Of a stretch of 64,000 bases of DNA, positions 1 to 64,000 are shown piece after piece. The notes under the pieces were generated by a model that was not told where the DNA came from, ran no database searches, and saw only the letters and a program-made list of their open reading frames with translations. Every line of letters begins with the position of its first letter. Position 1 is the first letter of the stretch. Source of the stretch: an uncultured Chloroflexia bacterium (lineage in GTDB: Bacteria; Chloroflexota; Limnocylindria; Limnocylindrales; CSP1-4); the NCBI GenBank assembly GCA_963833225.1, contig CAWHXD010000008.1:32001-96000 (forward strand). The letters run 5' to 3'. The position numbers were made by a program, and so were the translations under genes.

Positions 1-41
1 ACTCACTCACCGCGACCCAGCGATGGGCCGCGCACGCACAG

Positions 42-118
42 GGGCGATTAGCTCAGCTGGTTAGAGCGCATGCTTGACATGCATGAGGTCACTGGTTCGA
101 GTCCAGTATCGCCCACCA
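42..118 (+). tRNA. tRNA-Val(GAC)
   Basis: Cloverleaf: acceptor GGGCGAT/ATCGCCC, D arm GCTC/GAGC, anticodon arm CATGC-TTGACAT-GCATG (GAC at 76-78), T arm ACTGG-TTCGAGT-CCAGT, encoded CCA at 116-118. Confidence 0.97.
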
Positions 119-120
119 CA

Positions 121-360
121 TCGCGTCGACCGGGACACGCCCCGTCCACAGCCCGCCAGAGCGTTGCGATCATCGGCTGAGAGTCGCAACCGGGCACCGG
201 GGATGAGGGCACCACCCGTGAGCGGCCGGCGAACCGGCCCGGGATCCGCCCGTTAGCGCGGCACGAGAGCGCGACGCCGGGCCGTCCGGCGGCGCGAAGG
301 CGGGTGGAACCGCGAGAGGTCTGAACCTCTCGTCCTGTCGGGACGAGAGGTTCTGTGATT
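121..360 (+). promoter_or_regulatory. T-box riboswitch (Thr) upstream of thrS
   Basis: T-box motif AAGGCGGGTGGAACCGCG at 297-314, stem I apical GTTGCGA..GCTGAGA..TCGCAAC, CCGTTA motif, candidate ACC (Thr) specifier at 211-213, and a 13-bp hairpin (323-335/341-353) overlapping the antiterminator. Confidence 0.88.
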
Positions 361-377
361 CCAAGGGAGCGGATGTG

Positions 378-2240
378 ATGGCAGAGGACAAGGCAGCCGC
401 CGCCGGTGGCGCGGCAGTGGTGGGTGAGGAGGAGCTCGACTTCGACGCCCCGGACCGGGGCTCGGCGGACGAGCTGCTCGACGCGGGGGCTCACGCGCCC
501 ATCGACGCCATGCGCCACTCGACGGCACACGTCATGGCCGAAGCGGTGCTCGACCTGTTCCCGGGCGCTCGCCTGGGGATCGGGCCGGCGATCGACAACG
601 GCTTCTACTACGACTTCGAGCTGCCCCGGGCGCTGACGCCCGACGACCTGTCCGCGATCGAGGGCCGGATGCGGCAGTCCATCGCCGCGGACCACGCCTT
701 CGTGCGCAAGGAGGTCCCGTTCGGGGACGGCCGGGCGCTCGAGGAGTCGCAGGGCCAGCCGTTCAAGGTGGAGATCCTCGACGACCTCGCGCGCAAGGCA
801 TCCGAGGCCGGCACCGAGATGCCGCCGACGACCTTCTACGAGCACGGTCCGTTTATCGACCTGTGCAAAGGCCCGCACGTGGCCTCCACGGGCCAGATCG
901 GCCCGTTCAAGCTGCTCACGGTTGCCGGCGCGTACTGGCGTGGGGACGAGAAGCGCCCGATGCTCCAGCGCATCTACGGGACGGTCTGGGAGACCCAGGA
1001 CGAGCTGGACCTCTACCTCGCCCGGCGGGAGGAGGCGAAGAAGCGCGACCACCGCAAGCTGGGCGTGCAGCTGGACCTGTTCAGCTTCCACGACGTGTCG
1101 CCGGGCTCGGCGTTCTGGCACCCGAAGGGCCAGCGCATCTGGCGCACGCTCGAGGCCGCCATGCTCGAGCTCCAGGAGCGTCGCGGCTACCAGGAGGTCT
1201 CGACGCCGATCCTCGTGTCGGAGCGGCTGTGGCGCCAGTCGGGTCACTGGGACCACTACGCCGACAACATGTTCATCGTCGACTCCGAGGGGCAGAAGTT
1301 CAGCCTCAAGCCGATGAACTGCCCCGAGTCCACGTTCATCTACCGCTCCCACCTGCGCTCGTACCGCGACCTGCCGCTGCGCTTCAATGAGTACGGTCGG
1401 CTCCACCGCAACGAGCGCTCCGGGGCGCTGTCGGGTCTCACGAGGGTCCGGCAGTTCATCCAGGACGACGCGCATGTGTACGTCCGCCCTGACCAGCTCA
1501 CCGCGGAGATCGAGGCGCTCATCGGCGAGGTCAACGAGGCGTTCGGGTGGTTCGGGCTGGAACCGCGGTTCGCGTTTGCCACTCGCCCCGACAAGGCGAT
1601 CGGCGACCCTGCCCTGTGGGAGCTCGCCGAGCGCCTGATCAAGGAGGCCCTGGACCGGGTCGGCGGCGACTACGTCATCAAGCCCAAGGACGGCACGTTC
1701 TACGCGCCCAAGATCGACATCTACATTGATGACGCCCTGGGCCGTGAGTGGCAGATGGCGACGATCCAGATCGACCTCACGATGCTGCCCGAGCGCTTCG
1801 ACCTGACCTACATCGACGAGGACGGCCAGCCGAAGCGCCCGATGGCGATCCACCGGGCGATCTACGGCTCCTTGGAGCGGTTCATCGGGATCCTGGTGGA
1901 GCACTTCGCGGGCGCGTTCCCGCTGTGGGTCGCGCCCGTCCAGGCGGTGATCATCCCGATCGCCGATCGCCACGTGGGGCCCGCGGGGGAGCTGGCGGCG
2001 GAGCTGCGGGCGGCCGGCATCCGGTTCGTCGAGGTCGACGACTCCGACAACCGGATGCAGAACAAGATCCGCCTCGCGCAGGGCCAGAAGGTCCCGTACA
2101 TGCTGATTCTGGGCGACCGCGAGGTCGAGGCGCGCACTGCATCCGTGCGCCGTCGCGACGGATCCCAGGAGCAGGGCGTCGGATGGGCGGACCTGGCCGC
2201 CCGGCTGGGCGAGGAGGTCCGCACCCGGGCCCTGGGGTAG
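378..2240 (+). CDS. thrS: Threonine--tRNA ligase
   Basis: HSTAHVMA and DLCKGPH editing-domain motifs, KPMNCP, class II catalytic core, anticodon-binding domain. SD AAGGGAG upstream; GTG at 375 is an alternative start. Confidence 0.97.
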   Translation: MAEDKAAAAGGAAVVGEEELDFDAPDRGSADELLDAGAHAPIDAMRHSTAHVMAEAVLDLFPGARLGIGPAIDNGFYYDFELPRALTPDDLSAIEGRMRQSIAADHAFVRKEVPFGDGRALEESQGQPFKVEILDDLARKASEAGTEMPPTTFYEHGPFIDLCKGPHVASTGQIGPFKLLTVAGAYWRGDEKRPMLQRIYGTVWETQDELDLYLARREEAKKRDHRKLGVQLDLFSFHDVSPGSAFWHPKGQRIWRTLEAAMLELQERRGYQEVSTPILVSERLWRQSGHWDHYADNMFIVDSEGQKFSLKPMNCPESTFIYRSHLRSYRDLPLRFNEYGRLHRNERSGALSGLTRVRQFIQDDAHVYVRPDQLTAEIEALIGEVNEAFGWFGLEPRFAFATRPDKAIGDPALWELAERLIKEALDRVGGDYVIKPKDGTFYAPKIDIYIDDALGREWQMATIQIDLTMLPERFDLTYIDEDGQPKRPMAIHRAIYGSLERFIGILVEHFAGAFPLWVAPVQAVIIPIADRHVGPAGELAAELRAAGIRFVEVDDSDNRMQNKIRLAQGQKVPYMLILGDREVEARTASVRRRDGSQEQGVGWADLAARLGEEVRTRALG

Positions 2241-2508
2241 GGGAGTCGGCGGCCGGTATCCGCCATCCGCCTTCACGGGGAGTGAACACTTCGCGGTCGA
2301 ACGGCCGTCGATGGCTTCCGCCAGTGCGTTCCGTTGACCGATGGTGATCGGCGCCGCGCGAGGCACCGGTGGATCATCCGGTGGTGGCCAAAGCGTTCAC
2401 TCGGAGTGAACGGCGAGGGGTTGCCGTGCGCGCCAGGGACGCTGGTCGCCGCGCTCGCATCGGGCCCAGCCGGACGCCTCGCGTTCGTTGCGAGCCATCG
2501 AACCTGCG

Positions 2509-2517
2509 TGCTATCCT
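2509..2517 (+). promoter_or_regulatory. Putative extended -10 promoter (TG-C-TATCCT) for infC-rpmI-rplT
   Basis: TGnTAnnnT about 75 nt upstream of the infC start. Confidence 0.45.
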
Positions 2518-2590
2518 CCCGCGGCGACCGCACCGGGCGTTTGGCTTTGTGCGCCGCACGATCAGCCACGACAACAAAGGGAACCACGAC

Positions 2591-3229
2591 ATCAGCCGAG
2601 ACCTGCGCATCAACCAGATGATCCGTGTCCCACAGGTCCGGGTCCTCGACGAAGATGGCTCACAGCTGGGCGTGATGCCCACGCAACAGGCCCTGGCGAT
2701 GGCGCAGGAGCGAGGCTTCGATCTCGTCGAGGTCGCTCCGACCGCGGCCCCCCCGGTCGTCAAGTTTCTCGACTACGGTCAGTACAAGTACGAACTGACC
2801 AAGCGGGACAAGGAGGCGAAGCGGAAGCAGCGGGCGGTGGAGTTCAAGGAAGTCCGCCTGTCACCGAAGATCGGCATCGGCGACTTTGAAACGAAGGTCC
2901 ACCGCGCGATCGAGTTCCTCGAGGACGGAGACAGGATCAAGGTGACCGTCCGCTTCCGCGGTCGGGAGCTGACGCACCCGGAGATCGGCCGGGGCCTCCT
3001 CGCGAAGTTCGGGGAGGCCGTCAAGGACCACGGGACCGTGGACCGGATGCCGGCCCTCGAAGGCAAATCGATGTTCATGACGCTCGCGTCGGTCCACAAG
3101 CCGAAGCAGCACGAGCACCGCAACCCGGCGGGGAGGGACGACGACGTCAATGTCGCCGAAGCCACCCCCGCCCCCGCCCCGACGCCCTCCGCCGAGCCGG
3201 CGGTCGAGGCGGCGCCAGCAGGAGAGTGA
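2591..3229 (+). CDS. infC: Translation initiation factor IF-3 (non-canonical ATC start)
   Basis: Recognisable IF3 sequence begins ISRDLRINQMIRVPQVRV. SD AAAGGGA lies 8 nt before ATC 2591; the longer ORF from 2369 does not resemble IF3. Confidence 0.93.
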   Translation: MSRDLRINQMIRVPQVRVLDEDGSQLGVMPTQQALAMAQERGFDLVEVAPTAAPPVVKFLDYGQYKYELTKRDKEAKRKQRAVEFKEVRLSPKIGIGDFETKVHRAIEFLEDGDRIKVTVRFRGRELTHPEIGRGLLAKFGEAVKDHGTVDRMPALEGKSMFMTLASVHKPKQHEHRNPAGRDDDVNVAEATPAPAPTPSAEPAVEAAPAGE

Positions 3230-3236
3230 GGCCAGC

Positions 3237-3434
3237 GTGCCGAAGATGAAGACCCACAAGGGGGCCCAGAAGCGAATCGGGGTCACCGGGTCCGGCAAGT
3301 TCATCCGGGTGAAGTCCTGGCGCGGACACCACCTCGAGCTGAAGTCGTCGCGCCGTACCCGTCGGTACGCCGGCAAGGTGGTCATGGGACCCGAGTCCCA
3401 GGAGCAGGTGCGCCGCCTGCTGCCGTACGCGTAG
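3237..3434 (+). CDS. rpmI: 50S ribosomal protein L35
   Basis: (M)PKMKTHKGAQKRIGVTGSGK, GTG start, conserved infC-rpmI-rplT order. Confidence 0.96.
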   Translation: MPKMKTHKGAQKRIGVTGSGKFIRVKSWRGHHLELKSSRRTRRYAGKVVMGPESQEQVRRLLPYA

Positions 3435-3443
3435 GAGCGCTCG

Positions 3444-3794
3444 ATGGCACGCGTCAAGCGGGGCGTCACCGCCCACAAGCGCCACAAGCGGCTGCTCAAC
3501 GCCTCCGAGGGGCGCAAGGGCACCAACCGCAAGCTCATCAAGCGGGCCCGTGAGTCCCAGCTCCACGCGCTGGCCTACGCGACCCGGGATCGGAAGCAGC
3601 GGAAGCGCGACATGCGCCAGCTGTGGATCATCCGGATCAACGCGGCGGCTCGCCTGAACGGGATCAGCTACAGCAAGCTCGTCGCGGGTCTTCGGAAGGC
3701 CAACGTCGATCTCGATCGCAAGGTCCTGGCCGACATCGCCGTCCGCGACGCCGCGACCTTCGGCCGGATCGCCGAGGTCGCTCGCACGGCTTGA
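3444..3794 (+). CDS. rplT: 50S ribosomal protein L20
   Basis: MARVKRG...RQLWIIRINAAAR...LDRKVLADIA. Confidence 0.98.
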   Translation: MARVKRGVTAHKRHKRLLNASEGRKGTNRKLIKRARESQLHALAYATRDRKQRKRDMRQLWIIRINAAARLNGISYSKLVAGLRKANVDLDRKVLADIAVRDAATFGRIAEVARTA

Positions 3795-3815
3795 TCGCCC
3801 ACGATCACGCAGCCC

Positions 3816-3856
3816 CGAGCCCTCGACGTCGCCACGGCGCTCGAGGGTTCGTGATT
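3816..3856 (+). terminator. Hairpin between rplT and pheS (terminator/attenuator-like)
   Basis: CGAGCCCTCGA (3816-3826) pairs with TCGAGGGTTCG (3841-3851), followed by a weak TGATT tail. Confidence 0.5.
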
Positions 3857-3879
3857 CTCAGGATCTTGAACGGGAGCCC

Positions 3880-4920
3880 ATGGATCTCGCCCAGCTGACA
3901 TCGGACCTCCAGGCGCTGCGTGCGCGCGCCGTGAGCGCCTCGGCGGCGGCGCCGGACACGGCCGCCATCGACGACCTGGAGGTTGGCGTCCTCGGCAAGA
4001 AGGGGGACCTGACCGCCATCCTGCGCGGCATCGGCGGGCTGCCGCCCGAGGATCGCCCGAGGGTCGGCGCGATCGCCAACGAGGTGCGCGCGGCCGTGGA
4101 AGCCGCGTTGCTCGAGGCGAGGGGGCGTCTCGGCTCCTCGGAGCTCGCTGCCAGGCTCGCGGCGGAGACGGTGGACGTGACTGCGCCCGGCCGGCCGATC
4201 CGGCGCGGCTCGCTGCACCCGATCCTCGAGACCGCCCGCGAGATCGCCGAGGTCTTCGCCCAGTTCGGGTTCGTGGTCTACGAGGGCCCCGAGATCGAGG
4301 ACGACCTCACCAACTTCCAGATGCTCAACATCCCGCCCGACCACCCGGCGCGGGACCTGTGGGACACGCTCTACCTCGACCTCGAGGGTCAGCTGCTCCG
4401 CACGCACACGAGCCCCGGCCAGATCCGTGTCATGCACCAGGAGCGGCCGCCGATCCGGGCGTTGCTGCCCGGGCGCTGCTTCCGGTACGAGGCGGTCGAT
4501 GCCAGCCACGCCTCGGAGTTCTTCCAGGTCGAAGGCCTGATGATCGACGAGGGCACGTCGATGGCGGATCTCAAGGGGCTGCTGGACCAGTTCGCCCACG
4601 CCATGTTCGGGGAGGACCGGGCAACCCGGTTCCGGCCGGGCTACTACCCGTTCACGGAGCCGTCGGTGGCGTTCGACATCCTGTGCGTGATCTGCAACGG
4701 CGAGAAGTGCCCCGCCTGCTCGCGGACCGGCTGGATGACGATCCTCGGCGCCGGGATGGTCCACCCGGTGGTGCTCCGCTACGGCGGCATCGACCCGGAG
4801 CGCTACCAGGGGTTTGCCTTCGGGATGGGCGTCGAGCGGATCGCGAACCTCCGCCACCACGTCGTGGACCTCCGCGCGTACATGGAGGATGACCTTCGCT
4901 TCCTGGGAGCGTTCCGGTGA
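3880..4920 (+). CDS. pheS: Phenylalanine--tRNA ligase alpha subunit
   Basis: HPAR, LLRTHTS, FFQVEGL, YPFTEPS and GFAFGMGVER motifs, plus a CxxCxxxxCxxC insert. Confidence 0.98.
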   Translation: MDLAQLTSDLQALRARAVSASAAAPDTAAIDDLEVGVLGKKGDLTAILRGIGGLPPEDRPRVGAIANEVRAAVEAALLEARGRLGSSELAARLAAETVDVTAPGRPIRRGSLHPILETAREIAEVFAQFGFVVYEGPEIEDDLTNFQMLNIPPDHPARDLWDTLYLDLEGQLLRTHTSPGQIRVMHQERPPIRALLPGRCFRYEAVDASHASEFFQVEGLMIDEGTSMADLKGLLDQFAHAMFGEDRATRFRPGYYPFTEPSVAFDILCVICNGEKCPACSRTGWMTILGAGMVHPVVLRYGGIDPERYQGFAFGMGVERIANLRHHVVDLRAYMEDDLRFLGAFR

Positions 4921-7421
4921 GGGTGCCGCTGTCCTGGCTCCGGGACTTCGTCGACTTGGAGCTCACCCCGGAGCAGCTCGCCGAGCGCCTGACGCTGCTG
5001 GGCATGGAGGTCAAGCACGTCGAGCGCTGGGGCGCCGACTGGCAGGGCGTCGTCACGGGCGAGCTCCTGACGGTCGAGAAGCACCCGCGCGCGGACCGCC
5101 TCAGCCTGACCACGGTGACTCTTGGGGATGGCTCCGAGCCGCTCTCGATCGTGTGCGGCGCCACCAACATCGCGCCCGGTCAGCGGATCCCGGTCGCGCT
5201 CCCGGGTTCCGTCCTGCCCGGCGACCGGCGCATCGAGCGCACCGAGAAGATGGGCGTCGTGTCCAACGGCATGCTCTGCTCGGGCGACGAGCTCAAGCTC
5301 ACCGGTGATGCGGACGGGATCCTCATCCTGCCCGCCGCCACCCCCCTGGGCATCCCGCTGGCGGACCTGTTCGGCGACGTCGTCCTCGACGTGGACGTCA
5401 AGCCCAACCGCGGTGACGTCCTGTCGATCCTGGGCCTCGCCCGAGAGGTCTCGGCGGTGACGGGCGCCCCCGTCCGGATCCCCGAGATCACGGTCGAGGA
5501 GGGGACGGGTCCGTCCATCGACCAGCGCCTGGCCGTCCGGATCGACGCCCCAGACCTGTGCACCGGGTTCGGGGGTCGCTGGGTGAGCGGCGTGACCATC
5601 GGCCCGTCGCCGGACGCCATCCAGATGCGGCTCCTTGCCGCCGGCCAGCGTCCGATCAGCAACGTGGTGGATGCGTCCAACTACGTCATGCTGGAGCTGG
5701 GCAAGCCGATCCACACGTTTGACGCCGCGGCGATCCATGCCGGCGCCGACGGCCGCCCGACGATCGTCGTGCGCCGGGCCACGGCCGGCGAGCGCATCGA
5801 GACCCTCGACCACGTCCAGCGCGAGCTGACCGATGACACGCTGCTGATCGCGGATCCCGCCGGTCCGCTCGCCGTCGCGGGCGTCATGGGCGGTGCCACC
5901 TCCGAGGTGTCGGCCGCCACCCGTGAGGTCGCCATCGAGTCGGCCATCTTCGACCCGGTGAGCATCCGGCGCACCGCCCAGCGACTCGGGCTGCGGTCCG
6001 AGGCGTCCAACCGGTTCGAGAAGGGCCAGGAGCCCCGTCTGGCGCGCATGGGCGCGGACCGCACGGCGCAGCTGATCCGGTCGTGGGCTGGCGGCGAGAT
6101 CGCGCGCGGTGCCATCGACACGGCGCCCGCGCCAGTCCCGCTGGGTCGCGTCGCATTCCGCCCGGCACGAGTCAACCGACTGCTGGGCACCGACCTGAGC
6201 GCCGCGGAGCAGCAGGCGCTGCTGGCGCGCGTCGGGGTGGCCACCGAGCCGGCAGCGGCCGGCACGCCCGTGCCTGTCGCGCTGGAGCCGCAGGCCCTGA
6301 CCGTCGCCGCCAGCGCCGACGAGGCGGTGACCGCGGTGGTGCCGACCTGGCGCCGGGATATCGCCATCGAGGCGGACGTGGCCGAGGAGATCGCCCGCGT
6401 TCGCGGGTACGAGCTCACCCCGTCGGTGAGACCGGACACGGAGATGCCACACTTCCGCGCCTCACCGCTCGAAGCGAGGGAGCTGATCCGCGAGACGCTC
6501 GCCGGGGCAGGCCTCACGGAGGTCGTCACCACGGCCCTCGTGTCGCCCAGGCACGTGGAGACGTTCGTGCTGGCGCGCGACGTGCCCTCGGTGGGCGACG
6601 AGCCTCAGCCGGGCGGCGACCCCATCGAGGTGACCAACCCCCTCTCACGCGACCACTCGCTGCTGCGGCGGAACCTGCTGGGCAGCCTGCTCGACGTCGT
6701 GGGCGTCAACCTGCGCCACGGGACGGACGACGTCGCGGTGTTCGAGATCGGCAAGGGCTACGCGCGGACCGGCACCGTGCCCCGCGAATGGTGGCGTCTC
6801 GGGTTCGCGCTGGTGGGGGCCGCCGAGCCGGCGGCCTGGAACCGTCACGAGCGCCCGTATGACCTCGACGATGCGAAGGGGATCCTGGAGCTCCTGGCCC
6901 GGCGCCTCGGCCTGCCCCGACCCGTGTACGAGGCGGAGACGGCCGAGCCGCTGTTCCACCCCGGCCGGACGGCGCGGATGACCGTGGGCGACCGCCTGCA
7001 TGCGCTCGTCGGCGAGGTCCATCCGGGCACGGTTGACGCGTGGGAGCTGCGAACGTCCCGGCGGGTCATCCTCGCCGAGGTCGCCCTTGACGGGCTGGCG
7101 ACGGGTCGTCTGACGCCGGAGCTGGCGACGGTGGCGCCGCGGTTCCCGGTGGTGGATCGCGACCTGGCGATCGTGGTGCCCGAGGAGACCGCCGTCCGCC
7201 TGGTGGAGGACGTCGTTCGCGACCATGGCGGCGCGCTGCTCCAGGGCGTCACCCTGTTCGACATCTATCGCGGGGTGCCGCTCGCTGAGACGGAGAAGAG
7301 CCTGGCGTTCCGGCTCCGCCTCGGATCCGCCGATCGGACCCTGACCGAGGCGGAGGTCGAGGCCGCCGTGGCCCGCGTCGTCGCCGCGCTGCCGGCGATC
7401 GGGGCCCGGCTCCGGGCGTGA
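4917..7421 (+). CDS. pheT: Phenylalanine--tRNA ligase beta subunit
   Basis: PLSWLRDFV start, KPNRGD, B3/B4 domain, FDX-ACB C-terminus (RDLA, LFDIYRG, KSLAFR); GTGA overlap with pheS. Confidence 0.97.
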   Translation: MRVPLSWLRDFVDLELTPEQLAERLTLLGMEVKHVERWGADWQGVVTGELLTVEKHPRADRLSLTTVTLGDGSEPLSIVCGATNIAPGQRIPVALPGSVLPGDRRIERTEKMGVVSNGMLCSGDELKLTGDADGILILPAATPLGIPLADLFGDVVLDVDVKPNRGDVLSILGLAREVSAVTGAPVRIPEITVEEGTGPSIDQRLAVRIDAPDLCTGFGGRWVSGVTIGPSPDAIQMRLLAAGQRPISNVVDASNYVMLELGKPIHTFDAAAIHAGADGRPTIVVRRATAGERIETLDHVQRELTDDTLLIADPAGPLAVAGVMGGATSEVSAATREVAIESAIFDPVSIRRTAQRLGLRSEASNRFEKGQEPRLARMGADRTAQLIRSWAGGEIARGAIDTAPAPVPLGRVAFRPARVNRLLGTDLSAAEQQALLARVGVATEPAAAGTPVPVALEPQALTVAASADEAVTAVVPTWRRDIAIEADVAEEIARVRGYELTPSVRPDTEMPHFRASPLEARELIRETLAGAGLTEVVTTALVSPRHVETFVLARDVPSVGDEPQPGGDPIEVTNPLSRDHSLLRRNLLGSLLDVVGVNLRHGTDDVAVFEIGKGYARTGTVPREWWRLGFALVGAAEPAAWNRHERPYDLDDAKGILELLARRLGLPRPVYEAETAEPLFHPGRTARMTVGDRLHALVGEVHPGTVDAWELRTSRRVILAEVALDGLATGRLTPELATVAPRFPVVDRDLAIVVPEETAVRLVEDVVRDHGGALLQGVTLFDIYRGVPLAETEKSLAFRLRLGSADRTLTEAEVEAAVARVVAALPAIGARLRA

Positions 7422-7563
7422 CGACGGCCCCGAGGCAGGAACCCCGACACCCTCCACGGCCCAGGGGGCTCGCCGCCCATTGCGGCCGGCTTGGAGGCAC
7501 TGCTACGCTTCCGAGCGGATCATGGCCGGTGGGGGTCCCGGTCGCCGTCACGAGGGATGACGC

Positions 7564-8148
7564 GTGAACATCGTCGACACCATCCAGTCGTTCAACCTGT
7601 TCGACCTGCTGACCATCCTGTTCCTGTTCGCCATGTTCGTCCTGGGCTACATCCAGGGATCCATCAGGCGACTGGTCGGCACGCTGTCGTTCATCTTCTC
7701 GTTCTTCCTGGCGGCGCTGCTCTCGGTGCCGTTCGGCGACTTCCTCAAGTCGTACTGGACCAACTACCCGGACGAGTACTCGGTGATGCTCGGGTTCCTG
7801 GTCCTGTTCGGAGCGGCCGTGGTGGCGTTCTTCCTGGTCATCCAGGGCACGTACAGCAAGACGCAGCTGTTCGCGAAGTACCCGGTGGTCGACGAGATCC
7901 TGGGCGGTGTGGTGGGCGTCGCCCAGGGCCTGCTCCTGCTGCTGTTCCTGACGATCATCCTGGACCAGTACTTCCTGTTCGCGCCGACCACGGCGAGGAT
8001 CGAGGAGGTGCCGCTCCTGCGGCCGATCTGGGAGTCGCTCAACGCCTCGGCCTTCGGCTCCGCGCTCCACCAGCAGGTTATCCCCAACTTCGTGAACCTG
8101 ATGGGGTTCCTGCTCCCTGACTACCTCCGGGTCGTCTACGCTCGGTAG
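7564..8148 (+). CDS. cvpA: CvpA (colicin V production) family membrane protein
   Basis: Four hydrophobic segments, GYIQG and DEILGGVVG patterns, and typical position between pheT and mutS2. Confidence 0.8.
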   Translation: MNIVDTIQSFNLFDLLTILFLFAMFVLGYIQGSIRRLVGTLSFIFSFFLAALLSVPFGDFLKSYWTNYPDEYSVMLGFLVLFGAAVVAFFLVIQGTYSKTQLFAKYPVVDEILGGVVGVAQGLLLLLFLTIILDQYFLFAPTTARIEEVPLLRPIWESLNASAFGSALHQQVIPNFVNLMGFLLPDYLRVVYAR

Positions 8149-8834
8149 TGGCCGAGAGCCCGGGCGACCGCCCGCCACCGGCGCTGTCCCGGGAGCTGCT
8201 TGCCGGGGACTCGCTCACCGCTGCGCGCGCCCTGCTCGGTGCCCGCCTGGTCCGTGACCCCGATCCTCGGTCACCCCTCGAGCCTGCGCTCGGGGTTCGA
8301 CGGGTGGGCCGGATCGTCGAGGTCGAGGCGTACATCGGCGAGGAGGATCGAGCGTCGCACGCGCGCATGGGGCCGACGCCCAGGAACCGGGTGATGTACG
8401 GCCCGCCCGGGATTGCCTACGTGTACCTTGTCTACGGCATGCACCATTGCCTCAACGTCGTGACCGAACCGGCGTCAAGGCCGGCGGCGCTGCTCATCCG
8501 CGCGGCCGAGCCACTCGAGGGTGTCGACGCGATGCGGGTCGCGAGAGCGCAGTCGGCGCGCCGCCAGCCGGCCCGCAGGGTTCCGGACGCCCGGCTCGCC
8601 TCGGGCCCCGGCCTGGTCGCTGCGGCCTTCTCGATCGACCGCTCATGCACCGGCATCGACCTGTGCGACCCGACATCGCCGCTCCGCCTCGAGCCGGCGT
8701 TCCCCGAAGACCGGCGGGCGGAGGTCGTCGCCGCACCGCGCGTTGGCATTGCTCGTGCCGGAGAGCCGTGGGCCTCGGTCCCTTGGCGCCTGCTGGACGC
8801 ATCGAGCCCCTCGCTGTCCACCCGGCTCCCGTGA
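8148..8834 (+). CDS. mpg: DNA-3-methyladenine glycosylase (AAG/MPG family)
   Basis: GRIVEVEAY, YVYLVYGMHHCLNVV, LIRAAEP, SGPG and PRVGI motifs. Confidence 0.92.
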   Translation: MAESPGDRPPPALSRELLAGDSLTAARALLGARLVRDPDPRSPLEPALGVRRVGRIVEVEAYIGEEDRASHARMGPTPRNRVMYGPPGIAYVYLVYGMHHCLNVVTEPASRPAALLIRAAEPLEGVDAMRVARAQSARRQPARRVPDARLASGPGLVAAAFSIDRSCTGIDLCDPTSPLRLEPAFPEDRRAEVVAAPRVGIARAGEPWASVPWRLLDASSPSLSTRLP

Positions 8835-11236
8835 TGGACGAGCGATCGATCGCACTCCTGGAGTACCCGGCCGTCCGGGACCGGCTCGCCGAGAAGACGT
8901 CGTTCGAGCCATCGAGGCGCCTGGCCCTCGCCCTGATCCCGTCGAGCGACGAGGTCCTCGTCAGGCGTTGGCTGGACGAGACCGACCAGGCTCGATCCCT
9001 GCTCCAGGACCGGCCCGGGGTGGGGATCGGGGCGGCGCACGACATCGATCCCTGGGTGGGCCGGGCGGTTCGCGGCGGCCGGCTCGATCCGCACCAGTTC
9101 CTCGAGATCGCGGAGACCCTCGATGCGGGGGCGCGCCTCGCGACGTCGCTCGCCGACGAGCGCCGGCCGCTGATCCGCGAGCTGGGCCGCCGTCTGCACC
9201 CGCTGCCGGCGCTGCGCAGCACGCTCCTCCGGTCGTTCGATCCCGCCGGCGAGCTGCTCGACACGGCATCACCACGGCTGGGAGCGCTCCGCGCGACCGT
9301 CCGCGTGGCCTACGACCGCCTCCGGCGGCGGCTGGACACGCTTGTCGGCTCGGAGCTCGGGAGCGCGCTCCAGGAGCCCCTGGTCACCATGCGCAACGGC
9401 CGGTATGTCGTCCCCATCCGCGCGGACGCGAGGGCACGGGTCAAGGGCATCGTTCATGACGCCTCGGGCAGCGGCCAGACGCTGTTCGTCGAGCCGCTGG
9501 TGATCGTGGAGATGGGCAACGCGTGGCGGGAGGCCCAGTCCGCGGTCGAGGAGGAGGAGGGCCGGATCCTCGATGAGCTCTCGGCGCTCGTCGGCGGCCA
9601 CGCGGCGCTGTTGCGCGAGACCCTCGAGGCGCTCGCCCAGTTCGACTTCTGGGCGGCGAAAGCACAGCTCGCCGCCGAGCTGGACGGGATCCGGCCCGAG
9701 ACGGGAGACCGGGACGACGTGATCCTGCTCTCCGCGCGCCACCCCGGGCTGACCGGCCGGGTGGTCCCGATCGATCTCCGCCTTGGCGACGGGTACACGG
9801 CGCTCGTCATCACCGGTCCCAACACGGGCGGCAAGACGGTCGCGTTGCGCACCCTCGGCCTGCTGGCGCTCATGCACCAGGCCGGTCTTCACGTCCCGGT
9901 GGAGGCCGGATCCCGGCTTCCCGTGTTCCGCGACGTGTTCGCCGACATCGGTGACGAACAGTCGATCGCCCAGTCACTGTCGACGTTCTCCAGCCATCTT
10001 CGGTCCATCACGCGGATCGTCGAGCACGCGGGTCCCGGCACGCTGGTGCTCCTCGACGAGCTGGGCGCCGGCACGGACCCGACCGAGGGCTCCGCGCTGG
10101 CCCAGGCGCTGCTCGACCACTTCATCCGGTCGGGGGCGCTGGTGGCCGCCACGACCCACTATGCGGAGATCAAGGTCTATGCGCACGAGACCGCCGCCGC
10201 CCGCAACGCGTCCGTCGAGTTCGACCTTGAGACGCTGTCGCCCACCTACCGCCTGACGATCGGGCTGCCGGGCGGCTCGCAGGCCTTCGCCATCGCGGAG
10301 CGGCTGGGCATGCCGGCGGCGATCGTCGCCGATGCGCGAAGTCGCCTGTCCGAGAACCAGCGAGCCTTTGAGTCGACCCTGGCGTCCATCCGCACCCAGG
10401 AGCGCGAGATCGCGGAGGCGGTCGATCGAGCCCGGTCCGCGGAGGCCCGCGCCACCGAGGCGCTGCGCACCGCGGACGACGAGCGCCGCCGCGCGCGCCG
10501 CGAGCGCGATGAGGCGGTGAAGGCGGCGAGAGAGGAGGCGCAGCGCCTCGTCGATGGCCTCAAGGACGACGTCGCCGGGGTTCGTCGCCGTCTGGAGCGG
10601 GAGACCGTGACGGCGCCCGCCATCGACGCCGCGCTCGCCCGCGCCGAGCAGACCCTCGAACGCCTCCCCGAGGCACCCGCACCGCGGGAGCGCCAGGCAC
10701 CCGCTGAGCCGCGGACGTGGCAGCTGGGGGAACGAGCGCGCAGCCGGTCAGGCGGCTGGGAGGGTCGGATCGCGGCCCTCGAGAAGGGCGGCACCCGGGC
10801 GACGCTCGAAGCCGGTGGCATGCGCGTCTCCGTCGCCGTGAGCGACCTCGAGGCGGCATCCGGCATCACCGGCGGCAACGGTCTCACAACTGGTCCCGAA
10901 ACGGAGGCGGATGCCGTCCGCGCGGCGACGCGGGCCGGTGGATCGAGAGGTCGCGGGACGGGGATCTCGAACCTGGGTCTCCAGCGTGCGCGCTCGGTCG
11001 CCTCGTCCCTGGACCTGCGTGGCGCCCGGGTGGACGAGGCGCTCGAGGCGCTCGGGCGCTACCTGGACGATGCGTCGCTGGCCGGGCTGGAGCAGGTGAT
11101 CATCATCCACGGCCTGGGCACCGGGGCCCTGCGGGACGCGGTCCGGACGCAGGCCGCCTCGCACCCGCTGGTGCGGGACTTCCGGGCCGGCGAGCGTGGT
11201 GAGGGTGGCGACGGGGCCACGATCGTCCGCCTGTAG
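8834..11236 (+). CDS. mutS2: MutS2 (Smr-domain ATPase)
   Basis: HDASGSGQT, ITGPNTGGKT, DIGDEQSI, LLDELGAGTDP, coiled coil and C-terminal Smr domain (LDLRG..IIHGLGTGAL). ATG overlaps the mpg stop. Confidence 0.95.
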   Translation: MDERSIALLEYPAVRDRLAEKTSFEPSRRLALALIPSSDEVLVRRWLDETDQARSLLQDRPGVGIGAAHDIDPWVGRAVRGGRLDPHQFLEIAETLDAGARLATSLADERRPLIRELGRRLHPLPALRSTLLRSFDPAGELLDTASPRLGALRATVRVAYDRLRRRLDTLVGSELGSALQEPLVTMRNGRYVVPIRADARARVKGIVHDASGSGQTLFVEPLVIVEMGNAWREAQSAVEEEEGRILDELSALVGGHAALLRETLEALAQFDFWAAKAQLAAELDGIRPETGDRDDVILLSARHPGLTGRVVPIDLRLGDGYTALVITGPNTGGKTVALRTLGLLALMHQAGLHVPVEAGSRLPVFRDVFADIGDEQSIAQSLSTFSSHLRSITRIVEHAGPGTLVLLDELGAGTDPTEGSALAQALLDHFIRSGALVAATTHYAEIKVYAHETAAARNASVEFDLETLSPTYRLTIGLPGGSQAFAIAERLGMPAAIVADARSRLSENQRAFESTLASIRTQEREIAEAVDRARSAEARATEALRTADDERRRARRERDEAVKAAREEAQRLVDGLKDDVAGVRRRLERETVTAPAIDAALARAEQTLERLPEAPAPRERQAPAEPRTWQLGERARSRSGGWEGRIAALEKGGTRATLEAGGMRVSVAVSDLEAASGITGGNGLTTGPETEADAVRAATRAGGSRGRGTGISNLGLQRARSVASSLDLRGARVDEALEALGRYLDDASLAGLEQVIIIHGLGTGALRDAVRTQAASHPLVRDFRAGERGEGGDGATIVRL

Positions 11237-11296
11237 GCCGGCCCGGCGCGGGCAGACCCGTGGCCGCCGCTCAACCGGTGACGGCGCTCGTCCTGG

Positions 11297-14029
11297 CTAC
11301 GGCCCTGGTGTGGGCGTGGGCCTGCCGATGCCGCCGCCGCCGGGATTGGGCGTCGGCGTGGGCTCCGGAGGCAGGGTGGGGCAGGGCAGCAGCGGGTCCG
11401 TCGACACGCACTGGGTTGGCGGCGGAGGTCCGATCTTGCACTTCTTGGTCGGCGCGAAGGCGCCGCCCCACGAGCGGCCAAAGGGGTACCAGCTGATCCC
11501 GTTGCCGGAACCGTAGAAGTACGCCGTGCGGGTGCCTTCCGGACCGCCGGCGACGCCGGGACCGCGGGCAGCCCGCGCCTGCCACCCTGCATCAGCGCGT
11601 TGCCAGGCCTTGAAGCCGGACTCGGCACCACTGTAGTCAACGAAGGCCTTGGTCACCATCGGGCCGATACAGCCGTCCCGCCACAGCAGTCCGCTGGCGG
11701 CGTCCACGTCCACGATCTTCGTATAGCTGGCCGACTTCGTGGGCTCGGTGCCCGGGATGAAGATCTCCTCGACCGTGGGTCTGCCACGGGTGGGCTTCAT
11801 GCCGGTGAACGCGTCCACGGTCGCGGTGACCAGGCCCTTGGGCCGGGTGCGCGAGAATCCCTCGATCTTCATCCCCTTGGACACGTCGGACATGATGGCG
11901 GACCACAGCGGGGCAGAGGTGTCGAGCGAGAGCTTGCCGTCGTTGGGGGAGTTGTCGGAGTTGCCCATCCAGACGCCGGCGACGAGCCCGGGGGCGTCGG
12001 TCGCTGCCGGCTCTGCCAGGTAGCCGTAGGCCAGCACGTCGCGGTTGTCCTGGGTCGTGCCCGTCTTGTAGGCGGCGGGGCGGGCGGTGTTGCCGGCGAC
12101 CCCGTCGGTCACCTTCCAGCGGGCCCAGAAGGGGTTGACGTTGCTCTTCGTGTTGCCGGCGAGGATGTCCGTGATGATGTAGGCCGCCTGGCGGCTGACG
12201 ACGCGCTCGCCCTCGGTCTTGAGGCCCTCGGGCGGCCAGACCTGGGCACCGGTGTCGTCGAGGACCTTGACGATGGTGTGGCGCGGCATCAGGACGCCCT
12301 CATTGGCGATCGCGCCGTAGGCGCTGATCTGGTCGATGGGGTGCACCTCGAGGGTGCCGATGCTCATCGATGCCACCGGCGCGGCCGTGCTGGGAAAGAC
12401 GATCCCGAAGTCCTTCATCCGCTGGAACTGGTGGTCGAGGCCGTTGAGGAACCCGGCCTTGACCGCCGGGATGTTGAGGGAGAACTGGAGCGCGCTGCGC
12501 AGGCGCACCGGCCCCCGCTCGACGTGGTCGGCCTGGGTCGGGGTGTACGCCTTGGCACCCGCGGGGGCGAAGTTGGTGACGACATCCATGAACATGGTCG
12601 CCGCCGTCAGCGTCCGGTCGTCGATGCCGATCAGGTAGATCAACGGCTTGATCGACGACCCGGGTTGTCGCCAGCCGGACCCCAGGACGTCGAACTGCGG
12701 CTGCATCTTCTTGGTGCCCTTCGCCGTGTACGACGCCGAGCCCGCGTAGGCGAGGACCTCTCCCGTCCGGTAGTCCACGACGCCTGCGGCGGCGTTGTGG
12801 ATGTTGTGGCCGCCGAGGTCCTTGATCCATGCCCACTCGCTGTGCTGGATCCCGCGGTTCTTGAGCAGCTGGTCCGGGTTCTTGCTGTTGGGGATGATCG
12901 CGGCCGCGTAGACCCACTTCTCGACGATGCGCTGCATCCGGTAGTCGAGCGACGTGATCACCGTGTAGCCGCCGGTGTCGATCTTCTCGCACTGGGACTC
13001 GCCGCACAGCAGCTGGCCGAGCTCGTCGCGCACCTTCCACACGAAGTGGGGCGCACGCCACGCCTGGGACGCCTGGGAGGCGAGCACCACGGGTTCCGCC
13101 TTGGCCGCCTCGTAGTCGTCGCTGGTGTACTTCGACCCGGACAGCGGAGAGCGGGTCTTCATCCACTCGAGGATCTCGTTGCGGCGCTGGACGATCGCGG
13201 TTGTCGGCGGCACGACGAGGCAGGTCGTCGTCTTGCCATTCGGTCCGGCACAGTCCTCCTCGACCGCGTTCTGGACCAGGTCGTACGCGCTCGGGGACTT
13301 GGGGATCCCGGCCAGGATGGCGTACTGGGCGAGGGTGAGGTCCGCCAGGTTCTTGCCCCAGTAGCTGTGCGCGGCGGCGGCCACGCCGTAGCTCCGGTTC
13401 CCGTAGTAGTTGTTGTTCAGGTAGGACTGCATGATCAGCTTCTTGCCGTCCTCGCCCGGATAGGCTTCGGTCAGCCGGATCGACTGGATGATCTCCCGCA
13501 GCTTCCGCTGGTACCGGTCGGCGCCGGGGGCGACGTCGGCGGCCGGCAGCAGGCGGTTGCGGACCAGCTGCTGGGTGATCGTCGACCCGCCGCGATCACG
13601 GCCGTTGAGCGTGTCCCAGGCGGCGGCGATGAAGGACATGGGGTCGAAGCCGGCGTTCGCCCAGAACGTGTCGTCCTCGATCGCGGTCGTGGCATCCACG
13701 AGCTCCGGCGGGATCTGGTCGAAGGTCACCAGCTCCCGGCGATCGGATCCGAGTCGCGCGAGCAGCACCTGGCCGGTGCGGTCGTAGACACCCGTCTGCT
13801 GGTCATAGCTGATCGCCTCGAGGGCCTGCTTGGGATCAGGCAGATCCCGGGCCAGGTACGAGTACCCGGCAACCACGCTCGTCGCGCCGACGAAGCCGAG
13901 GAGCGCGAGCGTCGTGAACAGGATCAGCGGGAGGGCGACCGCCACGTACTTGGCGGCACCGCTGCCACGCGGGCGGCGCTTGTCGTGCAACCGACGACGG
14001 CGCTGCCTCCGGGAGAGGCTGGTCTGCAT
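11297..14029 (-). CDS. Class A penicillin-binding protein (transglycosylase/transpeptidase)
   Basis: N-terminal TM helix, EDDTF and GGSTITQQ GT51 motifs, SSIK, SLN and KTGT transpeptidase motifs, Pro-rich tail. Confidence 0.93.
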   Translation of the reverse strand: MQTSLSRRQRRRRLHDKRRPRGSGAAKYVAVALPLILFTTLALLGFVGATSVVAGYSYLARDLPDPKQALEAISYDQQTGVYDRTGQVLLARLGSDRRELVTFDQIPPELVDATTAIEDDTFWANAGFDPMSFIAAAWDTLNGRDRGGSTITQQLVRNRLLPAADVAPGADRYQRKLREIIQSIRLTEAYPGEDGKKLIMQSYLNNNYYGNRSYGVAAAAHSYWGKNLADLTLAQYAILAGIPKSPSAYDLVQNAVEEDCAGPNGKTTTCLVVPPTTAIVQRRNEILEWMKTRSPLSGSKYTSDDYEAAKAEPVVLASQASQAWRAPHFVWKVRDELGQLLCGESQCEKIDTGGYTVITSLDYRMQRIVEKWVYAAAIIPNSKNPDQLLKNRGIQHSEWAWIKDLGGHNIHNAAAGVVDYRTGEVLAYAGSASYTAKGTKKMQPQFDVLGSGWRQPGSSIKPLIYLIGIDDRTLTAATMFMDVVTNFAPAGAKAYTPTQADHVERGPVRLRSALQFSLNIPAVKAGFLNGLDHQFQRMKDFGIVFPSTAAPVASMSIGTLEVHPIDQISAYGAIANEGVLMPRHTIVKVLDDTGAQVWPPEGLKTEGERVVSRQAAYIITDILAGNTKSNVNPFWARWKVTDGVAGNTARPAAYKTGTTQDNRDVLAYGYLAEPAATDAPGLVAGVWMGNSDNSPNDGKLSLDTSAPLWSAIMSDVSKGMKIEGFSRTRPKGLVTATVDAFTGMKPTRGRPTVEEIFIPGTEPTKSASYTKIVDVDAASGLLWRDGCIGPMVTKAFVDYSGAESGFKAWQRADAGWQARAARGPGVAGGPEGTRTAYFYGSGNGISWYPFGRSWGGAFAPTKKCKIGPPPPTQCVSTDPLLPCPTLPPEPTPTPNPGGGGIGRPTPTPGP

Positions 14030-14124
14030 TGCGGCCGTGACGATACCATGATGCGGATGGATTCCCGTTTGACCCGATCGGGCCGGACCCTCGACGGTCC
14101 CGGCCCCGTGGCTGTGACGTGCCG

Positions 14125-15434
14125 ATGACCGGCCTGCCTTCCGGGACGGGTGACGCCGCGCTGCACAGGCTGCTCGACGAGCTCGAGTGGCGCGGGATCC
14201 TGCATGCGGCGACCCCCGGGCTCCAGGAGCGGCTCGCTGCGGGCCGGACCATCAGCGGGTACAACGGATTCGACCCCTCGGGTGACTCGCTGCACATCGG
14301 CCACCTGATCCCCATCCTCGGCCTGCTCCGCCTCCAGCGTCACGGTGGACGACCGGTCGCGCTGGTGGGGGGCGGAACCGGGATGATCGGCGATCCATCC
14401 GGCCGCTCGGCGGAGCGAAACCTGCTGGACGCCGCGACGATCGAGCACAATGTCGCCGCGATCGGCGCCCAGCTGGAGCGGTTCCTGGACTTCTCGCCGG
14501 GCCCGTACCAGGCCCGGATGGCCAACAACCACGACTGGCTTGGGTCCATCTCGCTGATCGACTACCTGCGCGACGTGGGCAAGCACTTCACCGTTCCGTA
14601 CATGCTGGCCAAGGACTCCGTCCAGGCGCGGCTCGAGCGCGGCCTGTCGTTCACCGAGTTCAGCTACATGACCCTCCAGGCGCTCGACTTCGCCACCCTG
14701 TACCGCGAGTACGGCGTTGAGCTGCAGATGGGCGGCGCCGACCAGTGGGGCAACATGACGGCCGGCCTGGAGCTGATCCGGCGCACGGCCGGGGACGACG
14801 ACGCGAGCCCCGCCCACGCCATCGCCTTCAAGCTGCTGCTCTCACCCTCCGGGGCCAAGTTCGGGAAGAGCGAGGGTGGGGACTCCGTGTGGCTGGATCC
14901 GGCACGGACGACGCCCTACGCGCTGTACCAGTACTGGATCAACGTCGACGACCGCGATATCGGGACGTACATGCGCTGGTTCACCACCTGGACCCGGGAC
15001 GAGATCACCGGCCTCGACACCGAGGTCGCCGAGCGCCCAGAGGGTCGCGAGGCGCAGCGCCGGCTGGCGTTCGACGTGACCCAGCGGGTGCACGGGGATG
15101 CCGCGGCGCACGAGGCCGTCCGCGTGACCGCGGCGCTCTTCCAGCGGGAGCCGGTGACCGATCCGGCGTTGCTGGCGACCGTGCACGCCGCGACGAACGG
15201 CCCCAGCGTGGCCGCCCGGACGCTGGATGCCGGGGCCGCCGTGCTCCTGGCGGAGACGGGCCTGGCGCCGTCAAGGGGCGAGGCCCGACGGCTCGTTGCC
15301 GGTGGCGCCATCACGTCAACGGCGTGCGGATCACGGACGCGGCAGGGGCCCTGCCGGAACCGGTTGCCGGCGAGTGGCTCGAGGTCCGCGTGGGCAAGCG
15401 CAACCGGGCCGTGGTCCGAGTCACCCGCGAGTAG
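14125..15434 (+). CDS. tyrS: Tyrosine--tRNA ligase (apparent 1-nt deletion near 15315)
   Basis: GFDPSGDSLHIGH, QMGGADQWGN and KFGKS. The S4 domain continues in another frame (VNGVRI..VRVGKRN) to TAG 15434. Confidence 0.93.
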
Positions 15435-15483
15435 GGGATCGACCCGGGCGGGAGGGCCGTCCGGGTCCACGCGATGGCCCCGT

Positions 15484-16242
15484 TCAGGCGCCGCCGGGGA
15501 CCCCATGGCGGGCCCGGAGGACGTCCAGCACGGCACGTGGCTCGATCCCGCGTTGGGCGAGCAGCACCAGCGCGTGGTACACGAGGTCGCCGGCCTCGCC
15601 GACCAGGAGGGCCCGGGTCTGGTCGCGGTCCTCGCCGGCACGCTCGGCCGCTTCGTCATTCTTGGCCGCCAGCAGGACCTCGGTGGCCTCCTCGGCGACC
15701 TTGCGACCGGCGACATCGACCCCGCCATCGAGCAGCGTGACCGTGTAGGACCCCGCGGGACGAGCCGCGGCGCGGTCGGAGATCGTCGCCCATAGCGCCT
15801 CGAGCCAGCGGAACCCCTGGGGCTCTGGACCAACCGGTTCGGTCGAAAGGTCGACGGGGCCTGGCCCGGCCACGGCCTCCGAGAGGGCGTCGGGGTCAAA
15901 GCAGGAGCGCGTCTCCCGGTGGCAGGTGGGGCCCACGGGCTCCACGCCGATCAGCAGCGCGTCACCATCGCAGTCGAGCGCCAGCGACCGCAGCCGCAGC
16001 ACGTGGCCGGAGGTCTCGCCCTTGCGCCACAGGCGCCCACGGGCCCGTGAGTGGAAATGGACATCGCCGGTGCCCAGCGTGGCGGCGAGGGCCTCGACAT
16101 CCAGCCAGCCCACCATGAGGATGCGCCCGTCGGCCACGTCCTGGACGACGCCGACCACCAGCCCGCCGGCATCCCAGGCGACGGCGGCCGGGTCGAGACC
16201 CAGGTCGACATCCACGGGCCCAGGTCGCGTCAGCCACGTCAT
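15484..16242 (-). CDS. hisIE: Bifunctional phosphoribosyl-AMP cyclohydrolase/phosphoribosyl-ATP pyrophosphatase
   Basis: [27 protein letters not shown] and EAGDLVYH. Confidence 0.95.
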
Positions 16243-17036
16243 GCTGGCACCCAGGCGGGCACGGTGCGGACTGGCAGTCCGGCGGCAGCCATGACGGATT
16301 TGACCTCCGCGATCGAGTAGGTGGACCGGTGGAAGATCCCGGCCGCGAGGACGGCATCGGCGCCACCGTCCCGGATGGCCTCCACGAAGTGGGCGGGACC
16401 CGCGGCTCCGCCGGAGGCGATGACCGGAACCGGAACCTGCGACGAGATGGCCCGGAGCAGCTCCGTGTCAAAGCCCGACCCCGTCCCGTCCCGGTCGATC
16501 GAGGTCACCAGCAGCTCGCCCGCACCGAGCTGGACCGCACGCAGCGCCCACTCGACGGCATCGAGGCCGACCGGCTCGCGACCGCCCTTGACCACGACCT
16601 CGAACCCCGACGGGATCGTCGTGGTGGCCGCGGCGGTGCGTCGGGCATCGATCGCGACGACCACGGCCTGGCCTCCAAAGCGCGCCGCGCACCGCGTCAC
16701 GAGCCCCGGGTCCGCCACGGCCTGGGTATTGAGGCTCACCTTGTCGGCGCCCGCCCGGAGCACGTCGCGCATGTCCTCCACAGATCGCACTCCGCCACCG
16801 ACGGTCAACGGCACGAACGCCCGGCGCGCCGTCCGCTCCACGATGTCGAGGAGAGTGCCACGGCCTTCCGGAGCGGCGGTGATGTCGAGGAACACGATCT
16901 CATCGGCCCCTTCGCGCGCATAGCGCTCGGCGAGCTCGGGCGGGTCGCCCTCGTCGGTGAGGTCCACGAAGCGAGTGCCCTTGACGACGCGGCCGTTGGC
17001 CACGTCGAGGCACGGGATGACCCGGCGGCGAAGCAT
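16239..17036 (-). CDS. hisF: Imidazole glycerol phosphate synthase cyclase subunit
   Basis: [20 protein letters not shown] and TSIDRDGT. Confidence 0.97.
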
Positions 17037-17689
17037 CAGGCGGCCCGCTCTGCCGACGCCCGCGCGGCTGCCGCGAGGACGTTGGCGACCAGCCGCAGGC
17101 CGGCGGTCGATGATCGCTCCGGGTGGAACTGCACGCCCAGGAGCCGTCCGCGCTGGACCGCGGACACGAATGTCGCCCCGTGCTCGGTCTGGGCAAGCGC
17201 CACATCGGCGGCCGAGGCTGCCGGCAGGCCAACGTACGAATGCACGAAGTAGAAGTCCGCGTCCGGCTCGATGCCGTCGAACGCCGGGTGCTCGCGCCGC
17301 CGAACGACCTGGTTCCAGCCGATGTGCGGCAGCGTGGGGGCGTCGTGCAGGCGCACGGTCCGGCCCGGGATGACGCCCAGGGTCTCGGCGCCGTCCTCAT
17401 CGGAGCCATCGAACAGGAGCTGGAGCCCGAGGCAGATGCCCAGGAACGGGCGATCCGCCTCGATCCACGCGCGGATGGGCTCCACGAAGCCGCCGGCCCG
17501 CAGCCGGTCCATGGCCGGGGCGGCCGCCCCGACACCGGGCATGACGAGGAGGTCGGGGCTGCCGATCTCGGCGGCCGTGACGGCACGGTGGACACGGGCG
17601 CCCGCCGCGGAGAAGGCCTGCTCGATGGACACGAGGTTGCCGGCGCCGTAGTCCACCACCGCGACCGTGGGCGTCGTCTGGCGCGCCAT
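17036..17689 (-). CDS. hisH: Imidazole glycerol phosphate synthase glutaminase subunit
   Basis: DYGAGN, PGVG, GICLG, YFVHSY and QFHPERS. Confidence 0.96.
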
Positions 17690-18315
17690 CACCCGAGCGC
17701 GCCCTTCGTGGAGGCGACGCCGGCCCGCCTTGGATCCGGCTCGCAGGCGACTCGCAGCGCTCGCCCCAGGGCCTTGAAGGCGGCCTCGGCGAGGTGATGG
17801 TCGTTGCGTCCCGAGCCACGCAGGTGCACGGTGGCCCCGGCGGTCCGGGCAAAGGACTCGAGCGCGTGGTCGACGAGCTGCAGCGGCAGCGCCCCCGCGC
17901 GTTCCGACCGGAACGGGAGCTCGATCACGGCGTAGGGCCGCCCGCCGATGTCGATCACGGCCGTCGCGGCGGCCTCGTCCATGGGCACGGCGCTGTCGCC
18001 GAACCGGCGGATGCCGGCCCGGTCGCCGAGCGCCACCGCGAACGCCGCGCCCAGGACGAGCGCGACGTCCTCGACCGTGTGGTGCTCGTCGACATCGAGG
18101 TCGCCCGTGGCGCGGATCTCGAGATCAAACAGGCCGTGGTGGGCGAGCGAACCGAGCAGGTGGTCGTAGAAGCCGACCCCGGTCTCGATGGCGGTGGTGC
18201 CGGACCCGTCGAGGTCGAGGGCGATCGTGATGTCGGTCTCCCGGGTGCGCCGCGCGACGCGGACGCGTCGTCCGTCGCGCTCGAGCACGTCGAGGGTCCC
18301 GAGCGGGGTGGTCAT
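17689..18315 (-). CDS. hisB: Imidazoleglycerol-phosphate dehydratase
   Basis: RRTRETDI, DEHHTVED, PMDEA and NDHHLAEAAFKA. The ATG overlaps the hisC stop, so the longer ORF from 19170 is spurious. Confidence 0.96.
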   Translation of the reverse strand: MTTPLGTLDVLERDGRRVRVARRTRETDITIALDLDGSGTTAIETGVGFYDHLLGSLAHHGLFDLEIRATGDLDVDEHHTVEDVALVLGAAFAVALGDRAGIRRFGDSAVPMDEAAATAVIDIGGRPYAVIELPFRSERAGALPLQLVDHALESFARTAGATVHLRGSGRNDHHLAEAAFKALGRALRVACEPDPRRAGVASTKGALG

Positions 18316-19478
18316 GCGCTGGCCTCCTCGGCAATGGCGGGCAGGGTCGGAGCGATGGCACGCACGGCCTCGAGCAGGCGGTCGTCTTCCTCCGGATCGC
18401 GGACGGTGACCCGGAGGCAGTGGCGCAGCGGGTGGCGGTGGCCGAAGGTGCGGGGCACCAGGCCCTGACGCATGAGCGCAAGCGAGGCGGCCGCGGCACG
18501 CTCCGCCGTCGCGAGGTCCAGCAGGATGAAGTTGGTGTCCGACGGCTGGGGCCTCCAACCTGCAGCCTCGAGACCCGCGGCCAGTCGCGGACGCTCGCGG
18601 CGGACCCGTTCGACGTTGGCGCGCATGGCCGTCTGGTCCCGGAGCGCGTGGGCGACCGCCGTGACGGAGATGGTGCCGATCGATCCCGGGGCCCGGTAGA
18701 CGGCGATCCGCCGGATCGTCTCGACCGCGCCGACCGCGAAGCCCACGCGCAGACCGGCCATCGCGTACGCCTTGGAGGCGGTGCGGACGGCGACGACGTT
18801 CGGGTAGCGCTCCCGCAGGCGCACCACGGACGCACCCGTGAACTCGCTGTAGGCCTCGTCGACAACGACCGCCGGCACCCCGCGCCCATCGACCGCCGCA
18901 TCCGCGTCGATGCCCTCGAGCAGCGCCTCGATGGCGCCTTCGGGCTCCAGGCGCGCGGTCGGGTTGTTGGGATTGCAGATCCAGACCAGGGTCGCGCGGC
19001 GGGCCGCCTCGCGCATCCCGGGGACGTCCATGGCCCATCCCTGGTCCGCGCCCATGCGTGGGACGGCGATCACGTGCCCACCCCGCTGCTCGGCGTGGAT
19101 CTGGTACATCGGGTATGTGGGCACGGGGACCGCGATGGACTCGCCCGCGGGCAGGAACGCCTTGGTGCACATGTCGAGCACCTCGTCCGCGCCGGCTCCC
19201 GGGACAAGCTCCTCGGTGGTGACGCCGTACGCGGCCGACGCCGCCTCCACCAGGCGCCGGTAGTCGCCGGGCGGGTACTCGGAGAGCGGTGTCTCGAACA
19301 CGCCGGCGGCGAGGATCCCCGCAAGCTCGGGCGGCGGCGCCGGGGACGTGTTGAGGTCAAAGCGAAGGACCTTCGACAACGGGATCCCGAACCGCTCGGC
19401 GATCCCCTCGTCGGTTGCCTCCCAGCTGTAGGAGGACGGGTCGGTGGGCGAGCTGACGGAGAACGGGCTGGGGCTCAC
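18312..19478 (-). CDS. hisC: Histidinol-phosphate aminotransferase
   Basis: GADE, CNPNNPT, VVDEAY and RTASKAYAMAGLRVG (PLP lysine). Confidence 0.93.
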   Translation of the reverse strand: MSPSPFSVSSPTDPSSYSWEATDEGIAERFGIPLSKVLRFDLNTSPAPPPELAGILAAGVFETPLSEYPPGDYRRLVEAASAAYGVTTEELVPGAGADEVLDMCTKAFLPAGESIAVPVPTYPMYQIHAEQRGGHVIAVPRMGADQGWAMDVPGMREAARRATLVWICNPNNPTARLEPEGAIEALLEGIDADAAVDGRGVPAVVVDEAYSEFTGASVVRLRERYPNVVAVRTASKAYAMAGLRVGFAVGAVETIRRIAVYRAPGSIGTISVTAVAHALRDQTAMRANVERVRRERPRLAAGLEAAGWRPQPSDTNFILLDLATAERAAAASLALMRQGLVPRTFGHRHPLRHCLRVTVRDPEEDDRLLEAVRAIAPTLPAIAEEASA

Positions 19479-20818
19479 GCGGATGCCTCCTGTCGGGGCC
19501 TGCCGGCAAAGCGCACCTCGACCGCGTCGCGGTGGGCGAGGAGCCCCTCCGCCTCGGCCAGGGTCCGGATCACGGGTCGCAACGCCGCCAGTCCGTCGCG
19601 GGTGATTCGCTGGACCTGGCTGAACTTGCCGTAGGTCTCCACCGCGAGCGGGCCGCAGCTCCGGGCGAGACCGCCGGTCGGCAGCACGTGGTTGGCCCCC
19701 GACGCGTAGTCGCCCGCGGACTCGGGGGACCAGCGCCCGACGAAGATCGAGCCCGCGTTGCGGATGGCCGCCACGGCCGCTTCGAGATCCGCGACGTCCA
19801 CCGACAGGTGCTCCGGGCCATAGCCGTTCACGAACTCGATCCCGGCCTCGACGGAGGGGACGAGGACGATCCTCCCGTGGTCGGCCAGCGCCCGGCCCAG
19901 GATCTCTCGCCGCAGCGCGCCCGCCAGCCGTCGGCGGACCTCGACCTCCACCGCGTCGGCGAACGTCTCGTCCGCGGTCACCAGCAGGGCAGGGGAGTCA
20001 GGTCCGTGTTCGGCCTGGGTGATGAGGTCCGCGGCCACCGTCGCAACGTCGGCGGTCGCGTCGGCAAGCACGAGGCCCTCGGACGGGCCGGCCGGCAGGT
20101 CGATGCCGACCTCGCCCACGATCTCGACCTTGGCCGCCGTCACCCAGGTGCTGCCCGGGCCGACGACGAGATCGACGGGCGGCAGCCCTTCAGCCGGGAG
20201 GCCGTAGGCCAGGGCCCCGATCGCCTGGACGCCGCCGGCGACCAGCAGGGCATCCACGCCCAGCAAGCCGGCCGCGCCCAACAGCACCGGGTTGACCCGG
20301 CCCTCCCGGTCCGCGGGGCTTGCCGCGATGATCGAGCCGACGCCGGCGACCAGTGCCGGGACCGTTCCCATCACGAGCGAGCTCGGATACGGGGCGGAGC
20401 CGCCAGGAGCATAGACGCCGGCCCTCGCCACGGGCAGCCAGCGACGCTCGATCTCCACCCCGTCGATGACCGCGGTGCGCACCGATGTCGGCGGGCGCTG
20501 GCCCTCGGCAAAACGGCGGACATTGGCGATCGCGGCTTCGAGCGCATCGCGTGCGCCCGCCGGGAGGTCATCGGCGGCCGCGGCAAGCTCGTCGCGGGGT
20601 AGCAGGAGGCGTCTGTCATGGTGGCCGCCGCCAAACCTGGCGGAAGCCTCCCGGACCGCGACGGCCCCTCGCTCGCGGACATCGGCGAGGATCGCGCGGG
20701 CCTTCTCCCGGACGGCAGGATCCGGGACGGCCCCCCGACGGAACAGTCCATCGCGCGCCTGGATCGCGGCGGCATCAGGGTCGCGGAGATCGAGGCGCGT
20801 GATCTGGAGCTCGCTCAT
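19475..20818 (-). CDS. hisD: Histidinol dehydrogenase
   Basis: YAPGG, AGPSE, QAEHG, PEHL and GDYASGANHVLPT. Confidence 0.97.
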   Translation of the reverse strand: MSELQITRLDLRDPDAAAIQARDGLFRRGAVPDPAVREKARAILADVRERGAVAVREASARFGGGHHDRRLLLPRDELAAAADDLPAGARDALEAAIANVRRFAEGQRPPTSVRTAVIDGVEIERRWLPVARAGVYAPGGSAPYPSSLVMGTVPALVAGVGSIIAASPADREGRVNPVLLGAAGLLGVDALLVAGGVQAIGALAYGLPAEGLPPVDLVVGPGSTWVTAAKVEIVGEVGIDLPAGPSEGLVLADATADVATVAADLITQAEHGPDSPALLVTADETFADAVEVEVRRRLAGALRREILGRALADHGRIVLVPSVEAGIEFVNGYGPEHLSVDVADLEAAVAAIRNAGSIFVGRWSPESAGDYASGANHVLPTGGLARSCGPLAVETYGKFSQVQRITRDGLAALRPVIRTLAEAEGLLAHRDAVEVRFAGRPRQEASA

Positions 20819-21675
20819 GGGAGGATCTTCTCGATCGGGAGGACGAGGATCCCCGATGCCCCTGCGGTCTTGAGCCGCGGAAGGAGCCCCCAGACCTCGT
20901 CTGCCCCCACCACCGAGTGGATGGCGATCATCCCCGAGTGGGCCAGGGGGATCACCGACGGGGACTCGAGGCCGGGCAGGAGGTCCTCGAGCTCGCTGAG
21001 CTTGGCGGCGGGCGCGTTCATCATCAGGTACTTGCGCCCGCGGGCCGCGATGACCGAGCCAAGCATCGTCGAGATGCCGTCGAGCTCCTCCGCACGCTCG
21101 CGCGTCGCCTGCTCGTTGGTCACCAGGATCGCCTCGGACGTGAGCAGGTCACCGATCGTGCGCAGGCCGTTCATCGCGAGGGTTGAGCCGGTGGATACGA
21201 GGTCCACGATCGCGTCCGCCAGCCCGAGGCGGGGAGCCACCTCCACCGCGCCCGAGAGCGAGATCACCTCGACGGGGATCGCCTGCTGGGCGAAGAAGCG
21301 CCGGGTCACGTTCGGGTGCGAGGTGGCGATGCGGGTCCCGGCGAGGTCCGCGATCGACTCGTAGGGGGCATCGGCCGGAGCCGCGGCCGCGAGCCGGCAC
21401 CGCCCGAACCCCAGCTGGCGGAGCACGGGCAGGTCGATCCCGGTCTCGGCCAGGATGTCCCCCCCGGTGATGCCGGCGTCGGCCACCGCGTCGTTCACGA
21501 ACTCGATCACGTCGCCTGTCCGGACGAACAGGATGTCCAGGGGATGATTCTGGACGCGCGCCACCAGGCTCCGATCGTGCTCCTCGAACACCAGGCCCGC
21601 GTCATGCAGGAGCGCCAGCGTGGATTCGAGCAGCCGTCCCTTGTTGGGGATGGCCAGGCGGAGACGCTCCCTCAT
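20815..21675 (-). CDS. hisG: ATP phosphoribosyltransferase (long form)
   Basis: LAIPNKGRL, DAIVDLVSTGSTL and the C-terminal regulatory domain (PGLESPSV..GASGILVLPIEK). Confidence 0.96.
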   Translation of the reverse strand: MRERLRLAIPNKGRLLESTLALLHDAGLVFEEHDRSLVARVQNHPLDILFVRTGDVIEFVNDAVADAGITGGDILAETGIDLPVLRQLGFGRCRLAAAAPADAPYESIADLAGTRIATSHPNVTRRFFAQQAIPVEVISLSGAVEVAPRLGLADAIVDLVSTGSTLAMNGLRTIGDLLTSEAILVTNEQATRERAEELDGISTMLGSVIAARGRKYLMMNAPAAKLSELEDLLPGLESPSVIPLAHSGMIAIHSVVGADEVWGLLPRLKTAGASGILVLPIEKILP

Positions 21676-21998
21676 CGCTCGTCGCCGAGGGGGTAGGGGA
21701 GGGATCCATCGGCGCCCTTGAAGCGCTCGAGCATGTCCCGGTAACCGCCCTCGCCGTGATTGAGCCACGAGGCAATCCGGGTGATCGTCGCGGTGCTGGC
21801 ACCGGTCCGCGCGCTGATCTCCGCGTAGTGCATGCCGGCGTCCAGCAGGCGCACCACGGCCCAGCGCTGGGCCATGTCGTGGATCTCGCCGAGCGTGCAC
21901 AGGTCGCGGAGGAAGCGCTCGGCCGCGTCGCGATCCCCAAGGCGGAGGATCGCCTCGACGAGCGCGTCTGTGTCCTGGGTCCGCCAGTTGTCAGCCAC
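21672..21998 (-). CDS. TrpR-like YerC/YecD family regulator (HisR-like)
   Basis: FLRDLCTLGEI..AQR..YAEISARTGASTATITRI; GGAGGA SD before the GTG; first gene of the his operon. Confidence 0.9.
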   Translation of the reverse strand: MADNWRTQDTDALVEAILRLGDRDAAERFLRDLCTLGEIHDMAQRWAVVRLLDAGMHYAEISARTGASTATITRIASWLNHGEGGYRDMLERFKGADGSLPYPLGDER

Positions 21999-22049
21999 GA
22001 TCGTGTCCCGTCCTCCCGTCGGCCAGGCGTGTGATCGCCGTGGCGCTGC

Positions 22050-22087
22050 TGCTATGGTAGCGTAGTAGCGTGCTACAACGATAGCAT
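22050..22087. promoter_or_regulatory. Putative repressor operator/divergent promoter between hisR-like gene and hisA
   Basis: AT-richer TGCTATGGTAGCGTAGTAGCGTGCTACAACGATAGCA with TA cores every 8 bp and outer inverted TGCTAT/ATAGCA. Confidence 0.55.
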
Positions 22088-22106
22088 AAGACAAGGAGCC
22101 AGGTCG

Positions 22107-22856
22107 TTGTCAATGTTCGAGCTGCTGCCGGCGATCGATCTTCTCGGCGAGCGGGTGGTCCGCCTGCAGCAGGGAGACTTCGCCCGGGCAACGACGTACG
22201 GGTCCGACCCAGCGTCCGTCGCGAGCGCGTTCGTCGCCTCCGGCGCCGGCTGGCTGCACGTGGTGGACCTTGATGGCGCGAGGATGGGGGAGCCCAGGCA
22301 GCTGAGGCTCATCGCGGAGGTCGTGGCCGCCGTGAGCGGCCTGGCAAGGGTGGAGATCGGGGGTGGGCTGCGGACGGTCGGCGCCGTTGCCGGGGCGCTG
22401 GGCACCGGCGCCAGTCGCGCCGTGGTGGGTACGGCGGCCCTCCGTGACCCATCGTTCGCCGCGGAGCTGGTGGCCCGCCACGGGCCGGACAGGATCGTGG
22501 TCGCCATCGACGTCCGCGATGGCCTCGCGCTGGGAGAGGGCTGGCGCGACGGTGCGCCAGGGCTCCCGGCGGCGGACGCCATCGAGCTGCTGGCCCGGAC
22601 CGGCATCGGGACGTTCGAGGTGACGGCCATCGACCGCGACGGCCTCCTGGAGGGCCCGGACCTGGCGCTGCTCCGGGACCTCGTTGCCCTTGAGCGTGGG
22701 CGGATCATCGCCTCAGGCGGGGTGAGCTCCGTCGACGATGTCGTGGCGGTCCAGGCCGTCGGGTGCGCGGGCGCGATCGTCGGCCGGGCGCTGTACGAGG
22801 GTCACCTTCACGTCGCCGAGATCCTCGCCGCGCTCGACCGCGCCCACCATTCCTGA
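22107..22856 (+). CDS. hisA: ProFAR isomerase
   Basis: LLPAIDL..VVRLQQG, LHVVDLDGA, IGGGLR and TAIDRDG; SD AAGGAG before the TTG. Confidence 0.94.
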   Translation: MSMFELLPAIDLLGERVVRLQQGDFARATTYGSDPASVASAFVASGAGWLHVVDLDGARMGEPRQLRLIAEVVAAVSGLARVEIGGGLRTVGAVAGALGTGASRAVVGTAALRDPSFAAELVARHGPDRIVVAIDVRDGLALGEGWRDGAPGLPAADAIELLARTGIGTFEVTAIDRDGLLEGPDLALLRDLVALERGRIIASGGVSSVDDVVAVQAVGCAGAIVGRALYEGHLHVAEILAALDRAHHS

Positions 22857-22894
22857 CGGGGCCCCAGGGGTGCCTCACGGCGCCCGAGGTCCTG

Positions 22895-24970
22895 TCAGTG
22901 GCCCTCGGCCTGCTCCTTCTTGTGGGTCTCGATGATCTTCTCGGCGAGGTACGAGGGAACGTCCTCGTAGTGATCCAGCGTGGCGCTGAACGTGCCCCGC
23001 CCGCCGGTCAGCGAGCGCAGCTCGGTCGCATACGAGAACAGCTCGGCCTGCGGGACGTGGGCCGAGATGACCTGCATCCCGTCCGCCAGGTCCATGCCCA
23101 AGACGCGCCCTCGTCGACCATTGAGATCGCGGTTGACCTCGCCCATGTACTGCTCGGGGATGCGGACCTCGACGGTCATGATGGGCTCGAGCAGGACCGG
23201 CTTCGCCTGGAGCACGCCGTCCTTGAGGGCCATCGAGGCGGCGATCTTGAACGACAGCTCGTTGGAGTCCACCTGGTGGAACGAGCCGTCGTACAGGGTG
23301 GCCTTGAAGTCGATCAACGGGTAGCCGGCCAGGACGCCTTCCGCCGCCGTCTCGCGGACACCCTTCTCGATGCCGGGGAAGAAGCCCCTCGGGACGGACC
23401 CACCGACGACTCGCTCCGCGAACTCGACGCCGGCCGCGGGATTGGGCTCCAACTCCAGCCACACGTCACCGAACATCCCGTGGCCACCGGTCTGCTTCTT
23501 GTAGCGCCCGTGGACCTGGGTCTTGCCGCGGATCGTCTCGCGATACGGGACCCTGGGGGTCCGGGTGGCGATGGCGGCACCGAACTTGCGCTTGAGCCGC
23601 TCGCAGATGACCGTCACGTGGGCCTCGCCGATCGCGCGCAGGATCTGCTCGCCGGTATCGGATCGCTCGACGCGGGCCGTCGGCTCCTCCTCGAGCATCC
23701 GCTGGAGCGCCGGGCCCATCTTGTCCAGGTCGCCCTTGGACACCGGGTCGATGGCGACCTGGAGGGTGGGCTCCGGGAACGTGATCGGGGGAAGGCGCAG
23801 GCCGAGCTCGTGGGACGACAGCGTGTCGCCGGTCTCCGTCACGCCCAGCTTCGCGACCGCGCCGATCTCACCGGCACGGAGCTCGGCCGCCGGCTCCTGC
23901 TCCTTGCCGTGGAGGTAGAGCAGCTGGCCGACGCGCTCGTCCTCGCCCTTGACCGAGTTGTACACCGACCCCTGGCTCTTGAGCGTGCCCGCGAGGACCC
24001 GCAGGTAGGTGAGCCGTCCCACGTACGGATCCGCGGAGGTCTTGAACACCCGCACCAGCAGCTTGTCGCCGCCCACGTCGACGGACACGGCCTTGCCGCC
24101 CTTGTCCGTGGCCGCGTGGGGCCCCTCCTCGTCCGGCGACGGGAGGTAGCGCGCGATCGCGTCGAGGAGCGCCCCGAGCCCGATGCCCCGGGCGCCCGAT
24201 GCGACCAGCACCGGTGCCAGGATCGACTCACGGACGCCCTTGTGGAGGCATGCGTCCAACTCCGCGTCCGAGATCTCCTCCTCGCCGAGGTACTTCTCGA
24301 ACACGGCGTCGTCCGCTTCGGCCGCGGCCTCGAGCAGCTGGTCGCGACGGAGAGCCACCTCGTCGGCCAGCTCGGCCGGGATGGGGATCTCCACGTCCTT
24401 GGTGCCGTCGAACTGGTAGGCCTTGCGATGGACGAGGTCCACGTAGCCGCTGAACGTCTCCCCGGCGCCGATCGCGATATGGAGCGGCGCGATCTTGTTG
24501 CCGAACGCGGCGCGCAGGGCATCGAGCGCCGCCGCCGGGTTGGCGTTCTCGCGGTCGCACTTGTTGAGCACGAAGCAGGCCGCGATCCCGGTATCGCGCC
24601 CGGTCCTGACCGCCGTCTCGAGACCGGCCTCGACGCCACCCGACGCGTCCATCACGAACAGCGCGGCATCGGCGGCGTGGAAGCCCTCGATCATCTCGGC
24701 CACGAAGTCCGGGTAGCCGGGCGTGTCGACGACGGTGATCTCGTGCTCGCCGTGCTCGAACGTGCCGACGGCGAGGCTCAGCGACCGGTTCTGCTTCTGC
24801 TCCTCCGGCTCGTAGTCGAGGTGCGCGGTGCCATCGTCCACGCGGCCCAGGCGCGGGATCGCGCCGGCTCGAAAGAGCACCTGCTCCGCGAGGGTCGTCT
24901 TGCCGCTCCCGGCATGGCCCGCGAGCACGACGCTCCGGATATGGGCGAGGTCGTGGCTCTTCAACGTCAT
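22895..24970 (-). CDS. Elongation factor G paralog (EF-G2-type)
   Basis: GHAGSGKTT, DTPGYPDF, NKCD, KKQTGGHG and VDSNELSF. Lacks RGITI and lies outside the str operon. Confidence 0.92.
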   Translation of the reverse strand: MTLKSHDLAHIRSVVLAGHAGSGKTTLAEQVLFRAGAIPRLGRVDDGTAHLDYEPEEQKQNRSLSLAVGTFEHGEHEITVVDTPGYPDFVAEMIEGFHAADAALFVMDASGGVEAGLETAVRTGRDTGIAACFVLNKCDRENANPAAALDALRAAFGNKIAPLHIAIGAGETFSGYVDLVHRKAYQFDGTKDVEIPIPAELADEVALRRDQLLEAAAEADDAVFEKYLGEEEISDAELDACLHKGVRESILAPVLVASGARGIGLGALLDAIARYLPSPDEEGPHAATDKGGKAVSVDVGGDKLLVRVFKTSADPYVGRLTYLRVLAGTLKSQGSVYNSVKGEDERVGQLLYLHGKEQEPAAELRAGEIGAVAKLGVTETGDTLSSHELGLRLPPITFPEPTLQVAIDPVSKGDLDKMGPALQRMLEEEPTARVERSDTGEQILRAIGEAHVTVICERLKRKFGAAIATRTPRVPYRETIRGKTQVHGRYKKQTGGHGMFGDVWLELEPNPAAGVEFAERVVGGSVPRGFFPGIEKGVRETAAEGVLAGYPLIDFKATLYDGSFHQVDSNELSFKIAASMALKDGVLQAKPVLLEPIMTVEVRIPEQYMGEVNRDLNGRRGRVLGMDLADGMQVISAHVPQAELFSYATELRSLTGGRGTFSATLDHYEDVPSYLAEKIIETHKKEQAEGH

Positions 24971-25143
24971 CGCGCGCGGTACCTCTCGATGGTTCTCCCG
25001 CGAGGCCGGCAGCCCGGCCGCGACGGGGCAGTTGGCGCAGGGTGCGCAGTTGGTGATGCCCGATCCTTCGGTGCCGGCAGGTGACGCCCGGGTGCCGGCC
25101 GACGGACGGTCTGCCACGATGTTAGCGGGTATACTCCCGCCCG

Positions 25144-25893
25144 ATGTCAGGACACTCCAAATGGTCGACGATCAAGCGCCAAAAAGGCGCCAATGACGCC
25201 AAGCGCGGCGCGATGTTCACCAAGGTCGCGCGCGAGGTCGCCGTGGCTGCCCGGGCGGGCGGTGGTGACCCGGATGCCAACTACCGGCTGCGGCTGGCCA
25301 TCGACAAGGCCCGCTCGATCAACATGCCCGCGGACAACATCAAGCGGGCGATCGAGAAGGCGACAGGCGGCGGCGATGCCGAGCAGTACGAGGAGGTTGT
25401 CTACGAGGGCTACGGGCCCGGTGGCGTCGCGGTCCTCGTCGAGGCGGCCACCGACAACCGCAACCGGACCGCAGCCGAGGTCCGCTCGATCTTCGCCAAG
25501 ACCGGGGGCCAGCTTGCCGGCTCCGGCGCGGTCGCCTGGCAGTTCGAGGTCCGGGGCCTGATCACGGTCGACCGGGGCACGGTGGACGCGGACGAGGTGG
25601 CCCTCGCGGCGATCGACGCCGGCGCCGCCGATGTCGACACGGACACGGACCCGATCGAGATCTACACCGAGCCATCGGAGCTGTACGCGGTCCGCAAGGC
25701 GATCGAGGGCTCCGGGATCGCGGTCGACGACGCGGAATCCGCGATGATCGCCAAGCAGACGGTGAACCTCGACGCGGACCACGTGCGCAAGGCCCTGCGC
25801 CTGGTGGAGCTGCTCGAGGACCTCGAGGACGTCCAGCGCGTCACGACCAACGTCGACATCCCCGAGGACGTCCTGGCCGAGATGGCCGGGTGA
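25144..25893 (+). CDS. yebC: YebC/PmpR family protein
   Basis: MSGHSKWSTIKRQKG, YEGYGPGG and TDNRNRT. Confidence 0.97.
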   Translation: MSGHSKWSTIKRQKGANDAKRGAMFTKVAREVAVAARAGGGDPDANYRLRLAIDKARSINMPADNIKRAIEKATGGGDAEQYEEVVYEGYGPGGVAVLVEAATDNRNRTAAEVRSIFAKTGGQLAGSGAVAWQFEVRGLITVDRGTVDADEVALAAIDAGAADVDTDTDPIEIYTEPSELYAVRKAIEGSGIAVDDAESAMIAKQTVNLDADHVRKALRLVELLEDLEDVQRVTTNVDIPEDVLAEMAG

Positions 25894-26555
25894 TCGTGCT
25901 CGGGATCGACCCCGGGACGGCCGCCATGGGCTACGGGATCGTCGAGCGGAGGGGCGGCAGCCTGCGGGCGGTTGACTACGGCTGCCTCACCACCAGCCCG
26001 GACCTCGCCCTGCCGGATCGCCTCCGCCAGATCCATGCCCTGGTCGCCGAGCTCATCGAGACGCACCGGCCCGAGCTCGTGGCCGTGGAGCGCCTGTTCT
26101 TCTCCCGGAACGCACAGACGGCCCTCGCGGTGGGCCATGCCCGCGGGGTCGTGCTCCTCGCGGCGGCCCAGGCCGGTGTCGCGGTGCGCGAGGCGACGCC
26201 CAACGAGGTCAAGGTGGGTGTCACCGGCTACGGCGCGGCGGACAAGGACCAGGTGGGCAAGATGGTCGCGGTGATCCTCCAGCTCGCCGACGTCCCGACA
26301 CCCGATGACACGGCCGATGCGCTCGCGACGGCCATCTGCATCGCCAACGCGGAGCGCCCCGGGGTCCACGAGGGGGCAACCGCCGGTGAGCGAGCGGGCG
26401 TGATGGACCGGTCGGCCGTGGCGCCCATCGTGCGCGGCGAGACGCCCTACGAGCGGTCCGTCCGCGAGGCGATCGCCCGCGAGGCCAAGGTGCCCGCCAG
26501 GCCAGGGCGCAAGGGCGGCGGGGCGCCGCGGGCAGCTGACCGACGTGCCTCCTAG
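25890..26555 (+). CDS. ruvC: Holliday junction resolvase RuvC
   Basis: LGIDPG, AVERLFF, VTGYGAADK and DDTADALA, with a C-terminal extension. Confidence 0.96.
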   Translation: MIVLGIDPGTAAMGYGIVERRGGSLRAVDYGCLTTSPDLALPDRLRQIHALVAELIETHRPELVAVERLFFSRNAQTALAVGHARGVVLLAAAQAGVAVREATPNEVKVGVTGYGAADKDQVGKMVAVILQLADVPTPDDTADALATAICIANAERPGVHEGATAGERAGVMDRSAVAPIVRGETPYERSVREAIAREAKVPARPGRKGGGAPRAADRRAS

Positions 26556-26570
26556 CCGGGGTCCGCTCGA

Positions 26571-27164
26571 GTGATCGCGTCGGTCGAGGGCGTGGTCGCT
26601 GCCATCGCCGCGGATTCGCTCGTCATCGAGGTCGGCGGCATCGGCTACCGGGTGTTCACTGCGCCGGCGGTCATCGCGGGGGCATCTCCCGGCAGCCGGC
26701 TCAAGCTCCACACGTATCACCTGGTGCGCGAGGATCAGCAGGCGCTGTTCGGGTTCCGGACCCCAGAGGAGCTCGGGTTCTTCAACCTGCTGCTGACCGT
26801 GACCGGCGTCGGGCCGAAGGTCGCGCTGGCGATCGTGGGGTCGCGGGCGACGGCGGACCTCCAGCTTGCGATCCTGCAGCAGGACCAGGCCGTGCTGGTG
26901 TCGATCCCGGGCATCGGCAAGAAGCTGGCCGAGCGGATCATCTTCGAGCTCAAGGAGAAGGTCTCGGCCGCGGGGATCGCCGCCGGCACGTCCGCGGCGA
27001 CCGCGACCGCGTCCGAGGGCGAGGTGGTGGGTGCCCTGCAGGCGCTCGGCTACTCGCTCGGCGAAGCGCGCGAGGCGTCCCGGCTGGCGCTCCAGGACGC
27101 GGGCGTGGGGGCCGGCCTGGAGGAGCGCGTCAAGGCGGCGCTTCGCACACTGCTGCGCGACTGA
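26571..27164 (+). CDS. ruvA: Holliday junction DNA-binding protein RuvA
   Basis: EVGGIGY, VRED, GVGPK, PGIGKKLAERIIFELK and ALQALGY. Confidence 0.97.
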   Translation: MIASVEGVVAAIAADSLVIEVGGIGYRVFTAPAVIAGASPGSRLKLHTYHLVREDQQALFGFRTPEELGFFNLLLTVTGVGPKVALAIVGSRATADLQLAILQQDQAVLVSIPGIGKKLAERIIFELKEKVSAAGIAAGTSAATATASEGEVVGALQALGYSLGEAREASRLALQDAGVGAGLEERVKAALRTLLRD

Positions 27165-27171
27165 GGCCGCG

Positions 27172-28330
27172 GTGCGGATCGCGTTCGGCACCAACCCCGC
27201 ATTCGGTCACGTGCTCCCGTTGCTGCCGCTTGCGCTTGCCGCCCGGGACGCCGGCCACGACATCGCCGTGATCGGGGGTGCGGCCGTCGGCCCGGTGGCG
27301 GGCGCCCACGGAATCCGCCACGTGGAGGCTGGTCCGCCGGATCTCGCGACGGTCTTCGCCCAGATCGATGCCGGGAGCCTGGCGGGTCCGCGACTCTCCG
27401 TCCGCGTGTGGTCGCGGGGGTTTGCCGAGGTCGTCGCCCGCGCCGCTTGCCCACGCGCTCCTGGACCTTGCGCCGGACTGGCGACCGGACCTCGTCGTCC
27501 ACGAGGACAGCGAGCAGGGGACCTGGATCGGGGCTGAGCGGCTCGGCATCCCGCACATCGCCCTCCAGGCGACGGCATGGCGTGGGCCGATGCGACGGTT
27601 GAGCGCGGAGCCCGCGTCCCGCATCCGCGAGGAGCTGGGACTGCCGGCCCAGCCCGCGCTCGAGGCGTGGAACCGGTACGGGTTCCTGACCACGCGCCCG
27701 CCCGCCCTTCGCGATCCGGCCGATCCGATGCCGGTCGGGACCCTCGAGCTCCGGCCGGTCGCCGTCGACGACGATGGCAGCACGTCCGCCCCGTGGCTCG
27801 ACCGGCCACCGATCGGCGACGCCCGGATCGCGGTGACGCTGGGGACGGTCGCGCCCGAGCGCCGCGTGCCGCTGATCACGACGGTGCTCGACGCCCTGGG
27901 GCCTCTTGCCGCCGAGGTTGTGGTCGCGCTTGGCCCCGGGCTTGATCCCAACCAGTTCCTGCCACGCGGGGACAACGTGCGCCTGGTCAGCTTCGTGCCC
28001 ATGTCCCGCCTGCTGCCCGCAAGCGATCTCGTCGTCTGCCACGCGGGTTCCGGGACGGTCATGGCGGCGCTGGCGGCGGGACGCCCGATGGTGCTGCTGC
28101 CGATGGCGGCCGACCAGCCGGCCAACGCCGCGGCGTGCGCGGCCTCAGGCGCCGCCGTGGTCATCGAGCCCGACGGTTGGGCGCCAGGCAAGATCCGGGC
28201 CGAGGTGGAGGCTGCGCTGGCCAACCCGGAGCTTGCCCGCGCCGCGCTCGCCGTGCGTGCCGAGATCGAGGCCATGCCGCCGCCCGCGGCGCTGGTGCCG
28301 GTGCTGGAACGGCTGGCCGGCGCCGGGTGA
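27172..28330 (+). CDS. GT1/MGT (EryCIII-like) glycosyltransferase, apparent +1 frameshift near 27439
   Basis: N-terminal PAFGHVLPLLPLA in one frame; WRPDLVV, VTLGT, VCHAGSGT and ADQPANA in the next. Confidence 0.85.
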
Positions 28331-28336
28331 CGGCAG

Positions 28337-28352
28337 TCGAACATCTGTACCA
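28337..28352. promoter_or_regulatory. Candidate LexA (SOS) box upstream of ruvB
   Basis: TCGAAC-ATCT-GTACCA, one mismatch from GAAC-N4-GTTC, near the -35 region of a TGCTAGACT extended -10. Confidence 0.55.
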
Positions 28353-28384
28353 AATGGACGCCTGAACCTGCTAGACTCCGACCG

Positions 28385-29458
28385 ATGACCGATGACCCCA
28401 TGAGCCTTCTCGCGGCCGGTTCCGGCGACCTCGGCGAGCTCGTCGTCGAGGGCTCCCTGCGCCCGCGGACGCTGGACGAATACGTCGGCCAGCGTGACGT
28501 GAAGGCGAGCCTCACGGTCCTGCTCCAGGCCGCCAAGGCGCGAGGGGAGGCGGCGGACCACGTCCTGCTCTACGGGCCGCCCGGCCTGGGCAAGACCACG
28601 CTCGCGACGATCATCGCCCGTGAGCTCGGCGTCAACGTCCGCTACACCAGCGGCCCGGCGGTCGAGCGGGCGGGGGACCTCGCGGCCATCCTCACCGCGC
28701 TCGACGAGCGGGACGTCCTGTTCATCGACGAGATCCACCGGCTCAATCGGGCCGTCGAGGAGATTCTCTATCCGGCGATGGAGGACTTCGCGCTCGATGT
28801 CATGATCGGCAAGGGACCCAGCGCCCGCAGCCTGCGCCTCAGCCTCAAGCCGTTCACCGTCGTGGGCGCGACCACGCGCGCCGGCCGCATCAGCGGGCCG
28901 CTGCGGGACCGGTTCGGGATGACCTACCGGCTCGACTTCTACGAGGAAGACGACCTGACGGCCATCGTCCGTCGCTCGGCCGGGATCCTGGGGGTCGAGG
29001 TGGACGCGGACGCAGCTCGCCTGATCGCGATGCGCGGCCGCGGCACACCCCGCATCGTCAACCGGCTCCTGCGACGCGTCCGTGACCACGCGGAGGTCCA
29101 CGGGGACGGCCGGGTCCACGAGCAGGCCGTGGCCGAGGCGATGACGATCCTCGAGATCGACGACCTCGGGCTCGACGCCACGGACCGCAAGCTGCTTGCG
29201 GCCATCATCCAGAAGTTCGGGTCCGGGCCGGTCGGGGTCCAGGCACTGGCCGCCGTCCTGGCCGAAGAGTCGGACACCATCGAGGACGTCTACGAGCCGT
29301 TCCTCCTGCGCCTCGGATTCCTTGACCGCACCCCGCAGGGCCGCATCGCGACGGAGGCCGCCCGGGCCCACCTCGCCTCGCTTGGCTACGAGATCCCGGC
29401 ACCGCGCCGGGCCGAGCCCGAGATGCCGGCACTCTGGGACGACCTGCCGGCCCGCTGA
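28385..29458 (+). CDS. ruvB: Holliday junction helicase RuvB
   Basis: [35 protein letters not shown] and RTPQGR. Confidence 0.98.
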
Positions 29459-29460
29459 CC

Positions 29461-30621
29461 GTGCCCGGCGCTTCCACCTTCGAGGTCCTCGTCCCGCCGC
29501 CCGCGGACGGGTCGACGCGCGCCCGCCTGGGCCGCCTGCGGCTGCCGCACGGGATCGTCGACACGCCGCAGTTCATGCCCGTCGGGACCAACGCGACGGT
29601 CAAGGCGCTCCATCCGGACGAGGTGTCGGCCGCGGGCGCCTCGATCCTCCTCGCCAACACCTACCACCTCTACCTTCGGCCCGGCCACGAGCGGATCCGG
29701 GACCTCGGTGGCCTGCACGCGTTCATGGGCTGGAGCGGACCGATCCTGACGGACTCCGGCGGCTACCAGGTGGTGAGCCTGGGGGACCTGCGGGTGATCG
29801 ACGACGGGGGCGTGACCTTCAAGAGCCATCTCGACGGGACCACCCACCGGTTCACGCCGGAGCACTCGATCGCGGTCCAGGAGGCGCTTGGGCCGGACAT
29901 CGCGGTGGCGTTCGACCAGCCCGTGTTCCCGAGCTCGCCGCAGGCGGTGGTCGAGGATGCCATGCGCCGCACCCACCACTGGGCGGAGCGCTCGCTGGCC
30001 GCGCACACGCGGACGGACCAGGCCCTGTTCGGGATCGTCCAGGGAGGCCTCGATCCGGCGCTGCGCGAGGCGTCGGCGCGGTTCATCACCTCGCTGCCGT
30101 TCGACGGCATCAACATCGGCGGACTGGCGGGCGACGAGACACCCGACGAGCGGAACGCGACCCTCGACGAAACCATGCCCTTCCTCGACGACGACCCGCG
30201 GCCGCGCTATCTCATGGGTCTCGGGTCGCCGCTGGACCTGCTCGAGGCCGTGCACCGGGGCGTGGACCTGTTCAATTCGGTGCTGCCGGCGCGCGTCGCG
30301 CGGAACGGCCAGCTGTGGATCCCGGGCGCGCGTCTGAACCTGCGCAACACGCAGTACATGGACGATCCGCGACCGGTCCAGGAGGGCTGCCCATGCCCGC
30401 TGTGCACGCGGTTCTCGAGGGCGTATCTGAGCCACCTGTTCCGGGCCAGGGAGATGCTCGCGTACCGGCTGGCGACTTGTCACAACCTGACCTTCACCCT
30501 AGACTTCATGGCCAGGATCCGCGCTGCGCTGCGCTCTGGAACCTTCCCCGTCGAGATGGCCGAATTGCGCTCCCGCGCCGTTCGCATGAGTGGCGGTGAA
30601 GTGGGCGCAAAGTCGGCGTGA
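29461..30621 (+). CDS. tgt: tRNA-guanine transglycosylase
   Basis: [33 protein letters not shown] and zinc site CPCPLC..HN. The catalytic FD motif reads FN. Confidence 0.93.
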
Positions 30622-30663
30622 CATCCGGGTCGGTATCGTCAGCCACACATCGAGGTGGGGATT

Positions 30664-30825
30664 ATGGGATCTCGGGATCGCCCCTCCAAGGAAGCCAAGA
30701 AGAAGCCCAAGGAAAAGGCCTCCGGCCAACCCAAGCTCTCGTCGCTGTCCGACCTTCCGCAGCAGGCGGAAGTCATCAGGAAGCCACGCAAGCCGCGGTG
30801 GGACGAGGATTCGGGCGAAGGCTGA
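30664..30825 (+). CDS. Small Lys-rich hypothetical protein (53 aa)
   Basis: [61 protein letters not shown] upstream, AAG-rich coding-like codons. Below the ORF-track cutoff. Confidence 0.65.
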
Positions 30826-30895
30826 CGCACCGGGCGGACGGGGACCGGGTCCCGCTCCGTCGGGTCGGCCGAGGCCGCCAGGAGCGAGGACGCAG

Positions 30896-31969
<1,074 letters not shown>

Positions 31970-31997
31970 GCTCGCCGGGATCGGCGACCCACCGCCG

Positions 31998-32630
31998 ATG
32001 GATGACGAGCCGCGAGCGCGGAACCCCGGTGCCCGGCCGCGGCCTCGGAAGCCCACCTTCGCGGAGCGGCGCGAGCGCCGCGCGGCCGTGGAGGACGTGG
32101 CGGAGGTGCTCGATGCCGCCGCGCGCTTCCTCGAGGCTCGGCCACGCGCGGTGGCGGAGGTGGAGCGCAAGCTCAGCGGCATGGGCTACCGGCCATCCCT
32201 GGTGAGCCTGGTGGTCGAGCGCTTGGTCGACCTCGGCTACCTCGACGACGAGGCATTCGCCCGCGCCTGGGTGGAGTCACGGGACCGGGCGAGCCCCCGC
32301 GGCGAGCACGCGCTGCGCCGAGAGCTCTCCCAACGCGGCGTGGACCGGACGCTCGTCGACGAGGTCCTCGACGGCCGGCGTGAGGACGCGGCGGGTCGCC
32401 TGGAGTCGCAGGGCCCCGACGAGGTCGCCGCGGAGCGGCTGCTTCGGAAGCGACTGCCCGCGATCCTGCGCGAGACGGACCCGCGCCGGCGGCGGCAGAA
32501 GGCGTATGCGCTGCTTGCCCGCGCTGGGTTCTCGCCGGATATCTGCGGGTCCGTGACCCGGGCCGTGCTCGCGGAGGCCGATGCGGACCCCGATCCGGGT
32601 GAAGACGACGGGGTCGCGGACGACGCCTGA
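31998..32630 (+). CDS. recX: Regulatory protein RecX
   Basis: GYLDDEAFA, RRELSQRGV and LARAGF; directly downstream of recA. Confidence 0.9.
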   Translation: MDDEPRARNPGARPRPRKPTFAERRERRAAVEDVAEVLDAAARFLEARPRAVAEVERKLSGMGYRPSLVSLVVERLVDLGYLDDEAFARAWVESRDRASPRGEHALRRELSQRGVDRTLVDEVLDGRREDAAGRLESQGPDEVAAERLLRKRLPAILRETDPRRRRQKAYALLARAGFSPDICGSVTRAVLAEADADPDPGEDDGVADDA

Positions 32631-32915
32631 CGGCCGACTGATGGTGATCCGCGAGCGCACGGGCGGCAGGTGGCGATGAGGACGGCACCATCCGCCCGAG
32701 CCCGATCGGGTTGCCCGGTGTAGGCTACTGCGCAACCGGACGCGGACCCTCGGGCCGCGATCCGGGCGAGCCGTGACACCGGTTGAGAGCCTTCTGGAGC
32801 CTGCATGGGCCCGTCGGCTCCCGAGCCCAAGCGAAGGCCGGTGTTCGCGTAGCCCGAGCCCGATTCCGGATCACGCGCCCGGCGCATTCATCCCGCCGGG
32901 TGGGAGGAACTGAAG

Positions 32916-34446
32916 ATGGAGTACGTCCTCGCCGTGGCGGCTGCAGTGGTCGCCGGCGCAGTGGGCGTCGTCGTGGGATTCGTCGCCCGCGGGACGCTGT
33001 CCAACCAGACGCTCAAGTCGGCCCAGGACAAGGCGGCGCGCATCGTGGCCGAGGCGCGCACGCAGCAGAAGGACATGATCCTCGAGGCCAAGGACGAGAA
33101 GCTGCGGCTGCAGCGCGAGGTCGAGGATGAGGCGCGCACGAAGCGCACGGAGCTCCAGAACCTCGAGCGCCGCCTGCTCACCCGGGACGAGCAGCTCGAC
33201 CAGCGTGCCGACACGCTGGAGGAGAAGAGCCAGAAGATCGTCGATCGCGAGCGTGACGTGGAACGCCAGCGGGGCGAGCTCGAGCGCCTCAGCCAGGATC
33301 GCCTCGCCGCCCTGGAGCGCGTGTCCGGCCTGTCCGCCGAGGACGCCAAGAGCATGCTCCTCGAAGCCATCCGCGAGGAGGCCGAGCACGACGCCGTGAA
33401 GCTGGCGCGGTCCATCGAGCGGCGTGCACGCGAGGAGGCCGGCGACAAGGCGCGCGAGATCATCGTGACCGCCATGCAGCGCGTGGCGGCAGACCACACG
33501 GCCGAGCACACGGTCACGGTCGTGCACCTGCCCAGCGACGAGATGAAGGGCCGGATCATCGGCCGCGAGGGGCGCAACATCCGCGCGCTCGAGCAGGCCA
33601 CGGGGATCGACCTGATCATCGACGACACGCCCGAGACCGTCGTCCTCTCCGGCTTCGACCCGGTCCGGCGCGAGGTCGCGAGGCTCGCGATCACCAAGCT
33701 CATCGCCGACGGCCGGATCCACCCCGGCCGGATCGAGGAGGTCGTCAACAAGGCGCGCGCGGAGGTCGACCTCGTCATCCGTCAGGCCGGCGAGCAGGCG
33801 GCCTACGACGCCGGCGTGCCCGGGCTGCCGCCCGACCTCCTCAAGCTGATCGGCCGCCTCAAGTACCGGACCAGCTACGGCCAGAGCGTGCTCGTGCACA
33901 GCGTGGAGACGTCGCTCCTGGCCGCGATCATCGCCGCGGAGATGGGTGCCGACGTGCAACGCGGCCAAGATCGGCGGCCTGCTCCACGACATGGGCAAGG
34001 CGGTGGACCACGAGGTCGAGGGGCCCCACGCGGCCATCGGCGCGGCCATCGCCCAGAAGAACAGCATGCCGTTCAAGGTCGTCAACGCGATCGCAGCGCA
34101 CCACCAGGAGGTGGAATACGCCTGCATCGAGGCCCCGATCGTCCAGATCGCCGACGCCATCTCGGCCTCCCGCCCCGGTGCCCGCGGCGAGACCATGGCC
34201 ACCTACGTCAAGCGCCTCGAGGACCTCCAGGCGATCGCCGAGAGCTTCACCGGCGTGGAGCGCTCGTTCGCCGTCCAGGCTGGCCGCGAGGTCCGGATCC
34301 TGGTCCGTCCGGAGGAGATCGACGACCTGACGGCCACCCGGCTGGCGCGCGACATCGTCAAGAAGATCGAGGACAACCTCACGTACCCGGGCCAGATCAA
34401 GGTGACGGTGATCCGCGAGACCCGCGCGGTCGAGTACGCGAAGTAG
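32916..34446 (+). CDS. rny: Ribonuclease Y (apparent +1 frameshift near 33957)
   Basis: N-terminal TM helix, coiled coil and KH domain ([14 protein letters not shown]). The HD domain ([23 protein letters not shown]) continues in another frame. Confidence 0.95.
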
Positions 34447-34461
34447 GGGGCGGGCTCGCGC

Positions 34462-35328
34462 ATGGCCAACCGCAACGAGCGAGCGGGGCTCGGCAACCCG
34501 CCCAACGGCAACGCGCCGCGACCGCCCGGGGCGTGCCGGGTGCTGATGATCGGCGACATCATCGGCAAGCCCGGGCGCGTGGCCATCGAGCAGGCACTGT
34601 CCGGGCCTGCGCGATGAGCGCGGCGTGGACTTCGTGACCGCCAACGGCGAGAACCTCGCGGGCGGCATGGGGCTGACGGTGAGCACGGCCGAGGCGCTGT
34701 TCGCCGCCGGGGTGGACGTCGTGACCTCCGGCAACCACATCTGGGACAAGCGCGAGATCTACCCGTTCCTGGACCAGAGCGACCGCGTGCTGCGTCCGCT
34801 CAACTACGGCACCCATGGCGTCCCGGGCCGTGGCTGGGGCACGTACGAGGCGCTCGACGGCTCCGAGCTCGCGGTCATCAACCTCCAGGGCCGGACGTTC
34901 ATGCAGCCCATCGACAACCCGTTCACGGAGGCGGACCGGCTGCTCGACGAGGCGTCGGAGCCGCTGCCGCCGATCCGCCTGGTGGACTTCCACTGCGAGA
35001 TCACGTCCGAGAAGAACGCCTTCGGCCTGTACCTCGACGGCCGCGTCTCGCGTCGTGGTCGGGACCCACACCCACGTCGTGACGGGCGACGAGCGCATCC
35101 TGCCCAAGGGCACCGCCTACCAGTCCGACCTCGGGATGACGGGCCCGCTGTGGAGCGTGATCGGGTTCAAGCCCGACACGGTCCTGCCCCGGTTCATCAA
35201 TGCGCTCCCCACCCGGTTCGAGGTGGGCGACGGGCCCGTGATCCTCAACGCGTGCCAGGTGGACATCGATCCCGGCGACCGGGCGGGCGCTCCAGATCGA
35301 GCGCATCAGCCGCCTCGTCGAGGTCTGA
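34462..35328 (+). CDS. ymdB: YmdB-like (TIGR00282) metallophosphoesterase, three apparent frameshifts
   Basis: [28 protein letters not shown] and DLGMTG spread over different frames; located after rny. Confidence 0.88.
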
Positions 35329-35330
35329 GG

Positions 35331-36262
35331 GTGGCCGCGCGCCACGCCGCGGCTTCCGACGGGGGACCGGTCGCCGCCGGAACCGCGGTTGCCGACGTGC
35401 ACACGCACACGACGCGATCCGACGGCCTGCTGGAGCCGGCGCGAGCTCGTGCCGCGAGGCCGCGGCTGCGGGCGTGCGCCTGTTCGCGATCGCCGACCAC
35501 GACAACCTCGCCGCCTACCGGGAGCTCACGGCACCGGGCGCCACACCGCTGCCCGAGGGCCTCGAGCTCGTCCCGGCCGTGGAGATCAACGCGGTCGCCG
35601 GGAGCCTGGCGATCGACCTGCCCGAGGGCGAGCTGCACGTCCTGGGCATCGGCGTGGATCCGTTCGACGATGCCTTCGAGGCGGCGATCGCCGCGCAGCG
35701 CACCGCGCGCCGCCGTCGGTTCAGCGCCGCCGTCGAGCGCCTGCGCGCGATCGACATGCCCGTGGACGAGCACCTCCCGCCGGGGGTCCTCGAGAGCGAC
35801 GACGCGCTCGGGCGCCCGACGCTTGCCCGGGCGCTGGTCGCTGCCGGCCACGCGGACAGCGTGGAGGACGCCTTCCGCCGCATCCTGGGCACCGGCCTGC
35901 CGGGCTACGTGCCGCGGACCGGCATGGACCCGGTGGAGGCGATCCGGGCAATCCGCGGGGCGGGTGGCCTGGCCTCGATCGCCCACTTCGCCGACGCGCC
36001 GCTGCACCTGGGACTGCTGCGCGAGCTGGTGGGACAGGGCCTCGATGGCCTGGAGACCCACCACCGGTCGTTCGAGGCCGAGACGCGTGCGGCCATGACA
36101 GCCGTGGCCCGGCTCCTGGGCCTGGTCGAGACCGGCGGCACGGACTACCACGGCGACACCGGCAGCTACGCGGAGGACCATGCCCGCCTGGTGATGCCGG
36201 ACGAGCTGGTCAGCGGCCTGCGCGCGGCCCTGGCCGACCGGGGCTGGCCGGCGCGACCGTGA
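35331..36262 (+). CDS. PHP-domain phosphoesterase (YciV/TrpH-like), frameshift near 35445
   Basis: DVHTHTTRSDG, IADHD, AVEIN, LHVLG, SIAH and TGGTDYHG. Confidence 0.85.
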
Positions 36263-36284
36263 TCCGCACTACCATCGGCGGGTC

Positions 36285-37946
36285 ATGACGTCCCGTCGCC
36301 TGCCCGTCCTCGATATCGCTCCGGCGCAACCGGCACCGGCCGCGCCGCGCGACCCGCTCACGCCCGACGACCAGCGCCTGGTGGAGTTCCGGCCCGAGCC
36401 GCGTGCCCTGCCGTCGTTCTTCGTCTGGACGCTCGGCTGCCAGATGAACAAGAGCGACTCGGAGGAGATGGCGGGGCGGCTGCTGACGGCCGGATGTGCC
36501 GAGGCGGCCTCGATGGAGTCGGCCGACCTCGTGGTCATCAACACCTGTGCGATCCGCGAGGCCGCGGAGGCAAAGGTCATCGGCCGCCAGGGCCATCTCG
36601 CCCGGCTCAAGTCGGCGAACCCCGCGCTGCGCGTGGTCGTGACCGGCTGCTCGGTCCGCGAGTCGAACCGTGACGGGCTCGCCCGCCGCTACCCGGCCGT
36701 GGACCTGTTCCTGCGGCCCGACGAGGAACCCGAGCTGGTGGACCGCCTGGGGCTCGCCTCGGCGCAGGCGCCGGTGGGGGCCATCGCCGACGACCGCGGC
36801 CACGACCCTCGTCAAGGGCACGGCCGTGTCCGACGCCACGTACCTCGTCCGGGCTCGCGCGGATGCGGTGGCGGGCGGCGCGGTGAGCCGAGGCTCGGCG
36901 ATCAGCGCCTGGCTGCCCATCATCTATGGCTGCGACAAGACCTGCACCTACTGCATCGTCCCGTTCAGCCGGGGCCCGGAGCGGAGCCGCCCGTTCGATG
37001 AGATCGTGGAGGAGGCCCGTGCGCTCGCCGCGGCCGGCTTTCGCGAGGTCACGCTGCTCGGCCAGAACGTCAACAGCTACGGTCACGATCTTGCCCCCGA
37101 GGAGCGCTTCGCCCACGTCTCGGTGGCGCGAACGGTCGGCCGGCGCCAGGATCGGGAGGCCCGACCGGATCTGGCCGAGCTGATCCGGGCCGTCGACGGG
37201 CTCCGCGCACCCGACGGCTCCCCGGCGATCCCGCGGCTGCGCTTCGTGACCTCCCACCCGTGGGACCTCTCCGACCGGCTGATCGAGGCCATGGCGGCCT
37301 GCCCGTCGGTCTGCGAGTCGCTCCACCTGCCGGTCCAGTCGGGCTCGGACGCGATGCTTCGCCGGATGGGCCGCCAGTACACGATCGATCACTACCTCGA
37401 GCGCATGGCGCGGATCCGCGAGGCGGTGCCCGGGGATCTCGCTGTCGACCGACGTGATCGTCGGCTTCTGCGGCGAGACCGAGTCCGAGTACGCCGATAC
37501 GCTTGCTCTGCTCCGGACGGTGCGCTTCGACCAGGTGTTCGCCGCCGCCTACAGCGAGCGCCCCGGGACGCCGGCGACGAAGCTTCGCTGACGACGTCCC
37601 CGCGGCGGAGAAGCGGCGCCGGCTGGTGGACCTGCTCGACGTCCAGGAGCGGATCGGGCTCGACCGCAACCGTGCCTGGCTCGGGCGAACCACCGAGGTC
37701 CTCGTGGACACGATCATCCCGCCGCGCTCGCACGACCACGACGACGAGGAGGAAGCGGCCGGCATCCCGGAGAGCCGGGACGCGTTCGCCCACCTGCCCG
37801 CCGGCGTCGTCCACCTGGCGGGGCGATCCCGGGAGAACAAGCTCGTCCACGTCGCCGGGCCGGCCGACCGGCTGGGAACGCTCGTGGGGGTCACCATCGA
37901 CCACGCCGGTCCGTACGCGCTCCGCGGCTCGCTCGCCGCCGGCTGA
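36285..37946 (+). CDS. miaB: tRNA methylthiotransferase MiaB (three apparent frameshifts)
   Basis: [24 protein letters not shown], radical [27 protein letters not shown] and TDVIVGF, with a TRAM-like end. Shifts near 36790, 37433 and 37585. Confidence 0.92.
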
Positions 37947-37955
37947 GCGACGTCC

Positions 37956-38891
37956 ATGACGCTCGCCCCGCTCGTCGTCATCGGCGGGCCGACCGCCACC
38001 GGCAAGACCGGGCTGGCCATCGGGATCGCTGAGCAGCTGCTGGCCCAGGGCATCGCGGCCGAGGTCGTCTCCGCGGATTCACGACAGGTGTACCGCGGCC
38101 TCGACATCGGCACGGCGAAGGCGACGGCCGAGGAGCGGGCGCGGGTCGTCCACCACGGCATCGATCTCGTCGACCCGGACCAGGCGTACTCGGTCGCCGA
38201 GTTCCGGACCCACGCGCTCGGCGCCCTCGCGGCGCTGGGAGCCCGCGGCGGGATCGGAATCCTCGCGGGGGGGACCGGCTTCTGGCTGCGCGCGGTCATG
38301 GCCGGCATCGACACCGACGCGCTTGCGTCCGATCCACGGGTCCGGCGCGGGATCGAGGCCATGCTGGCATCCGATGGGGTCGAGGCGGTCGCGTCGCGGC
38401 TGACCGCGATGGCACCCGCGCTGGCGGCGCGCACCGACCTCCGGAACCCCCGGCGCGTGGTCCGTGCGCTGGAGATCGCCACGCTCCGGGGTGATGCCCC
38501 GCTGCCGGACCGCGTCGGCTACCCGGCGCCGGTCCTGGGCCTGCAGCTCATCGTGGACCCGGCGGAGCACCATCGCCGGATCCTCCACCGGGCGCGCGCC
38601 CAGTTCGAGGCCGGGCTGGTCGAGGAGGCGAGACGCCTGCGCGAGCGCTACGACCCGGCGCTGCCGGCCTTCTCGGCGATCGGCTACCGCGAGAGCTGGG
38701 CGGTGCTCGACGGCGAGTGCACGCCCGAGGAGGCGATCGCCCGCGACGCCCGGCGCAACATCCAGTTCGCCAAGCGCCAGCGCACGTGGTTCCGCTCGGA
38801 GCCCGCGCTCGCGGTGGTGGACGCGACCGATGACCCGCAGGGCGAGGTGACGGGGGCGGTGGCGGCGTTCCTCGAACGCCTGCACGGCTGA
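37956..38891 (+). CDS. miaA: tRNA dimethylallyltransferase
   Basis: GPTATGKT, SADSRQVYRGLDIGTAK, AIGY and FAKRQRTWFR. Confidence 0.97.
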   Translation: MTLAPLVVIGGPTATGKTGLAIGIAEQLLAQGIAAEVVSADSRQVYRGLDIGTAKATAEERARVVHHGIDLVDPDQAYSVAEFRTHALGALAALGARGGIGILAGGTGFWLRAVMAGIDTDALASDPRVRRGIEAMLASDGVEAVASRLTAMAPALAARTDLRNPRRVVRALEIATLRGDAPLPDRVGYPAPVLGLQLIVDPAEHHRRILHRARAQFEAGLVEEARRLRERYDPALPAFSAIGYRESWAVLDGECTPEEAIARDARRNIQFAKRQRTWFRSEPALAVVDATDDPQGEVTGAVAAFLERLHG

Positions 38892-38940
38892 CGCCGCGGG
38901 TGCAGGGGGATGCGGGCGACGAGCCGGTATGCTGGCCGCG

Positions 38941-40257
38941 ATGAGCCCCCGAGACACGATCGACCTCGCGCCCCACGTCGAGAAGGCGTTCCTCGTCGCC
39001 GTGGACACCGGTGATGACGCCGGGTGGACGGCCGAGGACAGCCTGACCGAGCTGGCCGCGCTGGCCGCCACGGCCGGTGCCGATGTCGTGGGCGCCGAGT
39101 GGCAGAACCGCCGCCATGTCGACCCCAACTGGTACGTGGGCAAGGGCAAGGCCGAGGACCTGCTCCAGGCGAAGTCCGAGACCGGCTTCGACATCGTGGT
39201 GGCGGACGACGAGCTCAGCCCGGCGCAGCAGAAGACCCTGGAATCGCTGCTCAACGTCAAGGTCATCGATCGCAGCCGGCTGATCCTCGACATCTTCGCG
39301 CTTCACGCCCAGACGCACGAGGGGCGGCTCCAGGTGGAGCTTGCCCAGCTCGAGTACCAGCTGCCGCGCCTGACCCGGCTGTGGACGCACCTGTCGCGCA
39401 CCGGCGGTGGCATCGGGACCCGCGGACCCGGCGAGTCGCAGCTCGAGACGGACCGCCGCCTGATCCGGGAGCGGATCAAGAAGATGAAGGCCAAGGTGGA
39501 CGATGTCCGCCAGCAGCGGCAGACCACGGCCCGTGGTCGAGACCGCCGGCTGTACCCCACGGTGGCCATCGTGGGCTACACCAACGCCGGCAAGTCGACG
39601 CTCCTCAACGCGCTCGTTGGCTCCGTCGTGGCCAAGGCCGAGGACAAGCTGTTCGCGACCCTTGATCCCACCTCGCGCCAGGTCAAGCTGGGCGACGGCC
39701 AGACCGCCATCGTCACCGACACCGTCGGCTTCATCCACAAGCTGCCCCACCAGCTGGTGGATGCCTTCCGGGCGACCCTCGAGGAGGTCACCCGCGCCGA
39801 TGTCCTGGTCGAGGTGGTCGACGCCTCCGATGCCCATGCCGCGGAGCACCGAGCGACGGTCCAGGTCGTGCTCGACGAGCTGGGTGCCGGGGACAAGCCG
39901 CGGCTGACGGCATTCAACAAGGCGGACCTCCTGTTCCCGGGCACCGATGGCGATCGGCCGGCCCCCGCCGTCGCGGGCTCGGTGCTGGTCTCGGCAGCGA
40001 CGGGGTTCGGGCTCGACACGCTGCGCGCCGAGATCGCGGCGCTGCTCGCGTCGCTGTGGGAACCGGTGGACGTCGATGTCCCGTACGCGGCGGGAGAGCT
40101 GCTGGCCCGCGTCCGCGAGCGTGGCACCGTGGACCTCGAGTACGGCGAGCGGTCCGTGAAGGTCCGCGGTCGAATGGCCCCGTCGCTCGCCGGCGAGCTG
40201 CGCGCCGTCGCGGACCGCTGGGCGGAGACCCTGGCCGAGGAAGGCGTGGGGTCGTGA
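38941..40257 (+). CDS. hflX: GTPase HflX
   Basis: LILDIFA, RGPGE, GYTNAGKST, LFATLD, DTVGF and NKAD. Confidence 0.97.
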   Translation: MSPRDTIDLAPHVEKAFLVAVDTGDDAGWTAEDSLTELAALAATAGADVVGAEWQNRRHVDPNWYVGKGKAEDLLQAKSETGFDIVVADDELSPAQQKTLESLLNVKVIDRSRLILDIFALHAQTHEGRLQVELAQLEYQLPRLTRLWTHLSRTGGGIGTRGPGESQLETDRRLIRERIKKMKAKVDDVRQQRQTTARGRDRRLYPTVAIVGYTNAGKSTLLNALVGSVVAKAEDKLFATLDPTSRQVKLGDGQTAIVTDTVGFIHKLPHQLVDAFRATLEEVTRADVLVEVVDASDAHAAEHRATVQVVLDELGAGDKPRLTAFNKADLLFPGTDGDRPAPAVAGSVLVSAATGFGLDTLRAEIAALLASLWEPVDVDVPYAAGELLARVRERGTVDLEYGERSVKVRGRMAPSLAGELRAVADRWAETLAEEGVGS

Positions 40258-40853
40258 GCCCGCACCGCGGCGCACCCGTCCGTCGAGCGGGGACCGGCCG
40301 CCTGCCGGGAGGTCACCGGCTGACCTGGACCGTCGCCGACGGGCGCCGCGGGCGTCGGTGGCGCGCCACGACCACGAGTGCCGATGGCCGGCTGGTCGGG
40401 GCCCTGCTCGTGGAGGTTGGCACCGACGGAGCCCTGCGCAAGATCGAGGTGGCGTCACCGGCCGGCCTGCTGACGCTCCACCCGGAGGTGGGGGAGGGGA
40501 CCCTGCACGGCAACGTGGTCCGTCCCGCCGGGATCAGCCACGTCACCCTGCCGTGGACGGCACGGCACCTGCTGTTTGCCGGCAGCTCGCCCGTGACCGG
40601 GGCCGTTGCCGCGGCGCAGCTGGAACGCGAGCTCCCGGCAGGGCAGGGGAGCGCGATCCCGGCGGTCGAGATCGCGGACGACCTCTCGATCCGGCAGGCC
40701 ACCTGGCGCGTCGCCCGCGTGGGCGAGCGGCGCTGGCGCCTGCTGGCCGCCGACGGTGGTCCATCGGTGGCCGTCACGCTTGACGACGATGGCATCCCGA
40801 CCGCTCTCGAGGACGCGGAGACCTGGCCGCTGGAGGTCGATCAACCGGCCTGA
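40254..40853 (+). CDS. Hypothetical beta-rich protein
   Basis: GTGA overlap with the hflX stop and coding-like codon usage; no recognised motif. Confidence 0.6.
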   Translation: MSPHRGAPVRRAGTGRLPGGHRLTWTVADGRRGRRWRATTTSADGRLVGALLVEVGTDGALRKIEVASPAGLLTLHPEVGEGTLHGNVVRPAGISHVTLPWTARHLLFAGSSPVTGAVAAAQLERELPAGQGSAIPAVEIADDLSIRQATWRVARVGERRWRLLAADGGPSVAVTLDDDGIPTALEDAETWPLEVDQPA

Positions 40854-40863
40854 GCCACCCGCG

Positions 40864-40924
40864 CGTGGACAACCTGTGGACAAGCGCGCGATTTCCGAAC
40901 GCGACCCCTGCAAGTCGTGGATAA
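40864..40924 (-). promoter_or_regulatory. Cluster of three DnaA-box-like 9-mers
   Basis: Minus strand TTGTCCACG (40864-72), TTGTCCACA (40875-83) and TTATCCACG (40916-24). Confidence 0.65.
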
Positions 40925-40966
40925 CCCCGTTGCCGCGGCGCCCGGTCGCCGGATATTGTGGGTCTT

Positions 40967-41135
40967 GCCCGAAGGGGCGGACGAACCAGCGACGGACCCG
41001 CAGGTGCTTGCACAGGCGGGGACGAGACGAAACCGCAGGTGCTTGCACAGGCGGGGACGAAACGGGAACGCGGTTGCTTGCAGCAGCGGACTCGACGCCG
41101 GGGAGAAAGTTCCTTCGGGCGTTTCGCTGTCTCCC
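40967..41135 (+). ncRNA. Putative structured RNA with three CUUG-tetraloop hairpins
   Basis: TTGCCG-18nt-TATTGT promoter, repeated hairpins with covariation, and 9-bp complementarity between the 5' and 3' ends. Confidence 0.6.
40998..41090 (+). repeat. 28-bp direct repeat x2 plus a degenerate third copy
   Basis: CCGCAGGTGCTTGCACAGGCGGGGACGA at 40998 and 41033; CGCGGTTGCTTGCAGCAGCGGA at 41069. Confidence 0.95.
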
Positions 41136-41174
41136 GCGCTGACCGTCCCAGGGCGCACGACGAGGGTCCCGGCG

Positions 41175-42002
41175 GTGAGGGCACGAGAACTCCGGCAGGC
41201 GGTCGGCCGTCCCGGGTTCACCGCTGCCCTCGGGCCCGCGGTGCTGCTGGTGGGTGCGCTCGTCCCGTCCCTCCGGCCCCCGACCGCCCTGCTCATCGTG
41301 TTCGGCTGGTTGATCCTCCTGCGGGTGGTGCGATCCCCTGCAGCGGTTGCCTGGGCCGCCGTGCTGCCGCTCGCCGTGGTCCTGGTCTGGCCATGGGTAC
41401 TGGGTGCCGACGTGCCGGTGGGGGATCCGGGCTGCCGTGACCCACTCGCGACCATCGCCGTGCGTCGCGTCGCCGTGGCTGCGGTCGGTCTCGTGCTTGT
41501 TGCCGGCCTTGCCATCATCCATCGCTCCGGGCTGACGGAGCTCGGGCTCCGCCGGCCAACACGGTTCGAGGCCGTCACCTCGGCGGGCGGTGGCGTCGCG
41601 CTTGTCGCGGCGGGCCTGTTCATCGGGCCGGCCATCGCCCGACCGTTCTTCGGCGAGCTCGACTTCCCCGTGCCGGCGGCCGCCCTTGTCCCCGCGGCCG
41701 CGTTCGGCGTCGCGAACGGCGTCCTGGAAGAGGTGCTGTACCGGGGGGCGCTCCAGGCATGGCTCGCGCGAACAGTTCCGATGGCCATCGCGATCGCCAT
41801 CGGGGCCGTGGCGTTCGGCATCGTGCACGTTGGTCCCGAGGTCGTCGACCTCGTCCCCGTGCACGTCGCGCTGCTGACGGGCGCAGGGCTCCTCGCCGGG
41901 CTGGCGCGGTGGCGTTTCGGGTCACTGTGGATCCCGATCGGCTTCCACGTCGGTGCGGACGTCGCCCTCTACGTCGGGCTGGCCTGCCGATCTGCCGGCT
42001 GA
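41175..42002 (+). CDS. CPBP (Abi/CAAX) family intramembrane metalloprotease
   Basis: EEVLYRG, FGIVH and HVGAD motifs with multiple TM segments; start position uncertain. Confidence 0.85.
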   Translation: MRARELRQAVGRPGFTAALGPAVLLVGALVPSLRPPTALLIVFGWLILLRVVRSPAAVAWAAVLPLAVVLVWPWVLGADVPVGDPGCRDPLATIAVRRVAVAAVGLVLVAGLAIIHRSGLTELGLRRPTRFEAVTSAGGGVALVAAGLFIGPAIARPFFGELDFPVPAAALVPAAAFGVANGVLEEVLYRGALQAWLARTVPMAIAIAIGAVAFGIVHVGPEVVDLVPVHVALLTGAGLLAGLARWRFGSLWIPIGFHVGADVALYVGLACRSAG

Positions 42003-42061
42003 ACCCACGGTGCGCGCCTCGGCGGCCGGACCGGGTGGGGGAGGGCCGGTGGGCCCGGCAG

Positions 42062-43059
42062 TCAGACCAGCCCCACCTCGAGGAGGACCTTGCCCCGCGC
42101 CAGGCCGTCGTCGACGCGGCGGAGCGCTTCGGCAACCTCCGACAATGGAAACCGGCTGTCGATGGCCGGCCGCAGGTGTCCCTCGAGCACGAGGCCGGTC
42201 AGCGTGGCGACGTCCGCCGCCAGGAACGGCTTCCACCACAGCATCATGCCGGTCCGCCGGCTGCCCGCGAGGCTGACCACGGGGCCGACCAGCATGGCAT
42301 CGACCAGCGAGCGGCTACTCCCGCCGAGGGTCACGTATCGCCCGCCGGGTCGCAGCGCGCGCCGCACGTGGAGCATCGAGTGGTGCGACTCCGCGGCCAG
42401 GATCCAGTCGTAGCGGATCCGTCCGTCGAACGCGTCGCGGGTGGTGTAGTCGATCACCTCGTCGGCGCCCATCGACCGGACGAAGTCCATCTTGGCGGCG
42501 CTGCACACGCCGGTGACCTCGGCGCCCATCCACTTCGCCAGCTGGATGGCAAACGGACCGACATTGCCCGAGGCGCCGTCGATCAGGACCCGCGAGCCAG
42601 CTCGCACCGTGGTGCCGTCACGCCCGCGCAACCCCTGGATGGCCAGGATCGCAGCGTGCGGCAATGTCGCGGCCATGTCGCTGCTGATCCCGTCGGGGAT
42701 CGGCTGGAAGGCTCGCTCCGGCGCGCACGCGTACTCGGCGAACGCCCCCGATCCGAAGGGGTACAGGTCCGCGAACACCCGGTCCCCGGGCTTGAACCGG
42801 GTCACCGCCGGCCCGACGGCGGCCACGGTTCCCGCGGCGTCGCTGCCGAGGCGCGGATCGCGCGGCCGGCGCGGCCCGAGGGCCAGCCGCATGATCCCGG
42901 GCTTGGGCCACATGAGATCGAGGTCGGCGCGGTTGACCGAGGCGGCCTCGACGCGAAGGAGCACCTCGTCGCCCTGGGCTCGGGGATGGCGACGGGCTCG
43001 ACCCTGACCACGTCCGGACCGCCGTACCGGTCACGGGTGACTGCCAGCATGCGTTCCAT
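42062..43059 (-). CDS. NAD(P)-dependent MDR/quinone oxidoreductase family protein, frameshift near 42970
   Basis: RYGGPDVV, AASVNRAD, GSDAAG, GAFAEY, GASGNVG, GADEVIDY and RGKV. Confidence 0.88.
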
Positions 43060-43111
43060 GGGGTCCATCATAGGCTCGGCGCAAGAAGGGTTGACGCCGG
43101 CGACTTGGCGT

Positions 43112-43135
43112 AGTATTACTGCGCTCAGTAATACT
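43112..43135. promoter_or_regulatory. Palindromic operator of the AbrB-VapC TA operon
   Basis: AGTATTACTG-CGCT-CAGTAATACT, a perfect 10-bp inverted repeat just upstream of the antitoxin RBS. Confidence 0.8.
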
Positions 43136-43146
43136 GGAGATGACCG

Positions 43147-43386
43147 ATGCGGATCACGTCAAAGGGGCAGGTGACCATTCCCCAGGACATCCGGGAGCGG
43201 GCGGGCTTCCTGCCCAACACGGACGTCGACTTCGTGCTCGATGGGGACCTCGTGTACCTCGTCAAGTCCTCGGAGCGGCGGCGTCCGACGCGGGGCGACA
43301 TGCTGATTGGTCATCTGCAGCGGCGCCGTGGCCGCATCACGATGACGACAGACGAGATCATGGCGCTCACGAGGGGCGATGAATGA
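43147..43386 (+). CDS. AbrB/MazE/SpoVT-family antitoxin
   Basis: MRITSKGQVTIPQDIRE; ATGA overlap with the PIN toxin. Confidence 0.92.
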   Translation: MRITSKGQVTIPQDIRERAGFLPNTDVDFVLDGDLVYLVKSSERRRPTRGDMLIGHLQRRRGRITMTTDEIMALTRGDE

Positions 43387-43790
43387 CCCCCATTCTCGTT
43401 GACAGCAACGTCCTGATCGACGTGCTCGACGAGCCCGGGCCCTGGACATCGTGGTCGACAGACGCCCTGCGCCAGGCGGCCAATCAGGCCGAGATCGTGA
43501 TCAACCCGATCGTGTTCGGGGAGGTCTCGATGGGCTTTCCGACGGTCGAAGCTGTCGACGACGCGCTTCCGCCCGCCTGGATCCGTCGAGAGGACATCCC
43601 GTACCCCGCGGCCTTCCTCGCAGGCCGGTGCTTCCTCGACTACCGCCGTCGCGGCGGGTCGCGGAGCACGCCGCTGCCGGATTTCTACATTGGCGCTCAC
43701 GCCGCCGTGGCCGGCTATCGCCTCCTGACCCGTGACGCCGCGCGGTATCGCACGTACTTTCCTCGGCTCAGCCTCATCTCACCGGAATGA
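43383..43790 (+). CDS. vapC: PIN-domain (VapC) toxin
   Basis: LVDSNVLID, E, PDFYIGAHA and LLTRD acidic PIN residues. Confidence 0.92.
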   Translation: MTPILVDSNVLIDVLDEPGPWTSWSTDALRQAANQAEIVINPIVFGEVSMGFPTVEAVDDALPPAWIRREDIPYPAAFLAGRCFLDYRRRGGSRSTPLPDFYIGAHAAVAGYRLLTRDAARYRTYFPRLSLISPE

Positions 43791-43829
43791 CCGCACACCG
43801 GTCCCAAGGGCTCTCCCAGTGCGATTGGC

Positions 43830-43857
43830 ACTTCCGATAAGGTAAGTTATGTCTCGC
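43830..43857 (+). other. dif-like XerC/XerD recombination site
   Basis: ACTTCCGATAA-GGTAAG-TTATGTCTCGC: 11-6-11 layout with the inner ATAA/TTAT inverted core, AT-rich in a high-GC background. Confidence 0.7.
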
Positions 43858-44747
43858 TATGTGCGCAGAACCGAGTGCAGAAAGCGCACGGCTCCTTCGA
43901 CCCGGGCCCGAATTAGGTTGAGGTGGGACATATCGAATACGCCCGACGAGCCGTGCGTACCGGCGTTGAATACCTTGAAGAGTTCAATCACCTCATCGAC
44001 GTCTGCTTCAGCGAATGCCGCGAGCGCTTCGGAGGGGCGGCCGGATCGGGCGAGGCAGTATCGAAGGCGAGCTCGTCGGGTTGGTCGGCCATCATGCGCG
44101 AGCGCAGCGTCCGGTTCCCACTGAAGGACCTCCACATCCGGTGCCTCCCGCTCAATGATCCTCGTGAGAATCTCCCTGGAGCTGGACGAGAAGTGGCGCG
44201 CCGCATCCGGGTTTCTTGGGCTGAGGGCAAAGAGCGCTCCGCGCCATCGGGTCGCAAGGTCCACCTCGAAGTCCGCCAAGCGCGCCTCGATCGCTGGGTC
44301 CGTCGCCGGCGCTGGATCGATGTCAGACCCCGGCCTGTCCGCACGCGCCAACGCCAGACTGTTCGAGGCTTCGTTCTGCGCTAGGTCGAGGATGTCAGGC
44401 CGGGACTCGAGCCAGGTGCCCATGGCGGCACTCTCGACCGCCTCGTAGCTCGCATGGAGACCTACAACCGCTCGGTAGTACGTGCTGGATCGCACCACAG
44501 TGCTGGGCGTGGACAGCTGCTGGAGCGAGGCTTTCAGCCTCCGACGGTTCTCGAGAACACGAGCGTTGTGGGCGCGAGCCTCGCGGTTGTAGGCATCCAC
44601 GCTCTGTCGGAGCTGGCGTTGTTGCTGTCGGACCTCGTCGTTGTGCCGCCTGACGGCTTGGTTGTACTTGTTGATCGCCTGCTGCTGACGCTGAGCTGCC
44701 TGCCGAAGCATCGAGGAATACTGACTAGGAGTCACTCGCCTGACCAC
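43857..44747 (-). CDS. Coiled-coil protein with C-terminal domain resembling predicted pPIWI-associated nuclease (HEPN-like)
   Basis: GALFALSPRNPDAARHFSSSSRE..APD..DGRPTRRARL..NAGTH pattern; family recalled from memory, not searched. Confidence 0.65.
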   Translation of the reverse strand: MVRRVTPSQYSSMLRQAAQRQQQAINKYNQAVRRHNDEVRQQQRQLRQSVDAYNREARAHNARVLENRRRLKASLQQLSTPSTVVRSSTYYRAVVGLHASYEAVESAAMGTWLESRPDILDLAQNEASNSLALARADRPGSDIDPAPATDPAIEARLADFEVDLATRWRGALFALSPRNPDAARHFSSSSREILTRIIEREAPDVEVLQWEPDAALAHDGRPTRRARLRYCLARSGRPSEALAAFAEADVDEVIELFKVFNAGTHGSSGVFDMSHLNLIRARVEGAVRFLHSVLRT

Positions 44748-44860
44748 GTTGCTGCTCCTGCATAGGCGGCTTGGTGTGGGGCGAATGGTACATCCGTTCT
44801 AACCACTTCGTCGAGGCGGCGGGAGGCGTGGATGAGAGTCCCTGCCGGCTGCGAGTGTTC

Positions 44861-45592
44861 CTACTCCGCGCCGTCCGGCGGCCCGGCCTCAGAGGGCGAC
44901 CCGCCATCCGAAGTTGGCGTCGCGGCTGCGCTGCGTCGATTTGCTCGCGCTGCCGCGCGCGCAGCCCGTTCCTGTTGCCACTCATCGAACCGCACCCGTA
45001 GGTCGTAGATGATCTCCATCAGAGCCTGAAGGAAATCGAGCGCGTACCGGGCGTCTCGGGCCGAGACGCGATCACCGGCGTGCGCTCCCTCGTTTCTGAC
45101 AATTCGCAGCCCATCGCCCCAGGTGCGCAACTCCTCGCTGATGGCACCCGCGTCGAGCATCTTCTTCAGGCCGTCGTGTATAGACCGAGACGAGGGATCG
45201 AAGTCGAGGCAGATGGCCTCCAGCGCTCGGCCCGCCATGGTGGCAACGGCGGTCCATGCCGTGGCCTCTTCGCAGCGAACAGCTTCGTCGTAACTGTGGC
45301 GCACATGCCTCGGCACCGCGAACGTGATGCGGCGGGCGTCGAATGGAAACTCGAGCACATACCTTGAAGTCTCGAAGGCGTTACTTTCCTCGTCGAACTC
45401 CCGCCGGAGGAGGAGCGGAAGAGAACACCCGGAGCAGACCGCATAGGTGAACTCCTCAGGATCGGACTCGCCGTCCCATCGGGTGTGCCGGCTGGCGACG
45501 CGGAACATTCGTGGTTGACCGCACTCTGGACACACATACGCCAGATCAGGCTTGCGCGGGGTGGCATCTTCGTCTGCGGAATCGTCAGGCAT
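44861..45592 (-). CDS. Zn-ribbon + DUF4145 (HEPN-like) protein
   Basis: CPEC..CSGC, YDEAVRC, GRALEAIC and RxxxxH motif RNEGAH; overlaps the mod stop by 8 nt. Confidence 0.85.
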   Translation of the reverse strand: MPDDSADEDATPRKPDLAYVCPECGQPRMFRVASRHTRWDGESDPEEFTYAVCSGCSLPLLLRREFDEESNAFETSRYVLEFPFDARRITFAVPRHVRHSYDEAVRCEEATAWTAVATMAGRALEAICLDFDPSSRSIHDGLKKMLDAGAISEELRTWGDGLRIVRNEGAHAGDRVSARDARYALDFLQALMEIIYDLRVRFDEWQQERAARAAARANRRSAAATPTSDGGSPSEAGPPDGAE

Positions 45593-48206
45593 CAGGTACG
45601 ACCTTCGAGGTTGCGACTACCTTCATGACCTCGTCGCCGTAGTGGTTGATGACCTTCACAGCCACCTTGCCGGTGCGGGGCCGCGGGAACGGACGGGAGA
45701 CGGTGGAGTTGATCGTGGCCCAGGCTTCATCGCTGATGTCGGCGCGGAGGGCGCGGCGGAGCTTGTCGTAGGGGTCGTCGGCGCCCGTGAAGTAGGCGTG
45801 GCGGACGAAGAAGGCGTCGCCGTCGTAGTTGGTGTCCAGGAACCAGGCGGCGATGTCGTCGACCGAGGAGGAGCGGAGCTCGCCGGTGGTGGGGTCATAG
45901 ACGTCGAGGCCGCGGATCTCCACCTGGAGCTGTCCTTCCCCCACCGGGCGGACGTCGATGTCGGGCTCGCCGAAGACCATGAACAGGTTGCCGGTGCCGG
46001 TCTTCTTGAGGAGCTCGTCCCCCATCGCGAGGTCGGGGTTCATGCGCGCCTGGAGGATGGTGAGGCGGCCGAGGGTGCTGGCCTCCTCCCCCGCCAGCGG
46101 GTCGAAGGCGAAGCCGCACACGACCAGCAGGTCCGCAAAGTGAACGGCCTCCTTGGCGGCGTCGCGGATGAGCTCGGGACCGACGGTGCCGAACTCGGGG
46201 CCGATGGCGATGGCGACGGTCCGCGCCTGGCCGGCCTCGGTGTACTCCCCCACTCCCTGGACGAAGACGCCGGGGTATGGGTCAAGGCGGAGGAACTCGA
46301 GGCGCTCCTTGCGCTTCGTGTTCTGGACGCCGGCGCGACGAAGGTTGTCGAGGATGCTGCCGATGAAGCGGCCGGCATCGACCGCGGCCGGGATCGCCTC
46401 GGCGGCGGGCACGTCCTCCGGGCCGTCGACGTTGACGCGGTGGGGCGACAGGCTCTCGACGGTGAAGGGACCCGAGACGCGGACGATCTTGCGGTCCTCG
46501 TACGGGCGGTCGAACAGGGTCTCGGTGTCCGCGTGGCGGGCGATGGCGGCGTCGATCTCCTCGCGGGTCATGCCCTCGTGGATGTCCGGGTTCTGGGCGA
46601 TCGACTTGAGGGTGACATGCGGGACGCGCTCGTACACGAAGCCGCGGCGGATGTCGTTGGTGGGTCGCTCAAGCGTTAGCGAGTGAGCCTGGCCGGTGAC
46701 GTCGGCCTCCTTGCGGATGCCGGCTTCGGAGTCGGCGAGGAGGTAGTACGGGAACTTTGCGGCCATCAAACGGGAACGGGCCAGCGCGAGCGCGACGCGG
46801 CTCGTGTCGATCGTGATCCAGCGGCGGCCCCACTGCTCGGCGACGTACGCGGTGGTGCCGGAGCCGCAGGTCGGGTCGAGGACGAGGTCACCGGGGTCTG
46901 TCGTCATAAGCACGCACCGCTCAGCAGCCTTCGTGCCGGTCTGAACGACATAGATCTTCTCATCAGTGAATTGACCGGTCGCTGTGTCATCCCACAGCTG
47001 AGTGATTGGCACGTATGGGAAGTCATCGATATAGCGCACGTATCGAATTGAGTTGGAAGCGAGGTGTAGCCGTCGCGCTGCCGCAATCCGCGCTAGTCCG
47101 ACGGCCGTCGTCTTCCATGGCCTTGTATAGGCCTTGCCTTCGTATTCGAATGAGAACTCGGGGTTGCCCTGTGAACTCATGTCAGCAGGTACGTACCGGC
47201 GCGATCCTGCAGGAAGCGCCATGGCTCCGATTCGCTCTTGGCTGGCCAGTCCTCGCCGCGATCCATCCGGGAACTCGATCCAGTTGTAGGTGTCGGCGGT
47301 TCCTTCGTCCGTCGACTTGACTCGATAAAGTTGGCGATACTTGGCAGCATCCTTGTCGCGTGCGTACCAGAGAATGAAGTCGAAGCGCGCGGCCAGGAAC
47401 GAACTCGCGAGCCCCGTCGTCTTGGCGAATGCGATGTGCGCGCACAAGTTCGAAGCGCCAAACACCTCGTCGAGAAGGCTACGAACGAGGTGCACGTTCT
47501 CGTCACCGATCTGCACGAAGAGCGAACCTGAATCGGTCAGCAACTCTCGTGCCACGGCTAGCCGATCGCGCAGGTACGCGAGGTACGAGTGGATCCCAAG
47601 TTCCCACGTGTCTCGATATGCGCGCACCTGTTCCGGTTGGCGCGTGAGGTCGGAGTCCTTCCCGTCCCGGACGTCGCGCTTACGCGTCGAGACCTGCCAG
47701 TTCGAGCCGAACTTGATCCCGTAGGGCGGATCGATATAGATGGTCTGGACCTGGCCCTTGAGGCCTTCCTTCTCGGCGAGGCTCGTCATCACCAGCAGCG
47801 AGTCGCCCAGGATCATTCGGTTGGACCACTTGCCGGGGTGTCGGTAGAACTCGACCTTCTCCTTGAACGTGAGGTCCGTGTACGGCGCGAAGAAGCCGAG
47901 CTGCTCCTCGGTTTGCCGGCCCTGGCTCTCGGCGCGGAGCTCCTCGACGAGCGCCAGTGGGTCGATGGTCTCCTGGATGTAGATCGGGACCGCGGGGACC
48001 TCCAGGTCGTGGCTGTCCTGCTCGTCCTTGCCCTTCCAGACGAGCTGCGGATCCAGATCCGGGTTCCGGGGGTAGCGCACGATCGCTGGCCTCTTCTCCT
48101 CGGGGCGGGCGAACGACTCGAGCTCGGCGGTGGGGATGTTGGAGCGCGTGTCGCCCGGGTGCGTGGTCGCCCGGACCGGCGTGCTCGGCCTAATCCTGTC
48201 AGCCAC
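45585..48206 (-). CDS. Type III RM DNA methyltransferase (Mod, beta class N6/N4)
   Basis: NRMILGDSL, YIDPPYGIKF, central TRD and VLDPTCGSGTT. Confidence 0.93.
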   Translation of the reverse strand: MADRIRPSTPVRATTHPGDTRSNIPTAELESFARPEEKRPAIVRYPRNPDLDPQLVWKGKDEQDSHDLEVPAVPIYIQETIDPLALVEELRAESQGRQTEEQLGFFAPYTDLTFKEKVEFYRHPGKWSNRMILGDSLLVMTSLAEKEGLKGQVQTIYIDPPYGIKFGSNWQVSTRKRDVRDGKDSDLTRQPEQVRAYRDTWELGIHSYLAYLRDRLAVARELLTDSGSLFVQIGDENVHLVRSLLDEVFGASNLCAHIAFAKTTGLASSFLAARFDFILWYARDKDAAKYRQLYRVKSTDEGTADTYNWIEFPDGSRRGLASQERIGAMALPAGSRRYVPADMSSQGNPEFSFEYEGKAYTRPWKTTAVGLARIAAARRLHLASNSIRYVRYIDDFPYVPITQLWDDTATGQFTDEKIYVVQTGTKAAERCVLMTTDPGDLVLDPTCGSGTTAYVAEQWGRRWITIDTSRVALALARSRLMAAKFPYYLLADSEAGIRKEADVTGQAHSLTLERPTNDIRRGFVYERVPHVTLKSIAQNPDIHEGMTREEIDAAIARHADTETLFDRPYEDRKIVRVSGPFTVESLSPHRVNVDGPEDVPAAEAIPAAVDAGRFIGSILDNLRRAGVQNTKRKERLEFLRLDPYPGVFVQGVGEYTEAGQARTVAIAIGPEFGTVGPELIRDAAKEAVHFADLLVVCGFAFDPLAGEEASTLGRLTILQARMNPDLAMGDELLKKTGTGNLFMVFGEPDIDVRPVGEGQLQVEIRGLDVYDPTTGELRSSSVDDIAAWFLDTNYDGDAFFVRHAYFTGADDPYDKLRRALRADISDEAWATINSTVSRPFPRPRTGKVAVKVINHYGDEVMKVVATSKVVPDA

Positions 48207-48480
48207 CGCTTACCCCTTGCTCATCTCGCGCGTGCCGTCGCACCCACAGCAGCCTCAGGGTGATGATCGCGACGTATCCGGCCCCAACCGCAATCAGGAG
48301 CGGCAGGGTGTGCCACAACCAGACCGCGTCATTCACCGTGGCCTGGGCGGCCTCGCAGGCGCTCGATCGACCCACCAGCCGCATGCACGGGAGGAGCATC
48401 GACGCGTCGCCAAGATCGAACAGCACGACCCACAGGGCTGCGAGCGTCCACAGTGCGATCGCCACCCCGAATGCCTTCAT
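48199..48480 (-). CDS. Small two-TM hypothetical protein between res and mod
   Basis: Two hydrophobic helices flanking a Cys pair; GGAGG upstream; stop overlaps the mod start by 8 nt. Confidence 0.6.
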   Translation of the reverse strand: MKAFGVAIALWTLAALWVVLFDLGDASMLLPCMRLVGRSSACEAAQATVNDAVWLWHTLPLLIAVGAGYVAIITLRLLWVRRHARDEQGVSGG

Positions 48481-48588
48481 CGCGTGGAGCCCTCCAGGGC
48501 GGGATCGTCTCTCGAGCAAGCATGTCTGCGTGAAGTGGTCGTGGCTACGGTCCGGCCGTGATCCGCGTCACGTGGCAGCCCGAGAAGG

Positions 48589-49119
48589 ATGCTGTTGCCA
48601 TCGACGGTAGTATCCGTGTCATCTCCGCACGGCGCCCCACTGGGCGTGAACGACGTGCGCACGCAACGCAACGTCCGCCGGCATGAGCCCGCGCCGCCCA
48701 TCGGCGGCGACCTGTCGTACTGGTCGACTGTGCCGCCTGGCGACGCGCGGCCAGGCCTGAGCGATCCCGATCCCAACGTGAGGCTCCGCGCCGCACTCCT
48801 GCCACCACACACGTGGCATGTCGACGGCATCGAGGCGTTCTGGATCGAGTCGGACGACGGGTCGGTCCTCAGCCTCGAGTTCCCTGACACGGGGCCGGCG
48901 TACGAGGCCGCCCGGCCCCTGCTGGTCGCGGCGGACAAGCCGGATGCCATTGCGCTCATCGGCCGTCGTCCTGACGGGCGCACCGTGGAGCTGATGCGCG
49001 GGGCCTTCCTCCTCAACATCGCCGAAGCCCACCTCGGGTTTCCGGCCCGATCCCGACGCCCGGACGCGATCCATCCCGTCACAGCTGAGCCTTCGCCGGT
49101 GCGAGGAAGCGACTCCTGA
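48589..49119 (+). CDS. Hypothetical protein
   Basis: Coding-like ORF filling the res-mod gap on the opposite strand and overlapping the res 3' end; start uncertain. Confidence 0.45.
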   Translation: MLLPSTVVSVSSPHGAPLGVNDVRTQRNVRRHEPAPPIGGDLSYWSTVPPGDARPGLSDPDPNVRLRAALLPPHTWHVDGIEAFWIESDDGSVLSLEFPDTGPAYEAARPLLVAADKPDAIALIGRRPDGRTVELMRGAFLLNIAEAHLGFPARSRRPDAIHPVTAEPSPVRGSDS

Positions 49120-52051
49120 TCAAGTCCGCGGCGTTCTCCATGTGCGTGACCTCGAGGAACGCCCAGCGGCCCAGACCGCTCCAGTTGTTGATCGCCGGGG
49201 TCCAGAGGTCGCCGGCGGCCGCCACCTTGGCCTGCTTCTCCTTCTTCGCCTCGCCGGAGACCTCCAGCAGCAGGGTGAGGAGGTCGTCGTCGCCCCGTGA
49301 GGCGGGATCGCGCAGGCGGATGAGAAAGTCGGGCACGTAGTTGGCGGCGCGGCCCTCGTAGGTGTACGGGATCTTGAGGTTGAGGCCCTGGTTCTTCGCG
49401 TAGGCCACGACCTCGGGCATCTGCTCCAGCTTCTGGGCGAGCTCCGTCTCCCAGTGCGAGTCCTGGGCAACCTTGTTGATTGGGCTCTTGCCGGTGTCGA
49501 AGCAGACCTTCGTGGTCTCGAAGTACACGTCGTCGGTGGAGCCGATGGCGTCGTAGGGGCGCAGGATCGGGATCATCCGCTTCTCGCCGGGGGTGCCCAT
49601 GACGATGGCGCGGTGGACCTTCTCCGCCGCGGCGTGGCTCCACTCGGCCAGCAGGAGCAGCTGCGGGTAGGCACCGTCGCCGAGATACGGGATGACACAC
49701 TCGTCCAGCCAGCGCCGCGTGATCGTCGTCAGCTGCGGGAACAGCCAGGGGCGCTCGCCGCCTTCGGGGTCCCGGAAGTAGGTGTCCAGGGTCCGCTTAG
49801 CCACCGCGAACACGACCGTGTTGAGGCGCTGCTTGTCCAGCGGCAGCTCGAGCAGGTTCATCTCGCCCACGATCGGGTCCAGCTCGGTCTGCGTGGGGAC
49901 CTCGCGGGTGGAGAGCTCCAGGACGCTCTTCTCGTCGAACGTCGCTGTCAGGCGTTCGGCCGGCATCTCGTACCGGTAGCCGATGACGCGCGGGAACTCG
50001 ATTCGGAGGCTGGATCGCTCAGGCAGCGCGCGGACGGTCTGGATCGGCTTGGGCGCCCGCACGGTGCCGGGCTTCGTGGTCGTGAGGAAGGTGAAGGGCA
50101 CGCCCAGGACCTCGGCGTACTCGGGCTCGAACATGCCGTCGGGCGTGGGGTCGTAGCTCGCTCGGCGGAGCGCCCGGCCAACGACCTGCTCGCACAGGAG
50201 CTGCGTTCCGAACGCGCGGATGCCCAGGACGTGGGTGACGGTGTTGGCGTCCCAGCCCTCGGTGAGCATCGAGACCGACACCACGCAGCGGATGTCCGCG
50301 CCCAGCCGACCGGGCTTGCCGACGGTGTTGAGGACCTCGCGCAGGATGTCCTCGTCCTGGAGATCGTCGGCGCTGCGCCCCGGGAAGCGGGCGATGTACT
50401 CGCGCTTGAACTCCTCGATCTCGCGGGCGGCGGCCCTCTTGAACGCGGGGTCCAGGGCGTCGCCGCGGTCCAGCTGCATGGAGTCGATGAGGAGGCTCAC
50501 CGGGCGGTGGCGCCAGCGGTCGCCGTCCACGTTGCTGAACAGGGGGAGCTTGCCGGGCGCGGCGACGGTCTCACCGCCCTGGAGGGTACGGTCATAGCCC
50601 GCGATCCAGTCGTAGACGAGCTTGCTCACGCTGGTGTTCGAGCAGACGACGATGAACACCGGGGGCCGGCCCATGCCGGCGCCTTCCCATTCGTCGTACG
50701 AGCGCTGGTAGTCGCCGTAGAGGCTCTCGAGCGCGCCTTCGAGCACCTTGGGCAGCGTGGGGTCACCCTCGCCGACGGTCGTGTCCTTGAGGCCCTTGCG
50801 TGGGAGCCCGTCGCGCACATGGACCCACAGGTCGCGGTACTTGGGCAGGTCACCGACCATCGAGTCGTCCGAGACGGGCACGCGGGGGATCTTGACGATG
50901 CCGGATTCGATGGCGTCCATCAGTCCGAAGTCGCTCACGACCCACGGGAACAGGGTGCCCTCCGGATAGCCGGATCCTTTCAGGAAGAAGGGCGTCGCGG
51001 AGACGTCAAAGATGCTGCGGATGCCGATCTTGTCGCGGACGGCCTTGAGGCCGTCAAACCAGACCCGTGCCTCCTCGGCGTTCTTGCGCGCCTCCGTGCG
51101 CTCGTCGGCGTCCAGGCCGCCCTCCGCCGCCTCCTCGGGTGGCGCCGGCGTGTAGCAGTGGTGCGCCTCGTCGTTGAGGACCACGATGTCCTTGGCGGTG
51201 CCGAACACGCGGCAGACGCGGCGGACCATCTCGCCCGGCGTCTCCTTGAAGCGCTCCAGGTCCCCGCCGGGGCCCGCCAGGATCTTCTTCGTCAGCGCGG
51301 CTGCCTGCTCCTTCTCGCGGCGGATCAAGGCGTGGTAGTTGGTGATCTCGATGGTCGCCGACTGGAGGCGGTCCAGCTGCTCCGGCGTCACGATGTCCAT
51401 CGAGCGGAAGAAGGTCTGGGGGTCGTTGGGGAGCAGGACGCGGAGGCGGTCGCGGATCGTGATGCCCGGGGTCACGATCAGGAAACGGTGGGCAAAGCGC
51501 TTGTCGTACGGGTCCGCGAGCTTGTTGAGGGCCTGCCAGGCGATGAGCATCGCCATCACGACGGTCTTGCCCGAGCCCGTGGCCATCTTGAAGGCCAGTC
51601 TCGGCAGGCCGGCGTTCAGGCGCACGTTCTCCTGCCGGATCACGTTGAGGGCCTTGGTGTCGCCGATCTTCTCCGCGGCTTCGGTGAGGTAGATCGCTGT
51701 CTCCGCCGCCTCCACCTGGCAGAAGAACAGGCGGCGCTCACGATCATCCGCCCGCCAGTGCGCAAGCAGATCCTTCGTGATCGCCGTGGTGTGCGGGTAG
51801 CCCTGGAGGCGCCACCGGGAGACGGCCTGGCGGACCTCGTTGACGATCTCGTTCTGCTGCTGTCGGGTCCCGCCGCCGAACTGGATCGCCAGCTGCGCCG
51901 ATGCCTTCTTGGGCTTCGCGACCGGGACGAAGAATTCTGAGGCGCGGCGCCTGGGCTCGATGTCCCCGCTGACCAGGCCGTCGACCACCCGGAAGTGCTT
52001 CGCGGGCTCCACGAACGGCGAGTTGATGACGGGGTTGTCGATGGTGGTCAT
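49079..52051 (-). CDS. Type III RM restriction subunit (SF2 helicase + PD-(D/E)xK nuclease)
   Basis: MATGSGKT, NDEAHH, SATP, MLTEGWD, QVVGRALRR and C-terminal YVPDF..LEVSG. Confidence 0.92.
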   Translation of the reverse strand: MTTIDNPVINSPFVEPAKHFRVVDGLVSGDIEPRRRASEFFVPVAKPKKASAQLAIQFGGGTRQQQNEIVNEVRQAVSRWRLQGYPHTTAITKDLLAHWRADDRERRLFFCQVEAAETAIYLTEAAEKIGDTKALNVIRQENVRLNAGLPRLAFKMATGSGKTVVMAMLIAWQALNKLADPYDKRFAHRFLIVTPGITIRDRLRVLLPNDPQTFFRSMDIVTPEQLDRLQSATIEITNYHALIRREKEQAAALTKKILAGPGGDLERFKETPGEMVRRVCRVFGTAKDIVVLNDEAHHCYTPAPPEEAAEGGLDADERTEARKNAEEARVWFDGLKAVRDKIGIRSIFDVSATPFFLKGSGYPEGTLFPWVVSDFGLMDAIESGIVKIPRVPVSDDSMVGDLPKYRDLWVHVRDGLPRKGLKDTTVGEGDPTLPKVLEGALESLYGDYQRSYDEWEGAGMGRPPVFIVVCSNTSVSKLVYDWIAGYDRTLQGGETVAAPGKLPLFSNVDGDRWRHRPVSLLIDSMQLDRGDALDPAFKRAAAREIEEFKREYIARFPGRSADDLQDEDILREVLNTVGKPGRLGADIRCVVSVSMLTEGWDANTVTHVLGIRAFGTQLLCEQVVGRALRRASYDPTPDGMFEPEYAEVLGVPFTFLTTTKPGTVRAPKPIQTVRALPERSSLRIEFPRVIGYRYEMPAERLTATFDEKSVLELSTREVPTQTELDPIVGEMNLLELPLDKQRLNTVVFAVAKRTLDTYFRDPEGGERPWLFPQLTTITRRWLDECVIPYLGDGAYPQLLLLAEWSHAAAEKVHRAIVMGTPGEKRMIPILRPYDAIGSTDDVYFETTKVCFDTGKSPINKVAQDSHWETELAQKLEQMPEVVAYAKNQGLNLKIPYTYEGRAANYVPDFLIRLRDPASRGDDDLLTLLLEVSGEAKKEKQAKVAAAGDLWTPAINNWSGLGRWAFLEVTHMENAADLIRSRFLAPAKAQL

Positions 52052-52293
52052 CCGGGCACTTCGGAGTCGAAGCAGCCGCGCTTCCAGACGTCGGCGAAGC
52101 CGTCGCCCCCACCGGCCTTCTCCACCCGGCGCTCAAAGGCGTAGGCCTCGCCGGTGGGGTCGGCCTCCATCGGCCCGGGCTCCCCCACCATCGCGCACAC
52201 GTCGAGGAAGTGGCTCTGGGCGGAGGCCTTCTCGGTGGTGGTGACGCCGCGCCAGCGGGCGGCGAAGGCGGCTGGCGTCAGGGTCGGGGGCAT
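52048..52293 (-). pseudogene. N-terminal fragment of MmeI-like (type IIL) RM enzyme
   Basis: TPAAFAARW..EKASAQSHFLDVC..ADPTGEAYAFER..DGFADVWKRGCF, then stops where (W)EYK is expected. Confidence 0.8.
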
Positions 52294-52514
52294 GTCCCGT
52301 CCCCCTCAGGCCGCGCTCGCGTCGGCATCCTGCCCGTGTGCCCTCCCTGTGCCGGCTGGTGGTCCGACTCCCCTACTCTACGCCGCCGGGGTGGCGAGGC
52401 GCTCGGTCGGGTCACCAGGAATGCGACTGTCGTTCAACACGGGTTCGGCCCACGGGCCGACCGCCGCCGTGCCACCATGTCCGCGCCCAGGATGCGCAGC
52501 TACAGGGACGCAGG

Positions 52515-53447
52515 ATGGAAGTCGAGCCGCAGCCGCAGTCCGCTGGACCCTCAGCGGAGCCCGATCGAGCGGCCGCACCGCCCCAGTCGCCAGGGTCGCC
52601 TGAGGCGCCCGCGCCGATCTCCGGTGGGTTCGCTGATGGACGGTCGGCCGGCGTGATTGAGCCCCCGCCAGGCACGCCGCTGCCGCCTGCAGCAGGCGCT
52701 GGGCTGGGCTGGGCAGTTCCGACGCCCGCGCCGGCGGCCCCCGCAGGTCCGGTCCGCACCGTCGTCATCCCAATGGTGGCGCTCGCCGCGGCGATGCTCA
52801 TCGCCGGCTGGTCGGCCTACCGCGTCAAGGGGCCGCCGTCCGATGACTACGCGGTCGGCTACCTGCTCGGGTCAATCGCCGGCGTGTTGCTCGTCGCGGG
52901 AATCGCGCTGGTCATCGCCCGCAAGGTCATCGGGCGCGCCTTCCCCGCCCGGTACCGCCTCATCGCGGCGGTCACTGCGCTCGTGCTGACAATCATGACC
53001 AGTGCCGCCAGCATTGGTGCGGCGATTCGCCCACCCGCGGATCCGGCCGCCGCCATGGTCATCGCAGCCCCGTACTCACTGTCCCCGGCCAGCGCGGAGA
53101 TCGAGCAGGAGTTCCGCGCGATTTCGGACGGCGGGAATCAGCTTGTCGCCGTCAGGCTGGTGACCGACGAGACCGGCACCACGGTGGCGATCCTCGTGGC
53201 CACCCCCGGTGCCCAGACGCCCGAGTTCTGGGCGGGCCTCGACCGCGGGTTCGCCGACGCGGTCGGCGACGGCGCCGTCACGCCCACCACGTTCCACGGT
53301 CAGGAGGCTCGAGAGGTCCAGGGGAATGGCGTTGCCGCGATGGCGTGGATCGGCTCGGACGAGCTGCTCGTGGTGGTCTACGCGGACTCGAACGCCATGG
53401 CCCTGTCAGTGGCGGAAGCACAGGTCCGCGCCGTCGGCACCAGGTAG
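52515..53447 (+). CDS. Membrane protein (Pro-rich N-terminus, 3 TM, extracellular domain)
   Basis: Hydrophobic segments and coding-like codon usage. Confidence 0.7.
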   Translation: MEVEPQPQSAGPSAEPDRAAAPPQSPGSPEAPAPISGGFADGRSAGVIEPPPGTPLPPAAGAGLGWAVPTPAPAAPAGPVRTVVIPMVALAAAMLIAGWSAYRVKGPPSDDYAVGYLLGSIAGVLLVAGIALVIARKVIGRAFPARYRLIAAVTALVLTIMTSAASIGAAIRPPADPAAAMVIAAPYSLSPASAEIEQEFRAISDGGNQLVAVRLVTDETGTTVAILVATPGAQTPEFWAGLDRGFADAVGDGAVTPTTFHGQEAREVQGNGVAAMAWIGSDELLVVVYADSNAMALSVAEAQVRAVGTR

Positions 53448-53566
53448 GAGCGGGCCGCAGACCGGAGGGCGGCGACAGTCGGCGCGGGGAGCCTGGCGTT
53501 GCTATCGTTCGTAGCGGCGTCCGTCAATCAGGTACTGCGGGGCAGTGCCGGGACAGAGGGGGAACG

Positions 53567-55744
53567 ATGCGTCGCTTCACGGTCTTGTTGGCCGCCTTCA
53601 TGCTGTCGTTCTCCGCCGGAGCCCCAGGATCGGCGCTGGTGCCGTTCGCGTCCGCCCATGACCCGGTGGTGCTGGGTGATCCTGCCGGCTCGCCCGGACC
53701 CCTGCCGCCAGCGGTGGGGGCGGATGTTCCGGCCGTCGTGAGCGGCAGCCCGGACCTCCAGCCAGCGACCGCTCCGGCCGCGGGGGCGGCGCCGACGGAC
53801 ATCACGCCGACCGTGTCCTGGGTCTACCAGTTCAACAACGGCACGTACATCGTCGGCCAGCCGACGCAGGTGTACGGCGTCGTGAGCCCGACGCCCGACG
53901 GCGGAACCATGACGCTGTACGTCGACGGCGTCGCCACCGACACCGAGCCGTGGGTCTCTGGGCTCACGGGCCTGAACTGGACGCCGGCCTCCACCGGCAC
54001 CCACGACGTCGCGGTCACGTACAGCGGCACGGCCGCCTACGGGCCCTCCTCGGGCACCGAGATCGCCACGGTCATCCCGCCGTTTCCGAGCGTCCACCTG
54101 TCGGTCAATCCATCGACCGTGACCCGGAACCATCCGGTCACCCTCACGCTCGCCGTGACCCCGGATCCGGGGGTTGGGGAGGTCGCCTTCGAGATCGATG
54201 ACACGATCGTCGCGACCGTCGCGCTGGATGCTGGGACGGCGACCTTCGACGCCTCGATCAGCGACGTTGGGCAGCACTACGTCGTGGCCAGGTTCCTGGG
54301 CAACGAGAGCTGGTCCACGCAGTCGGACGCCGCATGGATCTGGGTGACCGGCGACGTCACCACGATCAGCATGGACCTGCCGACGCAGCCGATCCCGCCT
54401 GGACCGCGAACCGTCCACGTCACGCTCGACCCGGATCCCGGGGAAGGCGTGGTCCAGTGGAGTCTCTACCCCTCGGCGCAGTCAGGGGAGGTACCGATTG
54501 GCCCCGGTGGCGCGGCCCAGATCGACCTGACAGAGCTCTCGGTCGGCGACTACATCCTGGATATCATCTATCCGGGTTCCGACATCCGGCAGCGGACCAC
54601 GTCGAGCGTCAGGTTCAAGGTGCGCCCCGCCACCACGACGACGCTGACCACGGATCGGACCGTGGCGTACGTTGGTGAGGCGGCGCCGGTGCTGAAGGCG
54701 TTCGTGACCACCGCGGACAGCTGCACCGACGGCACCCTGACGATCATGGACGACGCCGGTTCGGGGCCTGTCGAGCTGGCCACACCGACGGCGTCCATCT
54801 GCGCGGCCGATGGCATGGGCTACACCTACGTGACGAACGCCCTTGCCATCGGCACGCACAACATCACGGCACGGTTTGACGGCGGTACGGGCCTCGCACC
54901 CTCGACCAGCGAGCCGGTGGTGATCACGGTCAGCCCGGACACGGCCGTCCACGCGTCGTTCAAGCCGTCGTCGGCAAAGGTCTTCGCGTACCGGGACGGG
55001 TACCGGGACACGGTCACCCTGGGTGGCAAGCTCGATGAGCTGGCGAACGTGACCATCCGCATCTACACCAGCGGTGGATCGCTGAAGCGGACCTGGAAGC
55101 TGGGCAGCAAGGATGCCGGCTCCTACGGCGTCAAGTGGAACGGCACGACATCGAGCGGATCGAGGGTGGCGGCGGGCAAGTACACCGCCAAGGCCACCTT
55201 CAAGGATGCCCTCGGGCATACCAGAACGATCACCGGCAAGGTGACCGTCAGCTGGCGACAGGCGGCGTGGAAGACGGGCACCGTGATCACGAAGTACGGC
55301 GACCAGTTCGCCTACTACGCCAACGAGACCACGGGACACCTGTTCAAGAGCCCCGACTACCCTCGAGGGCGGACGATGGACGCGGGCGAGATGGATCGCA
55401 ATTGCGATCCCTGCGCCTTCATCTACGGCGTGCGAGCGTTCCAGCTCAACACCAAGGTGATCGCGTACCGGAAGATCTACGCGACGCTCTACGGCCATGG
55501 CTACACCGACCGGGACCACCCGGGCACCGGGTATGCCGTCGACCCCAAGACCGGCGCCTGGGAACACGGAACGCCGCTGCCCGAGTACATGCAGAGCGGG
55601 GTCACCCACAACATCACCATCCCGGCGTCGTACGTGGACAGCTCCGACCGGGTAAAGGTCGTGCTCTACATGACGCAGAAGTGGGGCGACGCATGGGACG
55701 TTCACGCCCTGAAGCTGCACTACCAGTACGCGGTCTGGAAGTAG
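53567..55744 (+). CDS. Secreted Ig-like repeat protein with FlgD-Ig-type domain
   Basis: Signal peptide, repeated GxHxxxAxYxG Ig-like units and WNGT..GKY FlgD-like motif. Confidence 0.82.
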   Translation: MRRFTVLLAAFMLSFSAGAPGSALVPFASAHDPVVLGDPAGSPGPLPPAVGADVPAVVSGSPDLQPATAPAAGAAPTDITPTVSWVYQFNNGTYIVGQPTQVYGVVSPTPDGGTMTLYVDGVATDTEPWVSGLTGLNWTPASTGTHDVAVTYSGTAAYGPSSGTEIATVIPPFPSVHLSVNPSTVTRNHPVTLTLAVTPDPGVGEVAFEIDDTIVATVALDAGTATFDASISDVGQHYVVARFLGNESWSTQSDAAWIWVTGDVTTISMDLPTQPIPPGPRTVHVTLDPDPGEGVVQWSLYPSAQSGEVPIGPGGAAQIDLTELSVGDYILDIIYPGSDIRQRTTSSVRFKVRPATTTTLTTDRTVAYVGEAAPVLKAFVTTADSCTDGTLTIMDDAGSGPVELATPTASICAADGMGYTYVTNALAIGTHNITARFDGGTGLAPSTSEPVVITVSPDTAVHASFKPSSAKVFAYRDGYRDTVTLGGKLDELANVTIRIYTSGGSLKRTWKLGSKDAGSYGVKWNGTTSSGSRVAAGKYTAKATFKDALGHTRTITGKVTVSWRQAAWKTGTVITKYGDQFAYYANETTGHLFKSPDYPRGRTMDAGEMDRNCDPCAFIYGVRAFQLNTKVIAYRKIYATLYGHGYTDRDHPGTGYAVDPKTGAWEHGTPLPEYMQSGVTHNITIPASYVDSSDRVKVVLYMTQKWGDAWDVHALKLHYQYAVWK

Positions 55745-55913
55745 GTCGTTGCTGCGGGCAAGCGAGTCGATCGGAGCTTGGACAGATCTGGCGGAACCGA
55801 CGCAGCAAGCCGCGACTTGCCTGTCGGGGTATCGCGACGCCATTGGGTAGAGTCGCGCGACCTCACACAGTAGACTCGAGGACCAGCCATCCCCGCCCCC
55901 TGGAGGTGCGTTC

Positions 55914-56637
55914 ATGACCATGGAGTACGTCTCCCTGCCCGGTGAGTCCGCTCCGCCCGTTCCCGACGGGCCGAAGCTGTGCAACGGCGACGACATGCGC
56001 ATCCTGCACAACGCGTTCCTGTGGGCATACGCAGAGGCACCCGGACTCGTGCGCGGCGCCCCCGGCGGTGACGTGGCGCGCAGCGAGTTCCTCGGCCAGT
56101 GGCTCGCCGATCTCGACGCGACGCTGCACACGCATCACGAGAGCGAGGACGAGCTCCTGTGGGGCAAGCTCGAGCAGCGCGCTCCCGCCTGCGCGCTCCA
56201 CGTCGGCCAGATGCGCGCGCACCACGCGCAGGTCGCGGGATTGCTCGAGGAGGCGAGCCCGCTCCTCGCCCGATGGCGCGCGACGGCCGACCCGGCGGTC
56301 GGTGAACAGCTGGCCGATGCCTACGAGCGGATGCTCGAGGTGCTGAAGGTGCATCTCCGCCGTGAGGTGGTGGAGGTCGTCCCGGTCGCCGAGCGGGTGA
56401 TGTCACCAGGCAGAGTGGTCGGCGATGGGCGACCACAGTGTCGGGGCGATCCCGAAGAGTCGACTCCTGCCGCAACTCGGGATGCTGCTCGCGAACTCGA
56501 CGCCGGCGGACCGCAAGGCCTTCTACGCGGGCACGCCCCTGTCCGTGAAGGTCCTCTGGCGCCTCGTCGGCAAGCGCCAGTACGCGAAGCAGTTCCAGCA
56601 GCTGTTCCCGGGCAGGTCCGTCCCACCGACCCTCTGA
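55914..56637 (+). CDS. Hemerythrin-like domain protein, frameshift near 56410
   Basis: H..HHESED..H..HLRRE metal-ligand pattern. The C-terminus (GDHS..KRQY) is in the next frame. Confidence 0.8.
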
Positions 56638-56780
56638 CGTGTACCTGCATGAGCCTCGATGACCTGATCCGTTCCGGCGAGGTCTCACGGCCGGGTGGGT
56701 GCGGCGACGCATCTTGACGCCAGGCGGGCGTCGGCAGACGATGAGCTCGCCCATGGACCACGACCGCCGGAGGGCTTGAG

Positions 56781-57020
56781 ATGCTCGAGGGATCACTCTG
56801 GGCGACTCGCCACGCCCTGTGGGAGGAGGAGCAGCGCAAGGCGGAAGAGACCGAGGCGCTCGACGCCACGCGGCACCGACTGGACGCTGACGAGGAGGAG
56901 GCCTTCGCCACTCGGCATGCCAAGGGGCGGCGTGCGCTGCGGAAGCCTGAGGCCGCCGGTTCGCGAGATGACGCTGTCCAGGCTCAGGGCGGCACCGCGC
57001 GGAGTCGGGCGAACAAGTAG
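56781..57020 (+). CDS. Small charged hypothetical protein
   Basis: GGAGGG SD, 79-aa Glu/Arg-rich ORF. Confidence 0.45.
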   Translation: MLEGSLWATRHALWEEEQRKAEETEALDATRHRLDADEEEAFATRHAKGRRALRKPEAAGSRDDAVQAQGGTARSRANK

Positions 57021-57068
57021 GCGAGGACCGCAATTGCGCGGATCCCGTCAGCGCTCGATCCTCCTCAG

Positions 57069-57683
57069 ATGAAGATCTTCTTCCGCTCGACGGCTTCTGA
57101 CCGGCAGTCGCGCGGACGCGTCGTGGCGTCGTGGTTCTTCATCGCGGCCACTGCCGCCGCGAGCCTGTCCGCCTGCGGCGGCTATTGGCCGCCTCCGAGT
57201 CCGACGACGTCGTTCCGCCCGGAGATCATCGGCGTCGCCACGGACGTGACATCGCTCGAATGCGGCGTCTCGAGGGTCGTGCTCGAAAGCGGAGACCAGG
57301 TCGATCTCGACCTGGTCGGGAGCTCGCTCGACTACGACACGCCGTGCCCGGAGACTGACTCGCCGTCGGCTTGGCGGGCCTTCGGCGACAACCACGCGGA
57401 CACGGCCGCGGATCGCCTGTTCTTCTACGGCCACGACACGAGTGGCGGCGCCTGGTATGGGTGGGCGACACCGACGGAGGGCTGCGACGCCGGAACCTAC
57501 GGCATCGGCGTGGGTGCGTGGGACGAGGGCGGGTCCTTCCACCTTCCGAAGGGGGTCGTGCTCGACAAGGCCACCGACTTCCGCGCGGCCGACACGGCCC
57601 GGGCGTTCGTGACCGCTGACGGCGAATTGTGCGTCAACGTCGCGGGAGCCGTCACGGCGACTTGGGAGCCGCCGGTTCTCTGA
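57069..57683 (+). CDS. Putative lipoprotein
   Basis: Hydrophobic stretch ending in lipobox LSAC; additional Cys residues in the mature part. Confidence 0.6.
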   Translation: MKIFFRSTASDRQSRGRVVASWFFIAATAAASLSACGGYWPPPSPTTSFRPEIIGVATDVTSLECGVSRVVLESGDQVDLDLVGSSLDYDTPCPETDSPSAWRAFGDNHADTAADRLFFYGHDTSGGAWYGWATPTEGCDAGTYGIGVGAWDEGGSFHLPKGVVLDKATDFRAADTARAFVTADGELCVNVAGAVTATWEPPVL

Positions 57684-57698
57684 TGCTCGAACGCCTCT

Positions 57699-58049
57699 TC
57701 AGTGGACAGCCGACATGCCGGCGATCGTGAGCCAGAGCATCAGTGCCAGGGCGACGGCCGGGACCACCAGCCCGCCGATCAGTGCGGCGATCGACACGCT
57801 CCGGGCATGAGCTTCGCGCATCACGCGAGCCGGCGCGCTCGGGGGCTGCGCCGCCCAGACCCAGATGAGCACGATGACGGCGATCATGCCGAGCACGCTG
57901 CCGAAGAAGGACAGGACCGCCGCTCCGACGCGGTCGACGGTCGGCCCGGCCAGCCACGGCTGGTCGAGAGGCACGTAGATCCGGGGATCCGGGGGCGGCG
58001 GCGGGCCGAGCGGATCGGGCCCAGGCGATGCGGCAGGCGGCAGGGTCAA
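57699..58049 (-). CDS. Small membrane protein
   Basis: Pro-rich start and two TM helices; start uncertain. Confidence 0.55.
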   Translation of the reverse strand: MTLPPAASPGPDPLGPPPPPDPRIYVPLDQPWLAGPTVDRVGAAVLSFFGSVLGMIAVIVLIWVWAAQPPSAPARVMREAHARSVSIAALIGGLVVPAVALALMLWLTIAGMSAVH

Positions 58050-58195
58050 CGATCGGTCCCCCACGTTTGTGCTGCGCGGACGGCTCCGCGCCGGCCCCCA
58101 CACTCTCGCCACGGGTCGCGGGACATGTCAAGGTCGTCAGCGCCCCTTCTCGTGGATCGCTCAAGATGCCACCTATGTATGGTACCGTGGGTGGC

Positions 58196-58522
58196 ATGGA
58201 GAAGACGACGATCTACCTGACGACCGAGCAGAAGGCGGCGCTAGCGGCCGCGGCACGGGAGCAGGGGCGCAGCGAGGCTCGCCTCATCCGCGACGGGATC
58301 GATGGCGTTCTCTCCGGGCGTCGGGTCGGCGAGACGGCGACCCCGCTGTCGAGCGTGCCGCCGCCGGTTGACGCGGCCCACGATGACCGACTCGCCCGGC
58401 CGCGCTGGGTGAGCCGCGAGACCTTCGTGCGGCAGCTCATCCCAGCTCAGGCCGATGCGGCGCTGCGCGCGGAGCTGCGCGACCTCGCTCCGGACCTGAC
58501 CGACGAGTCCCCTACCCGATGA
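58196..58522 (+). CDS. RHH/CopG-type antitoxin
   Basis: MEKTTIYL..GRSEARLIRDGID; ATGA overlap with the toxin; inverted repeat ATGCCACC/GGTGGCAT across the promoter. Confidence 0.85.
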   Translation: MEKTTIYLTTEQKAALAAAAREQGRSEARLIRDGIDGVLSGRRVGETATPLSSVPPPVDAAHDDRLARPRWVSRETFVRQLIPAQADAALRAELRDLAPDLTDESPTR

Positions 58523-58905
58523 CCGACGGCCTCGCGGACACCAGCCTGTTCATCGCCCACGAGACCGGCCGGCCGCTCCGAACGGAGGCCCTGCCGGATC
58601 GGCTCGCGGTGTCGGTCATCACCATCGGCGAGCTGCGCGTCGGCGTCCTCGCTGCGCTCGACGTGGCGACCCGAGACCGGCGGCTCGGGACGCTGACGGC
58701 CGCGCTCGCTCTCGAGCCTGTTGCGGTCGACGAGGGGGTCGCCGCCGCGTGGGCTCGGCTCCGCGTCGACCTTCGCGATCGGGGCCTGCGGATGCGGGTC
58801 AACGACTCCTGGATCGCGGCGACAGCCATCGCCCTGGGCGTCCCGGTCGTCACCCAGGACGACGACTACGTGGAGCTGCCGGGCCTGGCCGTCATCCACG
58901 TCTGA
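58519..58905 (+). CDS. vapC: PIN-domain (VapC) toxin
   Basis: LADTSLFIA, TIGELRVG, NDSWIAATA and VTQDDD. Confidence 0.92.
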   Translation: MTDGLADTSLFIAHETGRPLRTEALPDRLAVSVITIGELRVGVLAALDVATRDRRLGTLTAALALEPVAVDEGVAAAWARLRVDLRDRGLRMRVNDSWIAATAIALGVPVVTQDDDYVELPGLAVIHV

Positions 58906-58907
58906 GC

Positions 58908-58927
58908 ATGATACCGGCTGGTATCAT
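58908..58927. promoter_or_regulatory. Palindromic operator overlapping -10 of the antitoxin-Doc operon
   Basis: ATGATACC-GGCT-GGTATCAT; TATCAT lies 6 nt before the ATG. Confidence 0.8.
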
Positions 58928-58933
58928 CTGGCA

Positions 58934-59134
58934 ATGCCGATGACACTCCGCCTCACACCCGAGGAGACCGAGGCGCTTCGCGAGACCGCGCGCCGCGAGC
59001 ACCGCTCCATGCAGGCGGTCGCCCGCGAGGCGATCGCTGTGTACGTAGCGAGCCGGACCCGGCGCCGGGACGAGCACCTCGTCCGGATCGTGGCCGAGGA
59101 CGCCGAGCTCTTGCGACGCCTCGGCAGCATGTGA
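58934..59134 (+). CDS. RHH-type antitoxin
   Basis: MPMTLRLT..EHRSMQAVAREAI..ELLRRLG; GTGA overlap with Doc. Confidence 0.85.
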   Translation: MPMTLRLTPEETEALRETARREHRSMQAVAREAIAVYVASRTRRRDEHLVRIVAEDAELLRRLGSM

Positions 59135-59523
59135 CCGAGTATCTCGACCTCGACGACCTCCTGGCCGCCGCCGAGGGCTCGCTCGGACATCCGGCCGACG
59201 TCCGCGACATCGGCCTGCTCGAGGCGGCGGCGTCACGTCCTCGGGCGACGGCGTTTGGCGAGGACGCCTACCCGGACCTTGACCGCAAGGCGGCCGCACT
59301 CCTCCATTCCATCGTCACGGGTCACCCGCTCGTCGACGGCAACAAGCGGCTTGGCTGGGTGGCGGTCCGGCTCTTCTACCGGCTCAACGACGCGGATGTC
59401 CACCCCACCGCCGACGACGCCTTCGACCTGGTGGTCGCCGTTGCCGCGGGCACGATGAACGACGTGCCGGCGATCGCCGGTCGGCTCCGGTCGTGGCGCG
59501 AGGGGCCCGTGGCGGAGGGCTGA
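59131..59523 (+). CDS. doc: Doc/Fic family toxin
   Basis: RDIGLLEAA..RP, KAAALL and Doc-type motif HPLVDGNKR. Confidence 0.92.
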   Translation: MTEYLDLDDLLAAAEGSLGHPADVRDIGLLEAAASRPRATAFGEDAYPDLDRKAAALLHSIVTGHPLVDGNKRLGWVAVRLFYRLNDADVHPTADDAFDLVVAVAAGTMNDVPAIAGRLRSWREGPVAEG

Positions 59524-59621
59524 CCGGTGCTGTCAGACGCTACGACTCGCGTCGTCGTGCAGCGCCATGCGCCGCTGGTCCCCTTGCGGCTGGCACTCGG
59601 CGCCTGTGGTGCGGTCGAGGG

Positions 59622-61985
59622 CTACGGGCGGACGACGAACCCGTCCACGTCGACCCGTGGACGGCCGGCCGTGCCGAGGACCCTGATCCGCACCGTCCGC
59701 TCCGCGGCGTGCTTGAAATTGGCGGTCCAGACGACGGTCCGATGCCGCAGCACCGGCGACCCGAGGTCGACCACGGCAACCAGGCGGCCGTCCACGAAGA
59801 CCTTGGCCTTGCCACGGGTCGGGCCGGTTGCCCCGACCCAGGAGATGGATCGGCCGGTGAATGTGGTGCGGATGGTCGAGCCGCGCGTGGTGGCGGAGCG
59901 GGCTGATCCACCCCACCACTCGGTCCCGGCATGGCGCCGCCACGAGCCGCGGTAGGCGAGCCGGCGACTCCCGTCCTGGATCTTTGCGAGGTTGAACGAC
60001 GAGCCTGTCTGGGCGCCGCCGACGTTGCCGGCCCGATCGACCGGACGGATGCGGAAGCGGTAGGCGTGGCCGACGCGGAGGGCTTCGGTGACGGAGGGAG
60101 ACGCTGACGTCCCGAGGGATGACCACGGGCCGCCGTCGGACGACAGCGACACGAGGTAGTGGTCGACGCCCGACAGGTCGTCGTCGCCCGACCATGTCGC
60201 CCGGACGGGCGCCACGGCGGATCCGGTGCCGTCACCGGTGACTGTCCGGGTGGCCGGTTCGGTGGCGCTGGGTGGCATCTGCTCCACCAGCCAGTCCCGG
60301 GTCGCCGGGGTGCGGTCGCCGAGCCCGCTGAGCGTGATGGCGCGCACGGACAGCACGTGGTCCGCGATGCTGCCGTGGACGAGCACGGGGGCCGTGCACG
60401 CGAACCAGTCCGAGAGGTCCACACGGCACTGGAAGGTGACGCCTGCGGCGGGCGACGAGAAGCCGTCCAGCATCGTCATGCCGACGTTGGACCAGATCGG
60501 GCTGTCGGTCATGGTTGTCTCGGGCCGCGGCCCGGGCACGACCTCGAGGTGGTAGGCGGCGTCGGCGGGCTCCACGGATGGATCGGTCGGACGGAACTCG
60601 GCGCGGTACGCGTGGCCGGCGGTCGCCTCCACGAGGTCGTGCAGGAGCGTGGACGTCGCCCCGTCGGGCGTCCCCTCGGCCAGCACCTCGTCGGTCATGT
60701 CATCGAGGATCTGGATGGTGCCGGTCGCCAGCGGACCGCCGGCCGCGAGGCGGGCGATGAGCGTAGCCGGCTCACCGATCGCCACGCCGTCATCGGTGAC
60801 CGTCGACAGGGTGAGCGTGGTCGCGGTCCCGACATCGACCTCGATCGGGTCGGCCGAGGCGCCCAGGAAGAAGCCGCTCGGCTCGAGCTGCGACGTGACC
60901 ACGTGATGCCCCGGCGGGAGCGTGACGGTGTAGGCGAACATCTGGCGAGCGGGATCCGCAAGCAGGACATCGGCCGGCCCGAAGGCCGCGACGCCATCCA
61001 CGAACAGGAGCGGCGCACCGGCCGGCGGGGTCACGGTCAGCTCAAACGTCGCGGGCGCTGGCCCGAAGGCCGGGATCGTGCCGGGCTGCAAGGCCAGGCT
61101 GGTCGACACGAACCCGGCGCCCACGAGCCGCAGGCGCCTCGCTCCGGCGGGCGTCGTGTCGGGCAGCCGCAGCTGGGCAACACGCGTCCCGGGTCCGGTG
61201 GGAGCGAACGCCACGGCGATGTCGCACGTAGCGCCCGAGGCGAGCGTCGCGCCCGAGCAGGTGTCGGCAGTGACCACGAAGTCCCCTGCCGCCGCCCCGT
61301 CGATCCCGATCGTCCCGAGCTCGGTCGACGCGGTCCCGACGCTGGTGAAGGTGACCGGCATCGCCACCGACTGGTCGCCGACCACGGCCGTCCCCATGGG
61401 GAGGATGTCGTCTGTCTGGAGCATCGCCGGCGTCGGCCGATCGTCGTGGTAGCGGATGGCGCCCGCCATGACCCCACCGAAGCACCGCAGGTCGAAGTCC
61501 GCGTCCACCCGCTCGAGCGTCCCGTCGGCCGCGAACGCGATCGACTGGATCGAGAACTCGCCGGACCCTGAGCAGTTGTTCCCCATTCCGGCCGAGATCG
61601 TCACGCAGGTCGGGCCGCAGGAGATCTCCTCGACAGGCTCCGGGACATCGTAGGTGCCGGGCACCACGGGCCCCGAGTCCTGCCAGTACGAGATTGTCCA
61701 GGTGCCGTCGCTGACCCAGAACCCGTTCGGAACCGGCGCACCGACAGGCAACGATCCGCCGGTGATCTGCCCCGTCTCGCTGGTCGTGAACGCGTGCCAC
61801 GGGGTCCCGGGCGGCAGGTGGATCCCGTACCCGATGTCTTGCGGGTCGAGGTCGACATAGAGCGAGCTGAAGTCGCTGGTCGTCGTGCCGAGGGCGGTGC
61901 CGGCGGGCGGCACGGTCGTAATCGCCAGGGCGATGACCAGGGCACCAATCGCCGAGCGCAGCAGCCGACCGGACACGGTTCGCAT
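59622..61985 (-). CDS. Secreted multi-Ig-domain surface protein
   Basis: Signal peptide, ASH/choice-of-anchor-D-like domain (DTCSGATLASGATC..FAP), Ig/FN3-like units and a basic C-terminal domain. Confidence 0.82.
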   Translation of the reverse strand: MRTVSGRLLRSAIGALVIALAITTVPPAGTALGTTTSDFSSLYVDLDPQDIGYGIHLPPGTPWHAFTTSETGQITGGSLPVGAPVPNGFWVSDGTWTISYWQDSGPVVPGTYDVPEPVEEISCGPTCVTISAGMGNNCSGSGEFSIQSIAFAADGTLERVDADFDLRCFGGVMAGAIRYHDDRPTPAMLQTDDILPMGTAVVGDQSVAMPVTFTSVGTASTELGTIGIDGAAAGDFVVTADTCSGATLASGATCDIAVAFAPTGPGTRVAQLRLPDTTPAGARRLRLVGAGFVSTSLALQPGTIPAFGPAPATFELTVTPPAGAPLLFVDGVAAFGPADVLLADPARQMFAYTVTLPPGHHVVTSQLEPSGFFLGASADPIEVDVGTATTLTLSTVTDDGVAIGEPATLIARLAAGGPLATGTIQILDDMTDEVLAEGTPDGATSTLLHDLVEATAGHAYRAEFRPTDPSVEPADAAYHLEVVPGPRPETTMTDSPIWSNVGMTMLDGFSSPAAGVTFQCRVDLSDWFACTAPVLVHGSIADHVLSVRAITLSGLGDRTPATRDWLVEQMPPSATEPATRTVTGDGTGSAVAPVRATWSGDDDLSGVDHYLVSLSSDGGPWSSLGTSASPSVTEALRVGHAYRFRIRPVDRAGNVGGAQTGSSFNLAKIQDGSRRLAYRGSWRRHAGTEWWGGSARSATTRGSTIRTTFTGRSISWVGATGPTRGKAKVFVDGRLVAVVDLGSPVLRHRTVVWTANFKHAAERTVRIRVLGTAGRPRVDVDGFVVRP

Positions 61986-62145
61986 TCCCCCACCCCTCTC
62001 GCGCAGGCCGCACGCGCAGGATCCGCGCCTTCGCCGCCGACAAACAACACATACCGGGGCGCCCGTCCGTTCGTCAAGGGCCGCCATTCCCCTGCGTGTC
62101 CGGGCAACGGGCCAATCATCGCGCAGCTGGCAACGCGCACACGTC

Positions 62146-64000
62146 CTAGCGAAGGATGGCGAACGCATCGATGTCCACGCGCTTGGAGGTGCTGGCCGAT
62201 CGCTTCGTTCCTGTGACCACGATCCTGATGCGATGGGTTTCGGTCGCCCCCCAGGTCCGCGACCACACGATCCTCGCCGGATGCTTGCTGGATGCGTAGA
62301 GGTCGACCGTCGCCACCTTGCGGCCATCGAGCCACACCTGGACTTTGCCGCGCGCGGGTCCCCGCGTGGAGACGAAGGCCACGCCGCGGGCCGTGACCTT
62401 GATCGACGCCGAACGGCCGGCCTTGCCGGTGTAGCGCACGGCGCCGCCCGCCGCGCCTGCCAGGGCCGCCGCCTTGAACCGCCCCGAGTAGGCGACCGCC
62501 GACGACCGCTCCCCGATGAGCTTGACCCTGATCGTCGAAGCGACGTGCCACGGCCCGACGTTCCCCGCGCGGTCGATCGGCCGCACGCGGAATCGATAGT
62601 TGCCGGGCGTGAGCGCCAGCGTGGTCGAGGCCAGGGTGTCGTCCGCGAGTCCCACGGGGGCATAGGCGGTCGCCCCCGGGCCGAGCATCGAGAGCTCGTA
62701 GTGCAGGGCCCCCGGCTGGCCATCCGCGGCCGCCGCCCAGGCAACCCGGATCGGAACCGTCGACGCGGCGGTCGATGCGCGCAGCGTCACGACAGGGGCT
62801 CCCCCACCGTACGGTGGGAGCGTGTCGAGGATCGTGCGGGGTGCGGCGGGGACCGACACGTTGCCGGCGGCGTCGCGGCTCCACACGTAGACGCGACGCG
62901 GCCCGTCCGAGCCTGTCAGGGTCACCGTCGTGGGCTTCTCGTCAACCCAGCGCGGGTCGGTGGCCGTGGGCGACAGCGGAACGTCCGAAACCAGCCACCC
63001 GGACACGCCCGTCCCCTCGTCGGACCCGGACACGGCGATGGGCACCTCTATCGAGCTGGTGACCTCGGGGAGTGTCGCACCGGCGGCCGGCGGCGTGGTG
63101 TCGATCCGGGTCACCGACAGGGCCGTCGGCGACCAGTCGCCGCGGACATCGCGGACGAAGCCATGGAGCTCGCGCTCGTCGTCGCCCGCCTGGAGGGTGA
63201 ACGTCGCCGGCTGCGGGTTGGCGGGATCCCACCACCCCGGGCCGGGCGAGAGCTCGGACTCATCGACGTACCAGCCGGCGATGTCAGTTGCGCCACTCAC
63301 GACCGTCAGGATGACCGGGACCTCGAGCGTCCCGGCCACGGCCGGGGTCTCCAGCGTCACCTCGAGGCGTGGAGTGGTCCGCCACGCAACGGCGACCGGC
63401 GTTGCGGCGTAGGGCCAGGATCCGTCGCCCATCCGGCTGCCGCTTCCCCAGCACCTGACCTCCCCGTCGGTGGTCTGGACGCAGGTGGAGAGCTCAGCGG
63501 TCACGTGCGTCGCCGTGATCCCTGGGACGACCACCGGTGTTGGCCGGGTCAGCGTGGTGCCGTCCCCGACCTCGCCGCTGCTGTTCACCCCCCAGCACCG
63601 GAGGGTGCCGTCCACGGACACGGCACACGCGTGGGTGGCACCGATGACGACATCGACAGCGTCGTCGATCCCGGACACGGCGACCGGCACCTGGTGCCAT
63701 GCCTGCGAGCCGTTGCCGAGCTGCCAGTTCTCAGCGTAGCCCCAGCAGCGGATCGACCCGTCGGCGAGGGCGGCACAGGACGTGCGTCCGAAGGAGGAGA
63801 CGTCGATCGCCGTCGTGATGCCGCTCACCGGGGCCGGCAGGGTCTGGTCGCCGGTCTGCTCGCGGCCCAGCTGCAGGCTGCCGTTGTCGCCCCAGCACTC
63901 GATCCCACCGGCGGCGAGCCGCGCGCACGAGACATGGTCCGAGAGGGCCAGCTGCGCGACGCCGGTCAGGCCTGTGACCGCTCCGGGTGGCAGCACGTCA
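62146..64000 (-). CDS. RCC1-repeat surface protein (5' part beyond window)
   Basis: Repeated CA..DG..CWG.N..GQLG blades, DxAGNV Ig/FN3 units and the same basic C-terminal domain as its neighbour. Confidence 0.88.
   Translation of the reverse strand, partial: DVLPPGAVTGLTGVAQLALSDHVSCARLAAGGIECWGDNGSLQLGREQTGDQTLPAPVSGITTAIDVSSFGRTSCAALADGSIRCWGYAENWQLGNGSQAWHQVPVAVSGIDDAVDVVIGATHACAVSVDGTLRCWGVNSSGEVGDGTTLTRPTPVVVPGITATHVTAELSTCVQTTDGEVRCWGSGSRMGDGSWPYAATPVAVAWRTTPRLEVTLETPAVAGTLEVPVILTVVSGATDIAGWYVDESELSPGPGWWDPANPQPATFTLQAGDDERELHGFVRDVRGDWSPTALSVTRIDTTPPAAGATLPEVTSSIEVPIAVSGSDEGTGVSGWLVSDVPLSPTATDPRWVDEKPTTVTLTGSDGPRRVYVWSRDAAGNVSVPAAPRTILDTLPPYGGGAPVVTLRASTAASTVPIRVAWAAAADGQPGALHYELSMLGPGATAYAPVGLADDTLASTTLALTPGNYRFRVRPIDRAGNVGPWHVASTIRVKLIGERSSAVAYSGRFKAAALAGAAGGAVRYTGKAGRSASIKVTARGVAFVSTRGPARGKVQVWLDGRKVATVDLYASSKHPARIVWSRTWGATETHRIRIVVTGTKRSASTSKRVDIDAFAILR

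What the first reader, a model, noticed from the sequence alone, without database searches (positions are those of the whole stretch)
40930..41140. Candidate novel structured RNA: three CUUG-tetraloop hairpins with covariation, own promoter and paired ends
Seen: a sigma70-like promoter (TTGCCG 40930, 18 nt, TATTGT 40954) puts the start near 40966. The first nucleotides GCCCGAAGG (40967-75) are exactly complementary to CCTTCGGGC (41112-20). Inside are two identical hairpins, CCGC-AG-GTG-CTTG-CAC-AG-GCGG (tandem A/G internal loop, 35-nt period), and a third, CGC-G-GTTG-CTTG-CAGC-A-GCG, whose sequence differs but whose fold is kept using a G-U pair that works only on the + strand. Linkers are purine-rich with recurring GGACG/GGA. 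Alternative pairings exist (GCCC-GAAG-GGGC; GGGAGA/TCTCCC). Established: G(CUUG)C is a stable RNA tetraloop, and repeated hairpins with GGA linkers typify protein-sponge sRNAs such as CsrB/RsmZ. Inference: a multivalent protein-binding sRNA or a switchable leader of the CPBP protease gene; I do not recognise it as a known family.
Basis: partly seen in the sequence, partly recalled or inferred. Interest (0 to 1): 0.8.

Follow-up and report, generated by a model that had tools for sequence, protein, structure and literature searches.

The report
DnaA-box-driven hairpin RNA family, Limnocylindria
This is a real small structured RNA gene, not in Rfam, found in nearly every sampled genome of one family of uncultured soil Chloroflexota and always placed behind a fixed promoter that carries three sites resembling binding sites for the replication initiator DnaA, so it may link an RNA regulator to chromosome replication.

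Summary
Window 40966-41132 (+) encodes an RNA closed by a 13-bp stem between its 5' and 3' ends. It contains three CUUG hairpins, made of 35-nt tandem units.

It is one copy of a conserved family:
- The covariance model hits 149 of 151 genomes of the window's family, with 1-7 copies each.
- It hits 40 of 50 genomes of a second family in the class.
- It hits 0 of 136 genomes of other Chloroflexota families.
- Rfam 15 has no match.

Most copies are about 110 nt with one hairpin; the triplication is local to this genome. Covariation supports the fold: 95% of cells pair, against 38-51% in slid controls.

Every copy sits behind a rigidly spaced promoter with three GTGGAYAA boxes. The same words are the most enriched k-mers in the family's dnaA-dnaN origin regions. 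A U-rich tail follows the closing stem.

Best reading: a DnaA-controlled small RNA that ends at its own closing stem and can also act as a 5' leader, here for a CPBP protease gene. What the RNA does is unknown.

The CsrB-like sponge idea is not supported. The loops are not GGA, and no csrA gene was found in this 86%-complete genome. Transcript evidence is weak.

The parts
40864..40872 (+). DnaA-box-like site 1 (CGTGGACAA; 8 of 9 to the reverse complement of TTATCCACA/TTGTCCACA)
   Evidence: Coordinates. Box 1 to box 2 spacing is 11 nt in 47 of 52 copies.
40875..40883 (+). DnaA-box-like site 2 (TGTGGACAA)
   Evidence: GTGGACAA is enriched 21:0 in the family's dnaA-downstream regions against dnaA coding sequence.
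40916..40924 (+). DnaA-box-like site 3 (CGTGGATAA), 5 nt upstream of the -35 hexamer
   Evidence: Box 2 to box 3 is 41-42 nt in 83 of 92 copies; box 3 to -10 is 36-38 nt in 90 of 103. GTGGATAA is enriched 16:0 at the origin regions.
40930..40959 (+). Promoter: -35 TTGCCG, 18 nt, -10 TATTGT
   Evidence: A TAnnnT hexamer starts exactly 13 nt before the first G of the closing stem in 100 of 103 copies. The simple scan does not call it.
40966..41132 (+). Predicted RNA (about 167 nt; both ends inferred, not mapped)
   Evidence: Covariance model hits, strand asymmetry, fold. One 65-nt metatranscriptome contig matches 40998-41060 exactly.
40966..40978 (+). Closing stem P1, 5' strand
   Evidence: RNAalifold. 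98% of cells pair; one position varies A-U 70, G.U 21, G-C 15, unpaired 13. The second family has a compensated variant.
40998..41019 (+). CUUG hairpin 1
   Evidence: The homologous hairpin covaries in relatives.
41033..41054 (+). CUUG hairpin 2, identical to hairpin 1
41069..41088 (+). CUUG hairpin 3, divergent; this is the one the family model aligns
   Evidence: the hit at G000:C8:73038-73140 equals window 41038-41140. Also.
41109..41121 (+). Closing stem P1, 3' strand
41122..41132 (+). U-rich tail (TTTCGCTGTCT), the presumed termination site
   Evidence: In 115 distinct copies the 9 nt after the stem hold a mean of 5.6 T, against a background T fraction of 0.15. The simple scan calls no terminator.
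41175..42002 (+). Downstream CPBP/Rce1-like protease gene; likely start GTG 41175
   Evidence: Pfam Rce1-like, E = 9.6e-16. Codon-position GC is 0.81/0.53/0.85 from 41175 on, against 0.70/0.63/0.74 for 40917-41174.

Best explanation
Window 40864-41132 is one gene of a previously uncatalogued small-RNA family. The family is confined, among the genomes searched, to two families of the uncultured class Limnocylindria (Chloroflexota).

Shown:
- The RNA folds into a long irregular hairpin. A nearly invariant 13-14-bp stem between its first and last nucleotides closes it, and an apical CUUG hairpin covaries.
- That apical hairpin has been triplicated in this genome.
- Each copy has a promoter of fixed geometry with three GTGGAYAA boxes. 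These are the same words that mark the family's dnaA-dnaN origin regions.
- A U-rich tract follows the stem.

Inferred:
- DnaA binds the boxes and sets the rate of transcription, so RNA output follows the replication-initiation state.
- Transcription starts at or next to the first base of the stem.
- Most transcripts end at the stem plus U-tract, giving a stable hairpin RNA of about 105-170 nt.
- Read-through makes the same element the 5' leader of whatever gene lies downstream, here the CPBP protease.

The RNA's molecular target is unknown. The invariant stem sequence suggests a protein partner that reads that helix.
For: Family and structure:
- The model built from 20 copies hits 149 of 151 family genomes and 48 of 49 genera.
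- At class level it hits 43 of 44 and 40 of 50 genomes in two families. It hits no family outside those two at phylum level: 0 of 136.
- On 120 distinct copies, 95.4% of cells pair against 37.6-51.1% in slid controls. Twelve of 24 pairs change on both sides. There are 182 compensated cells against 11-37 in slid controls.

Strand: forward scores are 45-117 bits; the reverse strand scores 25-40 bits at the same places.

Promoter:
- Spacings are nearly fixed.
- In the window's genome, clusters of three GTGGAYAA occur only at the three model hits.
- The same words top the enrichment list in 27 dnaA-downstream regions: TGTGGAC 33:0, GTGGACAA 21:0, GTGGATAA 16:0.
- They are the reverse complement of the classical box TTATCCACA (passage in PMC5043019).
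- The layout recurs in 12 of 14 copies fetched from the second family.

Tail: U-rich in 115 copies.

Independence from the downstream gene: 24 of 101 copies face a convergent gene and 22 sit in tandem.

Non-coding: there is no codon-position GC pattern.
Against: - No transcript ends are mapped. The only RNA evidence is one 65-nt contig in one metatranscriptome, which could be contaminating DNA.
- The simple scan calls neither a promoter nor a terminator. A terminator whose stem strands lie about 80-140 nt apart is atypical.
- DnaA binding is inferred from motif identity alone; another regulator could read GTGGAYAA.
- Two of 14 copies from the second family (L223, L229) lack the boxes. Fourteen of 106 first-family copies show no upstream box besides box 3.
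- Where a same-strand gene follows, the first in-frame start codon after the RNA often lies only 2-80 nt from its 3' end, although first-codon picking biases that distance short. This fits a leader as well as a free sRNA.
- The pair counts were made on an alignment fitted to the model.
Confidence: 0.55

Rival explanations
1. The element is mainly a cis-acting 5' leader or attenuator. The closing stem plus U-tract is a conditional terminator, or a 5' stabiliser, that sets expression of the downstream gene (here the CPBP protease). The short RNA is only a by-product.
For: - Of 79 copies with a called neighbour, 55 have it on the same strand.
- The first in-frame start codon after the RNA lies 2-81 nt from its end in 32 of 34 cases, though first-codon picking biases this short. 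That leaves little room for a separate promoter.
- Two gene families recur downstream: PALP in 8 of 33 and Rce1-like in 6 of 33.
- A stem flush with the 5' end is what 5' stabilisers look like (established knowledge).
Against: - 24 of 101 copies face a convergent gene and 22 are followed by another copy with its own promoter.
- Downstream genes fall into 19 Pfam families with no common theme.
- A candidate alternative helix around the 3' block showed no signal: matched -13.4 against mismatched -12.9 kcal/mol, p = 0.13.
Confidence: 0.2
2. The RNA family is real, but a lineage-specific transcription factor rather than DnaA reads the GTGGAYAA boxes. The resemblance to origin boxes is coincidental or reflects a shared half-site.
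For: - Direct repeats with 11-nt periodicity next to a -35 hexamer are also typical of response-regulator sites (established knowledge, recalled).
- No binding data exist.
- The promoter-proximal box has C rather than T at its first position.
Against: - The same 7- and 8-mers are the most enriched words in the dnaA-dnaN regions of 27 family genomes, together with GATGATGA repeats like DnaA-trios.
- The genome has one full-length DnaA with the C-terminal DNA-binding domain.
- The 9-mers are spaced by 2 nt, as in DnaA oligomer arrays (recalled).
Confidence: 0.2
3. This is the first reader's model: a multivalent protein sponge of the CsrB/RsmZ type that uses three hairpins and GGA linkers.
For: This copy has three similar hairpins and purine-rich linkers with GGA.
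Against: - 21 of 38 copies extracted first have a single hairpin, and the model is a one-hairpin form.
- The loops are CUUG or GNRA, not GGA.
- No CsrA, Hfq or TROVE gene was found in the 86%-complete genome.
Confidence: 0.04
4. This is a dispersed repeat or miniature mobile element, or simply the terminator of the upstream gene, with no RNA function of its own.
For: - It is multi-copy, sometimes in tandem.
- It has GC-rich inverted ends followed by T-rich sequence.
Against: - Only 1-7 copies occur per genome.
- There is no match in plasmids or phages.
- The invariant G.U pairs work on one strand only, and scores are strand-asymmetric.
- Every copy carries a promoter at a fixed distance.
- Recurrent neighbours (PALP, Rce1-like) across genera suggest inherited positions.
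Confidence: 0.03

Closest known systems
CcnA of Caulobacter crescentus (cell-cycle small RNA transcribed under a master replication/cell-cycle regulator; PMC8959179, seen as search listing and start of abstract only)
   Same: It is a small RNA whose promoter carries binding sites of a master cell-cycle regulator. That makes it the nearest functional analogy for a DnaA-box-driven RNA.
   Different: - The regulator differs (CtrA, not DnaA), as does the phylum.
- There is no sequence or structure likeness.
- CcnA is single-copy and acts by base-pairing to known mRNAs. Here targets are unknown and the family has 1-7 copies per genome.
Chromosomal DnaA-box clusters outside the origin (datA, DARS of E. 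coli; DnaA-box clusters of B. subtilis; recalled, not read here)
   Same: Both are small clusters of consensus DnaA boxes away from oriC. Here they are the best clusters in the genome.
   Different: Those loci act as DNA that titrates or recharges DnaA and are not tied to a structured RNA gene. Here each cluster is locked at fixed spacing to a promoter and a conserved RNA.
CsrB/RsmZ protein-sponge RNAs
   Same: Both have repeated hairpins, their own promoter and a terminator.
   Different: GGA is not in the loops, the repeat number is usually one, and no CsrA gene was found.
Bacterial Y RNAs (Ro/Rsr-associated)
   Same: In both, the 5' and 3' ends pair in a long, sequence-conserved stem with a variable internal module.
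   Different: No TROVE/Ro gene was found, there is no tRNA-like module, and there is no Rfam match.
Type III antitoxin RNAs (ToxI-like tandem repeats of about 36 nt; recalled)
   Same: This copy has tandem 35-nt units.
   Different: The repeats are peculiar to this genome. Relatives have one unit, and no ToxN-type gene is adjacent.

Membership tests
Any Rfam 15 family | Covariance-model match at or near the family's gathering score | tested here: not met
   The window at gathering threshold gives only a tRNA at 42-115. At E <= 10 on 40700-41400 there are two chance-level hits outside the element. There are 0 hits at E <= 1 on 8 loci holding typical copies.
CsrB/RsmZ sponge RNAs | Many GGA motifs presented in hairpin loops | tested here: not met
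   The loops are CUUG, or GCGA/GUGA in two copies.
CsrB/RsmZ sponge RNAs | A CsrA/RsmA protein encoded in the genome | tested here: not met
   PF02599 gives no match in G000, which is 86% complete, so absence is not proven.
DnaA-box cluster | 9-mers within 1-2 mismatches of TTATCCACA, several per locus | tested here: met
   CGTGGACAA, TGTGGACAA and CGTGGATAA lie at 40864, 40875 and 40916. The consensus comes from a passage in PMC5043019.
DnaA-box cluster | The same words mark the organism's own replication origin | tested here: met
   k-mer enrichment in 27 dnaA-downstream regions against dnaA coding sequence. Degenerate GTGGAY boxes occur in G000's own dnaA-dnaN spacer.
DnaA-box cluster | DnaA protein binds the sites | not testable with these tools
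   This needs a gel shift or footprint.
Sigma-70-type promoter | -35 and -10 hexamers 16-18 nt apart, conserved in position | tested here: inconclusive
   The hexamers match 8 of 12, below the scan's threshold. However, TAnnnT sits 13 nt before the stem in 100 of 103 copies. No transcription start site data exist.
Intrinsic terminator | GC-rich stem directly followed by a U-tract | tested here: inconclusive
   A 13-14-bp GC-rich stem is followed by 5.6 U in 9 nt on average. The stem encloses 80-140 nt instead of a 3-8-nt loop, and the scan finds none.
Bacterial Y RNA | Ro/Rsr (TROVE) gene present, usually adjacent | tested here: not met
   PF05731 gives no match in G000. The neighbours are hflX, an unknown ORF and a CPBP protease.
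Type III toxin-antitoxin (ToxIN-like) | A tandem repeat array conserved across relatives, next to an endoribonuclease toxin gene | tested here: not met
   Relatives mostly have one unit. The 33 downstream proteins scanned fell into 19 Pfam families, none of them a ToxN/AbiEii family.

The most novel reading that the evidence does not exclude
Limnocylindria carry a dedicated DnaA-controlled small-RNA family. The strongest DnaA-box clusters in the genome drive a hairpin RNA whose invariant closing helix is read by a still unknown partner. The RNA feeds replication-initiation status back into gene expression, or into DnaA availability itself. This would be a replication-coupled riboregulator, possibly combined with a datA-like titration site, with no described counterpart.
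Probability: 0.3. Interest if true: 0.8.

Novelty: new variant of a known kind. Interest (0 to 1): 0.66.

Why it matters
Limnocylindria (formerly Ellin6529) are abundant soil and sediment Chloroflexota. I found no paper on their RNA biology: 17 papers hold the class name and none of the 16 listed titles concerns RNA.

This RNA is present in almost every sampled genome of a whole family. It is multi-copy and wired to what look like the best DnaA boxes in the chromosome. That gives a concrete, testable link between the replication initiator and an RNA regulator outside the model phyla.

It also adds a well-supported family, with covariation, to the catalogue of bacterial RNAs. Finally, it offers a compact promoter-plus-hairpin module whose parts can be tested in vitro without culturing the organism: box binding, termination and stem recognition.

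Tried and rejected
1. An extra helix enclosing the 3' conserved block (for example GGGAGA 41102 with TCTCCC 41131) looked convincing by eye in several copies. Across 94 copies, matched flanks pair no better than flanks taken from different copies: -13.4 against -12.9 kcal/mol, Mann-Whitney p = 0.13. I rejected it.

2. I first read the organism as an actinobacterium from its GC content and gene order. Record titles of relatives show Chloroflexota/Limnocylindria: 78 of 80 listed titles.

3. A fixed chromosomal position such as the terminus was tested in five single-contig genomes. Copies lie at about 0.11-0.50 of the genome length from dnaA, with no common position. Rejected.

4. A second DnaA-like regulator: the second PF00308 hit is an IstB/IS21 ATPase.

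5. Mobile element: no match in plasmids or phages.

6. Protein-coding read-through of frame 40917: there is no codon-position GC pattern before 41175. Copies differ by lengths that are not multiples of three.

7. Sequencing runs: only two runs held a small share (0.05) of the words.
   - X1 is a guessed RNA library. Its contigs come from relatives and span the upstream gene and promoter, so they say nothing about transcription.
   - X2 gives one exact 65-nt contig.
   - Parts without cover prove nothing.

8. Simple promoter and terminator scans were negative.

9. Literature searches found nothing on this RNA: 'DnaA box' + 'small RNA' + 'Actinobacteria'; Microbacteriaceae / noncoding RNA / motif / covariation; 'Limnocylindria'. 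These searches cover only the held library. Supplements were not consulted.

Full report
**What is in the window.**
- The region lies downstream of miaA (37956-38891) and hflX (38929-40257). It lies upstream of a CPBP/Rce1-like protease gene.
  - The -35 TTGCCG is at 40930 and the -10 TATTGT at 40954, 18 nt apart.
  - The 9-nt end complementarity extends, with two G.U pairs, to a 13-bp helix (40966-40978 with 41109-41121).
  - There are three tandem 35-nt units, each holding a CUUG hairpin. The first two are identical.
- The + strand folds better than shuffles (z = -3.33, 0 of 200). The - strand does not (z = -1.29).
- The hairpin sequence occurs nowhere else in the genome, apart from one 3-mismatch chance-level hit.
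- The stretch shows no codon-position GC pattern: 0.70/0.63/0.74. The protease gene from GTG 41175 shows 0.81/0.53/0.85.

**It is one member of a conserved family.**
- BLAST of the element against 201 genomes of the same family hit 93 of them. The 5' and 3' thirds matched separately and lay next to each other in relatives.
- I extracted 38 copies. The usual form is about 110 nt with a single central hairpin. Two-hairpin forms are 139-177 nt. The three-hairpin form is peculiar to this genome.
- A model was built from 20 single-hairpin copies. Its hits were:

| Group searched | Genomes with a hit |
|---|---|
| Window's family (f1), family-level sample | 149 of 151 (48 of 49 genera, 1-7 hits per genome) |
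| Family f1, order-level sample | 107 of 108 |
| Sister family f2 (small genomes, about 1.1 Mb), order-level sample | 0 of 42 |
| Family f1, class-level sample | 43 of 44 |
| Family f2, class-level sample | 0 of 6 |
| Family f3, class-level sample | 0 of 49 |
| Second family f4, class-level sample | 40 of 50 |
| Family f5, class-level sample | 0 of 1 |
| Other families of the phylum | 0 of 136 |

- These are samples, so the right wording is 'not found in those searched'. Four genomes flagged unpublished are included in the tallies only.
- A pattern scan of public genomes returned at least 120 stretches. Of the 80 listed record titles, 78 name Chloroflexota lineages, mostly Candidatus Limnocylindria or Limnocylindrales. 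The organism is therefore an uncultured Chloroflexota, not an actinobacterium as I first assumed.
- Rfam 15 has no match to this copy or to typical copies. Plasmid and phage collections have none either.

**Structure.**
- RNAalifold predicts a 14-bp closing stem (P1), a 3-bp helix and the apical hairpin.
- On 120 distinct forward-strand copies, 95.4% of cells form standard pairs, against 37.6-51.1% when partners are slid.
- Twelve of 24 pairs show changes on both sides. There are 182 compensated cells against 11-37 in slid controls. This alignment was fitted to the model, which favours the structure.
- P1 is almost invariant in sequence, yet one position runs A-U 70, G.U 21, G-C 15, unpaired 13.
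- In the second family P1 is GUCCCGGAGGAG... with ...GGUUCCUUCGGGAC. It has an added U-A pair, and an A-U replaces a G.U.
- Tetraloop swaps from CUUG to GNRA, and CCGG/CCGG to CUAG/CUAG exchanges in the small helix, are classic RNA signatures.
- Strand: the same loci score 45-117 bits forward and 25-40 bits reverse. The tandem G.U pairs in P1 are invariant.
- A further helix around the 3' block, which I thought I saw, failed a matched-versus-mismatched control.
- In this copy, the minimum-energy fold pairs hairpins 1 and 2 with each other (-83.7 kcal/mol) rather than folding them locally (-78.2). Which form exists is open.

**The promoter and the boxes: the main new finding.** Every copy is preceded by the same layout.

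| Spacing | Value | Copies |
|---|---|---|
| Box 1 to box 2 (start to start) | 11 nt | 47 of 52 |
| Box 2 to box 3 | 41-42 nt | 83 of 92 |
| Box 3 to the -10 hexamer (box 3 sits just upstream of a -35-like TTGnnn) | 36-38 nt | 90 of 103 |
| Start of the TAnnnT -10 hexamer to the first G of P1 | 13 nt | 100 of 103 |

- In the window the boxes are CGTGGACAA (40864), TGTGGACAA (40875) and CGTGGATAA (40916).
- These are reverse complements of the classical DnaA box TTATCCACA/TTGTCCACA (consensus from a passage of PMC5043019).

Two tests tie the boxes to DnaA.
1. In the window's genome there are 110 GTGGAYAA sites. Only three clusters hold three sites, and they are exactly the three model hits.
2. 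In 27 family genomes I compared the 700 nt downstream of dnaA with dnaA coding sequence. The most enriched words are TGTGGAC (33:0), TGTGGAT (25:0), GTGGACAA (21:0) and GTGGATAA (16:0). GATGATGA repeats, resembling DnaA-trios, are also enriched (19:0).

Further points:
- The genome has a single full-length DnaA.
- The same layout precedes 12 of 14 copies fetched from the second family. Two copies of a distinct subtype lack it.
- Binding itself is inferred, not shown.

**The 3' end and relation to neighbours.**
- After P1 come 9 nt with a mean of 5.6 T, against a background T fraction of 0.15 (115 copies). By established knowledge, a GC-rich stem followed by U's is what intrinsic terminators look like.
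- The stem is unusual because it encloses the whole RNA, and the simple scan calls no terminator.
- Of 107 copies, 101 could be evaluated:
  - 55 have a same-strand gene downstream.
  - 24 have a convergent gene downstream.
  - 22 have no gene called.
  - Separately, 22 of these copies are followed within 1 kb by another copy with its own promoter.
- The 33 same-strand downstream proteins fall into 19 Pfam families. PALP (8) and Rce1-like (6) recur.
- Where a gene follows, the first in-frame start codon after the RNA often lies only tens of nt from its 3' end. There the RNA must also be the 5' leader.
- I therefore read the element as a self-contained promoter-RNA-terminator unit that can double as a leader.

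**Expression.**
- Only two runs held a small share of the words.
- One metatranscriptome contains a 65-nt contig identical to 40998-41060 and nothing on the flanks.
- The other run's contigs come from relatives and are uninformative.
- This is a weak hint, not proof. It does span the junction of units 1 and 2, and so independently shows at least two tandem units.

**Comparison with known systems.**
- CsrB/RsmZ membership fails. The loops are not GGA, there is usually one hairpin, and no csrA was found.
- Y-RNA membership fails because there is no Ro gene.
- ToxI-type membership fails because the repeats are not conserved and no toxin gene is adjacent.
- Functionally, the nearest analogy is a cell-cycle small RNA under a master regulator, such as CcnA of Caulobacter (PMC8959179, listing and abstract start only).
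- For the DNA part, the nearest analogy is the non-origin DnaA-box clusters of model bacteria (recalled).
- I found no description of this RNA. The library is partial and supplements were not seen.

**Verdict.**
- A real, conserved RNA family unknown to Rfam: confidence about 0.9.
- A DnaA-box-controlled promoter: about 0.65.
- Termination at the closing stem: about 0.55.
- The whole package: 0.55.
- The RNA's molecular function remains unknown. The invariant P1 sequence points to a partner that reads that helix.

Noticed in passing
G000:C19:161359-161458 (-) and G000:C19:919923-920121 (-), outside the window (loci L035, L036): The genome holds two further copies of the RNA. One has a different internal domain and a GACTGATTCC tail. 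The other has an insert of about 215 nt between the conserved stem halves. Both sit behind the same three boxes.
   Followed up: partly
G000:C6:30465-30560, outside the window: A TTATCCACA box and a TTCGTGGACAA box lie directly upstream of a TTGACG-N17-TACCGT promoter-like site. The architecture matches the RNA promoters, but a different, unexamined sequence follows.
   Followed up: no
G000:C8:444248-444283, outside the window: Two consensus DnaA boxes in opposite orientation lie upstream of a ParA/Soj-like gene, read from its translated N-terminus only.
   Followed up: no
L193-L222 (dnaA loci of family genomes); G000:C6:93800-94420: The dnaA-dnaN spacers hold DnaA boxes plus GATGATGA repeats resembling DnaA-trios. 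This is probably the replication origin of the lineage.
   Followed up: partly
L020:2424-2533, L028:2233-2342, L223, L229: A subtype of the RNA has the direct repeat CATCTAGTGAT on both sides of the apical hairpin. It is conserved across two families. The two copies from the second family lack DnaA boxes upstream.
   Followed up: no
window 40056-40853 (+): An ORF of 265 aa between hflX and the boxes has no Pfam match and overlaps the hflX 3' end by about 200 nt. Its C-terminal residues appear conserved in the genus. Its codon-position GC pattern is weak (0.82/0.65/0.78).
   Followed up: no
window 42-115 (+): A tRNA gene, the only Rfam match in the window at gathering threshold.
   Followed up: no
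G000:C7:19105-21738 (locus L068): An IS21-type element: an IstB ATPase next to an integrase-core transposase.
   Followed up: no
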